A stretch of DNA of 63,248 nucleotides, filler included, from Licmophora abbreviata (taxonomy: Eukaryota): assembly GCA_900291995.1 (NCBI GenBank). It is 24 parts of 24 records of this genome, joined end to end, with 100 filler letters (N's around TTAATTAATTAA, not from the genome) between each part and the next. Parts side by side here need not be neighbours in the genome. Positions count along the whole stretch, not along the records: positions 54,886 to 56,622 come from OLMU01005449.1; 23 more parts are not named here. One strand, written 5' to 3'. The notes under the pieces were generated by a model. The model had not been told where the DNA came from and made no database searches. It saw nothing but the letters and a program-made list of their open reading frames with translations. The position numbers and the translations under genes were made by a program. Positions 1 to 63,248 of this stretch are shown here, one piece after another. Each line of letters begins with the position of its first letter. Position 1 is the stretch's first letter.

Positions 1-105
1 AGAGTCTGATCGTGGAAGTTCAAAAGTGCTGAGGTGCTTGTGCAGCTTTGTCTGGAATCGTACGACAACAGCATGTTCACACCGCTTCGTCGTTTGTCTT
101 TCTAG

Positions 106-474
106 TTGGCTATTGGGTGGGAATACCTCGAGGAACAAAAAATACCGGTGGAAAAGTACGAGGCTATGAAACCGCGAAGACGATCGTTAGATGACCTGGA
201 GCTTAACTACTTCACACGAAAAAGAATCCTTCGACGGTTCAGTGGAGTCAGTGACGACGAGATACGACAGGCCACAGACGAGGTACACAAAGTTCAGAGG
301 CAGCGATCACGAACAAAGCGAATGCTTCCGATGCAGAAGATAGAAGAGACCTGCGAGTCTGTAGGACGGAAATTTGGAAATGCTCTACACATTGGAAGGC
401 GTAAGGAATCGCGCAAGTCTCGTCTCGATCCGCGTTCGGCACCAGCGACAACGCCTGTGACGCGCCTACCCTAG
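106..474 (+). CDS. 3' exon of a hypothetical protein (LAIGWEY...TRKRIL...EIRQA motif); 5' part lies outside the window
   Basis: The ORF begins right after a pyrimidine-rich ...TTCTAG acceptor at 105. The translation is protein-like and ends at a stop at 474. Confidence 0.6.
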   Translation: MAIGWEYLEEQKIPVEKYEAMKPRRRSLDDLELNYFTRKRILRRFSGVSDDEIRQATDEVHKVQRQRSRTKRMLPMQKIEETCESVGRKFGNALHIGRRKESRKSRLDPRSAPATTPVTRLP

Positions 475-1117
475 CCACCATCATTGAGAATATGAACAGA
501 CTTTGTAAGAATACATCTATTGTAGACTCTTGATTGCACAATCGTGGGCCGTGTTGCTATTATTGCGAACTCGTTAAACACCGGAATGACTGACTGACTC
601 GACTCACTCAAGGACGCGGACGACAATGTGAAGCTCGAACCTCCCCGAATCCCTCAATTCGCTTTGCCAAGGATGGCAATTCTAACATTGCTCATCACAT
701 TGCCTACTCGATGGTGCTATCACACTACCTACAAGCAAGACTCCAATGTGGCGCAGTTGCCTTGACAGATCAAACTTGCCCATAAGGCACGCATACTAAC
801 TTGCACTCGACCTGTATCGACTCAATCGTAACACTACAGGGTATCACTTGTGAAACTGCAACTGTTGAGTAAAGGACGACAGGTACCAGGGGGTAGCAGG
901 TAGTCTAGACCTCTTTAGCGGTAGGTATAGAGTTGAATGTCAGAAGTCGAGTGAGTCAGTCGAGTCGTCAATACGAGCGGAGGCACAGACGCCGCGACGC
1001 CAGACAACCACGAAATCATCGCAACAGACCAAAAAACATAAAACATCATATCCTGGCTGCCATATTCTCACAATTCCAATATCCCGGCGCTATATCCAGC
1101 GGAAAGACCGAATCACG

Positions 1118-3773
1118 ATGGCTAAAGTCAAGAAGGAACAACCACTAAAGGACCCGGGGCCTCCAGACCTATCTGCGGCATCAGAAGAAGAGGAGGAGGA
1201 GGACAGCGTCTATGACTCGGATGCCCCCTATGGCGATGACGAATCGTCTGTCGAGGAGAACGACGCCGACAATTCAGTCGACAGTGCGGACAGAGTGGCG
1301 GACTCGGACGACGAATTCGAGGACCAAGGGTCTTCTGACGAGGACGAAGATCGCTTGGTAGATCAGCAGCAAGATGATGACTTGTCGGATGGGGGCGTTG
1401 AAATCCTTGACGAGTTCGAAGAGTTCGACCTGGTCCCTCGGGCGTGGAAGAAGCCTACCAAGCGAACGAATCGCGGAGCATCAAAAGAAACAACTGGCGT
1501 GAACCAGGACGACCCCCACGGGGGAAAAGCAGAATGGATTCATACTGACGACTTGTCGAGCGACGATGAAGACGATGATGGGACAATGAATCGAATTGGT
1601 AGAGTGCCACTTCATTGGTACGATGAATATGAGCACGTCGGCTATAATTCTCACGGGCTGAAAGTTGGAAAATCTGCCAGTTTGAATGGAGGAGATCGAT
1701 TGGATCAAGCCATAGCGAACAGCGAAAACCAAGCCAAAGGAAAGTTTGTTGTGCACGATGCTTTGAACGACAAAGACTTCGAATTGACGGCTCGACAGTT
1801 GGAACTGATTCGTCGTGTTCAATCTGGAGCTTTCGCCCACCCTGAGTTTGATGGCAACGCTGAATACATTGACTATTACTCGGGCGTTGACAAAGAGATT
1901 TCGGGAATTATGTCACATCGTAATCAGCCAAAAGCACGGTTCCTACCGAGCCAATGGGAGAAACTTCAAGTGCAGCGTCTTCTGGACAAACTTGAGAGGG
2001 GACACATCAACATGGACTACCTCACCGGCAAGGTCCGCGACATGAACGATGTTAACAACCCAAATGAAGATTCCAGGAAGCCATTCATGCTATGGGATGG
2101 TAATGAAGATGACGAGCTGTCTATGACAAAAGGACCTCAACACATCGCTGCTCCAAAGCTGCCGCCGCCTGGGCACGCGGAGAGCTACATCCCTCCTGAC
2201 GAGTACTTGCCGACGCAGGAGGAGAAGAAGCAATGGGAGGAAATGCCCCCCAAAGACCGTCCCTACGGTCTCGTCGTCCCCCAAAAGTTCCCAAACCTGC
2301 GGTCGGTAGGCGCCTACCCTCACTCGGTGCGCGAGGCTTTCGAGAGGTGCCTTGATTTGTACCTCTGCCCCCGTGTCATGAAAAGACGTCTGAACATTGA
2401 TCCTGAGAGCCTTGTTCCACAACTTCCCAAGGCCAGCGATTTGCGCCCTTTCCCCACGGCGAAGTGCATTGAATACAAGACTCCATTCGATGGTGATGAG
2501 CCGCCCTTGATTCGCTGCGTCAGTCCAAGTCCAGATGGGCAGTTCATGGCGAGCGGCGCAAGCGACGGGTGTGTCCGTATCTGGGAGGTACAGACTGGCC
2601 GGCTTCTTCGTAGCTGGAATCTATCGGAAGTGGTTGGATCCTTGAGGTATGACCGAGATGAGCCGGTAGAGGATCAATCAATCAAGTCTGTCGTGTGTGT
2701 TTCCTGGAACCCGAATCAATCGCATCACTGCTTGCTCGCAGCCATCGGAAGTTGCGCTGTCGTCATTGCGACTGGTACAGGTGACGAGCAGAATGCCGCG
2801 TTGACCGAAGCCCTGCTTTCAGCGGCAGAAAAGGGTGGAAGAGTTACAAATGACAGAGCCTCCAAAGCGGTCAAATGGTCCACCGTCGATACCGATACTC
2901 CCGGCAAACCACTCAGCGCTGCCTCTGCAAAATCTGGGGTTATCGCTGTGCTCAAGACAACCCGGGAAGTGGCGAGCACTCGTTGGCATCGCAGGGGAGA
3001 CTACTTCGTTACTGTTAGTCCTAAGGCTGGCGCGGCAGCCGTGCTCATTCACCAGCTTAGCAAGGGCAATTCACAGCAGCCGTTCAGCAAGACGAAAGGC
3101 GAAGCTCAGCTGGCATGCTTCCATCCGAACAAACCATTTTTGTTTGTGGCAAGCCAACAACATGTCCGTGTGTACCATTTAGTTAAGCAAACAATGGTGA
3201 AACGTAAGTGCTATGCGGCTACCGGGTCAAACATGGCTTGGAATGTTGTATGGGGCGTAACTGACCACGGTGCTCTGTTGTCTTCTATGTTTAGGTCTTG
3301 TCTCTGGATGTCGCTGGATCTCGTCGTTGGATGTCCACCCCACGGGTGATCACCTGATCGTTGGAAGTCTGGACCGTCGGATGATCTGGTTTGATCTCGA
3401 CTTGTCAACTACACCATACAAAACACTCAAGTATGTATTTTCATTTCTTGCTTGCAAATCCTGCACAACATTTTCTAACAATATCACTATCGTCTGACCC
3501 GTCAGGTACCATGAACGTGCGGTTCGCTCGGTGGGTTTTCACGGTCGCTACCCCTTGATGGCTAGCGCGTCTGACGACGGCGCCGTACACGTCTTCCATA
3601 GCATGGTCTACTCGGACCTGATGCGAAACCCTTTGTTGGTCCCCGTAAAGATCCTGAAAGGTCACTCTATCCACAAGAAGCTGGGTGCGTTGACTCTTGC
3701 ATTCCACCCAACGCAGCCTTGGCTGTTCAGCGGTGGAGCAGACGGACGCCTCTTCCTCTACCAAGATATCTAA
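1118..3773 (+). CDS. BOP1: Ribosome biogenesis protein BOP1/ERB1 (PeBoW complex, WD40); 3 exons: 1118-3203, 3295-3430, 3506-3773
   Basis: Acidic N-terminus, [21 protein letters not shown] and [12 protein letters not shown] motifs, WD40 repeats and a C-terminal [19 protein letters not shown] introns at 3204-3294 and 3431-3505 restore the frame (KRLVSG; LKYHE). Confidence 0.96.
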
Positions 3774-5108
3774 AGCTAGACAGAAGCGATAAAAGCAGTG
3801 ACTGCGCTTGATATAATCTCCACGTGATCTACTTTTAAATATTTCCGGTGATACAACGGAAAAATACCAGTGTTGATCCCAGCAGACTTTGCCTTGTCAT
3901 CTGGCCGATTCGCTCAAGGCTAATTGCAGTGTCAACGAGGTACTCGTAAGCCACATCAAAAACCGGACAGTAAGTTTTCCGTCCGTTGCAAGATGGTTTC
4001 TATCGAGACAAAGGGCGACTCCAAAGGCATGGAATTGAATTACCTACGTTGCCGTCGACGCACCAACCATGAAAGAAAAGCTTACCACGAGCTGGGTTGG
4101 ACAAACTTCGATCGATCTATCACCTACTCTAGCAGGAACTGAGTTCAATGTCGAGTCACTTTTCTCATGAGGCGCTGGCATACGTCCTCTCGCAGGAAAC
4201 ACGACGTTCGCGATGAAATCGAGCGACGACTTCCGGAAAAGAAATCATGGCGTCGCTCGACGCTCAACCCGCATTTGTTTCTTTCTCTCAAAGAAGAAGA
4301 AAGCTAGGCCGAACAAGTGATCCTATCACATGCCGATTTAGCACAGTGGAAGGGACTGTTGCTGGATCTCGTTCTCGTGCGGAGTGGTGCAGTAGCGATA
4401 CACCCCTCCGAGCCGCGATGTTTTGTGCTATATGTACATGTAGAAAAAAACAACGCAGTTAAGAAATGAGTAGTGTATCGCCGTTATGACTCGTATGATT
4501 CCAACAGAGGAAGCACATTTGTACGTTCTGACCCAGCATTAAGCTGGGTCATGGAAATCAGCCTTAAGGACGGCGAGTGGGGCGAAGCCAAGAAGCCAGC
4601 AAAACGCCGGCATGACTCTTTACTCCACCAAGAAAGTTCCTATACCAAAGTGTCTGGTCCCCATTCCCGCGGACAGTGCAGCCGAATGACGGCAGCGCTG
4701 GGGATAGGAGCAATTGAGCTTTGGTGCGCCAAGTAGACAGTCTAGAATGCTCGCAGCTACATACATATACAGACCAAAGACTATCCTGACGATGATCTCT
4801 TTCGTCTTCGAAGAACGCAATGAATCTGCTCCAAATACTGAATGTGATCTTCTACGGCAACGCCAAAGATGGGACGCAGCTGCTATTCCGGTCGGTCGGT
4901 ATCTGCATCAGCTGTGCATCAAGTTGAAAGTGGGATGAAAGGGCCACATTTGTCTCCGTCCGCCCGTCCGTCGCCCACCGTCTTCCATTGTTTTAAAAAG
5001 TCCAAAANNNNNNNNNNNNNNNNNNNNNNNNNNNNNNNNNNNNNNNNNNNNTTAATTAATTAANNNNNNNNNNNNNNNNNNNNNNNNNNNNNNNNNNNNN
5101 NNNNNNNG

Positions 5109-6584
5109 GCATGCTACCTCATAGGTGGAAAAGGGCGTCACTCGGTAGCGGCATCGATGGCAGGTAGTACTACAAACTGGATGTTCCCTGCCTATGTCAA
5201 TATGACAAATGGAGGGGCGGCATCGAAAGTAAGCCGAGTTATCCAGAAGTGTCTCGATGGCGGTGTCGAGGGCATTCCAAAAGCAACAAGAAGTCATGGG
5301 ATTCGTGTGTCATCGAGTGACGATATGACCTTCAATGTGTTTATCAATATCTTTGACGCCATTGCTCGTGGTGGATGGGATTGCAAGGTGGATACAATGC
5401 TCTTCTACTATCTGACCCAGAAACTTCATGTCGCAACCGCGGGAAAGGCCCTTGCAGGATGGCGTGACCCGAGAATGCATGTGGCGGCTCCAACATTGGA
5501 TGCATTTCTTACGACGGGAAACAAGGAGCAAGTTGAAAGCTTGGCTAATGAGGTGTTTGTCGGTGTGGGTGTCCCGGAATTACAAGGCGAGCTGAAGTAT
5601 TTTCGTGACACAATGCTTGCCTCGCTCCTTATGTATAACGACGATGTTAAGAAACAGATTGGCGCCGATGCGCTTATTGTCACGTTTCTTGTTCACAAAG
5701 CTCAAACCTGCAATATCTCTGTGGCGACGCTTCGAGAATGGGGCGAGAAAGTCAAAGAGCGATTCGAAATGGCGAACGCACAGAACTTGGGCAAAGAAGG
5801 ATCCGAGACGGAACGGACCCAGAGAATAGTTGAACTTCTTCAAGAGACTGCAATCTCTACAAAGCAGACAAACAATCAGCTTCAGGAAAATCTCAAAAAC
5901 GTCATGGCAAATCAGAGGACTATGATGGATGCACTAGAGACACTAGTCGCTCACCAGCAGTACTATGGATCATGTGAGAGCCCCAGCAGCCGGAGACGAA
6001 AGCAGCCCAGGACTAGCCCGGACTCAGCTACTACCGCCGCGACCACAGTAGGCACAACGATTACTCCTGCAGCAGCAGCGCGCTCAGCAAAGCCTGCAAA
6101 CTCTCTACAAGCCATGATGAAGAATCGTGTTCGCACCAACGTTCAGCCGCACTTCAATGGAATGACGACTTGGGATTGCGCCAAGCTTGTAGTCGAGATC
6201 GTGAAGCAGGGCATCAACGTGAAGGCTGATTGCTGTTTTGGTTCTGGACTTGGAGCTCCGGTCAAACAGGCCCAGAAGAAGGGTAAGAACGTGTATGCGG
6301 CCATGCGGGATGCTACCCCCGAAGACAAGACGTGCTACTTCGATCCTGGGACATGTCCCAAGTCTGGAACACCAGAGCGAGGCGCGTGGTTGGCGACAAT
6401 GGAGGGGTTCCTACCGGAAATTCAGCAGCAGCTTGCGAGAAGACTTGTTATAGAGTGGCAAGAGGCTCAAGGGATTCAACTGGATCTCCCAAAGTTGGAG
6501 TCGAAAATCAGCAACCAGGCAACGACAGTAAGCGCAATCTCGGGGCTAATGGACAAGATCGGCGCTACGAAAAACAAGAAATAG
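5109..6584 (+). CDS. Tyrosine recombinase, Crypton-like (5' truncated at contig edge), with a long C-terminal extension
   Basis: The frame is open from the contig edge (ACYLIGG...). Box-II catalytic residues appear in order: SHGIR (HxxR), ARGGW (W in the H/W position) and FYYL (Tyr nucleophile 10-11 aa later), then GKALAGW. A coiled-coil-like stretch and a further globular region follow. Confidence 0.72.
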   Translation, partial: ACYLIGGKGRHSVAASMAGSTTNWMFPAYVNMTNGGAASKVSRVIQKCLDGGVEGIPKATRSHGIRVSSSDDMTFNVFINIFDAIARGGWDCKVDTMLFYYLTQKLHVATAGKALAGWRDPRMHVAAPTLDAFLTTGNKEQVESLANEVFVGVGVPELQGELKYFRDTMLASLLMYNDDVKKQIGADALIVTFLVHKAQTCNISVATLREWGEKVKERFEMANAQNLGKEGSETERTQRIVELLQETAISTKQTNNQLQENLKNVMANQRTMMDALETLVAHQQYYGSCESPSSRRRKQPRTSPDSATTAATTVGTTITPAAAARSAKPANSLQAMMKNRVRTNVQPHFNGMTTWDCAKLVVEIVKQGINVKADCCFGSGLGAPVKQAQKKGKNVYAAMRDATPEDKTCYFDPGTCPKSGTPERGAWLATMEGFLPEIQQQLARRLVIEWQEAQGIQLDLPKLESKISNQATTVSAISGLMDKIGATKNKK

Positions 6585-6618
6585 AGTCCATAGCTCAAAC
6601 TATTAACCATTTTAATCA

Positions 6619-6987
6619 TTATATGATAGATCTATTTGTGGAAGTATGCACCGAAGCCTGGACTTCAATAGCACCATCGCAATGGGCGAACGAATCCCAT
6701 AGCTTTTCAACGTCGACATGAGTGACCTGCACATCGTCATCGAATAGGACTTTATTCAAGCAATCTAAGACAAACTTGAGCAGATTGTCAGCGTCCGCCT
6801 TTCCGATTGCAATTCCACTGGGTGCACTGCCTTTCAGCTTTTGTCCTTCACGGTTGTTTGCGACAAAATGAGAGTTCGGTCTCCGCAGCCAAAACCGAAT
6901 CGAGACCGACACTGGCATACCCCGCGGAAATAGAGGCTTGCTTCGAGCGCCCGGTGGCAGCAAACTCATCACAGAACGACGAAACGA
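6619..6987 (-). CDS. rusA: RusA-family Holliday junction resolvase (5' truncated at contig edge)
   Basis: KADADNLLKFVLDCLNKVLFDDDVQV matches the RusA DxDNxxK...DD catalytic signature. It is preceded by VSVSIRFWLRRP, and the frame is open to the gap. Confidence 0.88.
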   Translation of the reverse strand, partial: SFRRSVMSLLPPGARSKPLFPRGMPVSVSIRFWLRRPNSHFVANNREGQKLKGSAPSGIAIGKADADNLLKFVLDCLNKVLFDDDVQVTHVDVEKLWDSFAHCDGAIEVQASVHTSTNRSII

Positions 6988-7461
6988 CNNNNNNNNNNNN
7001 NNNNNNNNNNNNNNNNNNNNNNNNNNNNNNNNTTAATTAATTAANNNNNNNNNNNNNNNNNNNNNNNNNNNNNNNNNNNNNNNNNNNNTTTTCTGCGCGC
7101 AAGCCAGGCCGAACCTTTTTTATTTTGGTTCCACTAATGTGTAAGAGCGAGCTGGCATCCCCGAACCCTGAGTTCTCCCTTGCAGGCGCGCTGAATGAAT
7201 TCGAAAGTCACCTGTCTGTGTTAGACACTACCAGGTACATACAAGTCTCCACAGACAGACCAACAGAGAAAACAAAACGAAACAAAAGCCCCCGCTTGTT
7301 TGAATCAATCGAATCAATCACTCTCATCGGCGTCTCCCGGACAGGGATACGATGAACGCGCCGCCGAAACTTCTTGTCGTGGTGGCATAATCAAGCATGA
7401 GAGAGCATCCATCACTTCTTGTCGTGGATACGGTACTGTACACGGTAGTGCCCGTCTTTGA

Positions 7462-9069
7462 ATGACCAGATCGATATACTGTACTTCGAAGTACGAAGCA
7501 ATCGAAAACATGAGCAATGAACGCTCATCGCTCGCCATCAACGAATGCCAGTCCAGCAACATCACCAATCTTTTGTGCCAACTACGCGACAAGAAAGATG
7601 ACACCAACGCTGTTCAACAACTTCTGAAGCAGCTTAAATTAGAGGCTGGACCAGCCGTGACGATCGATCTTCTGGTAAACTGCCTCTTTGTGGGAGCGAC
7701 GACGGCTCTTCCATTGTCCAGTCAAGACGCTCTGTCCGTCATGCTGTTGCTGGCTACCTCCGATACTCAATCCTATCTTAGGCCGGCGTCTCGTGCTGTC
7801 AAGGCGTACGCAGAGCAACTTCAGACTGATGCTTCGCATGGGAAGCCTGTCACCATTTCAGACGAGCTGCTCTCTGTTTTCGTGGCCCAGTTGAGTGGAA
7901 GTGATGTCGAGGTATCGTCGAACGCCATCGTGACGTTGAGGGCGTGCTGCAAGGTATTGGGGTCGACCTTTTCCGATCGTGCCATCAGATCGATATTGGA
8001 AAGTTGGAACACAGTCATGAACCGGATTGATGGGCGGCAGGATGCTACGACGATTGGTGTACGATGTGCTACTGCTGTCGTGGAAATTGCATGTCTCAAT
8101 GACACATCTATCAACTCGGCTGTCTCATCCGGAGCCATGGAACTCCTGCTCGCCATGATGAGAGACGACACTGACCCGCTTCTTCAAATGTCTACTCTTG
8201 ACCTGATAGAACGCCTTGCTACGGTGCATCCCATGCATAGCGGTCGCTCGAAATGGTTGTTCACGAGCAGTGTGCTCCATCCTTTGCTTCTCATGGCAGG
8301 ACAGGAAGAGTATCCCGACCCCATCCTCGGCGGTCCTGCCTTACGTGTCTTGTCCCGAATCTGCCGTTTGAGTCAACAGGACTCAAGCTTGTTTCATCTC
8401 GGTGGAAGCGAACTCTTGACTGGCTTCCACCATGCACTGAGGAATTTTGACGGACGAAGCGAGTTGGATCGCCTTGCGCTCATCGATGCGATTTCGTCAT
8501 TTGCCTCGGCATCGCCCGACGCCCTCGAGGTTGTACTCGAGGACTCGGAAGTGCGGAAGGCATGGCTATCTCTGGCGGTGGCACAACCAAAACTCAAATC
8601 GTCCATCCTGGTATCGGTGGCGCAAGTGTTGGATCCCCCTCCCGAATTGGATGCTGCCGGTGACTCCATTATGATATCGAACGTTCCCACCAACTCATTG
8701 ACGCTGCGATTGTTTTCAACTTTGGGACTGACGAATGACAAGGATGCGACAGAGCTGCTTATGTCTCTTGCGAAAAGCCCACTTGTAGAGACGCGTCTTG
8801 GGGCCTACGCGCTACTGAAAGCGGTCGCCAAACGGGGGACAGGATCTCAAGTACTACTGTCTCACGGTGGATTCTTCGAGTTCCTCGTGGGTCGCGAAGT
8901 AGAGAGAACAAAAGAAGGAAAGGAAGCGAAGTTTGCAATTGTAGAAGCCGTCATGGGTAGTGAAGCACGAAGCTTGCTTGCCGACAAGATCGTCAATGCA
9001 CTCGACCAGATACTGAAAGAGGGGCCGTACTACGTGAAGACACAAACTTGGGACGTGCAAACTGAATAA
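7462..9069 (+). CDS. PSMD5: 26S proteasome assembly chaperone PSMD5 (S5b/Hsm3)-like ARM-repeat protein; start may be the ATG at 7510
   Basis: 535-aa helical ARM-like ORF with DPLLQMSTLDLI, and a C-terminal KEGKEAKFAIV...LKEGPYYVK typical of the family. Confidence 0.75.
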   Translation: MTRSIYCTSKYEAIENMSNERSSLAINECQSSNITNLLCQLRDKKDDTNAVQQLLKQLKLEAGPAVTIDLLVNCLFVGATTALPLSSQDALSVMLLLATSDTQSYLRPASRAVKAYAEQLQTDASHGKPVTISDELLSVFVAQLSGSDVEVSSNAIVTLRACCKVLGSTFSDRAIRSILESWNTVMNRIDGRQDATTIGVRCATAVVEIACLNDTSINSAVSSGAMELLLAMMRDDTDPLLQMSTLDLIERLATVHPMHSGRSKWLFTSSVLHPLLLMAGQEEYPDPILGGPALRVLSRICRLSQQDSSLFHLGGSELLTGFHHALRNFDGRSELDRLALIDAISSFASASPDALEVVLEDSEVRKAWLSLAVAQPKLKSSILVSVAQVLDPPPELDAAGDSIMISNVPTNSLTLRLFSTLGLTNDKDATELLMSLAKSPLVETRLGAYALLKAVAKRGTGSQVLLSHGGFFEFLVGREVERTKEGKEAKFAIVEAVMGSEARSLLADKIVNALDQILKEGPYYVKTQTWDVQTE

Positions 9070-9079
9070 CCTCGATACT

Positions 9080-9990
9080 AATATTGCGTCCTTCCACCGC
9101 GCTTTTCTTTCATTTCGTTTTCTGCATCATGGAGTATATTCTCGTGACACTCGAATCTTGTCCAATCCGCAGGTCAGAGCCGCACGAGACCTCTTCCGCC
9201 GGGCCAAGTTTCGCCATTAGCATCTCCATGCAGACGTTGCCTTCAGCAGGAAAAGCCTACCCTCGAATCGCTACTTTCCCGACTCCATTTCCCTATTCTC
9301 TGGATACCCGTCAGCGAACCCTTTTGTCAGGGTGGCAATACGAACAAAGTACGGCGTGATGTATGCGTGATCGTAACCAACACTCTCTCCTACCTTCAAA
9401 ATAGCCGCTTGTCAAACAGATGCCTTCAACGTGGACACGGCACGTAGTTGTGCAAACGCGGGACGCTGCCCATAAATGGCCTCACCAGTCCTGACGAATC
9501 TTCTCGTATTTCGCGTGAGGCTGGGAGAGGAGCTCGTCAGGTTCAAAATGCTTCAAGGTCATGGTCAACAGTGCTACCGAGTTGTCCGTGCTTACTGCGG
9601 GGACTGATATATGTCTTTGAATTTCGCACACGCTTGAGCAAGGACTGGAATCGTGCGATCTGGGAGTTTGTGTAGTCTGAGTTTGAGTTTGCCTCGGCCA
9701 TGTGGGTACACATTCCAAAGAACTCTGCAACGATGCAGAGGCCACGTTGGAAGTTAGCACAAAACAGGCAGAGTAGTCAAGACGCAAAGGTGTTGCCGTA
9801 CGTACGTATGGGAGCATCTTTTGTACCTCTGCGTCGACCATCTCCTTTAATTCATGTAGCCACTGTATCTTGTCGTGTGGGTGTATCTCCAACAGACCCC
9901 GGGTCAGTCTTGAAGCCTAACCGCCCCATTCCACTATCCACCAACGCGTGCCACCGTAAGTTCCGCTTGCGGAGGACGTCCATCGCCATC
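9080..9990 (-). CDS. Probable multi-exon hypothetical gene; boundaries approximate
   Basis: Several GTACGT/GTAAGC/GTGAGG donors and CAG/TAG acceptors on the minus strand link protein-like segments (WLHELKEMVDAEVQKMLP; EFFGMCTHMAE...; LLTMTLKHFEPDELL). The complete model could not be resolved. Confidence 0.35.
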
Positions 9991-10764
9991 GTACGTGTCT
10001 TATTGACAAGCAGTGATACAGCTGAATCCGATTATATATATTTTTAGGTGGCGTCCCACTCCGTCCCACTCGCTGATGAAGCATCGTCTTCTACAAAGAC
10101 AGCCTTGGAAGCTGCCATCTGACGATTGCGAGAATCCTTGGCAACATCTTTGATCCCACCGAAGAGTCCTGCCACAGGCAATACGGACTTCGTCGCTGGC
10201 GTCGACATCGTGATTCCGTTCAAAGGTGACGCGGCTTTGATGGGTTTCGCATGGATCGAGTGTTCCATTGGCCGCAGGCGTGTTTCTACCGCTATCGCTT
10301 CTCGAGCTCGTCTATGCGCCCGAAATTTGATTCATAAGAACGGCACGAACTTCTTTTGCGAGATCCTGTCCTGACATATTGGATAGCGTCGCTGCTGAGC
10401 TGTTCGAAACGGGGGCATCAAAATGAGGATCGTCCCGTTTGGGCATCTCGGCACTCTGTGTCCTGGACGCTTCATCCGATGTTCAGTGTCTCTGATCGAT
10501 GAACGTAAGGCTATCTGTTGCGGACTTGTGTGGCTTCCCACAGGTCCTCGTATTTTGTATTTTGTTTGACCGATCGATGTCGTATGTGTTGCTTTGCGGC
10601 GCCGGGCTTGCGGGATCGCGGCCCCCTGACCCGCGCGATGAGGAGGCGCTCATTTTCTCTCGTCGTCGTCACATCAGCATCATCAATCACGGATTCTGAC
10701 CTGTGTTCGCCTACAAACTACAAACACTGCGTCGTTGCTGTGGCCATCTGCTGCACTGTCCAAA

Positions 10765-11427
10765 ATGGCGTCGCCACCCAACACGTACACGGGGCGCTCG
10801 AGTGATGTATCGTCAAAGACGAGTCGAAAGAAAAAACGCACAAAGAGAAGTCGTGGCGGAACAGTTGAAGAGTCACCGGGGACCGCGGAACCGGACGAGC
10901 CGCTTCGGGGCGTAGTCGTAGCTGTTTCAACGTTGGATGTCAAGGGACAGGAACATGCTGAGTCGCAATCGTCTTATTCAGCAATCTCAGAGCTCTGTCG
11001 AAACGCTGGTGCGACGGTGACGGGGCAGGTGCACAAGAAAGTATCGTACGTTGTGTGCAACCCTTCTGCTGTACAGAACTCTACACAGCGGGTGCGCAAG
11101 GCTCTAAAGAAGAGTATCCCGATTGTAGATGTAGCATGGGTACGGCACTGTGTACAGCAAAGACAGCGTGTGGACGACGAATCCTACCGACTTGATGACT
11201 CGGCACGGGCCATTTTCGAAGCGAGACCATCAGCGGCTTCTCATGAAGCGGTCGAAAGGGTAATACAAGTGACGACAGAGGACTTGACATGTGCACCGGA
11301 GGACGCTTGGACTGAACCGGTTGTGCTTGGTTGCTGCTGCGTTTGCCATGAGAATGGAGACGAGCAATGTCCGTGGTGTGAAGATTGCGACGTTAACAAA
11401 GCTAGGAAACGACAAAGGCGAACGTAG
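10765..11427 (+). CDS. Single BRCT-domain protein with a C-terminal Cys-rich cluster
   Basis: LRGVVVAVS...GATVTGQVHKKVSYVVC...KALKKSIPIVDVAWVRHC is a BRCT pattern. The C-terminus has CCCVCH...CPWCEDC, and there are basic NLS-like tracts. Confidence 0.8.
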   Translation: MASPPNTYTGRSSDVSSKTSRKKKRTKRSRGGTVEESPGTAEPDEPLRGVVVAVSTLDVKGQEHAESQSSYSAISELCRNAGATVTGQVHKKVSYVVCNPSAVQNSTQRVRKALKKSIPIVDVAWVRHCVQQRQRVDDESYRLDDSARAIFEARPSAASHEAVERVIQVTTEDLTCAPEDAWTEPVVLGCCCVCHENGDEQCPWCEDCDVNKARKRQRRT

Positions 11428-11435
11428 CCAGTTTG

Positions 11436-14400
11436 TTATAAGTATAGTGAACTGCAGAAGACAATATCCCGTCGAATTAGTTCACCTCCCTTCTCGAACT
11501 TAGTCTGCAGCTCGTGGTTGCCGATTGTCTTCGCAGCGGTCGCAATCTGCCGAACCAGCTCTTCCAATCGGCGCAGTGTTCGAATCGTCGTCCCTTCAAA
11601 TGATCCCGTTAGCTTTTGAACATCAATAAACTTGGCTCCTTTGCACCAAGCGAAAACTGCCTCCATCCTGACGAAGGGAAAGCAAAGATGCGTTAGCGTT
11701 CAAAGGGAAGAACACGAAAAGAGACGTTAAAAAGGCTGCCCGTTGCTCAGAGAGTATGGTCGCTTTGAGATCTTCACGAACTGTCGGATCGCTTTCGAGT
11801 TGCGAATTGCGAGCTCCAGCACAAATGCGCCGCGGCTCAAACAACCGCCAAAAGCGACGATTTGCTTTATAATCAAGGCAACGACGAAAAAGCTTTAGCA
11901 AATCAATCACACTCACATTTTAGGGTTGAAGCGGTCAACAAACTCATCCTCGTCAATCTCAATCTTGCAGGCGATCGCGGCTTTCGCTACTGTTCGAGCC
12001 ACTTCCTGAAGCTTGTAAAACGGATTCGACAGATACGACTTGAGGCCCTTCGCGGGGTCATCATCGTCCTTCGGCTCTTCGTAGATAAGACAGGACGCTA
12101 GAGCGACGCACTGCTCGACAGCCAAATCATTGAAAACACCGGTAAAAATCAGCTCAACAACGACCAGCTCGTCAGTAGTGTTGATCTCACAAGCAGTGCG
12201 ACCCTTTGTCTGAATGACACCTTTTGCATCGACATGTCCCATTCGCTTCAACACTCTCTTCATTTTCTTCAGATCGTCCTTCATGGCGATCGTTTCATTC
12301 GCCCAAGCCTCCTCTCGGATCGCCTTTGCGCCCGCGAGAAGCTCATTTCTCTTCTCAAACGCTCCGACTCGAGCGCTTCTCTCTTCTGATTGCATTGTAT
12401 CTGCGAGCTTGTGTTTGGCAAGCCGACTTGATAAAGCCTCTGCCCGATCGAGCAATGTCTTGAAATCCGTTGTCTTGATGCCGAGGTCAGCCACAGGATC
12501 CAAGAGCGGTACCCCCTCTGGTAATCGTTTCATCACTTGCTTCAGTCTACTTCCGACCAATTTCCGCTGGTCTGCCCCGTGGTAGTCAGTAGTATTCATG
12601 AAGATTCGAACCGCGGATATTCGGTCGATAGCCTGCAAAGTGATTGTGAATAGGCGCATCGATATTATCCTCTCGCTGTCGACGCTAGATTTTGCCGGTC
12701 GGCAGTCACGAATACTTCCTCTCCACATGAGACTCTGGTTTTCCAAGTCTTCAATTCTACCCTCTCCCTCGACGGTGTCGAAGTGCCTGTCAACGCAAAA
12801 GAGCAAAACATCAAGGCTGTAGTCCGGAGCGCTCCTTTGTTCCGCAAGTCGACCTGCAGCACCCGCGGCACCAGTCCCCGCCTTCTTCCGGCACGAAACA
12901 AGCACACCCCATCCGAAGGGTTCACCGTCTATAGATACGTCCAAGAGACGCCCTGGATCTTGCAAGAAGTTGAGAATATACTCAGGTTTTCGAACGATTC
13001 TAGCCATCTTCTTGCGGGTGACGAGGAGCTGCTGATCCATCTGATAGTACTCCTGTACAGATTCAATTTCGTCGCTGGGACCAAGATCGACCTCTTCTGC
13101 TTGCTTCTCGAGATCCTCGGCCTGTACCAGCAACTCGGGGACGGCTTTTTCCCGCTGAAACTGATGAAACGAGGCTCGCAACAGATACTCGGGATCGACG
13201 TCTTCGACCCTCATCATGTTGAGTAGCATGTTGTATTTGATCCGATAGCTCGAATTCAAAGGATCTGGGTCACCGTAGAGGATAGCTTTACACACGGCTG
13301 GTTCCATTCTCTCATCAAGCATTTGGATGACGATACCACGGTCGTCCTTTCCTCGGCGTCCTGCACGGCCGCTCATCTGGATGTATTCCCCGCTAGTCAA
13401 CCATCGAATCTCCTTGCCGTCCCACTTTCGTGTACTTGTAAACACAACTGTCTTTGCCGGCATGTCTTGAGGAGAAAAGGAAAGCAGTGATATAAGCATC
13501 GACAAGGAACTTGCACAGTAGCTTTACGACAACGCCACTCGCGAGGCACTTACTGATTCCGATACTGAAGGTCTCAGTGGCGAACAGTGCCTTGATGAGT
13601 CCTTCCGAAAACAGAATCTCCACAATCTCCTTGAGGATCGGCAACAGCCCACCATGATGGATTCCGATCCCCCTCTTCAGCAAAGGGAGCAAGGCTACGA
13701 CCTGTGGAAGCTTCTGATCGTCGTTTCCCAGCGAAGCAATTGCGTTCGTGTAGACCTGTGAGATTAGATCCTTCTCGACCTCGTCAGTGTAGTCCTCGTC
13801 GGTCAAATCCAGTGCGTACTTTTCGCAATCCTTCTTCGAGAAGGAAAATATAATGACTGGGTTCAGATTTCTTTCCATTACGAGCTTCACAATACGGTAC
13901 AAGTCGGATGTGGTTCCACCTTTCTTGGTGCTTGTGCGTTTTCTTTTCTGACCTTTTGCGTTTCCTGAGTTCAGCAAGGCCTCGGCCGCCGCCGCATCGC
14001 TTCCCGATCCCGACTGCAGCGTGGCCATGGCTTTTTGGAAGTTAGCCTCTCGGAACTTTCCACGTTCGTCCACTACCAAATGCAGTCCGTCTCCGCCTTG
14101 TGGGAAAATATAGTGCTGCAGTGGGACCGGGCGATAGTTGGTGTAGACTACGTGACATGGCTGATGGTGGATTTGTGCAATCCAGTCCGCAAACTGGGAG
14201 GCATTCGGAATGGTAGCACTCAGAAAGACAAACCGCACTCGATGCGGCAACAGAATAATGGACTCTTCCCATACGACGCCGCGTTCTGAGTCGCGCATGT
14301 AATGTACCTCATCGTAGATAACCCACGCAACCTCCCGCATCAGCTCCGATCCACGATACAGCATGGTCCGTAGAATCTGAAAAGAAAGACAAGGCTGATA

Positions 14401-15205
14401 AGCAGACGAAGGGTACTCGAGCTCAGGATAACGACAAATACATGATGCTACATGTCACACTTACTTCCGTCGTCATGACCAGCGCCGTGGCAGTTGGGTT
14501 GATGGTAATATCGCCGGTCATCAGTCCAACGTCACCAAACTCTTCCTGCAGGTCTCGGAACTTCTGATTGGACAGTGCCTTAATTGGTGATGTGTAGACT
14601 ACGCGCTGCCCTGCCTTTAGTGACTTGGCGATGGCGTACTCTGCGACAGCCGTCTTACCAGCCGATGTGTGCGCTGCTACCAAAACAGACTCCTCCTTGT
14701 CGATGTACGAGACAGCCTGAGACTGGAAGGGATCCAATTTGAACTGGTACTCTTTGGCAGGTGTTTCGGGTGGTACGATGGTAGGAAGCTCCATTCCGGG
14801 GGGAATATTTTTGGGATAGGCCGAGTAAGATCGAACAGACTTGTCGTGACTTGTACCCGTGGATATTTCGCGATTGGCATCGTCTACGACGACAGCAGGA
14901 GTAGCGCCCTCCCTTTTCTTTCCTTCATGATCATATTCGTCGTCCAGATCGGAGTCTTGCTTATGATGAATGTGGTGTGATGCAGTCGGTTTCGACATGA
15001 TACTCGTGTACACGGAGGACTTTTCTTGCGCCGGCTCTGAAGATCTCTTGTCGGGCACTGCTTGCGCCTCATTCTCGGCTTGTAGGCCTGATTCCTTCTC
15101 TTTCGAATCTACCCTCACGTTCTGGGGGATATCGGGGGTTGGAGGCGCCTCTGTATTCCCATCAAGGGCCCCAAACAGGGCGTCCAGGTCGTCGCCGTCG
15201 TCCAT
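11436..15205 (-). CDS. MTR4: Exosome-associated RNA helicase MTR4/DOB1 (Ski2-like DExH); exons 15205-14465, 14376-13554, 13465-11917, 11667-11436
   Basis: Motifs [34 protein letters not shown] and [10 protein letters not shown], an arch insertion, and a C-terminal [13 protein letters not shown]. Three GT-AG introns restore the frame. Confidence 0.96.
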
Positions 15206-15492
15206 GGTCAAGAAATAGGAATTCTTTTTGCAAAAAGTGAGAAGTGTGAGAGCGACGAAATTGAAAATCTGAAATCTCGTGGCCATGACGATGCGACATC
15301 GATTGATCGACGGTTGCCGGACAGACACAACCCCAATTAAGACATGAGAGACATCCCAGAGAAATTGACATCACTGAACACACCTCAATGAGAAGCACGA
15401 GATGAAAGTCGAAATTGCGCGTCATGGGCTGGAAGAAGTTTCTTCGCAATCAAAGAGACCGAGGGAGTGTACCTGTAGTCACGTTGGAGAAT

Positions 15493-17141
15493 ATGGGAAA
15501 TAGCCAGGCATCGTCGGTCGCTCTGGAAGATTTGGCGCGAGACTCGGCCCCGTCCGTTCGGCCAGAGCGACACGTCGGGAGCAATGGAGACTTGACGGCT
15601 GCGACTGCCTCTACCGGAAACACTGCTACCATTGCTGCTGCTACTACTACTACTGGAGCTAGAAAAGACTCAAATTGGCGCAACGACGACAGCAGGCATT
15701 CGAGAGGTCGACGTGCTCATCATGGTCCTCGCCATGTCTTTTCCACTCTGGCTCATGTAGTAGGCAAGCTTGGACATGCGGTTGAACACGCACTCGTACC
15801 TCCCATGACCACATCGCANNNNNNNNNNNNNNNNNNNNNNNNNNNNNNNNNNNNNNNNNNNNTTAATTAATTAANNNNNNNNNNNNNNNNNNNNNNNNNN
15901 NNNNNNNNNNNNNNNNNNCGTGTCCGGGAGTTGCATGGACGGGAGGGACTACGGGCTGTTGGCTTTGACTATAAAGTTATCTATTGCCTCGAACACAGAT
16001 CGGATCGACCATCACACAGAGAAGAGTCATTGCACGAGAATCCAAGTCTATCCCAGTTCTCGTCATGCCAGGAATGTGCCACGCGATTGTACCACGTCGA
16101 CACCAACACGCTCATTAACGAAGAGAATCGACAACACTACATTGCCGACGGCGAAATGTACGAAGCAATGGCTCGTCTCTGTCAGGAGTACGCCCAGAAT
16201 ATTATGCAGCAAGAGGGAGAGCTTGAATGGATCATTGTCTGTAATGACGAAACCGAAGCGGAACCAATCCGAGCCCTTGTTCATATGGATCATCATTTGG
16301 CCAGCGGCAATAGCATCGATCGAGGAGACGACCAACAAGTTGATCCTGATGAGCGTCCGATCCTTCTTGTGCTCACGGGAAAGGGAAAGGTCCGCGCTGG
16401 AATATTTTCTCGACAGCACTTGATGACGACCGGTGTGGAGGCTAGCACGGCCGTACCCATGGTACGGGAGGCCTCTCGACGCAACATGAGCATCATTATC
16501 CTCGACCCAAACGCTAGAGGTGATCAGCGCGGAATGGACACGTTTGAGAAGTCGGTAGAGTTGCTACTTGGACATTTGGAGAGGGAGGCGACACACAAAA
16601 TTCTGTTCGCTCTCTCTATGTCGTGGCTCATTCCGCGTCCGGGTCACAGCTAGTGCGCTACTTGCTGGATCGCGTTCACGTATACTCTCCGTATCTACGT
16701 GCTATTGCCTTTACCGACTCAACTCACAACATTCAATGGGCTCGGGACAACGCCCAGCTGCGCGAGCTACTAGGATCATCACAGTGCATCTACTTCCGAT
16801 CGGCAAACGAACATCGAGATACGCATTGGCACACACGCAAAGCGGGAGCGGAAGCCGAGACGGATCACTTTTGGACTCATCGATTTGGTGGCATTCGGAC
16901 TCTTTGGGCGGGCACCAAGGAGCACTCCTTGACGAACTGGTTTGCTCACTCGCATATTTGGGATCACTTTGACGGCCACCTATTGTCGGATCCGCTACAC
17001 ATATTTAGTCGGCGCCAGCAAATCGAAGAGCATCTGCCTCGGCGAGAGGAGTTATCAGCCGTTGACGAAGAATTGGCATGTGAAGGCGCCGGGCGCGAAC
17101 TCCACGAGCCTGCTTCGATCCCAACAAATAGGAGCGTGTAG
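15493..17141 (+). CDS. FAM172/Arb2-like protein (alpha/beta-hydrolase-like); probably spans the gap at 15819; apparent frameshift near 16590-16625
   Basis: LLVLTGKGKVRAGIFSR, IIILDPN, AHSASG, IAFTDSTH and AGTKEH motifs across ORFs 15931-16653 and 16623-17141. The putative N-terminus MGNSQASS lies before the gap. Confidence 0.75.
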
Positions 17142-18493
17142 ATAGATAATTTGGACTGCCTGATACTAGCTTTTCTATCACACTTGTGCGCGCTGTACAA
17201 TAAAGATTGTGCTCGACGTTTTCTGCCCCAAGAAGCCTAAAAGGGATGCCATCGTAGCACTTGCGGTCTAGTCCTCAAGCAGCAGTCGGCGATAATCATG
17301 AAGGCAAATCCAGGCGGGTTCCGGATCCGTACCGATCAGTTCTGCACTTTTCTCGCGGTCCGTGGTGGAGTTCACATGATGTGTTCACATACCGGTACCC
17401 GCGTTCGAGTCGAGTCCCGCATGCAATCTCAGTCACCATCGCAGTCACGAGCAACCACAATTCTCGTGGAGCGCCAAAAGCGCCTCTGTCCGTGAACAAA
17501 CTCAGTAGTCCGTGAATGGTGCCAAACATAACTCACCCCATCACAAAGATCGCCATAAGCTTTCGATACTTCGTCATTTTGCTCCCACTGTAAGTCTCCA
17601 TCAGCCTCCGGTAGTCAACGACCAACGACGCGTCAAAGCGGCGTCGTGCCAAATTCCAAGCTCACCAACCTTCATTGTGTCACATTCAATTTTCACAGTT
17701 CCCTGCTGTAGAATCGAAATGGGGATGCGAAGTTGCGCGTACCTCGTCTTGCTACTCGCAATGATAGTGCTGCCATCAGCGGTCTACGGGATCAATGGCC
17801 ACCAACGTCACATTCGGGGATTCCAAAAGCTAGGACGGACTGAGGCGATCAACGACAAGCCCCAGGCACTCCCTCAAAAAGCTGTGTCAGTCGGATACTC
17901 ACCCATGGCACCGCCTCCGAAAAGACGAGACTGACAGATACTTCCTATCATCACATCATGATCTTGACTTTGTCGCTCCATACGTTGATTTTCCGGTCGT
18001 TGTTTGTGTTGTCTCGGAGCCAATCATCAGCGAAACGAAAGTGCACGTGTGCTCTCGAGCGTGCTGGAGAGACTGCAACGAGCTTTCATATCGGAAGATT
18101 TAGTGGGCGTCGAAACACTGGTTGTATGCCTCGATCGGGTTGCTGGAAACGTAGCTTTTGGTGAAGCGATGCGAAGCCTCTCAGTCAATCTACGTTGATT
18201 ATCGAGGCAATGAATGAGTGGAGCCCATGCAGATATCCGTCATGCCTACTTGTGATCGTATCGAGTGCCATACGTATTCCTTCTGAAGAACTAGAAGCAG
18301 ATCACTACAGGAGACATCTGCGACGTTAACAGACAGCGGCCGCCAAGACCGAATTGCCCGCGAAGCCAACACCCGACAGTCATCGAATAACCTNNNNNNN
18401 NNNNNNNNNNNNNNNNNNNNNNNNNNNNNNNNNNNNNTTAATTAATTAANNNNNNNNNNNNNNNNNNNNNNNNNNNNNNNNNNNNNNNNNNNN

Positions 18494-18939
18494 AGCTTTT
18501 CTCTGGACTCTTACCAGCTGCCCCAGATGGACATAAGCAGCTCTTCTACTGGCTCGTGGCGCCAACCGATGAGCACGCCCGTCAAAGCCATGAAACACCT
18601 GTCATCTGGCTGAATGTTGGGCCAGGATGCAGCAGTGTAGAAGGCTTCTTTATCGAACATGGACCATTGCAGTTTTCAATGGAGCAAGGAAAATGGAAGA
18701 TTGCTGCTGATCCGAACTCTTGGCATCTCGCACCAGCTTGGGTCGTCTGTATCGACCTGTCGTATACAACAAAGGGTGACTATGCTGGGAACGACGACGA
18801 AGTCAATCAAGATTTCTTCTATTTCTTGGAGGACTTCTTTCTCGTTTATCAACAACACATGCACGACCAAGGTGACCTAGATCAGCCGAACAATTCGGGA
18901 AGGCGCCACATGCAAGTCCCATCATCAGTAGTAGTCTAA
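18494..18939 (+). pseudogene. Degenerate or partial serine carboxypeptidase (S10) N-terminal fragment
   Basis: FSGLL...QLFYWL...PVIWLNVGPGCSSVEGFFIEHGP...NSWH resembles S10. The canonical GGPG is altered, the DQPxGTG motif is missing, and the frame ends before the catalytic Ser. Confidence 0.65.
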
Positions 18940-19212
18940 AGTTTGTATTAATCATTGGGAGTCTCGTAAATATACTTCTAATATTCGAATTCCCGGTTGG
19001 CCTTCTCTACGAGTAGACGCAAGGCGATGTCTGAATCAGATACGACGCACTCGACTCAATATGTGGCAACCCGGAATTTCATGACGACGAAACTCGAGAC
19101 CTGGCGAGAAGACCCGACCATGGTAGCTTTCTTATGTGCTCGGCTTCGCCAAACAGTCTCTTACCACAGTTTTCTTTAGAAGTGCGCTCTGTATTCGCAG
19201 CACGTGTGGACA

Positions 19213-20442
19213 ATGGATCATTGGGGTGCTTCGTCCTCCTCAAACGGGGGATGCTGCTCCGCAAACGACGGCAGCGGCACAACGACCATGACGATTGCGG
19301 CGGTGGCCAAAATGAAGATCAAAGCGATGCGTTGGGCACGGCCGCCTGTTGACCATTTTGAGGATATGAATTTGCGTGAATTTAGCCGCTACTGTCGGCG
19401 CCAACCAGATATCCTGCGCGAGTCGGCTCTCGGACCGACATCAATGAAACACAAGTCCTGGGAGGGGAGCGACGACCTTCAAGGGCATTGGCTTCCGCTT
19501 GTTGCCGTTTCAGTCTCGCTACTGCTTGCATTTGGGGTTGGTCTGGTTGTCGGTTTGACTGTCGGGGGTGTCACCTGGGGTATCGGGTCCGGCGCTATTG
19601 CCTTTGGCGCAGCCCTTCTCGTCTTGTTCGCCTGCCTCGTAACCTATATGGCTGCTTACGGCAACGGCCTCCATGCACCTCCCATGCCAAGATGTGTACA
19701 GCGGGCTGGCTTCTCGTGCAACATGCGGGCCAATGTTCTTTGTCGATCTTTTATGACTTGTTTTTACAACGGACACTTTGACATCGTGGGCTGCATCATG
19801 AATGGCGAAGCTGACAATACGCTCAAAAAGATTCAACAGACGAACGACGGTCAAGGGCCTCCCTCGGGAGGTTTCTGCTGGCTGGGAGATTCAGAATTCA
19901 CATTTTGGCACCATTTACCTCATGACATGCATGCCTTGCGTACCAGCCACATAAATGCCGGATTTGGGGGATCTCGAATAGAAGATATTCAAAGGAATGT
20001 TCACAGACTGTGTTTGGATTGGGACCCGTCCACTGTGATTGTCCATGCCTCGGGAAATGACTACGACTACGATCTCGATATTACCGCAGGCGAAATACCA
20101 GCGCGGCTGCTGGCGCTGTTTGAAACGATTGCTGCACACCCATCTGTACATCGCATTGGATACATGCTGTCGTCGCGTCGTCCCGTTTACGACGACGCGA
20201 AGTGGGATTTCATGGTTCGCGTTCATACTTTGACAATAGATGCAATTTCCAGATCCTCGTTGAAACACATGGTTAAAGTCTTGGATCTTCGCGCCAATGT
20301 CTGGCCGCTGGACCATTTTGTGGCGGTCGATCGAGTGCATATGAATGACATGGGTCATTCCAAAGAATCGGAAATACTGCTTGCAAAAATTTTGGCGTTA
20401 TGGCCATTATTGGAAGAAGATGCAATGGTCGAGAACGTGTGA
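19213..20442 (+). CDS. SGNH/GDSL hydrolase with an N-terminal membrane hairpin
   Basis: Block I LGDS, block II NAGFGGS, block III SGND and block V DRVH. Two hydrophobic segments lie upstream. Confidence 0.8.
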   Translation: MDHWGASSSSNGGCCSANDGSGTTTMTIAAVAKMKIKAMRWARPPVDHFEDMNLREFSRYCRRQPDILRESALGPTSMKHKSWEGSDDLQGHWLPLVAVSVSLLLAFGVGLVVGLTVGGVTWGIGSGAIAFGAALLVLFACLVTYMAAYGNGLHAPPMPRCVQRAGFSCNMRANVLCRSFMTCFYNGHFDIVGCIMNGEADNTLKKIQQTNDGQGPPSGGFCWLGDSEFTFWHHLPHDMHALRTSHINAGFGGSRIEDIQRNVHRLCLDWDPSTVIVHASGNDYDYDLDITAGEIPARLLALFETIAAHPSVHRIGYMLSSRRPVYDDAKWDFMVRVHTLTIDAISRSSLKHMVKVLDLRANVWPLDHFVAVDRVHMNDMGHSKESEILLAKILALWPLLEEDAMVENV

Positions 20443-20891
20443 GCAGAATGCTAGTGTGATCAAGATAACCTGATGGATACTCGGTGCTCAGAGGGCTTGG
20501 ATTCACTCGACGACGCACACTGCCGGATTTTTCGCTGCCCGGTCACACTGAGCATGCGATGGCACAGCAGATGGTACTGGTACTAAGTAGGTGGCAAAGT
20601 GCGTTGCTATCGAAACCCACGACAACGAGCCCATCATAGAGAAAGTATTGAAGCTATTAAGGTTGATATGTACAACGTGGACAGGATCCTCTTGTAGTGG
20701 TTGCCGACAAAACGAAAAACAATTTTCGGTCTTCCGAGTTATATTATGTTTTCAACTTTCTATCGCGACAAGCTTGCTGAGCTCAACTGAANNNNNNNNN
20801 NNNNNNNNNNNNNNNNNNNNNNNNNNNNNNNNNNNTTAATTAATTAANNNNNNNNNNNNNNNNNNNNNNNNNNNNNNNNNNNNNNNNNNNN

Positions 20892-23131
20892 CGACGGGTG
20901 GTAGTGTCGGAAGAGGCTGAGCTGGAGCATTGCGCTGGGTGGCTTGATCGACAGCAACTTGGAGGCGGTTGTAGTCGACAAAGGGAGCGTCGTCAAGGAA
21001 GCTGGGGGGTTGGTCGTCATCGTCGAGAATGTACTGGTAGCGGCTCTCGGAGAAGAGTTGCTGCCATTCGGGGGAGTCGATGGGAGGTGGAGTTGCTGAA
21101 TCGGAGGTGACGGTGGAGAACCAGTCGTCGAAGACGACGTGGAACTGAGGAGTGATGGCGCCTGTGTCGAGGTTCAAAACGAGAGGGACAGTTGAGGCGT
21201 GTTTCGGCGACAGACCGACGAAGACCTGTCGCTTGGATCGACTCTCCCAGCGTGGTAGTTTCTTGCCGTCAGAGATTCGTTTTTCCAGGACATACACTGG
21301 GCATCCCCATACATGATAGTTGACGAATTTTTCGTGAGGCCATCGGGTCCTGGAGAAGACATCGTGAGGACTGAGACCGTTACTTGGAGACGGCATGTGA
21401 TTGTAGAGGTTGACAGAGTGTTGAACCGCAAGCGGCCAGAGGCGAGCGTCGGCTACATCAGGCCAATGAATGGCAGCGTGGAGCATTTGAGTCCTGGCGA
21501 TGGACATGACCGTTTGGATGGCGCGTTCAGCAATGCCATTGTGATGGTGGGCACCGACTCCGGCAAACTTGGAGTGTTGAGCAAATGTTTCAAGGTGGCG
21601 GTTGAAATCGGCCGATGTGAAGGCAGAACCGTTGTCAGAGAGGTAAGTTTGAGGGGTGACGCCGAAGTCGCGACAGAACTTTTCGTATGCAGTCTTGCTT
21701 TCGATCGTCTCATGAGTGTTCAAATGCACTTGTTCTTTAACAAAGAGCATCCCAGAAGCATGGTCGACAAAAATGGCGCCGCCTGAGTACTGGAGCTTGG
21801 AGTCTTCTTTTCCGTATGTATTCAGGAGGCGTCCGCGGGTGGAGCAAACGAAGTGATCGACGGAGACTTTCTGGCCTGGGAAGAGGTCATTTTCTCGGAG
21901 TGCACCGTGTCGGTCCTTGACGACGGTGCTACGAAGGCCTGGAGACGGTCGTTGTCGTTGCTTTCCATATTGGCATGCTGCACAGAGGGGTCGGTCAGAT
22001 AGCTTGCTTGCTGCTGTTTGGAGTCGACGGGTTGCTTCGGTGTGCGCAAGGACGCCGGTTCTCATCAGAAATTGGATCTGTTTCTGAGAGAGGTGGCCAA
22101 GGCGGTAGTGCCAGCGTAGAAGTTCCTTTTCGGCGGGGCTGAGGTTGGAGTTTCGACGGGACACAGTGGAGAGAGCGGAGTTGAAGGCTCGATGGATCTG
22201 GGCGCCGGCTTCCGAGTCATAGCAAATGCTTGTAGGGAGATTCGTCTTGGAGTCAATGGGAGCGGCGACCGGGTTTCGCTGAGGGTTATGTTCATTGCTG
22301 GGAGCGCCGCTAAACAACAATCTACCGTGTTCGATGGTGATCGATTCGTCGGGATAGGCTTGGAGCAAAGATGACGTGCTCAGAAGTCGTTGGTTCGCGC
22401 CGGGAACAAGGAGAGCTGGTACGGTGATTTCGCGGAGGCTGCCGTTGGTGTCGGGAATTTTCCAAGTGACAGAGCCGGTGCCGGTGGCAGAGACGCTTTT
22501 GCCGACTCCTTGGAGAGTTGATCCTGGTGGAGCCTGTTCAATGTCGCTGGAGAAGTCCGAGGCTGTGTGGGTGACGCTGATGCTAGCGCCGGAATCCCAC
22601 ACAATGTTGTTCCGATGTAGGTGCTGCTGGGTCTCGGGGGTCGCGACAAGGCTGGAGCGAATAGCGTGGGCGACGTTGCGGAGCGTAACGGAGGCAAGGT
22701 TGGCAACGTGGAGGGGGAAAGAGCGTTGGCCTGGCTCCTGCTGGTTTAGTTCGGGCGGCTGCTGCTGATGGCGTTGGTGGCGTCGGCGTGGTCGGCGGTT
22801 TGGTCTTGGGAACCGACGGCGTGGAATGGGACGGGGCGGAGCCGGAGGTGCATGTGCAACAATCAACCTGTCGGGGTCAGGAAGGTGGCAGCTGCAGTCG
22901 TGTTGGTTGTCGTTTCTCCCTCTGGAGGCAGGGCAGCGGTCGGGGTCGCGAGGTCGTTGAAAGAGGCCGTCGTGTGCATAGGCGAAGCGGGAGAGCCGTT
23001 GGAGTAGAGCATGGGCGTCTTTGTTGTTCTGTTCGCGGCGGGCCTGAATGGCGAGCCTTCGGGACGGGGGCGAGAGGCTACCATTGGATTTGGTGTAGGT
23101 GATGTTACGGCGGAAGCGGCGACGGAACTTG
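20892..23131 (-). mobile_element. Ty1/copia LTR retrotransposon internal fragment (protease, GAG-pre-integrase, integrase), diatom CoDi-like
   Basis: Protease WDSGAS; HHCC zinc motif WHYRLGH...CAAC; integrase D-D-E in VDHF / SDNG / NGIAER; SH3-like WGCPVYV...FHVVFDD. The PR-IN order is copia-type. Both ends are cut by gaps. Confidence 0.93.
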
Positions 23132-23231
23132 NNNNNNNNNNNNNNNNNNNNNNNNNNNNNNNNNNNNNNNNNNNNTTAATTAATTAANNNNNNNNNNNNN
23201 NNNNNNNNNNNNNNNNNNNNNNNNNNNNNNN

Positions 23232-23668
23232 ACAACCTGACTGACGACCAGCTGCTGCTGATTGTCGCTATTTATCGTCAACAGTATATCTTGGTATATA
23301 GGAAACTTGGAAGTATCGACTGCCTTGCGTTGAATCGGAGAGGATGTGTCGGCGTTGGTGGTATGGATCAGGCGCCAGCGACCGAGGATGGAGGGAGAAA
23401 TGGCAGGGCGAGGGATGCTTTTCTGAGTTTCGAGGGTCTCCACCAATTCAATGATGCGATTGTCATTTCCGAGTCGTTCCGAGGATGATTCAATGGCGGT
23501 GAGTAGGTCGTCTTCCATTTTGGCGGAAGAGGATTTCGTAGCCCGTGATGATGAGGAGGGCGCAAAGAAGTTTTGAAACGCAATCGGCGCCGACGACGAC
23601 TCGAGGGGTCGCGATGATGCCACCGTGGCCTCCACAACAAGCAGAACTGCGCTGTAAAAGAGTCTCAT
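23232..23668 (-). CDS. Plastid lipid-associated protein/fibrillin (5' part)
   Basis: Signal peptide MRLFYSAVLLVV..., then LLTAIE...IIELVETLE...ILGRWRLIHT, the PAP/fibrillin N-terminal pattern. Confidence 0.75.
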
Positions 23669-24053
23669 GACTGTTATTCTTTGTTCTGTGGGCAATGATT
23701 GGAGCTACGTAGTCGTTCTGCAGCAATGGCGGAGCATGCAGCATCAACCTAGCTGGTACTGTGCGTGTGTGATGTTGTCGCGGTTTGCATCGTCATCATC
23801 TTGCTTTGGATTTCGGTTTCAATTTTGGCGCCCCAGTGTCAGGTTATGAGCTAAATACAATATATAACAATCTTCAAATCGGAATAAATGTGTATTCAAC
23901 ATTCCTTGTTTGAAACAAAGGTGCACGCCAGCCCGATCAAAAGTATGCCAGAGACACAAGGGCTCTCAAAACAGCAGCAGCTGTCAAGTGCTTCTGGAAT
24001 TAAGGTATCCATCACATCATCGCCCCATGATGTCGGCGACAATGACGACCACG

Positions 24054-26293
24054 ATGAAATCTGTTTTTCTCGTTTCCTTCCTCCTCGTCTTCACGAGGAC
24101 AACAAGCGCCTTTACGGTTGACCCATCCTCTTGCATCGAGGCCTTGGCACAGCTTCGCGAACAAGGAACTCTGCTTGCAAGTGCGGCGGCGGCTGGATTC
24201 ACCAAGATACCCATAAATGAAGCATCGGTACGTGTGTGCGAGTTTGGACTCGTTTTACTTTCGCATATGCTACTGAGAGTGAAACATATACTGAGAGTGA
24301 GACAGTGTCAATCCGTACTGTCAGTTTTGGAGTCTTCTCACAACCGTTGTTTTCATTGAATCTGTCCTACTCTCTCTGTTGACACGCAGCTTCCCACCGT
24401 GCTAGGCAGCACCGTTGCTGCCGTGGGTGCCCGCACGGCCACGGCCCTGTCCAACAGCAAACGCAGTACGGATACTGGCGACGAGGAGGACAAGGAGGAG
24501 GATAGTGTCGATGCGCTTCCCAACGACAATGAGGTTTCGGAAGAAGAAAATGAGCAAGTGGAGGACGCGACACTCAGCAAGCAAGAAGATGAGGCGGGTG
24601 ATGATGAAATCGATGTCGGGGTACCGAACCGGGTGCCACTGCAGACGGTGAAAACATCCAGCTTGCTCCGGATCCAAAGGAACAGTTCGACGCAGAGATG
24701 AATCCGATGAAGACTCTTCGGCGTACTGCGGGGGATGATGNNNNNNNNNNNNNNNNNNNNNNNNNNNNNNNNNNNNNNNNNNNNTTAATTAATTAANNNN
24801 NNNNNNNNNNNNNNNNNNNNNNNNNNNNNNNNNNNNNNNNAGACAGTAGGAGCAACGAGGGCGCGCGAGATGCTGCCGAGGTTGCCAAGAATGCCTTTCA
24901 GCAAATCAGACCGACCGAGTTGAAGAATAAGAAGTTTGGAAAGGTACTGCCGCCGGATCCAAAGGATAGTGTGGTGAAGAACGGCTTGCTCAAGGCCGCT
25001 TCGCCCGCTCTAACGGATCAGTCACCACCACTGGGATCCAAGAAGCTGGCAGTAGGTGATGAGAAGAAAGAGAATGTTAAGGCCAAGGAAGATCCCGGCA
25101 AGGCGGAGGCGGCGGCCAAGTTCGAGGCAAAGAGGATGGCATTTGCGTCGGGCGATACTAGGAGCAACGACGGTGCAAGGGACGCAGCCGAGGTGGCCAA
25201 GAATGCCTTTCAGCAAATTAGACCGACCGAGTTGAAGAACAAGTATGGAAAGGTACTGCCGCCGGATCCAAAAGATAGCGTGGTGAACAGTAACTTCGTC
25301 AAGGCCTCTACTCCTGCCCCGAAAAAGTTGTCAGCCGAGGGGTTTAAGCCGTTGGCGGCGACGAAGGAGAATGCTATCGTTAAGAGGGATTCGTCCGATG
25401 TGGATGATTCTGAAAAGAAGTCGATAGTTGAGACAACTTCAATGCCGCAGGATCGAAAAGATCAATTTGAGACGAAGAGGATGGCATTTGCGTCGGGTGA
25501 TAGTAGGACAAATGAAGGTGCCAATGATGCTGCCAAGTTGGCCAAGAATGCTTTTCGAGGAATGAGGCTCTCCGATTCGAGAAACAATGAGGGTCTTAAG
25601 GACGCTGCCGAGGTGGCAAAGAATGCATTTCAGGATATCAGGCCGACCGAGTTGAAGAACAAGTATGGAGCGTTGCAGCCCCCAGATCCAAAAAAGAGCG
25701 TGGTAAACAGCGACTTCGTGAAGGCATCTAATCCTCCAGAGAGTGCTCGGCCAGCAACAGTAAAATCGAAGAAGCTGAAAGGCTCTGTGAAGAAGGAGAC
25801 TGTGGCGATCCCATCTGCGACTGCGGAACCAAAAGAAGCGCCCATCAAGGCTGAGGCAGCACCGAAAGAGGATGCGCTTGTCAAGAGCGATTCGTCGAAG
25901 CCCGACTCCAAGCAAGTAACAAAGAAAGACACTTCGAAGTCTCCGGATCCAGAAGAAAAGGCCATCACGACGAAGTCAACGACTAAGGTGGATAGTCCTC
26001 CTCCTATTGAAGCTGTTGCCGAGAAGGAGGACACGATCAGCAAGTTTGAGGCTAATGTGATGGCATTTTCCTACTCCGATAGGAAAGGCTTTGCCCGTCC
26101 GATTCAGAAACTGCCAGATTCTCGCGATCCGGTCCAGATTGATCGCACACAGGGTGCTACCATTCTCATTCCCGATCCGAAGGGTCGCGTTCCGCGGGCG
26201 AAGGAAACGCCCGTCTTGGCTCAAACCGACACGACGAGCAATGCGGCAGGGAGCCCCGAAGTTTTGCCGGATGCGAAGGATGTCAAACCGTGA
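24054..26293 (+). CDS. Plastid-targeted, repeat-containing low-complexity protein; intron 24228-24389, likely frameshift near 24630, probably spans the gap at 24741
   Basis: Bipartite presequence MKSVFLVSFLLVFTRTTSA-F, a phase-0 GT-AG intron, a hydrophobic segment and an acidic tract. The pre-gap PDPKEQF resembles the post-gap repeats (PPDPKDS, KDQFE). Confidence 0.6.
24842..25710 (+). repeat. Intragenic coding repeats of about 45 aa (DxRSNEGARDAAEVAKNAFQQIRPTELKNKYGKVLPPDPKDSVV): three full copies and one partial copy
   Basis: Copies start at about 24842, 25153 and 25574, with a partial copy at about 25498. They are similar at both nucleotide and protein level. Confidence 0.9.
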
Positions 26294-26648
26294 TGGAAGC
26301 GGGGTGAGAATTAGTGGGTAGCAAATCTCGCTTCTATCTACTGTAGGGGAACTAGCAGTACAGATACGGTAGATGTATGCTTGTGCCTTTTCAGGTCCAT
26401 GGAGATACTTACCAGGGAGTTCCTTCAATGCTGTCGAGTGTGTATCGTGGTACTAGCAACGAGCTCCGTGACTCGACTCATTCGAATCTTTGTTCTAGTG
26501 ACTCATCTCGTGACTGACCAAAAGATAACACGCACGCAGAATTTGAAATTGGACACGTTGACACACAAAAGAGACGAAACAGTCGGGGGAGGCAAACATC
26601 GTGCATCGCCTGTTCTGACCCACTCAGCCAAGACGAGATAAACTCACG

Positions 26649-27229
26649 ATGAAGCTTCCTCTTGCTCTCCTTGCTCTGACAGCCTCTGTCACTGCCTTTT
26701 CGGTCGTCCCGGTGTTTCGCAATTCGGGGGCGTCCTCGACACAGCTTCGCGACGTCAATCTCATTGCCGATGCCGCGGCAGGTGGACTGCAGATTCCCAA
26801 TGACTCGGTATGTTGAAGTTGTACATTCACACATCCATCACAATGAATCTGGCTACTGTATGAATAAAAAGAGGCTCTGGCTCACCACACCTTGCTCTCT
26901 GCCTTTTTTCTCTTTCACCAAAATAGCTCCCCGCTGTCATTGGTGGTGCTGTTGCCGCTCTTGGCGGCGCGGCGGCAGCCTTGACCAAGGGACGTTCAGG
27001 CAGCGCATCCAATACCGCAGTGGAAGAAGAAGAAGAGGAGGAGGTCGAACCGATTGATGTGAGTATTCCCTACAATGCCGCAGCACTGCTTGCGTACAGC
27101 GAGTTTCGAGAGATCGACGAGAACGATGATGCTGAGTACCAAAAGTTCCAGGAATTGTGGTTGGGAGTGCAAGTGGCGGAAGCGACACTGAAGAAGAAGC
27201 AGCGCGAGTTTTCCGCGGCCTTCAAGTAA
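26649..27229 (+). CDS. Small plastid-targeted single-pass membrane protein; exons 26649-26807 and 26927-27229
   Basis: MKLPLALLALTASVTA-F presequence, a phase-0 GT-AG intron, a Gly/Ala-rich hydrophobic segment, poly-E, then IDVSIPYNAAALLAY. Confidence 0.78.
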
Positions 27230-27561
27230 TCGAAACGCGGAACGAAGAGAGGAAAGACAAGAATGCAGTAGGCGACCTCAAGGGCTGCCTCCTGGTAGCA
27301 TCGATCGATCTGTCTGCGACGGCGACCAGCATCCAATACGGTCAGAAATCACAAAGTAGGCAATCATTGTATCGCGACACACCACATGAATACGAAGCGA
27401 CCCAGCAGACAGAAACAACAACAAATGCGGATACAGACGATTAATTTTAAAGATACACTTGCAAGATTTGAAACAAGCAGGATCACATAAAACAGAAGGA
27501 AAACAAGGAAAAGATGTAGGTATGTAGTGCCTACTCGATGCAGCGTAGCGTATCGTATCGT

Positions 27562-28494
27562 TCACTGAAGGCGACGACGAGAATTTGATTGTTGTGCGAA
27601 TGGATCTGTTGTCGTCTTGATGAGCTCGTCAGTTGCATGTTTCGTTTGACGACCCATGAGCGGCTCGTATACCCACGTCTTGACCAAATCCAAAAAGGGT
27701 CGCTCGCCCAGGGGAAGGACCTCATTGTAAAACCACGGCAACGACCCCTGTGCAGGTGCATTCATCAAGACGCGCGAAAACCACTTTGAAGTTGTAAAGA
27801 ATGCCCTGAGACCATCCTTTTCGAATCCCTCTTGAATGATGGTGCGATACCGAATAGTACCATGCTTGGCAGCATAGTCGAGAGTTCGTCCCCATAGCGC
27901 TTGTTGTGTAATGGCCATGACGTTTCCGACAAACACATTCAGCCCAAGGCCGTACCAAAATATTGTACTTTGAGACTTGCGTTCTTGNNNNNNNNNNNNN
28001 NNNNNNNNNNNNNNNNNNNNNNNNNNNNNNNTTAATTAATTAANNNNNNNNNNNNNNNNNNNNNNNNNNNNNNNNNNNNNNNNNNNNTATACAGGTCGTA
28101 CGCCAAGCAAATTGGAAAGGCCGTGATCAAAGAATTGAAAGGCGCATCCCATGACGGAGTACTGCAAGAACCAGGCGGCAATCGACGCAGGTCCCACAAC
28201 CCGGTATGGTCCCAGATACCCGTCTTGAAATGTCAATCGAACAGCCTTTTGGAATTGGCGCTCGCCAGAAACTTGAGACGAGTTCATGAAGAGCGCTATC
28301 TTTTCGAGGGGCATTCCCGCAAAGCGCATAAGGACACCAAACAAGCCAATTCCCGTCGAGCGGTACGCGACGGCGAACGGTTCCACCCAGGAAAGAGGCA
28401 TGTGCAAGGCACGGACTTCCATGTCGATATCTGTCTCACGGCGTCGCAAGACGGACTTGAAGGGAGGAACAGGATCATGCTCTTGTGGGGCCAT
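27562..28494 (-). CDS. Divergent mitochondrial carrier (SLC25)-like protein spanning the gap at 27988
   Basis: PLEKIALF is a Px[DE]xx-type motif. EKDGLRAFF...SRVLMNAP...PWFY resembles the third carrier repeat. Both pieces are on the same strand and open at the gap. Confidence 0.6.
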
Positions 28495-29120
28495 GCTGCA
28501 GAAATAGTCATAAACTCCTCGTGTGAAGGGAAAAGAAAAGCATGCGGGAATGGGGCTGACAACCAGCCATCAGAATTCGAAGTTTTGTGCGGTCCTTGTT
28601 TCGCGGTTCGAAATCGTCGTCACAGGGCATCTCACATCTCACGTTTCATGGCGCACGTCAGAGCCCCGGAGATGACCTTCATACTCGTAAGTCGTTAGAT
28701 TTATGGAATCGTGCTCGGCGGATATTCATTAGAAATCTAAGAGCTGTACAAATCAATATGAGCATTTGTATCATTCATAACCGTATATTTTAAGTTCGCA
28801 TTGAAAGCATGACAGTGAACGCTGCAATTGCACCCGCATAGAATGTGATAAAAAGCAAGATCGCTGCGACTAATAGACAATACCTGGTATGATGGAGAAT
28901 AGCTCGGCGATGGCTTGGAAGGATCGGGGGCCACTAATTGACAACGTAAACTGTATTGGTGCACTCAAAGTCAGTATAGGGGCTCTACTCTAGAGGATGT
29001 ACTATTTCGTTACACCTCTCGCAAAGTGTCTTTTCCCATGACGACGACGAAGGGACACTAAAACCAAAACTTTCAGTCAAAACTAATGCGCTTTCTGTGA
29101 CGGTTTAACATGGATGCTAT

Positions 29121-29437
29121 TCAGGCCCTTTCAATCAAGATATCAACGATCGATCCGTCCTTACTGACTTCGAAGGTGCGCTTGTATCCCCTCTCCTTGT
29201 GGAGCAGGGCCGGTACCGCATCACCCGTACCGAGGAGTCCTTCCTTTCTGGTCCCATCACAGACCACCTGGTACTCCGAGTGGCCCTGACGAATAGGTCC
29301 CCACGTGATATCATCACGGAGGACTTTGGAGCTGTCAATCATGAACGCCTGACGGCCTTCGAGGCGGATGCCCCAGGGCTCCGTCACTCCGACGCCAATC
29401 ATCTTGACATTCTCCGACAAGAGTTTGGAGGCTTCAC
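29121..29437 (-). CDS. 3' end of an unidentified protein
   Basis: The frame is open from the gap to a stop at 29121 with globular, protein-like composition. No family was recognised. Confidence 0.5.
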
Positions 29438-29716
29438 NNNNNNNNNNNNNNNNNNNNNNNNNNNNNNNNNNNNNNNNNNNNTTAATTAATTAANNNNNNN
29501 NNNNNNNNNNNNNNNNNNNNNNNNNNNNNNNNNNNNNGGTCAGCCGACGACGAAGACGACGCAAAGTCTGGGCGAGTGGTGTTTGCTTACTACTAGTATA
29601 CACAGAGAGGAGAAGATAGAACGGAACTGCGTCACTGGAAAGTGTCTTCTCTTCGTTGGTGCTAGGGACGAATTGCGGTCTAGATTGAGCGATTCAATTT
29701 TGGAAAAATTAGACGC

Positions 29717-32140
29717 ATGACAATGAGGATCTGCTCGGTGTCGATCCTTCTCTCCCTTTTTGTGGCAGTCTGGGCGGCATCAACTGCCAATGCCTTTGTT
29801 CCGTCCATAAAGCAAGCCTCTGCAGGGAACGATTTGTCGCTGCGGATGTCGACTGGTGCTACAATGGACACACCACGGTCCTCGGCAAGTGGAAGTCCAG
29901 ACCGCCTCGACGTAGTTTGGATGGGAGCCGGCGACTTGAGAACCGACGATCATGGGGGCTTGCAGGCTGCCTGGAAGGCACACGAACAAGCCACTCGCAA
30001 GAACATTGTTCCAATCGTAGTCTTGGAAAACCTCGAACAGATCCCAGGGTCCATTGCGCACACGATCGATACGGCCGCCATCGTTAGCAGTGCTCTGCGA
30101 GATCTATCGACCAGTCTAGAATCGTCCTTTAAACTTCACTTGCACGTGTTTGAGACCTATCAGGATGCTTGGGAAAGTTTGATGAACGCCAGTTCGGAAC
30201 TGCATGTACATACCTGTGACTTGGGGGTCGTTGACAATCGCATGGGCTACGGGGCTCATCATGGTGTCCTGCAGAGCAGTAGTAGTTTTGAGACGGAGAG
30301 TGTTCAGTGGCATTCGTGGAATTGTCGCTTGCGTGAAGAGCCGTGGGACAACCTTGATGTTGAGTCGATCACGGAGTTCCCAGTGTATGCTAAGACCTAC
30401 TCCAACGCACCGACTCAGCCATTGTCAGCACCTCAGGACGAGTCGGCTTCGGAAGAAACCATCTTTCGACTGGACGACGCTAGAACTGTCGACGTTCCTT
30501 CCTCAGAACAGCTGGCGAGCTTGTTCCAGACAAAATTGCAGTTAGAGTCGGAACAAATGGAAGAAGAGCAGAATACGGGCTTGTATGGTACACACTGGGG
30601 TGGATTGGATGCCGCTTCGGCATCCGAGACGAATGTGTTGAAGATGCTGCGTGTCTATACTCAAGAGTGTGACGAAGATGACCAAGTCTTTAGTGAGCAC
30701 GCCAACGCTCCTGCTCCCATCCGCAATGGTCGCAGTTTGGAGCATGCAGCCGTGAGTTGGATGCTAAGGGGCAAAGACGGCAGCACGACCCGTCAAAATA
30801 CGCAGAATATGATTGCGGGCGAAGGCATGACGCGCTTCTTGGCCATGCCGTTACTGCTGGGGACCATTTCACCGCGACGCATCTGGTACATGGCGCAGAA
30901 GAATGACATGTGGCATACAAGTCCGTTGCGGACACTGGTGGAGACAAGCGAGTGGCACAAACTGCTAGCAGCGAGAAACATTGCCGATGCTGGAAAGAAA
31001 GAGGGCGACAACGCGCTACGATATGACTATTGGAGATGGCACGGGTTCTTGTGTCGGTACGGGCAAAGTACGCTCAAGGAAAGCTCCACTTCTCCCAACA
31101 AAGAAGGATTAGTGTTGGTCCACGGATTTGGTGCGTCCAGCTCTCAATGGGACAAGGCCATGGAGGAACTACGTAGTGGGACGAATGAAGCCGTCGCGGA
31201 AGGGACCGTGGAGGGACTGGCGCCCGACTTGATTGGCTTTGGCCAATCGGAAAAGCCCCCTCTGACATATACGCAGTACCTATGGGAAAGCTATGTCTCG
31301 GCGTTTGTCAAGGAAGTGGCAGTGCACAAGCAGAAATGGGGCGGTTATGTTGTTGGTGGAAATAGCATTGGCGGATACACATCCATGGGAACCGCAGCCG
31401 ACGATACAGTACAGCGCCAATCCTCTTCGGTTTCTTGCTCGGGCGCCCCTGGAACGGGGAAATGCGAAGGAGTAGTCCTGATGAATTCGGCAGGTCAGCT
31501 CAAGTCGAGAGAGGAGATTGAAAAACTACGACAAGATGGCAGAGCAACGGAGCGTAGGTCCATGGCGGATGTAACTTCTCGTGATGGACTTCCGGGATGC
31601 AGTCCTATTACCAGACCCGTAGCCAGACTATTTGGCACTGGTCTACTAACATACTTGCGTCCTCGTATTCAATCGATCTGCGTGAACCTGTACCCGACAA
31701 ACCCAAATGCCGTCGACGAGAATTTGTGCGATGGTATCTTACGCGATTCATTGGACCCGGGTGCGATTAATGTCATGATATCGGGAAGCAAACTACCGCC
31801 ACCCCGAACGGCAAACGAACTTTTGGGAGCTGACTATGGGTCAGCTGCTACTGAAAACTCGGATGAGCTTCGCGAAGGAATGTGGACCGGCCCGGTGCTT
31901 GTGGCACAAGGTATGAAAGATCCATTGAACGACGCCAAGTCTCGGGCGATCATGTTTGGAGATCTTAGAGAGAATATTGTGGTAAAGGCGATTGATGCGG
32001 GGCACTGTCCTCATGACGAGTTGCCAGGCGATGTCTCCACGGAAATTGTGCGTTGGCTGGAATCGACCAAAGAGCTTCGAAAGACGACGGTCGGGCAAGC
32101 GGAAACTATTGGTGCCCAACCATCATATAGTAGTGGATGA
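29717..32140 (+). CDS. Plastid-targeted fusion of a degenerate photolyase/cryptochrome alpha/beta-like domain and an alpha/beta hydrolase
   Basis: Signal peptide ending ANA-F. DLRTDDHGGL resembles the photolyase N-terminal DLRxxD motif. Hydrolase motifs are VHGFG, DLIGFGQSEKP, GNSIGG (Ser), DPL (Asp) and AGHCPHDE (His). Confidence 0.82.
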   Translation: MTMRICSVSILLSLFVAVWAASTANAFVPSIKQASAGNDLSLRMSTGATMDTPRSSASGSPDRLDVVWMGAGDLRTDDHGGLQAAWKAHEQATRKNIVPIVVLENLEQIPGSIAHTIDTAAIVSSALRDLSTSLESSFKLHLHVFETYQDAWESLMNASSELHVHTCDLGVVDNRMGYGAHHGVLQSSSSFETESVQWHSWNCRLREEPWDNLDVESITEFPVYAKTYSNAPTQPLSAPQDESASEETIFRLDDARTVDVPSSEQLASLFQTKLQLESEQMEEEQNTGLYGTHWGGLDAASASETNVLKMLRVYTQECDEDDQVFSEHANAPAPIRNGRSLEHAAVSWMLRGKDGSTTRQNTQNMIAGEGMTRFLAMPLLLGTISPRRIWYMAQKNDMWHTSPLRTLVETSEWHKLLAARNIADAGKKEGDNALRYDYWRWHGFLCRYGQSTLKESSTSPNKEGLVLVHGFGASSSQWDKAMEELRSGTNEAVAEGTVEGLAPDLIGFGQSEKPPLTYTQYLWESYVSAFVKEVAVHKQKWGGYVVGGNSIGGYTSMGTAADDTVQRQSSSVSCSGAPGTGKCEGVVLMNSAGQLKSREEIEKLRQDGRATERRSMADVTSRDGLPGCSPITRPVARLFGTGLLTYLRPRIQSICVNLYPTNPNAVDENLCDGILRDSLDPGAINVMISGSKLPPPRTANELLGADYGSAATENSDELREGMWTGPVLVAQGMKDPLNDAKSRAIMFGDLRENIVVKAIDAGHCPHDELPGDVSTEIVRWLESTKELRKTTVGQAETIGAQPSYSSG

Positions 32141-32230
32141 TGCCGGACATTGCAATCACAACCGGTCGTCGTTGACAAAATATACTTATATAGCGCTTAT
32201 CAAGAATAAACGGTGTTCTAGCATTGGTGA

Positions 32231-32682
32231 TTATGATCCTCTCAGCATTCTCTGCTGAGAATTATGCCGAAAGTTGTCGAGATCTCGTTCCTCTATCGAG
32301 CGTTCGCACCTTCCGCACGTCTTCGGGCATACATCAAAGGCTTCATCGATCTCCCCACAGAAATTCTTCCGAATCGCTGGTGGTCGCATGGATAGCCACC
32401 GACAAGAATAGGGCCCTCGTTCTCCCACCCTGAAGCGGGTTTTCGTGTCAACACATAAGTCGACGACGTTGCTCCTTGTGCTGACACACTTTCCGCATGT
32501 CTCCTCACATATGTCTCTTGCGTTGGACGGATGGCCCGCTACACAGAAGGTTCTCATTGTGTTTCGCTTGGTGGCAAGCCAAACACAACTCTGATCACCG
32601 ATAAGGTCATTGACAAATATTCTACCGGATCTATCGTCCTGACAAATGGCATCCGATGGTGCGCTTGACTCTGAAGGAGTGG
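32231..32682 (-). CDS. 3' end of a Cys-rich repeat protein (ShKT-like CxxTCGxC modules)
   Basis: ICEETCGKC and VCPKTCGRC modules with a C-x-W-L core. Confidence 0.6.
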
Positions 32683-33043
32683 NNNNNNNNNNNNNNNNNN
32701 NNNNNNNNNNNNNNNNNNNNNNNNNNTTAATTAATTAANNNNNNNNNNNNNNNNNNNNNNNNNNNNNNNNNNNNNNNNNNNNCGTGATATGGAAAACGCC
32801 TGTTTCATCAGGGCGCAGCGCTCGGCCCCATGGTGGCGATCTTGTCGCGTGTCGCGGTCGGAACATCAGTGATGCTTTTCCCGCTCTTCTCTGAAGATAC
32901 CGCATTGTGGACCTCGTGTTGACATTTTCGATGCTCTCCCGCGCGTGATCAGAAACTACTTTGAAGCAGCGGTCGCGAGACATTTATCCCGACTGACGAC
33001 GATGGTATGACTCCAAAGAAAGCATGAGAGGGAGGGCGACAAG

Positions 33044-34318
33044 ATGCGTCTTCATCTTTCATCGCGTGTCGGAATTGCCCTGCTTGCTTTGCTGGTCCTT
33101 CCTCTTGAGCTTCAGTATGGTCTTCTGCGACGAGTGGCAGTTGAGAAAACAGTGGATGACGCCGGGCGATACACCGAGACTGATGTTGCTTCTGCGAAAG
33201 GATCTCGACGACACCACCCGTCCCTGGCTTCTTCTATGCCTCATCCCCATGCTGGAGCCAAAGACGAGTACGGAAACTGGGGCTATATTCATGATCCGAC
33301 CTTTTTGAGTCGCAATCCGAAGGCCTTTTTCATTTCGAACGAGGAACGGACTCAAATTTGTGCACCTCCAGGTCAAGGGCCCGAGGGAGGAAAGGAAACA
33401 CATCAATTCATGACACAGGAGCTTTCCGTCTTACCTAGTTTCAACAACAGTTCGTCCCTGAAACTCTTTTGCTCCGTCTATACATATCCCGGTGGCGTCA
33501 ACATGACCCAAGCTGTGTTGGAGACGTGGGGTAGTCGTTGCGATGGATTCTTGGCGGCCTCTACAATGACGGATGCATCACGTGGGATGGTACACATTCC
33601 ACATGGAGGGAGTCATTTTGGAACATACGACGGTATTTGGCAAAAAGTACGATCCATGATGACCTATGTCTACACACAGTACGGCGACGAGTATGACTAC
33701 TTTCACTTCAATGGTGACGACACCTTTCTCATTGTCGAGAATCTCAAAGCGTTCTTGCATGATAAGAGGCCACCGTATGCGGGTCGATGGATGATGCCTT
33801 CGTGGAGCTCGGAAATTACCAAATCACACCCTGACTTTTATTACTTGTTGGGTGGACCGGGCTACACACTGAGTCGGAATACACTCCGGTTGCTGGTAGA
33901 AGAGGTGCTGCCATGGTGTCACAACACAACCGATAATTCTGCCGAGGACTTCTTCGTCGGGAATTGTCTCTGGGAGGCTGGTATTCGCGGATCTNNNNNN
34001 NNNNNNNNNNNNNNNNNNNNNNNNNNNNNNNNNNNNNNTTAATTAATTAANNNNNNNNNNNNNNNNNNNNNNNNNNNNNNNNNNNNNNNNNNNNCAGTAG
34101 GAATTGAGTACTATCGAAACGGGTACTTTGGCAATAGGTTTTGGATTCAGGCCCATGGCAGGCTCTCTCTGTTTCATACGGGTATCCCGACTATGCCGGC
34201 TGCCGTGGAGAGCATAGTATCCAAGACGAGCGTGTCTTTTCACCTTGTGGACACGCCAGCAAAGATACGAAGAATGGAGAAGCTACTGTACCGGAAGAAC
34301 GAGCCCGACTGCTTATAG
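33044..34318 (+). CDS. GT31 core-1 beta-1,3-galactosyltransferase (C1GALT1)-like protein spanning the gap at 33995
   Basis: Type II anchor, TWGSRCD, GDDTFLIVENL, GGPGYTLSR and AED motifs. The post-gap frame gives SVSFH...LLYR and a stop at 34318. Confidence 0.88.
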
Positions 34319-34709
34319 TAGAACCGGAACTGAGGAGTGATGCGGGTTGAGTCTACAATGGATTATACTCTGGATAAGACCAAGAGTCATGCTACTAGAA
34401 AGTAGCATTTGTAGACGCTAATTGAGAACCCCGTCCTCGTCATTCTCGTCATCAAGTGAGTGCGAGACGATTGATTCGATTCTCAGAATTTGAAATTGAA
34501 AAGCCATCCACGAGTGCGTGTGACTCGGGACCGGAGCCAGCAGCTCGTGACCCCATCAGTCATGAGCGTCTCGTATCACGTTCTTCACTTAAGCGATCAG
34601 GCAACGTCCACTTCGTTCTATTGCTTCACAAAACGACGTTTTCGGCGAACTTGTCTACTCGTATTGTGATGAGCAGCGATGTCCATCAACAACGTGCTCC
34701 TGTCTCACC

Positions 34710-35633
34710 ATGTCTAGAGGATTCCTAACCAGAAGGAGGAGGGGAGGTGGGCTGCTCATTTTTCTTCTAGCCTTGGCCGCGACGTTGATAGCTCGACGGC
34801 TGTTGGATGCGACGTTGCTGCCGACTGATGCTTCATCTTCGTCGTTGTTGATGTCGACCCTTGCACAGGCGTCAAAGCCTGCTCCTCGATTCTCGCTTGT
34901 CGACTACTGTGTGGGAGATGCGTATGATACGTTAAAGCCCCTGGTGATGTACAATCGACGAGCCTACGCCGAGCGGCACGGATACGAAGTATTCTCTGGG
35001 TCCATCGATGAGTACCCACTCGAACCATTTGTGACTCCGCGTGCCTGGCTCAAACCAGCCTATCTATATGAGATCATGAACAAATCATACAACAGCAGCA
35101 ATGCTACTGCTAGTGTCGACTGGTTTGTGTGGATGGACTGCGATGCCTTGATTGCGAGATTCGACTGGAGTCTTGACAAAATCCTGTCGGATATACAAGC
35201 ACACAACGACGATCACCACGTGATTGTCGCACAAGATCCCAATACACTCTTCAATACGGGTGTAATGCTAATACGAAATCACGAGTGGTCCCATAATCTA
35301 CTGAAACGCATGTTGCAGCAATCGGCCAGCAATTCTACTAGGCATTCCAAATGGTGGGAGCAGCAGGCCTTGTTGGATTTGTACGAAGCCAATCAACACG
35401 ATGAACACCGACACGTTTTCATCACACCGCAACGAGCGAAATTGAATGCCTTTCGTAATCCAAGACGCAATGAATACGAAGCCAATACGACGTTTATCTG
35501 GCACCGAGTCAACTGTCGGCAACAACCTGAATGTGATGAAATGTCAGTCGACTTTTTCTGTGCGACCATGCCAAAGCTGCCATCATTGTTTCCCGATGAG
35601 ATCTGTCGCGATCGAGCTTCTTCTGACTTTTAA
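34710..35633 (+). CDS. GT34 (GMA12/MNN10-like) glycosyltransferase
   Basis: Type II anchor, YAERHGY, WFVWMDCDAL (DxD), FNTGVMLIRN and WEQQAL motifs. Confidence 0.88.
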   Translation: MSRGFLTRRRRGGGLLIFLLALAATLIARRLLDATLLPTDASSSSLLMSTLAQASKPAPRFSLVDYCVGDAYDTLKPLVMYNRRAYAERHGYEVFSGSIDEYPLEPFVTPRAWLKPAYLYEIMNKSYNSSNATASVDWFVWMDCDALIARFDWSLDKILSDIQAHNDDHHVIVAQDPNTLFNTGVMLIRNHEWSHNLLKRMLQQSASNSTRHSKWWEQQALLDLYEANQHDEHRHVFITPQRAKLNAFRNPRRNEYEANTTFIWHRVNCRQQPECDEMSVDFFCATMPKLPSLFPDEICRDRASSDF

Positions 35634-35665
35634 AGTAGCTAGGATTTATTCTAACGGTATGCTAT

Positions 35666-37287
35666 CTAGCGAGTCATGAAGCGATATGACGAAATCCAAC
35701 ACACGATGAGTCCGAAGGCACACGTGATGGATGTGAGCAGAAGGGGTAGAAACTCCATAGCTGGGTATAGCAGAATAGGATGCAGCACTTCCAGAAAAAG
35801 CGCAACCACCGAGAGAATTGCCGTGCCACAATAATCCAAGGTTGTTAGCAGTGCTGTCTTGCGGTGACTTTCTTCTGGCTGCAGCACATAAACGCAGAAC
35901 GACATGTAGCAGGCGTACGAGGAAACCTTCATGAGTAGCTCGATTGGTCGAAAAAGCAACGGCCACAGACCAAACAGCCCGAGCGCCGACGTTCTAAGAA
36001 ACAATCGTTTCCATCGCATGGATGTACCATCGTCATCGCGAAACACCAACAATGTCATGGGCAACAGAGTCGTAAGAATGGCCTTTTCATGTACATGATA
36101 CGCAAACATGAAGGAGCTCAATGAGCAGTAGACGACCATGTGGGTAAACTTTTCTCGTGACTTCTTCGCTGTGGCATAGCACAAGGCTGGAAGCAAGGAT
36201 CCCAACAAACAAATCGCCGCGATGCTGGCGGGCACGTCCGGTAGAGACATCGTCGCACCGCTCATCACCCGAGCCGTTAGAAACCTTGTCATTTTGTCAA
36301 CAAAGACATAGATAGCCCATATATTGGCAGCCCAGTAGTTATGTACCAAGCCACGTTCAAAGGGAAAGAGTCTTGAAAAGAGTTGCTGCATCTGTGTGCG
36401 AGTACAAAAGGGCAAGAACGGCAGTAAAAGCGTCGAAAGTGTCACCGTTGCCAATGAAAGAAAGCGACCAAGTGAAAATGAAACTTTCGCCTTTTCCCTC
36501 CCACGTTCGATCTCTGTTTCTATCATACAATAGTGTCGCAACAAAAATACAAAATACAGAGGCGCCAGGGGCAGATACAAGTGTTTGAATGTCAACAAAA
36601 GGGAGTAGAGAGCGGCAGCAAGTAGTATATTTGGTGTTGCTGCTGCGCTGCGCATGCCCCGTTCCAGATAGCCGACGCTCGCCAACAACAATCCAAGCAT
36701 CATGCCGTTGTACTGAAAGTGGACATGATCCAGCCACAGCAAACCTGGGTTCAATATCAATAGTAAAAACGTCGTGTACTGGTGGTGCCTTGTAGTCCCG
36801 CTGCCGCTGCTTGCCACCCACGCTCCCCAATACAACACCACATCGGATAGAATCACTGTACTACGATGGAAAACGACACACGCTGTAGATACAGCATTGT
36901 CGGTATCCGGAAGCTGCTGCAAGCATCGCTCTTCCACCAAGCCAGCGTGTAGCAGCCAGTTCGTAAGTGGGTTCGTACTGAGGAAGTACTCAAAGAAGGC
37001 NNNNNNNNNNNNNNNNNNNNNNNNNNNNNNNNNNNNNNNNNNNNTTAATTAATTAANNNNNNNNNNNNNNNNNNNNNNNNNNNNNNNNNNNNNNNNNNNN
37101 TGTAACCGGGGAAGAAGAAGAAGAAGAAGGCAGCCAGAGGTGACGGGCGGAAGCCGTCATTATCCCACCATCGTCCAATGTGTGTTGTGTGCCATATTCG
37201 AATATCGTCGCGTGTGGGTGTTGGTCGGAGATTTTGTGGAGCACGAGAGCTCGCCGAGGTACTCAAACGCACTTTCGTGGTCGCCAT
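35666..37287 (-). CDS. ALG8: Dolichyl-P-Glc alpha-1,3-glucosyltransferase ALG8; spans the gap at 37001; start uncertain
   Basis: DHVHFQYNG, FKHLYL, RLFPFERGLVHNYWAANIW and YHVHEKAIL motifs. The pre-gap ...FFPGY matches the family's N-terminal segment. Confidence 0.9.
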
Positions 37288-37547
37288 TTATAGCTACTGA
37301 TCACCCTTCTCTCTGATTCGTCTTCCCGCAGTGCAAGAGAATGAACAGAGATCGCTTTCAGCAACCATGCTTTCGTGCAGGTGCAAAGAAAGAACCCATC
37401 ACCGCCGAAGCACTTGGGCAGCGTCGAAGAGGATAAGCTTGAGCATTACTTAGAACTAGGCGTATCTAAAATCGAAACAAAGCTTTGAACTCATTGGCCA
37501 ATTAGAGACTACACACACAAGGAGCATGTTCGGTTCTTCCGGTCACT

Positions 37548-38322
37548 TCAAGGCTCCGCCATTTCAATGGTTTCAGTGACAGTCTGACTCCCGTCTTCGT
37601 TATGGGTGACGCATTTGGTGCTCTTGCTTCCATCTGGGTTGTAGGTGATTGTCTTCTTGCAAGACACACGGGGGCTTTCGGTGTCAGCGGCCGCTTTAGA
37701 AGCATCGCGGAGTTCAACAGCTTCCACACCATCATCAACGGCAACAGCATCGTCAGGGTGCTTGAGTTGAAAGTCATCAATTCTGCCACAGAAGCTAAAG
37801 ACGCCTGCGGCAGTGATGGCCCAGAGAACGCAACCAACGAAGGCGACAGATGCCCAAGCCACATAGTTGCAGTAGTAGGCGTCGTCGTCGTAGTAATCGT
37901 CGTTCCCACCACCATAACACACGGAGCCGCTCGTTGCGATAAAGGCAATTCCGGCAATGAGGTTCACGATGCCGGCGATACAGGCAAACACGCCCGCCGT
38001 GATGATGCCCTTTTTGCTCACGCGGCAGCACCAGCAGATCTGGAGAGTAATCGTGGCGGCCAGTCCTACAATGAGGCTGAAGTAAGTGCCAACGGAGAAC
38101 AGAAAGGCAAAGATGGAGAGCACCTGCGCACTGATAAAGAAGCAATCCTTGTATGGACTAAAAAGTAAAGAGAACAAGGTTGGAAAGTCGTGGATGAGTC
38201 AAAGCGCGAATGAATTCAACGAGTAGACCCATCGCGTATCAGGAGCTAGCTTGGTGGCATTCGCGCCAGCATCGTAGTTCAACAACAACGATGAGCCATC
38301 ATCAAACTTACAGGCAGCCCAT
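37548..38322 (-). CDS. Four-TM hypothetical membrane protein; exons 38322-38312 and 38157-37548
   Basis: An 11-nt first exon plus a GTAAGT...TTTAG intron gives MGCLPYKDC. There are four hydrophobic segments and a C-terminal KKTITYNPDGSKST...DGSQTVTET. Confidence 0.7.
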
Positions 38323-38818
38323 GATGGTTTCGTATATTGAATATGCGGGATAGAAGTTGTTTGGGTCAGAAAAGATACAAGATCTCAGTTTTGATGTCGC
38401 TGCTGGCGAAAAAGTGAGAGTAATAGTATGCTCCTCTCTTCTGATTCCAAGATTGAAATAAGACGCGTTCAGTCTTGGGTCTGGTCTTGTGCGAACATCC
38501 AAGACTGACTCGATCTGGAATGTACGCGGATTGAGTCGAGCTAGTCGCTCCAACGAGACCCGTTCCATCAATCTTGGGTGAGTTCGATCCTTGGTTATAT
38601 CAGCACCGAGTGACGATGAGACCAGATTTCTCTGGCACTTTCATCGAGCGAGGCCCGGAGAAGAGTCATTTGCGTTCAAACCATGGTAGTTGCGGAATTG
38701 TCTACCTCCCGCCTCATTCTGAACTACTCGTGACTTGACTGTTTCGACTCAATCTCGCAATTTGCATCCATGGAGCACCTGCGAGAGGGCCAGACCACGA
38801 CGACGCCGGCAATAAGGG

Positions 38819-39268
38819 ATGAGCTGGGAGATAAGAGCGACATCATTTACGGCGCAGCTCATCGCCTTCACCGCAACCATCCTCTTGACTGCTACTGGTA
38901 ACACGCTCGTGGTATTGTCTTTCAGAAAGGTTATATAAGAGTACTTCACAAGATAGTTCATGTTGTCCTGGCGTCTGCTGCTGCCTGCGACGTCGCGGCA
39001 CGATGGCTCTGACGTGGTAGATTATCGACTGGTGGCAAGCGTGTATGCGCTGGGGAGTCTGACGAGCATAGTCTTGTACGTCTTGGAAAGAACGAGTTTG
39101 AAGGGAGACTCTCTGAAAGGAGCCTACGTGATTTTCGCGCCATTTGTTCCTTGCCTATTGTGGAGTCTGCCGCACTTCACTGCAGTCAGAAGAAGATCTC
39201 GTCAGCAGCAGGGGATGAGCTACGATTCGCGGATAAGAAAAACTACTGAATATTTTTTTCTGTGCTAG
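38819..39268 (+). CDS. Possible small spliced membrane protein
   Basis: Hydrophobic segments LIAFTATILLTA, LVASVYALGSLTSIVLYV and AYVIFAPFVPCLLW, with a GTAAC donor near 38898. The model is unresolved. Confidence 0.35.
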
Positions 39269-39450
39269 TCAGTGGCATATGTCTATGTTTAGGCTAAGCT
39301 TCATATTCCTTTTCGTCATCGTCGTGGGCCGGCGCAGAAGAACGCTTCTGNNNNNNNNNNNNNNNNNNNNNNNNNNNNNNNNNNNNNNNNNNNNTTAATT
39401 AATTAANNNNNNNNNNNNNNNNNNNNNNNNNNNNNNNNNNNNNNNNNNNN

Positions 39451-41661
39451 GTCCTGTGGCCTCATCGAACACGACCTGTTCATCCTGCGGCACTTCGGAC
39501 TCGGTTGCCTTCTTCGGGGTATACTTTCCATCATGCTCGCCCACAGTCTCAGGCACAGAAGCCGCAGACGTAGCGGTCACGCCTACCGCGTGAACCTTTT
39601 CGTGAGGTAGGTCACGTTGAGTCTTCATAGATTTCAGCGTGGCAACGTGTTTCATCGGAGCATCTGCTGAATCCAGAGGAATCGCTTCCTGACTCGTCGA
39701 CTCCACAAAAGAGGCATCAGATCCTGCGGTAACATTCCCCATTAGTGGTTCTGGGGAAGGCTGGCGACGACGTCGCTTCTGTTTTGATGTTGATGATACC
39801 TCCAGCACATCTGTACCGCGTTCGTCAGCTCCCGGTGTCGATTGAAGAGGGGACAAATGAGAAGTGGCTTCCGATGACTCCCGTGCAGAGGCTTCAGAGG
39901 ATGCAGCTTTGGAAGATGGTCGGCGACGCCGCTTGCCTAAAAGAGGAGTCTCCGACGATGGGCTCGTGGTCGCAGCTACGCCCCTTGCAGGCTGTCCAGC
40001 TGACGTTGCCGAGTTCGTCGCCTCTTTACCCGGGCACCATCCAGAACTTTCGGAATCCGATCCAGATTCATCGCGGGGTGGAAGGATGACTCGTTTCTTA
40101 CGTTTTCGATTGAGTTTCTTACCGGATGACCTGTCAGTAGAGGCCACCACCTTTTCCGGACTGTTTGCATTCTCCGGAGACGTCGTCTTCGCCGGTTTTC
40201 CCGATTTCCTTTTACCCATCAGTGGTGTTTCCGCTTTCGCTCGCTTGTTTGAGGGTAGTGTCTTTCTCTCTTTGTCCGTCGGATCTTTCGCTCTCTTTCT
40301 TCCAGAACTAGGCGTCTTGGGTGTTTTGCGTTTCCTCCCCTTCTCCAGGAGGAGCTCCTTCGTCACCGGCGTGCCATCGCTGAGCGTTTCTGGCTTCAGG
40401 AAGTCATCGATTTCGGTGACATCAGTTTCAAAGACCTCGCCGTCCGGGAGCTCCTGTAGTCCTGGGAGTCTCCTGGAGCCCAGTAGGAACTTAGGGGATT
40501 TGTCCTCGGCAAAAAGATTACCAGGAGCGTCTTCCTTGACCGCAGTCTTGTCAGGNNNNNNNNNNNNNNNNNNNNNNNNNNNNNNNNNNNNNNNNNNNNT
40601 TAATTAATTAANNNNNNNNNNNNNNNNNNNNNNNNNNNNNNNNNNNNNNNNNNNNAAATTTCGGCATGTTGCCAGTCAAACGTAGTTCCCGAATGCAGCA
40701 AGGCATGATAGGTCCGATCCAAATCCGCAGTCATGTTTGATGACACTTGCGCAAACCATGTTCCCTTGGGAGGAATCTGAAGAGCAGCATCCATAGTAGT
40801 AGTCGAGTCTGGTCGTTGCTGATTTGCAGTTTCGAAAAATCCAGGCACAGAATACTGATGATTCGGCGCAAGTCCCAAGAGTCTTGCATAGTAGTGAATT
40901 GGAAATGTATCTGGAAGGCAATAAGACAAATGGCAATGCAACAAGAGTTCCGATGCTTGTGGAACATTGTTGTTTAAAGATGCAACTAGCATGGAAGTGG
41001 TAGTAGAATTCTTCTTCTTGTTGACAAGGACACTGGGAAGTTCCAAGAGTGGATTGGTGAGTCGATGAGGATCTTCGTCGGAAGTGATTGTTTTTTGAAA
41101 GCGTCGAGGGAGACGTGGAGGAAGTTCGGTAGTCTTGTTGTTGGTGCTGCGACCTGCAAGAGTACTAGTAGTAGTACTCCGTCGCTTGTATTTACGCTTC
41201 TTGGTACTTGTAGTGTTGCCCTTGGGTGGTCGTCGCATCTTTTTGCGACCAGGTGGGGGTGGTTTCTTGTTTGAAGAAGACGAAGAAGTGGTAGTTTTGC
41301 TGTTGGTTGCAAGAACTACCGGTGCAGGCCGCGGTGGTGGCATGGAATCCTGCAACACAGGAGGAGGAGTAGTAGTAGTAGCAGCAGCTTCAGTAGTAGG
41401 TGATGTCGATGATGAAGTCGTAACGAGCATGGTGGCGAGCTGTTCCGTCGTGACTGTACTACCGCCACTATTACTCGTACTCGAAGTAGGAGTGAAATTT
41501 TGACTGGTCTTGGGGAGAGACGTGGCAGCAAGAGCGTCCTCGGCAGTGGAAGTAGTAGTACTAGTAGTATCTTCTGTCTGCGCCTGATTGTTGTTGTTGT
41601 TGTTGTTGTTTCTGCTGCGTCGAGTCGGAATCACGGCCGATGCAGGGATTTGACGAGGCAT
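39451..41661 (-). CDS. Large low-complexity, probably nuclear protein in two fragments across the gap at 40556
   Basis: Both contigs carry long open frames on the minus strand, rich in S/T/K/R with NLS-like tracts. The join across the gap is inferred. Confidence 0.55.
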
Positions 41662-42008
41662 TTTCTCCGGTATACTGTTCAAGTTATGAGAGTGTGTCAA
41701 GGCGAGAAAAAGATATGACGTCGAGCTTCGAATCTTTGGACGACCGTCGTCGTCATGGTCGAGGTGAAAAAGTGGGTGTGTGAGATGAAAACAAGAAAAA
41801 AAGGCAAGAAGTGACATGACGGGAGACGTGCAGACACTCAAATCTCCGGGTCTGTTTGAAAGGTAGAACCAGTCGAATGAGTCGACTCAACTCAACTCGG
41901 CTCACAAANNNNNNNNNNNNNNNNNNNNNNNNNNNNNNNNNNNNNNNNNNNNTTAATTAATTAANNNNNNNNNNNNNNNNNNNNNNNNNNNNNNNNNNNN
42001 NNNNNNNN

Positions 42009-42540
42009 TGAAGGTTTCATTGTCGGGAAGGACAATCGTGGTTGTTTCCAACGTATGCCATAAGGCCTTGGTGCACATGTCGATGGCTTGTTGGGAGAGC
42101 TGAGGTTGGGGAGCGCCTAGTGTTGTTGTCATTGGAAATTTGGGTGGAAATGGGGCGTGTGGGGTGTCATCACTTTTGTCATTGTGTTGTACGGGTGCGT
42201 CCACAAACAAGGCTCGATGAACGGATGCTAGATCCAGTCTCCCTCCCTCTCTTGTCGTCGATGATGATCCTACTGGAGTGAAATGTAAATCGTTGAGTCG
42301 TTGAAATAGAGTCACAACGACCCAGAGCGACACCATCAAGGCCAACAGGACCATGGTGACGAGCCATCCTACCCAGCGGACCGATGACTGATGTTGCTTC
42401 TTTTTTCGTTGTCGCCGGACCCGGCTTTCCGCGAAAATTCTTGATCTCCGCGCATCGGACGACGAAGAGTCAGTAGCACTGTTCATATCTTTTATAGACG
42501 TTCCACGATGGGCGTAAGGAACCGAGGAGTATGATGCCAT
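42009..42540 (-). CDS. Type II membrane protein, probable GH125 exo-alpha-mannosidase (5' part)
   Basis: An N-terminal TM anchor. The last residues before the gap (TLETTTIVLPDNETF) resemble the segment preceding the GH125 TGDI...WLRDS motif, which is itself not visible. Confidence 0.5.
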
Positions 42541-42912
42541 GGTCCCACCGTACTAACGGTATCACGCCAGTACCATCATGAGTTTGGAGATACTACGGGA
42601 ATTGGGGGAGAAAATTGCGAAATTGTGACCGTTTTTTGTCGTGAGCGTCGCGATTTGAAAGTTCAATTGCCCTTTGGTGAGCTCGTTTTGAATTTTGGAT
42701 ATCAAATAGCTCGTATCATATCGGATCGAATTCCGCAATGATGGTGATGTGCTGACGTTTTCGAAAGAAGAAAAGTGATGAGAATTTCAAATTGAGAATG
42801 TTTCGCCGCGCCGCGGCACATTATACTATATACTCTCAAACCTGGTAAGATTATCGAACAGTTCACCATCGTACGAGCCACAAGCCGCGGTCCTCCTTGA
42901 GTCCTTGTCGCC

Positions 42913-43585
42913 ATGTGCTCTTCTGCCACTACTGCAATCAGTAGTACCTCCTCTAGCAAGTCAAACAATGATGAGGACCCTCGCATGGACCAGATTTACA
43001 GCTGGAAGGAGCCTCCCGCAGACCCTCCCTTGAAGTGGGGCGATCACTTCAGTTCTCTCCTCTTTGGCGGTTCCGTGTCTACGACTGTCGTGGAGCACAT
43101 CTTACTCCTTATTCCTGTAGTACTCCTCCTCCTTGTGGTCGACTCGGACTACACGCTCAACGTACCGGGAAGCATGTCCTTTGCCGAACTGGCGCTCTTT
43201 CTGTGGAGCACGAGCATCGTACGACGCGTCTACAACGCCTACCTTGAAGCTGTCTACTTTACCTTTCCCAAGTACCGAATCCAGGCCGTCAAGGAACATC
43301 GTCTCAAAAAGGGCAAACGGGACCTCTGTGGACGTGACCTCCAGCAGCTGGAACTCCTCGATGTGCACGACAAACTCACACTGCTCTCTCAGTTTGTCTT
43401 GAATGTTGGAGTATACTATGCCCTTCCCGGCTACTATCCGGCACCGCACGTGGCACACTCCAACGTGGAGCGCATTCTGCGTCTCCTCCTCAATCACTAC
43501 GTTATGAGCTTTGGCATGTACTGGTTGCACCGTGCCTACCATGTCGTCCCATACCTCTGGGACAAGATTCATTCCATCCACCACC
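42913..43585 (+). CDS. Fatty acid hydroxylase/sterol desaturase superfamily protein (5' part)
   Basis: His boxes YWLHRAYH and IHSIHH, plus TM segments. Confidence 0.85.
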
Positions 43586-43685
43586 NNNNNNNNNNNNNNN
43601 NNNNNNNNNNNNNNNNNNNNNNNNNNNNNTTAATTAATTAANNNNNNNNNNNNNNNNNNNNNNNNNNNNNNNNNNNNNNNNNNNN

Positions 43686-44362
43686 TGATTCAAGAGTAGT
43701 GCTGTGGTAGTCGTGTAGTCGCCGGTCGACATGTCTCGCAGGTTCCGTTCCGCACACTCTGCGAGACAACGTATTCGTTCTGCATTCGTCTGATCTGTAC
43801 ACACGACTCTTGCTCCACATCGCATGGCAGTCCAGCTCGGTATGCCGCCTCCTGCTCCCAATTCCACAAAGGACAAACCCAGCAGGGGATGAAGACTGTG
43901 CTGTTGACGATCGAAGGCTATGGGGGCCAAGAGGTATTGACATTTCTCTTTGGAGGCCATCAGGTTCGAAATGTGTCTCGATGCAGCCCATATATCGTCT
44001 CCGTGACCCTTGCCAGAGGCGGACAAGACGTACTGGACTTTCACCGGCGGAGATTCGACTGACGATGTACTCCTAGTACTTTCCTTATCATTCTCATCGA
44101 GGGAATAGTAGCCCCCGAATCCATCAGGATAAGTAGCACTGCTGGACCATTCCTTGACTCGAGCTTCCTCCTCCTCCTCTTCTTCTTGCTCGCCAAACAG
44201 CAGTACTAGGTTCCGCGCCGGTATCTCTTCGTCCTCGTCTCGATTGTCGTCGTTTTGCTCTTCGACGAGCCACGCGTAAGTTTTCGCGCTTACCCGTTCC
44301 CGCAGCTCGTTCAAGGGTAGTGGTGCAGCATCATCATCATCATCATCATCATCCTCTGCCAT
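43686..44362 (-). CDS. Family-16 SAM-dependent protein methyltransferase (EFM7/NNT1-like, 5' part)
   Basis: GDDIWAASR, VELGAGGGIPS (motif I) and VVCTD motifs. Confidence 0.8.
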
Positions 44363-44566
44363 GGTGTTGCCTTCATTGCTTCTTTGTGCTCGACGCCCCC
44401 TCTCGTTGCTGTAATGTGATGTGGTCGGCGAGTGTTTGCGCGGTGTGACCCGAGGTGCGCAGCGCGCAAAGGGTTACTCGCAGAGAGCACGCCGGCTACA
44501 ATAGTCACCAAAGAAGCTACTCGTACACGTAGTACTATCATTACAAAAGAGAGACAACTCGCTACC

Positions 44567-46555
44567 CTACAACGTCGCAGCCATGTCCAGCACATGTCCA
44601 AACCGTGAAACTTCAACGAGGGTGGGGGTGCTATCCTTCATGGACAGAGCCACATTCGCTCCACGATCGAGCAAAAGATCCACGACGGCGTCATGACCTA
44701 AATTTCCGGCGATCCAGAGCGGTGTCTCGCCACAGGAACCGCCGATATGATCAATATGTGCACCTCGATCCAATAAAAGCCGAACGAGATCCTCGTGTCC
44801 GTTCTGACACGCCGCATAGAGAGGCGTCCAGCTCTTGCTTGCGGGTTGATCCACAGCTGCACCTCCATCTAGCAACACGCGAGCAGCGTCCATGTATCCG
44901 TTCTGTGATGCTACAAACAGAGGTGTTGTGCCATCATTGTCTCCCTGGTTCACATTGGCTCCGCCATTGATTAGCAGTTTTGCAGAGTACTGATTGCCTT
45001 TGAAACTGGCAATCCACAGGGGTGTCTGACCATAGGCGTCGGGTTGGTCCACCTGTGCGCCTCCTTTTAGCAAAAGCTGAATCACAGAAGTGAACCCATT
45101 CTGGACTGCAACGTAGAGTGGCGTTGCGCCGTCGTCTGTAACTTGGTCCATTCTGGCCCCTCGATTCAGCAACAACTGAGCTATGGCTTCGAAGCCCTGG
45201 AAAGACGCGACGAAAAGGGGGGTTATTCCATGTTTTCCCGCCAGATTCACGCTCGCCCCTCGATCCAACAATAGGCGCACAATCCTTTCATAACCGATGT
45301 GAGTGGCAATGAAAAGAGGCGTTGCCCCACTCTTGCTGGGCAAGTTAACGGTCGCTCCTCGATCGAGTAGCAGACGGACCATGGCCTCGTTTCCATTGTG
45401 GCTTGCGGCATAGAGAGGCGTCCAGCTACCTCGTCTGGCCTGATCCATGGAGACGCCACCATGAGTCGACTTTGCGGTCGCCCTGTCTCCGTGGGGAGAG
45501 GAAACTGCTTCTAGACATGCCGACGACCCAATATTGAATGCTTGATCGGCATCCGCTCCAAAGTCTAGCAATAGCCGTGCCATAGACTCATTCCCTTCCC
45601 AGGAGGCGACATAAAGTGGCGACGCTTGTCCATTAATCGGCCCATCTGGACTGGCTCCACGCTCCAACAAAATTCGCATAATGTCTTCATTTCGAAGTTG
45701 AAATGCAGTGAAAAGAGGTGTCACGCCGTCCTTGTCCGCCTGGTTCACATTCGCGCCCCGATCGGCCAACAGACGCACCACATCCTCGCGCTCGTTTTCC
45801 GTTGCGGCAAGAAGAGGAGTCGTTCCAGTGCAGTCGTCGTTGACCCGATCCATCCTGGCTCCGTGATCCAGCAAAAGTCGAACGGTTGCTTCGTGTCCCG
45901 TCTGAGCTGCAAGGATGAGAGGAGTAGAGCTGCGATCATCCTTCCTCACGTGATTCATATCCGCGCCCTTGTCCAACAACACTCGCACAACATTCTCATT
46001 TCCAGAATGACATGCAACGCACAGTGCCGTCATACCGGTTTCATCAGCCTGCTCCAGTCTTGCTCCTCGATCCAGCAAGATGCGAGGGACTGCCACCTGT
46101 CCACGCCGGTGCGATGCCATAATGAGCGGCGTGGTGCCCTTTTCGTTGGTACAATTCACGTCAGCTCCTCGGTCCAACAAGAGAGGAACAATCGTCTCCT
46201 GACCCGCAAAGGCTGCCGACAAGAGTGCCGTCATTCCACCCTTCTCCATTGCGTGATTAACATTCGCTCCGCTGTCGAGTAGCAGTCTGACAATGGCCTC
46301 GTGTCCAGCCTGCGACGCGGCAATGAGCGACGTCCCGCCATTCTTCCTTTCCAAATCCACGACTGCATCATGTTCTAACAAGAGCTGAACGATAGAAGTA
46401 TGTCCATTTTTGGATGCCAAGAAGAGCGGTGTGCGGCCCATTTCCTCGTCCGCTGCATCTGGGTCGACGCCGTCTTCGAGGAGCTGACGGGCCGTGGAGA
46501 CATTGCCGCGACGAGCGGAGTCTCGGAGTTTCTTTTCCTTGTCGGCGTTCAACAT
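44567..46555 (-). CDS. Ankyrin-repeat protein; the frame stays open upstream to 46807
   Basis: About 19 tandem GxTPLxxA...GH...LLxxGA repeats. Confidence 0.95.
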   Translation of the reverse strand: MLNADKEKKLRDSARRGNVSTARQLLEDGVDPDAADEEMGRTPLFLASKNGHTSIVQLLLEHDAVVDLERKNGGTSLIAASQAGHEAIVRLLLDSGANVNHAMEKGGMTALLSAAFAGQETIVPLLLDRGADVNCTNEKGTTPLIMASHRRGQVAVPRILLDRGARLEQADETGMTALCVACHSGNENVVRVLLDKGADMNHVRKDDRSSTPLILAAQTGHEATVRLLLDHGARMDRVNDDCTGTTPLLAATENEREDVVRLLADRGANVNQADKDGVTPLFTAFQLRNEDIMRILLERGASPDGPINGQASPLYVASWEGNESMARLLLDFGADADQAFNIGSSACLEAVSSPHGDRATAKSTHGGVSMDQARRGSWTPLYAASHNGNEAMVRLLLDRGATVNLPSKSGATPLFIATHIGYERIVRLLLDRGASVNLAGKHGITPLFVASFQGFEAIAQLLLNRGARMDQVTDDGATPLYVAVQNGFTSVIQLLLKGGAQVDQPDAYGQTPLWIASFKGNQYSAKLLINGGANVNQGDNDGTTPLFVASQNGYMDAARVLLDGGAAVDQPASKSWTPLYAACQNGHEDLVRLLLDRGAHIDHIGGSCGETPLWIAGNLGHDAVVDLLLDRGANVALSMKDSTPTLVEVSRFGHVLDMAATL

Positions 46556-47320
46556 GTGTAATGCGTCAGAGTTTCTTACCCACAGATGCAAGATTGCATT
46601 TAAAAAAATATAAACACAAAAGCGATGTAGCAAGAGAATAGGAAGCGACGGTACAGTGAACTTCCCTGACGGCAAGGTGTAATGTGTTAGATCTTCCCGC
46701 GTGTAGAAAACGTACCGAAGTCTACATACAAATTCAGAGTGTGATTCATTCGAGCCTGCGCGCGATGTGTCCAAGTCGTGCTTGAGTTTCGTTAGGACCG
46801 AAGGCACGATCGCTCTTGCAAAGTCCCGGTGACATTGGCAAAGAATCTACAAATCATACTCCACTGAAGATGCAAGAAAGCCCTCAGATCGAACCGAAGA
46901 GCCTGAAAATGACTACAGAGGACGCCATAAACTTTGCATCACGCCGAACATCACATCATAATTTCGGACGTATTGAGTCACGCTTTGGAGTCACGCAAGA
47001 CTAACTGAGTCACGACTTCAAAGTCAGGAGTCATTTGACTCATTCGATTGGATTCTCGAGCCGCGCCGCACGACGAAGATGAAAGACGATCGAGATTTTG
47101 ATGGCGACGACGCGATCCGATGTGAAAACGGTGACAGAACTGCGGCACACCATCACAAAAACAGCCATGAAACAAATAGACACAAAGAGAGGGAAGTTAC
47201 AGATGGCTCCAAGGATGGCANNNNNNNNNNNNNNNNNNNNNNNNNNNNNNNNNNNNNNNNNNNNTTAATTAATTAANNNNNNNNNNNNNNNNNNNNNNNN
47301 NNNNNNNNNNNNNNNNNNNN

Positions 47321-48068
47321 CGCTTTCTCGGAGAATCTCCTCGAAATGGTCGAACTGTCGCCCTTGACGTGGATTTACTTGATTCCGGCTTTGGCGCTGG
47401 CAAATTCCATCGACCTCTCTCATGACGTTGTGAATGCTGCATCGCCCAATGCCGCTGCCAGTGCAGGATACTTCTTCTCCACGCCGGCCTCTATTGTGCC
47501 CTCCATCTTTACGGTGGCACTCTCGTTGGTGTGGGGTCTTTGGAACTGTTGGAAGGTGACGCAAATCAAGTATATGATTCTTCCAAGACTTGGTACGAAT
47601 AAAAGTGGCGAGTATGAGATCTTGCCGCCCCCCATGGACGATGCGTCCCTCCGTGACGCGTTCTCGTCCTCACCTTGGTGGGTGAGTGCAGTGGAGAGAC
47701 TCTGGGCCGAGCCACCGCAGAACAAGTGCGATGAGCTGTTTGGTACGGCTGGTGCAGCAGGTGTGGAGCTGTATCGGAATTCGATTCAAAAGGAGACTTG
47801 GTTGTGTATCACGCACATTGTGTTTTTCGGGACTCAAATTGTGCCTCGAGATGTGGGGGCCCTCCTCACGGGGGCAGTGGTGGGGGACCCGACAAACTTG
47901 GTTCCGGAATTGATCACGTACAGCATCTTCGTATCGGTCAGTATTGCACAGCTTGTACTGATTACTCCGCGGGCCTTTTGGAATTTCTGCCTTGTGAGTT
48001 GTGCCATTGAGAATGCCGAGTCCAAGGAAATGCTGGAAAAGTGTCGTGAGGGGAAGGCTGATGAATAG
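47321..48068 (+). CDS. 3' part of a hypothetical membrane protein
   Basis: An open frame of 240 aa or more with several hydrophobic segments. Confidence 0.6.
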
Positions 48069-48625
48069 GTGTTGCAGTTGTGCTACAGTACGTTGTATCG
48101 AAAGCTAACTGTTGCCTAGCTGTGTGCCTACATTCAACCTCCTCGTAGCTACCGGTATTCGAGGTTACCTCGTAATCGTAGTCCATTAACTGAGATGGCG
48201 GGTGCAACTGTAACAAACACACTGAAAAAATGGCGCGGTAGTCTGTCCGTCTACTTGACGATGTTCAATCCGGTCTCTCGTGACTGAATTGTATCGCGAA
48301 CGAATGCGCTCTCTGATGATGTGGCTCATTGATGGTGATCACACCATCACCATGGGCGCATCTGTGTTCTATGTAGTCTTGTGAGCAGGACACAGGGTAG
48401 ACGCCATAATGTCAGTCGACTCGGGTCGAACACGAGGCTTGAAAGTCAGCACCGCATGAATTATCGAGTGGCGAGTATATTGAATATAACAAGGATGCTC
48501 GTGATGGACACGAGAGAAAGTAGACGTTCGTGTTTACACATCACCGAATCAATCGCGAATTGTAGACCTGTCTTGATAATGATACCGCTTTATACCGGTC
48601 CACCATTCAATGGTGTTGCGAGGAG

Positions 48626-49761
48626 ATGATCAGGTCAATCTCGCGTCAAATTGGCTCCACAGCGGCTCTGACCGTCGGCATGGCGATTGCATTCACGGTG
48701 TACTTCTTTCACTCTGCGGAATTTTTCAAAGTCCAAACCCAAAAGTCGTCATCCAAAGTGATCGCAGTAGGAGGAAACAAAAATACGNNNNNNNNNNNNN
48801 NNNNNNNNNNNNNNNNNNNNNNNNNNNNNNNTTAATTAATTAANNNNNNNNNNNNNNNNNNNNNNNNNNNNNNNNNNNNNNNNNNNNAGTAGGAGGAAAC
48901 AAAAATACGAATAAGACCAGCACCTGCAAGATTCCAGTCCTGCAACCTGACCTACTCATTTACAACCGTCTTCCCAAAGCTGGTTCAAGCTCCATGACGA
49001 CCATTCTCCGAAACACGTCCAAGACCAACCACTTTCAGCTTGACTTTTCCGACCACTACGGCATTGGTCTTGCTCAACGGCTGAGCGATCCCTTTCTTGT
49101 CCACGCACTCAATGCCAGCTCTCAAGGAAAGCGTGACGTGTATGTCAACCATATGCATTACATGGGCGAGGATTTCCATGATATTGCTCCCGCGGCACCG
49201 CGTCCCGCCTATATACAGCTGGTTCGAGAGCCGATCTCCCGCACCTTATCTGAATTTTATTACTCGAAACAGGCGAGCCGAGGTCAGAAGGCTGACGATC
49301 ACATGAAGGTTCTCATGAGAAATGCTGGTCTCAATTCCTCTGTCTATGATATTCGAGAGTGCCTCGAGTCAGCCAAGAGACCAAGAAGTTGTACGAATAA
49401 CAACGGTATGACGCGGTACTTCTGTGGTACGGGACGAGAATGCGCAAACGTTTCGTCTCCTGCAGCCTTTGCATCGGCAGTCACCAATCTCGATCGCTAC
49501 CTTTTTGTTGGTATTCTTGAAGAGTTCCACCTTACCCTTTCCATGCTGGAGAAGCTCCTACCGGCGTACTTTAAAGGAGTCGGATCCATTAAGATACCTC
49601 AGGCGAACAAGGGAACTCAAAGCAAGCCCATTGCAGACGACAAGAGCCTTGAGATGATTCGGTCATGGAACGCCAATGATCTTGCGTTGTATGACCTGAT
49701 AGTTGAGAGGTTCCAACGTGAAGTGAAAGCATGCCTGGATGATTCGCTGTTTACTCGATGA
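48626..49761 (+). CDS. Golgi sulfotransferase (heparan/uronyl 2-O-sulfotransferase-like); the gap at 48788 can be closed by a 22-nt overlap
   Basis: TM anchor, 5'-PSB motif YNRLPKAGSSS, 3'-PB motif REPISRTLSEFYY, then VGILEE and DLALY. Positions 48766-48787 are identical to 48888-48909, and merging them gives one frame. Confidence 0.88.
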
Positions 49762-50288
49762 AGGTAGGACACACGGGCAAGAACTAGTAAGTTGGGGTGT
49801 ACTGGTACGTACCCAGGTATTCTTTTTTTCACTGGTAGCCTTATTACATATGATACATATCATAGTCACACCACAACAAAGTGTCAGCGAATGTGCAATG
49901 ATGTGACTGCTTGTACATAGATTTTAAAATACTTGTGGATCCTAGATTTTTTGATCACATAGAAACTACTATGTTTTTTAAACTTCTACTGATGATGAGA
50001 CTTGCACATATATTGAAAATGCCTGTGGCGCCCTTTCCGAAGTGTTTGGCTGATCTAGGTCACCCTAGAAGTCCATGCCAAGTTGTAGGTTGTCACATCG
50101 CGTGATTTATTTTGTTCCTGAAGAAAAACAGGCTCCACGTGTAGCACATTGACGATTCATTCATTCATTCTCAGTAAAACGAGCTCTTTCCTTCGGTATC
50201 TTCATGAGGAGCTCTCAAATGATCCCGACAATCTCAACTACTCGTAAAAACAAAACGTCGTCACCACGTTTCATTTCATCGATCGACC

Positions 50289-51114
50289 ATGGTGAGCACA
50301 CGCAGCCACGCCACGGGCGCCGTTCAGTATGGTGGCACTGGTGGTTCCAACCGAGCAGAGGCTTCCGATCGACACCATCATTACGATATTTTGGAATCTC
50401 TGTCGCTGATGCACTTGCTACAAACCGAGCCGTGGGAGTTCATTCCGGAGGGTTCACTTCTGGGCTACTTTGACTGGGTCCCAGAGCAGTATCGAGTGGG
50501 GAAGTGGTCCCGGTATGCCCCGGTTGTACTGGGAAGCTTTCTGTACCTTTGGTTGATGGGAGGAGTGTATTTGCACGTCTCAAATGGATGGAACAATGTC
50601 AGTAGTCATGTCAGCATCACAGACTACCCCGCAGCTGATTCAGTCCTGTGGTGGTATCATGTAGGAGGATTCTTCTGGATGTCCTTCATAGCAAGCTCCA
50701 TCTTGTTTGGTCCAGCAGGCGGAAAGGCATGGGCTACCTATACCGTATGGTCTTGGACCATCTTGACGATTCGACACGGACTCTGCGCGCTCGCACCCTG
50801 GATGACTTCCACGACGTTGTTGGAGGTCACCCGCTTTCCTGCACTCCTAACCACGTCCATTGTCTTTGTCTTGTGGAACCTTGTCGTCGGACCATTCATT
50901 TACTTCTTTGGTATGACGACGCCAGCCCGAAAACGCAACTTTCTCAAGTATTTCACCAATTTTCGCTTGACGCAGTTGCATGTCACCGTCATCGTCTTGG
51001 GAGTCATGAATACCATCGTGGCGAGTCCAGTAAGGAACTTGCAGTTTGGCGACTTTTACTATGCATCGACTGTGTCTCTTGTATATATGCTTTTTTACTT
51101 GTTCGTATTGGATA
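50289..51114 (+). CDS. Multi-pass membrane protein (possibly FAR-17a/AIG1-like; 5' part)
   Basis: Six or more TM segments. The TYTVWS and QLH residues fit the Thr/His pattern of the family. Confidence 0.5.
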
Positions 51115-51214
51115 NNNNNNNNNNNNNNNNNNNNNNNNNNNNNNNNNNNNNNNNNNNNTTAATTAATTAANNNNNNNNNNNNNNNNNNNNNNNNNNNNNN
51201 NNNNNNNNNNNNNN

Positions 51215-52488
51215 CGTTGACTTTTTGGAAAGAGAATGAAGGATGACGCCATATGAGATAAACATAACGACCGAGGGACACGTACGGCAATACAGAGCTT
51301 ACAAAGTCTCCTTGGACAACTCCACGCAAGTCTGGCCAAATATCTCTTATCAACGCCACCGCACCAATGACGACTAGAAGCGCAACAATAAAGATACCGA
51401 ACAGATACGTCATTAACTGTTGATCGATCGACATCCAGTCGTCCTTTTCGGCTTGAAAGAACTGGAGAAGAGCTGAGGCACGTTCCAAGTAGTCTTGGTC
51501 GCAGTAGCGATATACGGTCTCAGACCCATCTCCATGAAGGGAGATGGTAAAGACGGATGATTCCTTGCTATCTGCGGTCGTGAACAGGCTGTGGGCTCCG
51601 ATGTATTCCGGATACGTGCTACTGTCAATAACCTCATTCGCCTCTATAGGATATTCAAAGCAAAAACATCGGTGAGTGAAAACAAATAGGGATTAGCAAC
51701 AGCCATCTCGTCGTCTTGTCCTCACCACACGCGTCATCGAAAGGATAGGCCGAAAGGGCAAACTCAGTAACCACAGCCAACACAACGAGAGTCAACGGGA
51801 AGAAAAATCGTCGGCTTAGTTTCGCGACGTCATCTCCCAACTCTGGCAGCTGTCCCCAGCTTCTCTACATTGTACGAAGTATGAAAGGCGACAATAATAA
51901 GTTGAGCAGGCAGTTGCCTCATAGGAGCTCACTTGATTTGACTTACCAGCATCAAGAACTTGTCCGTTACGTAAGTAGCAGCAATTGCTAGCGTACCAAA
52001 GAAGAAGCTCGACGGGAAGATCAAAGAGTAAAAGAAGCAAAGAAAGATTATTTTCGTCATGTTCTGTGTCGATTGACAAAATGTGAGTCAAACATGTGCC
52101 AAAACTACCTACGGTAGAGAGGAAACGGCACTCACCGTGTACTTTTCACCTAGATTCTGCCGGGAACCCCGAAAGAGCACGTTCATTCCCGCCTGATCTG
52201 CCGCCCGCGGAGCCAAAATATGTCGTTTCACCTGATTGACGATATCCAACATGTGCAGGATGGGCGCCGTTACAATCTCGGCCTTCAGCACAGCATACAC
52301 TGCAGGGATCAGAGCCGTTTCTCCGCCGAAATGGTGGACGTGAACGGTTTGATCATAATGGTAACGATTGCGGTGTTGAAGAATCGAAACATGGACACCT
52401 TCGCGTACAGACTTGCTTGGTAGGTCCCCTCAGCCGCATGTGACTCGAGCGCATTCACTAGCTTGAAAATGTTCGGAATAACAATGTT
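51215..52488 (-). CDS. Multi-exon membrane protein fragment, TMC/OSCA-like channel
   Basis: SLYAKVSMFRFFNTAIV...HILAPRAADQ...LFRG...LGEKYT, followed by introns (GTGAGT donor at 52135) and further TM segments. There is an apparent frameshift near 52320. Confidence 0.5.
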
Positions 52489-53239
52489 NNNNNNNNNNNN
52501 NNNNNNNNNNNNNNNNNNNNNNNNNNNNNNNNTTAATTAATTAANNNNNNNNNNNNNNNNNNNNNNNNNNNNNNNNNNNNNNNNNNNNCCACCTTTCGTT
52601 TCATCTGCCATGCGTCGGGGCAAGTACTATTGTTTCAAAGTAGTCCCAGGCTTCTTCGAGAGAGCCATGTATGCCGTAATTGGGAATGATCCTAGCTAGA
52701 AATCGAGAGAAACGACGGCCGACGAGGTGTCCTGACGGAGGATGCTCGTGGGACGGGCGGGGATGACGTTCGATCCTATCATTTTAGAGGAAGGAGGCCA
52801 GTCTTTTCGGATGCCATGTTGGTGCACCTGCACCTTTACTCTGAAAGAAATGTGTTTCAGATACACAAGGGAGAATTGGCTCTCAAACAATCGATGAAAG
52901 CTAAAGGAGTAAGTCTCTCTGTGCCTTGAGGGAAAGAACAATAGGTTGTCACCATTTTGCGTCACAGTCCGATGAAGTCTGTAATTCGCGATCCCCGATG
53001 CCATCACAGTCAGTCGCTGTGACACAAAATATGAGACGTCCGGCACTGAACAGTAAAAGAATCCAATACTATACTCATCACGGGATACATTGTACATCCT
53101 CCATATCTTGAAGGCTTCCCGCGCAATCTTTCGAGCATCGATGATGCCTTGACACGCGGAGGTAGGTTCACGTTTGACCCCCTCTTGTGTTGATGTTTAC
53201 CGGTCAGCTTGTAATGGCTCATTTCTGCAGGCGCACAGA

Positions 53240-54423
53240 ATGGTTGCTTTTGCACCTCTCATCATCTTTGCACTGGTCGCCCTGAATCGCTCTACCAACA
53301 ACAACAACAAGATGTCCAAGGGATCTCTCGCTGCTGCTCCCAGCAACAACAAGAACGTCTCACCTTCCGACGAAACAAGTCCCAAGCAACAGGGTATTTT
53401 GCGCGTGCACGGACCAGACGCCAAGGGCATCGTGGCAGCCTTTTCTCAGACTCTCTATGGCCATGGCTGTGGAATCGTGGACAGTGAACAGAGTACCGAT
53501 CATGCGTTGCAGCTTTTCTTTCAGCGCATTCACTTTGACTATAGCAGCATGCACACGGACCGAATCTCTCTCGAAACGGGCATTCAGGAAGTCTGTGATC
53601 GTTTTCAGATGCAGCACGAGCTGAACTGGAGGGAGAGTAAGCCTCGTATTGCAATTATGGTGTCAAAGTACGATCACTGTCTCTGGGAACTCTTGTTGCG
53701 ACACCGTGCGGGGGAGCTGGACTGTGACATTGCGGCGATCATTTCGAATCATCCAGATCTACAGTCTATCGCAGACGCCTTTGATATTCCCTTTCAAGTC
53801 TTCAAAATTACCAAGGACACCAAGGCGGAACAGGAAGAAAAGGAGTTGGAGGTCTTGAAGAACATGTACAACGTGGACTTGGTGATTCTGGCGCGCTACA
53901 TGCAAATCATCTCGGCCAACTTTTGTGAGGCCTTTCAGCATCGGGTTATCAACATTCACCATTCCTTCTTGCCAGCCTTTGTGGGAGGCAAGCCCTATCA
54001 TCGAGCGCATGAGCGAGGCGTCAAGTTGATTGGAGCGACGGTGAGTGCATTTGGTCCGTGTGGGGCTCGTGTGGGTTTGTCGAAATTTGTCTTTCTCACT
54101 GACGGGCGATCCTTTGTTCTTGTTGATTTCTTAGGCGCACTACGCCACTGCTGATCTCGACGAAGGGCCCATCATCGAACAGGTACGTCCTGCCTCTTGG
54201 AGGGCACCGGTCGTTCATATTTCCATTCTCAATTCCAATTCTGTCTTTTCTCTGTCCACACAACCAGGACATCACTCGCATTTCGCATCGCGACGACGTG
54301 AACGAACTGTTGCGCAAGGGTCGCACTTTGGAAAAGAATGTGCTTGTCTACGCTGTCAAGGCCCATATTGAGGACCGCGTCATTGTCTACCGAAACAAAT
54401 GTATTGTATTTGGCAGTAGTTGA
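53240..54423 (+). CDS. purU: Formyltetrahydrofolate deformylase; exons 53240-54040, 54135-54182, 54268-54423
   Basis: ACT domain GPDAKGIVA, then VSKYDHCL, SNHPD, LARYMQI, INIHHSFLPAF and GATAHY...LDEGPIIEQD. Two phase-0 GT-AG introns. Confidence 0.95.
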
Positions 54424-54887
54424 TGGATATTGGGAAATTAGTAGTGAACACGAGTATGTATGTTGTATTCTCATTTTTAGGAGTACTCTCCACGTCCTCC
54501 TCGTCCACGCGGTCGAGGCGCACGTGAAAGGTCGGGCCGTTTTCTAGAGAGCACATAAAAATTAGACTAGAAAGAATTCGCAGTGCTATATATGGTCGGC
54601 AGGCTAAGAAAGAAAAGCTAACTGTGAGGAGGGGATAGGGGTTCGCGTTTTTCGACAGGCTCGACGAGCGCAAAGGATCTGGCGGTGGGCGCCCAAAGAT
54701 TCCCATCATACCAATTATCCTCATGACTGAATAATTTGGAAAGCTGGGCGTCCTCCAAAACCAGTCCCACAATTTGATGTCTGGCNNNNNNNNNNNNNNN
54801 NNNNNNNNNNNNNNNNNNNNNNNNNNNNNTTAATTAATTAANNNNNNNNNNNNNNNNNNNNNNNNNNNNNNNNNNNNNNNNNNNNAC

Positions 54888-56095
54888 ACGGTTCAGTCCT
54901 TAGCGTCGCGCGTGAATGCTGCTGGATGTACCTTCGTTCAGCTCCCTCCCAAGGTGACCCAGATCATCTCCTCGAAGCCCGTGATTGCCATCTGCGCCAC
55001 TCGCACCGGTACGGGAAAGAGTCAGACCACTCGCTTCGTGGCCGATTACCTCAAGAAGCACGGAAAGAGGATTGCGGTGGTCCGCCACCCGATGCCGTAC
55101 GATCAAGTGTTACTCAAACAACGCTGTCAGCGTTACGAGACGTTGGAGGACATGGATAAGTACGACTGTACAATTGAGGAGCGTGAAGAATATGAGCTCC
55201 ACATTGAGGAAGGAAATCTGCTGTTCGCTGGAGTCGACTATGACATGATTCTCCGAGAGGCTGAACTGGAAGCTGATGTGGTGTTATGGGATGGAGGCAA
55301 CAACGACAGTAAGTCAACCCCCCGTGTCTTTGTTTGCAATAGCTTTGAAGAGACTATCGCTCCCACGCTGCCGTTTTTATTCCTACAACAGCTCCTTTCT
55401 ACAAGCCAGACCTGCAGATCTGCGTCGCAGACGCTTTGCGCGGAAGCCACGCCGAAAAGTACTATCCTGGCGAGCTCAACGTGCGAATGGCCAACGTCAC
55501 TCTTATCAACAAAGTCAACTCGCTTCCGGGCATTCAAGCAGCCTACGAGCAGGCGGATCTTCTAAGGCGAATCACCAAGGACAAGTCTACTGTGATGCTG
55601 GGAAACTCTATTGTCCGCGGTGAAGGCAAGGATGTCACGACTGGTCGTCTCTTGAGTGACGGGGAAGTCACTGCCATGGTGCGTGGTAAACGAGTGCTGG
55701 TGATTGACGATGGTCCAACATTGACGCACGGCGGTATGCCATTTGGTGCCGGCTTTGCGCTCGCCAAGCAGCTCGGAGCCGGGGAGATTGTGGATCCTCG
55801 TCCCTACGCCAAGGGCTCGCTCGCGGGCGTCTTTGAAAAGTTCAGGCACCTTGATTGTGTCTTGCCGGCCATGGGCTATGACCAGGCTCAAATCAAGGAC
55901 TTAGAAGCCACCATCGAAGCATCCGAAGTGGACTGTGTCGTCGTGGGGACTCCAACTGACTTGAGCCGCGTGCTCGAGGTCAACAAGCCATTCGTCCGTG
56001 CTCGCTACAGCCTCGAAGTGGTGCCGGCCAACACGGAGCAGTTCTCCAAGAGCGTTGACTCGGTCTTTCATCGCTTTGCCATGCGTGGGCATTAG
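54888..56095 (+). CDS. arcE: COG2403 P-loop enzyme (arginine synthetase ArcE / cyclic 2,3-diphosphoglycerate synthetase family); 5' truncated; intron 55309-55391
   Basis: RTGTGKSQTTR P-loop, RHPMPY, TIEEREEYE, WDGGNND|TPFYKPD, YYPGELN, DGPTLTHGGMPFGAG, VDPRPYA and LPAMGY motifs. A GT-AG intron restores the frame. The family call is firmer than the functional call. Confidence 0.8.
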
Positions 56096-56240
56096 ATAGC
56101 TTATATATGATACAGTAGTAGATCGAACATTATAGCGGCGGACACAACACATAATGTTGAAGTATACGATAGGACTGTTTCCTATTGGCACCGGTTTTCA
56201 TTCTCAAGCCAGTTGCAACACGGCCTCGATTCAAGCGCTC

Positions 56241-56622
56241 TCAGTAGAACTCTGTATGGTCGTGTCCGTTCTCGCTGGTTACAAAAGTGCCGGCCTGGCA
56301 TGCCATCATTCTGTCCGCTTCTTTCAACGACGCAATCGCGCTCCAGCGTCCACCATGCGTGACGAACTCAATGGCACTCTCGACTTTGGGGCCCATAGAC
56401 CCGGCTGGAAACTGCTCTGAAAGCTCAGTCAGTCGCTCAGGAGAAATAGACTTGATCCACTTTTCGTTGGGAGTACCAAAATCTATCGCCACACCGGGCA
56501 CGTCGGTCAAAATGAGTAGTCCATCCGCCTTGAGGCTGCTGCCAATCATGGCAGCAGCACGGTCCTTGTCAATAACCGCTTCCACGCCCTTCAAACGCTT
56601 TGTTTCTGGATCTTCCACAACA
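56241..56622 (-). CDS. arcC: Carbamate kinase (3' part)
   Basis: [29 protein letters not shown] and AGT motifs. Confidence 0.93.
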
Positions 56623-56722
56623 NNNNNNNNNNNNNNNNNNNNNNNNNNNNNNNNNNNNNNNNNNNNTTAATTAATTAANNNNNNNNNNNNNNNNNNNNNN
56701 NNNNNNNNNNNNNNNNNNNNNN

Positions 56723-58412
56723 AAACACACGCCACGACCTTCTCGTTGGCCAAGAAGCATTTCTCCCTCGTATACGACAAAGTTAGCAGACGTCGTCGAG
56801 GAGCCTGCCGGATGTGGAGAAGTGGGGGATTTGTCGATACTCTCGTTGCTGTTATCGTAGTATAGAAAGTGAGCCGCTCGCCAACGAGCCAGGTTCGGAT
56901 CCGGAACGCTTGGCAATGTGACTGTCGAAGAAAACGAGGATTGAGCTGTAGCAGTCACCCCACCCCGGGCAGCGGGACGCGGGGAGGTTCTGGCTCTGCG
57001 TGGAGCCGCTGGCACCACCACAGCACCCTTGGGTGACACTCGTTTTGAAGGCATCGTCGTAGCAGTACCAGTCGGAACAACGATCTTCAACGCGGACGCC
57101 AATGAGTCGGCAGTCGCCGCTGGCGTCGACGCGGGTGTCGCCGGCATCGACGGACGCGGTCGTTTCTGCTGTTTGGCCAGCATCTTACGCAATTCTTCCT
57201 CTTCGATCGATTCTCGCTTGCGCCAAGACAGGTGTCGTTTGCGCGATTGACGTATGGCAGACGAGTCACCGCCACCGGCGGCTGGTGTCACGTCGATTCT
57301 CTTGGCCTTGCTGCTGCTAGACGACCGCGGCTTTCGAGGACTCTTGTGCGGATTGACAACGTACATTTTCTGGCATGCCAATTGACCCGTTTCAGGATCC
57401 CAAGATCCAATCAGCTCGAACGTACCAAATTGATTCGTTCCCATGCCGCGTACATGAACATGTCCTGCAGGAAGTTTGGCGAGATTTACAAATTCTTGTT
57501 CGTCAATCTTTTCTTCCATCTTTTTCTTGGTTTCGTTTGTTGCAATAGGAGTCGGAAATAAGACACGAGCATCCTTGGGAGGAGTAGCATTGAAAAAGAG
57601 ACAAAAGTTCTCGGCAATCTTGTTGCGATCTGAAATCGGATACCGACGTTTGACGGCATTTTCAAAGTGACCCTTCCACGCACCGTCCGGGGGACACGTG
57701 TAGGAAGAAGAAGAAGCTTCCGTGTAGCGAGGATCGTCGGGCGACAGCATCGAGGCAAACGTAATTATGGTGTCCTTTTCCGGGGCGGGCGAATCGAGCA
57801 GCTTCTTTGGAGTGGTCGCTTGCGGTGTCAGTGCTGGCTGTGATGACTTCAACTGGTTGCTGTCTTTTGTTCCATCCTGTGTTTCTAGCTGTTCTGTNNN
57901 NNNNNNNNNNNNNNNNNNNNNNNNNNNNNNNNNNNNNNNNNTTAATTAATTAANNNNNNNNNNNNNNNNNNNNNNNNNNNNNNNNNNNNNNNNNNNNCGA
58001 CACTACCCGCATTCGTTGTTGTTGGCGCCTCGGAACTTTCCTGGCTAGTCTTGGCTGCAGCAGCATTATCCTCGTCGAATCTTGGGGTTGTCGTCAGGGA
58101 TATCTTCCGCTCGTTTTCTTCTTCTTTGGGCTTTGGAAAATTCAACGACGGCACAGGCGTAGTACTAGCACTCTGAGATTTCACCCACGAGTAGTAATAG
58201 GGTTTTGGTTTTTTAACAGTCGTAGAAGCCGCACCCCGTCCCTTATTGGGAGATTCGATCGTTCCAAACGCCCAGAGTCCTTCCCAGCACCAAACAGAGG
58301 TCGAAGAAGAAGAGGAGGATGCAGTCGTAGTACTAGTAGTAGGTGAAGCATCTAGAGCCGCAGATTTCTCGTCGACTGGTTTTTGCTTTAAAGTTCCACG
58401 AAGCGCAATCAT
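56723..58412 (-). CDS. Large protein with a probable MORN repeat region (5' part, across the gap at 57898)
   Basis: Open frames on both contigs, ending in YEGEMLLGQREGRGVC (MORN consensus) at the gap. Confidence 0.6.
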
Positions 58413-58843
58413 GCTTGATGAAAGTGTTCATTAACTTTACAGAATTTCAAAAATAAAATTGATTTGTGATCGCAGAGGCTAAAAAAGAAAGAGAGAGTAG
58501 AAGAGAGCGAGCGGCAACGACGAGGCAATCTCCATGGTGGTTGTGTCGTAAATAGAGTTTGGAACGAAAAGATTTACACCGACTTAGAGTATAGAGATAC
58601 GGAGGCAGGCCAGCCGCAACTTAGGACTACTTCGACTAGCGCAAGATCTGGCTTGTCATGTCTCACACATGTGACTACTTCGACTATCCAAATCCGTTTC
58701 AAGTTTCAAGATTCGTGTTTGACAAAAAATGGACCATGATGTGTTTCGAACAGACACTTCAATCTCGCGACTGACTCTACCAGAACCGGTGCTTGTGTTA
58801 TATGCCAAGAGTAGCCGCCCCCCAAGAGACGAAACCTTGAGTC

Positions 58844-61319
58844 ATGCCGAATACGGATAAAGTTTTGGGAGGGAACAGCAGCTTCGAAGAGGCTCCTCCA
58901 GGTTTCGACTCGTGCCAGCGTGACAGTACTAGAAATGAATGCACGACCTCATCCTCTTCGTCAGAAGAAGAAGAAGAAGAAGAAGAACGACAGTCTGAAG
59001 TTTCTCCAGAGGAAGAAGAGGAATGTGCATCATGCTCTGTTGAACAAGGCGAGGTCGTTGTAAAAGCAGTATCAGTAGAAGAGGGAGTAGAAGATCTACC
59101 AGCACAGTTGCTAGAAGTTTTACAGGTGGCGTCTTGCTTTGGTGCCTCAGGATGGACGAAACGGCAGTTGGCGTGTGCTCTTGACCAAACATCCGCTTGC
59201 AAATCGATACTACGAGAAGCGGTCGAGCGACACATTGTCGTCGTCAGCAACAAACAGTATACGAGTACTAGTAATGATGGTGCAATACACTACCATGCGT
59301 ATTTCGAGTTTGCCACCGAAGAGCTACGAGCGCAAATATATCAGTCGATTCCCCAACAACAACAAGGTCGATCTGAACTTCATGCGACCATTGCTCGACG
59401 TCTGAGGACTAGACGGGAAGGGATTTCTCAAGTTGTTGTACGACAAGACGACGATGATGACAGCGACACTGAGCTCATCCTCGTACAACAGTTTCTGAAA
59501 GGCGAATCATCCATACAAGCGGATGAACACTATCCGATTGCCGCCCTGTGTCTTTCGACGGGAAAAGGGCTTGTGCGAAAGTCTGATTTCAATCAGGCAT
59601 CCTTGTATCTTAACTTTGGAGTTCGACTCTTAGTGCTTGGCAACAACGATACCAACAACAGTGACAATCGAAATCAGCGTTGTTGGCATGATGAGTATGA
59701 CTTGAGTTTGGCCTTGTATCAAGCGACAGCCGAAGTCAACTATTGTGTTGCTTGCTTTGATGAAGCGGAAGTTTGTGTCCATGCCGTGAGGGAGAATTCT
59801 CGCAACTTTCAAGATACCCATGGAGTCTATGCAACCTATGTTTACGTACTGGGGGCGCGGGGGCAACGAGAGGAAGCCATCGCTACGGGGCTAGACGTAC
59901 TGAAGCGCATGGGAGAGCCGCTGCCGTCTCATCCGAAACGGCCTCAGACTCTTTGGAACTTTATTCAAACACGACGCATGTTGGCGGGCAAATCTGACGA
60001 GATGCTATTGCGAATGCCCCCGATTGAGAATGACACAGTCATGGCGACTCTGCGCATGCTGAATCTAATCTTCTCACATGCTTTTTTCGTCCCGACCGGA
60101 ACTGGTTCCACTTTTGGTTTTTCGCATGGTACAGTTGACGGTCCGGAATGGACTTAGCGTCATGTCGTCAGTTGCCTTCGCCAAGTATGGGATGGTTCTA
60201 TGTGCTATGCGGCTCTTCGCGGACGGCGAACGGTATGCGCAGCTGGCGCTGACGCTGTTTGAACGATTTCCAGTGCAGGAATGGCTGCCCCGAGTCTATA
60301 CAGGAGTCTACGGTGGCGTCTACAGCAGTGTCAAGCTTACGGACACAACCCTCGAACCCTTGCGACACGCATATCGTGTGGGCCTCTTGACGGGTGATAT
60401 TGAGGTACGTGTCCATATCCAAGAGTTGCCATGGTATATTGTTGGTTTGCGACTCATCATATTCTTCCTTTTGGTGTCGTCTTATCCGTTTCAGTTTGCC
60501 CTTATTGCGGCGCACGTTTACGCGTACAATTTGTTTTCATTGTGTCGACCGTTGGCGTTTCTGGAACGCGAAATGGTGGAATTCTGTCATGCGGCAGAAG
60601 CACGCAAGCATGAATTGGTGCAGATACGGAATTCTATTTTTTTACAGTTTATCCAGAATCTTCGTGGCAAAGCGAGCGGGGATCCTACCATCTTGACAGG
60701 GGACATCTTTGATGAAGTCACGAACCGAGAACAGTTAACCAGTGATACAATGCTGAGGGAGTTCTTTCATTTCTACAAACTCAAGCTATGTTTTCTCTTT
60801 CGTGGCTTAAACGCGGCGCGGCATCAGGCCGAAGCGAGTCGAGGGCTTCGCCGTGTTCCGACAAGTCACGTGGGTTTCATCTACTTGCAGCTGTTCGATG
60901 CTTTGTCAGCTTTGGCGCTTTCCCGAAAAGAGGGCCAAGGACGTCGTCCTGCCAGACGCCTGACTCGCGACACGCTGAAAGCATTGGAGCGCCGCGTCTT
61001 GCAGAATCCAGTCTTCTGTAGTGGCAAGCTGTTTCTTTTGCAAGCCGAGTTGGCGTGGTCGTTACAACAACACGATGTTGCGGTTCAAAAGTTTACATGT
61101 GCGATAGCCCTGTCGTCGCAGGGTGGATTGCTGTTGGATGAGGGACTTTCCAACGAATGTACAGGCCGCTATTTTCTGGAGCGGGGTGACAAGCATCTTG
61201 CGTCGAGTCACTTTCAACAAGCTCATAAGGCCTACGTCAAATGGGGAGCCACGGCAAAAGCGGAGCATTTGGCAAACGAAATGGCGAGGTCGATGCAACT
61301 AGATCCCCTGTCTTCGTAG
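58844..61319 (+). CDS. C-terminal winged-helix/TPR-like part of a STAND/AAA-ATPase-type protein with no NTPase domain; frameshift near 60085; intron 60405-60494
   Basis: VLQVASCFG, FEFATEELRAQIY, WHDEYDLSLALY, YRVGLLTGDIE and AYVKWGATAK resemble the C-terminal region of multi-domain AAA_16-type ATPases. The in-frame 90-nt intron is GT-AG. Confidence 0.65.
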
Positions 61320-61793
61320 GAGACGATGCATCGTTGTACCGGTAGTTAGCTACAATAGTTAAGCAGAATGAATGAACTCCAAACTGCCCCTTCGTGTTCT
61401 GGTTCTATTGTACGACAGGTGGGCGATTTTCTGTACCGCAAAGTCAATATCGAGTAGTTAAGGATAACGATATGTTGTGAATCGGAAAACCCGCTTCATC
61501 GCTCGTCGTTGAGTCGAGTCAGTCGAGTCGTCGTCACACAGGTCGTCACATCGTGCTGCACTTCGGTGTGTCCCAGAATCAATCAATCGACGCCCGAGCG
61601 AAACCTCTGTCGTCTTCCAAGCTCTATTTTGTGGTTAATTCTGACTTTCTCGGAGCTTGAAATCTACTGTTGAGCCCTTCGAGTGCCAACGCAGTTGAGA
61701 TCTTGGACGGGTAAACATCTACTGTCAATTGTGACCCAAAATTCCTTCCTGGAGAGGCTTTCCTCACTCCAAGTCTAGTCTAGCTCGACAGCA

Positions 61794-62663
61794 ATGTCGG
61801 CGCCGTCGACCAATGAAGAGACCAGCGGGAGTAGTGACGCAAATTATGTCACCATGGAGGAAGCGGCAAACAGCACGGAGGGCGCCGTCGCTCAATTTGG
61901 GCTCGAGACGAGCGACTCTGATCCTTCTCGTACGCCAGCCAACTCACCAGTAAATCCAGATACTGCACCTTCACCTTATTACAAAAACTTACTACTTGGT
62001 ATTTTCTCAAGGGTCGTGCCTATTGCCTTTCTTGTGTGGTTCTTTGTCTATCACTACGACAGCAACCAGGAAGGCAAGGTCGCGTACATCGGCTTTGCGG
62101 TTCTGGCGTCGTATCTTTGCGTATTGGAACTGAGCATCATGGTGGCAGTCTACGCGAATGTACTCCATCCACTTACTTCAGCGGAAACGTCCGGAGACAA
62201 TACTGACTCGGGATTACTATTGAGACCCATGGCGACCGATGCCAGCAGTGTGCAAACGATGAATCAAATGGAACTTGCAGCCTGTTATCGCTTCTTTCGT
62301 CTGACTCCGACAGTGATGACGATCGTGAGAGAGCTTGTACCGGCAGTACTGAGTATCCTGTTTCGCGTCATGGGCTACGAGTATCACAATCACAAATGGG
62401 CTTGGGCTGTCTACCTGAACTGTGTGCTGGTGGTGGTGCCCGTATTGTGCAATCTCGTCGCACAACGAATTCGTCCTAATCCTGAAGAAGACGCCAGGAC
62501 GCGTTTCATCGTCTTGATTCTCAGAGACTTTTACGCGAGCGAGTTTGCGGCGATTACCAGTGCCACGATATTTTCGAGCAATGTTGTTTTCGACATGTTG
62601 TTCTACGGAGACTTTCTCCGACTGTGTCTACTGAATTGCGGCTGTATGAACGGGATAAGTTAG
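61794..62663 (+). CDS. Hypothetical multi-pass membrane protein
   Basis: A 289-aa ATG-initiated ORF with about five hydrophobic segments. Confidence 0.6.
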   Translation: MSAPSTNEETSGSSDANYVTMEEAANSTEGAVAQFGLETSDSDPSRTPANSPVNPDTAPSPYYKNLLLGIFSRVVPIAFLVWFFVYHYDSNQEGKVAYIGFAVLASYLCVLELSIMVAVYANVLHPLTSAETSGDNTDSGLLLRPMATDASSVQTMNQMELAACYRFFRLTPTVMTIVRELVPAVLSILFRVMGYEYHNHKWAWAVYLNCVLVVVPVLCNLVAQRIRPNPEEDARTRFIVLILRDFYASEFAAITSATIFSSNVVFDMLFYGDFLRLCLLNCGCMNGIS

Positions 62664-63248
62664 GTGTAGATGGGTGTGCAGGTCATGACCATGGCAACGT
62701 CTAGAAGACTCTACTACTCTCAGATACTACTGTAGTAGGTTGCCGGCTGCTCCTCATACTCGTATGGTAATCTAGGCCCGAAAATCGATGGTTGAGAGAG
62801 TGTCTTACGAGTAGCCCTGTTAGGGATGTTCCAAACGGGAATGGCTTGTAAGCACGAATGAAATCATCCAGTCGTGTTTGTTTTCAGTCTTGAACGTGAG
62901 AATACCGACCTCGCAAAAGAGAAATCGAGGTCCGAGCTCCTCTTTGCGCCAGTTTGGGATTCTCGTACGCGATCAGTATGTTTCTACGTGATTGAGTGTG
63001 TTGCATCATGTCCTACGACATGACGTATTAGTTTCGCCTCTTCAGACGGTCGAAGTTCGGATTCCTATGCGGAAAAGATGCCGCTTCAATGAGAATTCAT
63101 CGTAGAGACCAGTACAAAACAACGTGCAAAGGGAATGTCTCGAAACAAATCGAATTCCATGAGGATGCTCTGACTGTGATTTTCGCCACGTAGTCACTCG
63201 TACTTCTTGTACCGTGACGTACGTAGGAGTCTCTCCAAACGCTCCCAC

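Follow-up and report, generated by a model that had tools for sequence, protein, structure and literature searches.

The juxtaposition of two genes on a short contig of the diatom Licmophora abbreviata (GCA_900291995.1) raises the question of whether a eukaryote carries an arginine synthetase (ArcE) that works together with carbamate kinase (CK), and whether, as the original prediction held, the locus is a prokaryotic arc-type cluster. The window, meaning the whole 63,248-nucleotide stretch of DNA that was analyzed, is a chain of contigs with N-spacers between them. The pair fills one whole contig (G000:C5449, window 54886-56622, 1737 bp), which has an N-spacer on each side and whose ends cut off both genes. 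The predicted arrangement, an intron-bearing gene convergent with CK on one contig with stop codons 145 bp apart, is confirmed by the sequence and comprises the following features.

54786..54885, no strand: N-spacer (assembly gap) upstream of ArcE-like exon 1
54888..55308, plus strand: exon 1 of the ArcE-like gene, its 5′ end lost at the contig edge; diatom proteins are its best matches, at up to 86% identity
55309..55391, plus strand: intron of 83 nt, GT-AG spliceosomal type, phase 1; frame and homologous motif are restored on its removal
55392..56095, plus strand: exon 2 of the ArcE-like gene, with a TAG stop and the motifs DGPTLTHGG and LPAMGY
56096..56240, no strand: interval between the convergent stop codons, exactly 145 bp in the sequence
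56241..56622, minus strand: 3′ part of CK, 126 codons, with a TGA stop at 56241-56243
56623..56722, no strand: N-spacer, standing for a gap and the omitted short contigs C5450 (CK 5′ half) and C5451

Exon 1 of the ArcE-like gene encodes a P-loop (RTGTGKS) and the motifs RHPMPY, TIEEREEY, and WDGGNND. The intron begins with GTAAGT and has a pyrimidine-rich 3′ end. Its removal leaves a single 374-aa frame with zero internal stops and rebuilds the WDGGNND-x-xFYKPD motif found in the homologue alignment. Splicing is inferred here from sequence and homology; one RNA run gave a single 145-base identical piece with no joint, which bears on neither expression nor splicing. Presumably, the N-spacer at 54786..54885 conceals the promoter and the ~105 codons at the start of ArcE, and a search of assembly G000 for these ~105 N-terminal residues did not find them. 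At the other end of the gene, the 3′ untranslated regions of the two genes may overlap in the 145-bp interval. The last 126 codons of CK match TIGR00746 (E 3.8e-33) and PRK12354 (E 8.3e-35), and its 5′ half lies outside the window on the next contig (G000:C5450, 931 bp), where it begins with a 50-residue leader that contains 7 Arg or Lys and 0 Asp or Glu residues. Leaders of this kind, rich in Arg and Lys and free of Asp and Glu, are typical of mitochondrial presequences.

Several other genes surround the pair. The contig upstream encodes the formyltetrahydrofolate deformylase PurU (window 53312-54423, plus strand; TIGR00655 E 5e-77) with two apparent introns; purU was considered as a member of an ArcE-CK cluster and set aside, as nothing ties it to the pair. 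The short contig C5451 (L129), between CK and the next window contig, carries a fragment of a MORN-type repeat protein, recognized by eye. Large TPR-like open reading frames follow at window 58841-61319 (plus strand), with an apparent frameshift near 60100 and weak Pfam matches only. We take these frames to resemble the C-terminal parts of diatom ATPase/adenylate-cyclase-type proteins.

The question of contamination is a real one because the assembly contains bacterial-like contigs, which are gene-dense and intronless and have a GC content of 57-68%. These contigs (C4708-C4710, C1022, C5071, C3853, C2298, C1095, C2200, and C3792) bear argD-argF, pyrB-pyrC, and argG operons and derive from a contaminant or associate of the diatom, presumably alphaproteobacterial as judged by gene types. 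C5449, in contrast, has a GC content of 53% and a GT-AG intron. The named best matches of the ArcE-like gene are from Cyclotella, Thalassiosira, Skeletonema, Gedaniella, Mayamaea, Fistulifera, and Nitzschia, those of CK are from Fistulifera, Mayamaea, Thalassiosira, and Nitzschia, and both proteins fall in diatom clades. Because it is nested inside such a clade, the ArcE-like gene does not come from a bacterial contaminant of the assembly. In addition, CK runs on into the next contig with its presequence-like leader, and the pair is present in other diatoms. Bacterial contamination or mis-assembly of this contig therefore retains next to no probability, and the predicted nuclear origin of the gene is borne out by its intron, base composition, best matches, and tree position.

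To place the + strand gene, its product was compared with characterized and predicted members of the ArcE family. Since a scan of genome contigs with the forward primer for TK2200, the ArcE of Thermococcus kodakarensis, gave no match, a named Thermococcus MAG locus (L023, 449-aa protein) stands in for TK2200 itself. L023 is treated as the TK2200 orthologue because its ends agree with the residues read from the published TK2200 primers, the first being equal and the last nearly equal. In a one-against-one comparison, the window protein is 51% identical to L023 over 350 residues (E 6e-127). The published inclusion rule for ArcE is a BLASTP E value below 1e-100 to TK2200 and a length of more than 380 aa (PMC11032458, Fig. 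S10 legend). On E value, measured against L023, the window protein lies within this rule; its visible part of 374 aa is 5′-truncated, and the full-length diatom homologues in alignment A1 have 445-542 aa. An alignment of 35 prokaryotic ArcE rows has 118 columns that are at least 95% conserved, of which the visible window protein covers 85 and leaves 33 outside. At 80 of these 85 covered columns, P-loop included, the residue is identical, a count taken over all conserved columns, and the differences include the conservative changes E>D and G>S. Diatom rows do have features of their own: 17 of the 118 positions are kept by fewer than 80% of them (7 of the 17 in the N-terminal domain missing here), and an insertion of ~15 residues precedes the C-terminal domain. 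The window protein belongs to a diatom-type clade in both trees that were built (FastTree, 117 rows, support 1.0; second tree, 69 rows, SH-aLRT 90). Based on these results, the spliced product is, by sequence, a member of the ArcE family, and it very probably has arginine synthetase activity.

The rival assignment is to cyclic 2,3-diphosphoglycerate (cDPG) synthetase. The label COG2403 was that of the original prediction, the JGI name for the homologues is ‘predicted GTPase’, no Pfam or NCBIfam family model covers the protein, and many databases label its homologues ‘cyclic 2,3-diphosphoglycerate synthase’. These labels are best read as transferred annotation because one gene so labelled sits 32 bp from arcC: on a haloarchaeal plasmid (L148:3033-5347, NZ_CP147842.1), arcC and an arcE-type gene annotated as cDPG synthase are arranged head-to-head. 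In a structure model of P0001, the closest full-length homologue, modelled in place of the window protein (pLDDT 87.9), cDPG synthetase is the top fold match, at 13-15% identity and a TM score of about 0.44, and the LpxK structure 4EHY is also matched (E 5e-9). A likeness of TK2200 to 4EHY is likewise reported in the ArcE paper (PMC11032458). Solved cDPG synthetases gave no match to either exon or to P0001 by phmmer at E <= 1, and matched a 21-sequence diatom ArcE profile weakly (E 1.2e-4 to ~0.19). The cDPG synthetases (PDB 8ORK, 8ORU, and 9SXB) are thus distant structural relatives from the same P-loop group, which differ from the window protein in sequence and catalyze a different reaction. 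A switch of the diatom protein to a different substrate with a guanidino or ureido group, or an identity as a P-loop ligase of the cDPG synthetase kind, would fit the database labels, the top fold match, and the diatom-specific changes at some conserved N-domain positions; set against 51% identity to the Thermococcus ArcE and the same label on a gene beside arcC, either is improbable. The prediction of ArcE rather than cDPG synthetase is thus upheld by the identity to L023, the conserved positions, and the weak profile match. As to phylogeny, nesting among ArcE proteins is seen in two trees, but no cDPG synthetase is present in either (a search of five Thermococcales genomes for an outgroup yielded ArcE only), and separation from that family rests on similarity.

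The linkage of ArcE and CK extends beyond this contig. The two genes are consecutive in both subgenomes of Fistulifera solaris (GAX10449/GAX10450 and FisN_21Hh147/148) and adjacent in Mayamaea (MPSEU_001036300/001036200), but are apparently unlinked in Thalassiosira profunda, where they have distant locus tags (ACHAXT_010143 and 008391) and contigs of different sizes. Synteny of the pair therefore holds in two other diatom genera and apparently fails in T. profunda. An indirect comparison drew on 68 diatom-clade ArcE entries, 29 of them with a longest contig of at least 3 kb, and 76 diatom-type CK entries. By this strand-blind matching of contig sizes, 10 of the 29 ArcE entries, both named cases among them, share an exact size with a diatom-type CK (0.07 expected, the mean on shifted sizes); the other 19 may reflect limits of the entry lists or real separation. 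In a metagenome scan, 2 of 80 ArcE loci were of diatom type (L038 and L039), with no CK within their short flanks, and no ArcE relative was found on the viral contigs searched. ArcE-CK linkage is thus conserved in no fewer than two further genera of diatoms. Being convergent, the two genes cannot be driven by a common promoter, which counts against their coupling.

Conserved adjacency also bears on a reading in which the main task of ArcE is to provide carbamoyl phosphate, or ornithine as a precursor of proline and polyamines, the ATP being incidental, the adjacency to CK historical, and co-regulation slight. In T. kodakarensis, proline synthesis draws its ornithine, and pyrimidine synthesis its carbamoyl phosphate, from ArcE and ArcB, and loss of arcC has little effect (PMC11032458/PMC13260591); the seeming loss of linkage in T. 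profunda would agree with this. Adjacency is nevertheless kept across several diatom subclades, and diatoms are reported to obtain ornithine already through arginase and a plastid pathway, so this reading is given a low probability. Functional coupling of ArcE to CK is, by comparison, quite likely.

The remainder of the pathway was sought in the same genome. After matches on the high-GC bacterial-like contigs were set aside (2 of 4 for ornithine or aspartate carbamoyltransferase, 1 of 2 for argininosuccinate synthase, and 5 of 7 for the arginase family), diatom-like contigs were found to carry ornithine carbamoyltransferase (OTC), argininosuccinate synthase, arginase, and an agmatinase-like gene. 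The diatom OTC is located on contig C3714, beside a pyruvate-carboxylase-like gene, and not near the ArcE-CK pair, where the original prediction proposed to look for it. No arginine deiminase was found in this fragmented assembly: the only PF02274 match is dimethylargininase-like and scores 35 bits against arcA models with cut-offs of 414-489. That gene (G000:C2632, L136:1081-2139) lies on a diatom-like contig and has a presequence-like N-terminus. CK is reported in many diatoms, where it forms two groups, and arginine deiminase is reported to be absent from SAR (Novak 2016, PMC5052871). Because ArcE and deiminase substitute for one another among prokaryotes (PMC11032458/PMC13260591), ArcE is the natural missing partner of the diatom CK.

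Taken together, these genes would form a reversible arginine-ornithine shunt yielding two ATP, a reading that we consider likely on the evidence of gene content and homology. In the proposed mechanism, ArcE would take the slot of arginine deiminase in anaerobes and interconvert arginine, ADP, and Pi with citrulline, NH3, and ATP. The unlinked mitochondrial OTC would convert citrulline by phosphorolysis to ornithine and carbamoyl phosphate, and CK would convert carbamoyl phosphate to CO2 and NH3 with formation of a second ATP. Each step would be reversible. The window protein groups with leaderless ArcE proteins (P0001 and Thalassiosirales) whose N-termini lie 4-16 residues ahead of the first conserved strand, and most members of a second subclade (Mayamaea and Fistulifera) have basic leaders. 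From this grouping, the basic leader of CK, and the listing of Phaeodactylum CK and OTC as mitochondrial, ArcE is probably cytosolic and CK mitochondrial in this organism, the N-terminus of its own ArcE being missing. Citrulline and ornithine would then cross the mitochondrial membrane, as in a urea cycle run backwards, and a cytosolic ArcE beside argininosuccinate synthase and lyase would create a futile cycle unless regulated.

The direction of the shunt is less firmly indicated. TK2200 is a tetramer specific for L-arginine, with ADP cooperativity, a Keq of about 10, and a poor affinity for ammonia (Ks about 110 mM ammonium sulfate) (PMC11032458). According to our own arithmetic, with this constant as determined at 80 °C, citrulline and arginine equilibrate at a ratio of ~10 at an assumed ATP/ADP of 5, 1 mM ammonium, and 5 mM Pi, where breakdown is favoured, and of ~0.1 at an assumed ATP/ADP of 10, 20 mM ammonium, and 2 mM Pi, where synthesis is favoured. 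Because the ratio swings this far across the assumed conditions, the ArcE step appears poised. Published transcript values for the Phaeodactylum CK, J24238, at 15 min are 170 with NH4+, 146 with NO2−, 77 with NO3−, and 54 without nitrogen, on the reading that data columns 4-6 stand for samples at 15 min, 45 min, and 18 h. This CK moves with OTC and argininosuccinate synthase and opposite to arginase. Its rise on nitrogen resupply argues against a role in starvation, and the nitrogen-remobilizing function first proposed for the pair is weakened accordingly. N-replete expression of CK fits both cheap ammonium capture and recovery of ATP from plentiful arginine. No Phaeodactylum ArcE was present among the named matches, and no data for darkness or anoxia were found in the literature searched.

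These expression data are also where a mainly anabolic use of the same enzymes finds its footing. Following a pulse of ammonium, CK would make carbamoyl phosphate, OTC citrulline, and ArcE would fix a second ammonia into arginine, at a cost of 2 ATP (one each for CK and ArcE) compared with 4 phosphoanhydride bonds for carbamoyl phosphate synthetase plus the argininosuccinate route, giving a cheap ammonium sink and nitrogen store. In Phaeodactylum, CK shares the N-replete class RT102 with OTC, peaks with ammonium, and rises as arginase falls, and TK2200 is reversible and supports arginine synthesis from citrulline and ammonium in vivo (PMC11032458/PMC13260591). Class membership is, however, weak evidence because RT102 and RT184 together span over half of all genes, and the orthology of J24238 to the window CK is assumed. 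The poor ammonia affinity of TK2200 also speaks against synthesis; in T. kodakarensis, CK delivers too little carbamoyl phosphate (PMC13260591), and for every organism with argininosuccinate synthase and lyase the authors of the ArcE paper infer that the enzyme is catabolic. A mainly anabolic use is therefore regarded as unlikely, in a small way ahead of ornithine supply. A net catabolic direction is slightly favoured, and the likeliest net use of the shunt would be to gain ATP and ornithine from arginine in N-replete cells at high ADP, not to scavenge nitrogen in starvation.

The ArcE family and the occurrence of arcE homologues in ‘a few eukaryotes’ are already published (PMC11032458, 2024), and those few may include diatoms; the conserved linkage and the likely split between compartments are new here. 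The words eukary- and diatom are absent from the available text of PMC13260591, and no description of a diatom ArcE or of the ArcE-CK pair was found in the literature searched, which includes PMC10328945, PMC4446992, PMC12924338, and bioRxiv 2020.01.24.918219 but few subscription journals. Diatom CK has stood without a clear role, as no deiminase is reported in SAR (PMC5052871) and the enzyme carries zero flux in a Phaeodactylum model (PMC6779911 supplement). An ArcE partner gives it the missing first step. If the enzyme is active, an ATP-coupled reaction between arginine and citrulline, running near equilibrium, is absent from models of how diatoms store nitrogen, take up ammonium in surges, and survive in the dark. 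A more speculative proposal, which we put forward tentatively, is that diatoms combined two bacterial genes, gained in separate events, with a mitochondrial OTC of their own to build a reversible arginine shunt, that after nutrient pulses ammonium is stored in arginine for half the ATP that the urea-cycle route costs and two substrate-level ATP per arginine are returned in darkness or anoxia, that selection keeps the genes adjacent, and that ArcE has moved between cytosol and mitochondrion by lineage. If true, this would amount to the first eukaryotic arginine synthetase pathway on record and would add a missing branch to the urea cycle of diatoms.

The origin of the pair can be considered by comparison with prokaryotic loci. 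CK is found within 1.3 kb of arcE in 30 of 111 prokaryotic arcE loci and OTC in the flank in 23, both being present in 18, and all 30 arcE-CK neighbours are co-directional. A natural fusion also exists in a 766-aa Logan protein (P0395), with CK N-terminal and ArcE C-terminal. In Acidobacteria (L019:5998-10303, L005, L012, L013, L016, L025, and L035), arcE, OTC, and CK are followed by a second carbamoyltransferase, which at L019 is aspartate carbamoyltransferase; this suggests that carbamoyl phosphate derived from arginine feeds pyrimidine synthesis there. P0058 and P0095 form a well-supported sister of the diatom ArcE clade, and together with it are sister to a group that includes a protein from Phycisphaerales (SH-aLRT 100 by fast tree search, taken as a lead only). 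ArcE-family proteins of the green algae Pycnococcus provasolii and Pseudoscourfieldia marina (P0392 cluster) lie on a branch apart from diatoms, which suggests a separate acquisition. On the CK side, the diatom sequences stand apart from the sampled arcE-operon CKs. Their best matches on plasmids come from Proteobacteria, in one case, the annotated region examined, from an arcDABC deiminase operon. Two donors, with the pair put together inside diatoms, would be the better reading of these trees, in which sampling is thin and deep supports are weak. A paper on Parmales disputes horizontal transfer of the diatom CK altogether.

In comparison with known systems, the term prokaryotic arc cluster overstates the locus because it has two genes only, OTC is encoded on another contig, and the thinly sampled trees hint at a separate donor for each gene. 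As in prokaryotic arcE-arcB-arcC operons (e.g., L019 and L116), ArcE adjoins CK, but the diatom genes are convergent rather than co-directional, and neither OTC nor a transporter lies beside them. The locus is a eukaryotic pair of two genes and falls outside the arc operon class; that it works like the arginine synthetase pathway is nonetheless probable. The arginine deiminase pathway (arcABC; metamonads, PMC5052871) shares the downstream OTC and CK and leads overall from arginine to ornithine, whereas its first step is hydrolytic and the diatom ArcE step would conserve ATP. With the diatom ornithine-urea cycle (PMC6779911), the proposed shunt would share OTC, citrulline, arginine, and the split between mitochondrion and cytosol; in the nitrogen gene catalogue of that source, CK is a zero-flux maker of carbamoyl phosphate, and a term search of the available text found no ArcE-type entry. 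Finally, the ArcE-ArcB-ArcC pathway of T. kodakarensis (PMC11032458; PMC13260591) shares with the diatom system an ArcE with conserved motifs and an LpxK-like P-loop fold, the presence of CK and OTC alongside it, and the lack of a deiminase. In the diatom, by contrast, the ArcE gene is nuclear and intron-bearing, only ArcE and CK are paired, and convergently so, OTC is a eukaryotic urea-cycle enzyme encoded elsewhere, and the pathway probably has both cytosolic and mitochondrial steps; its host is aerobic and phototrophic and has a complete urea cycle.
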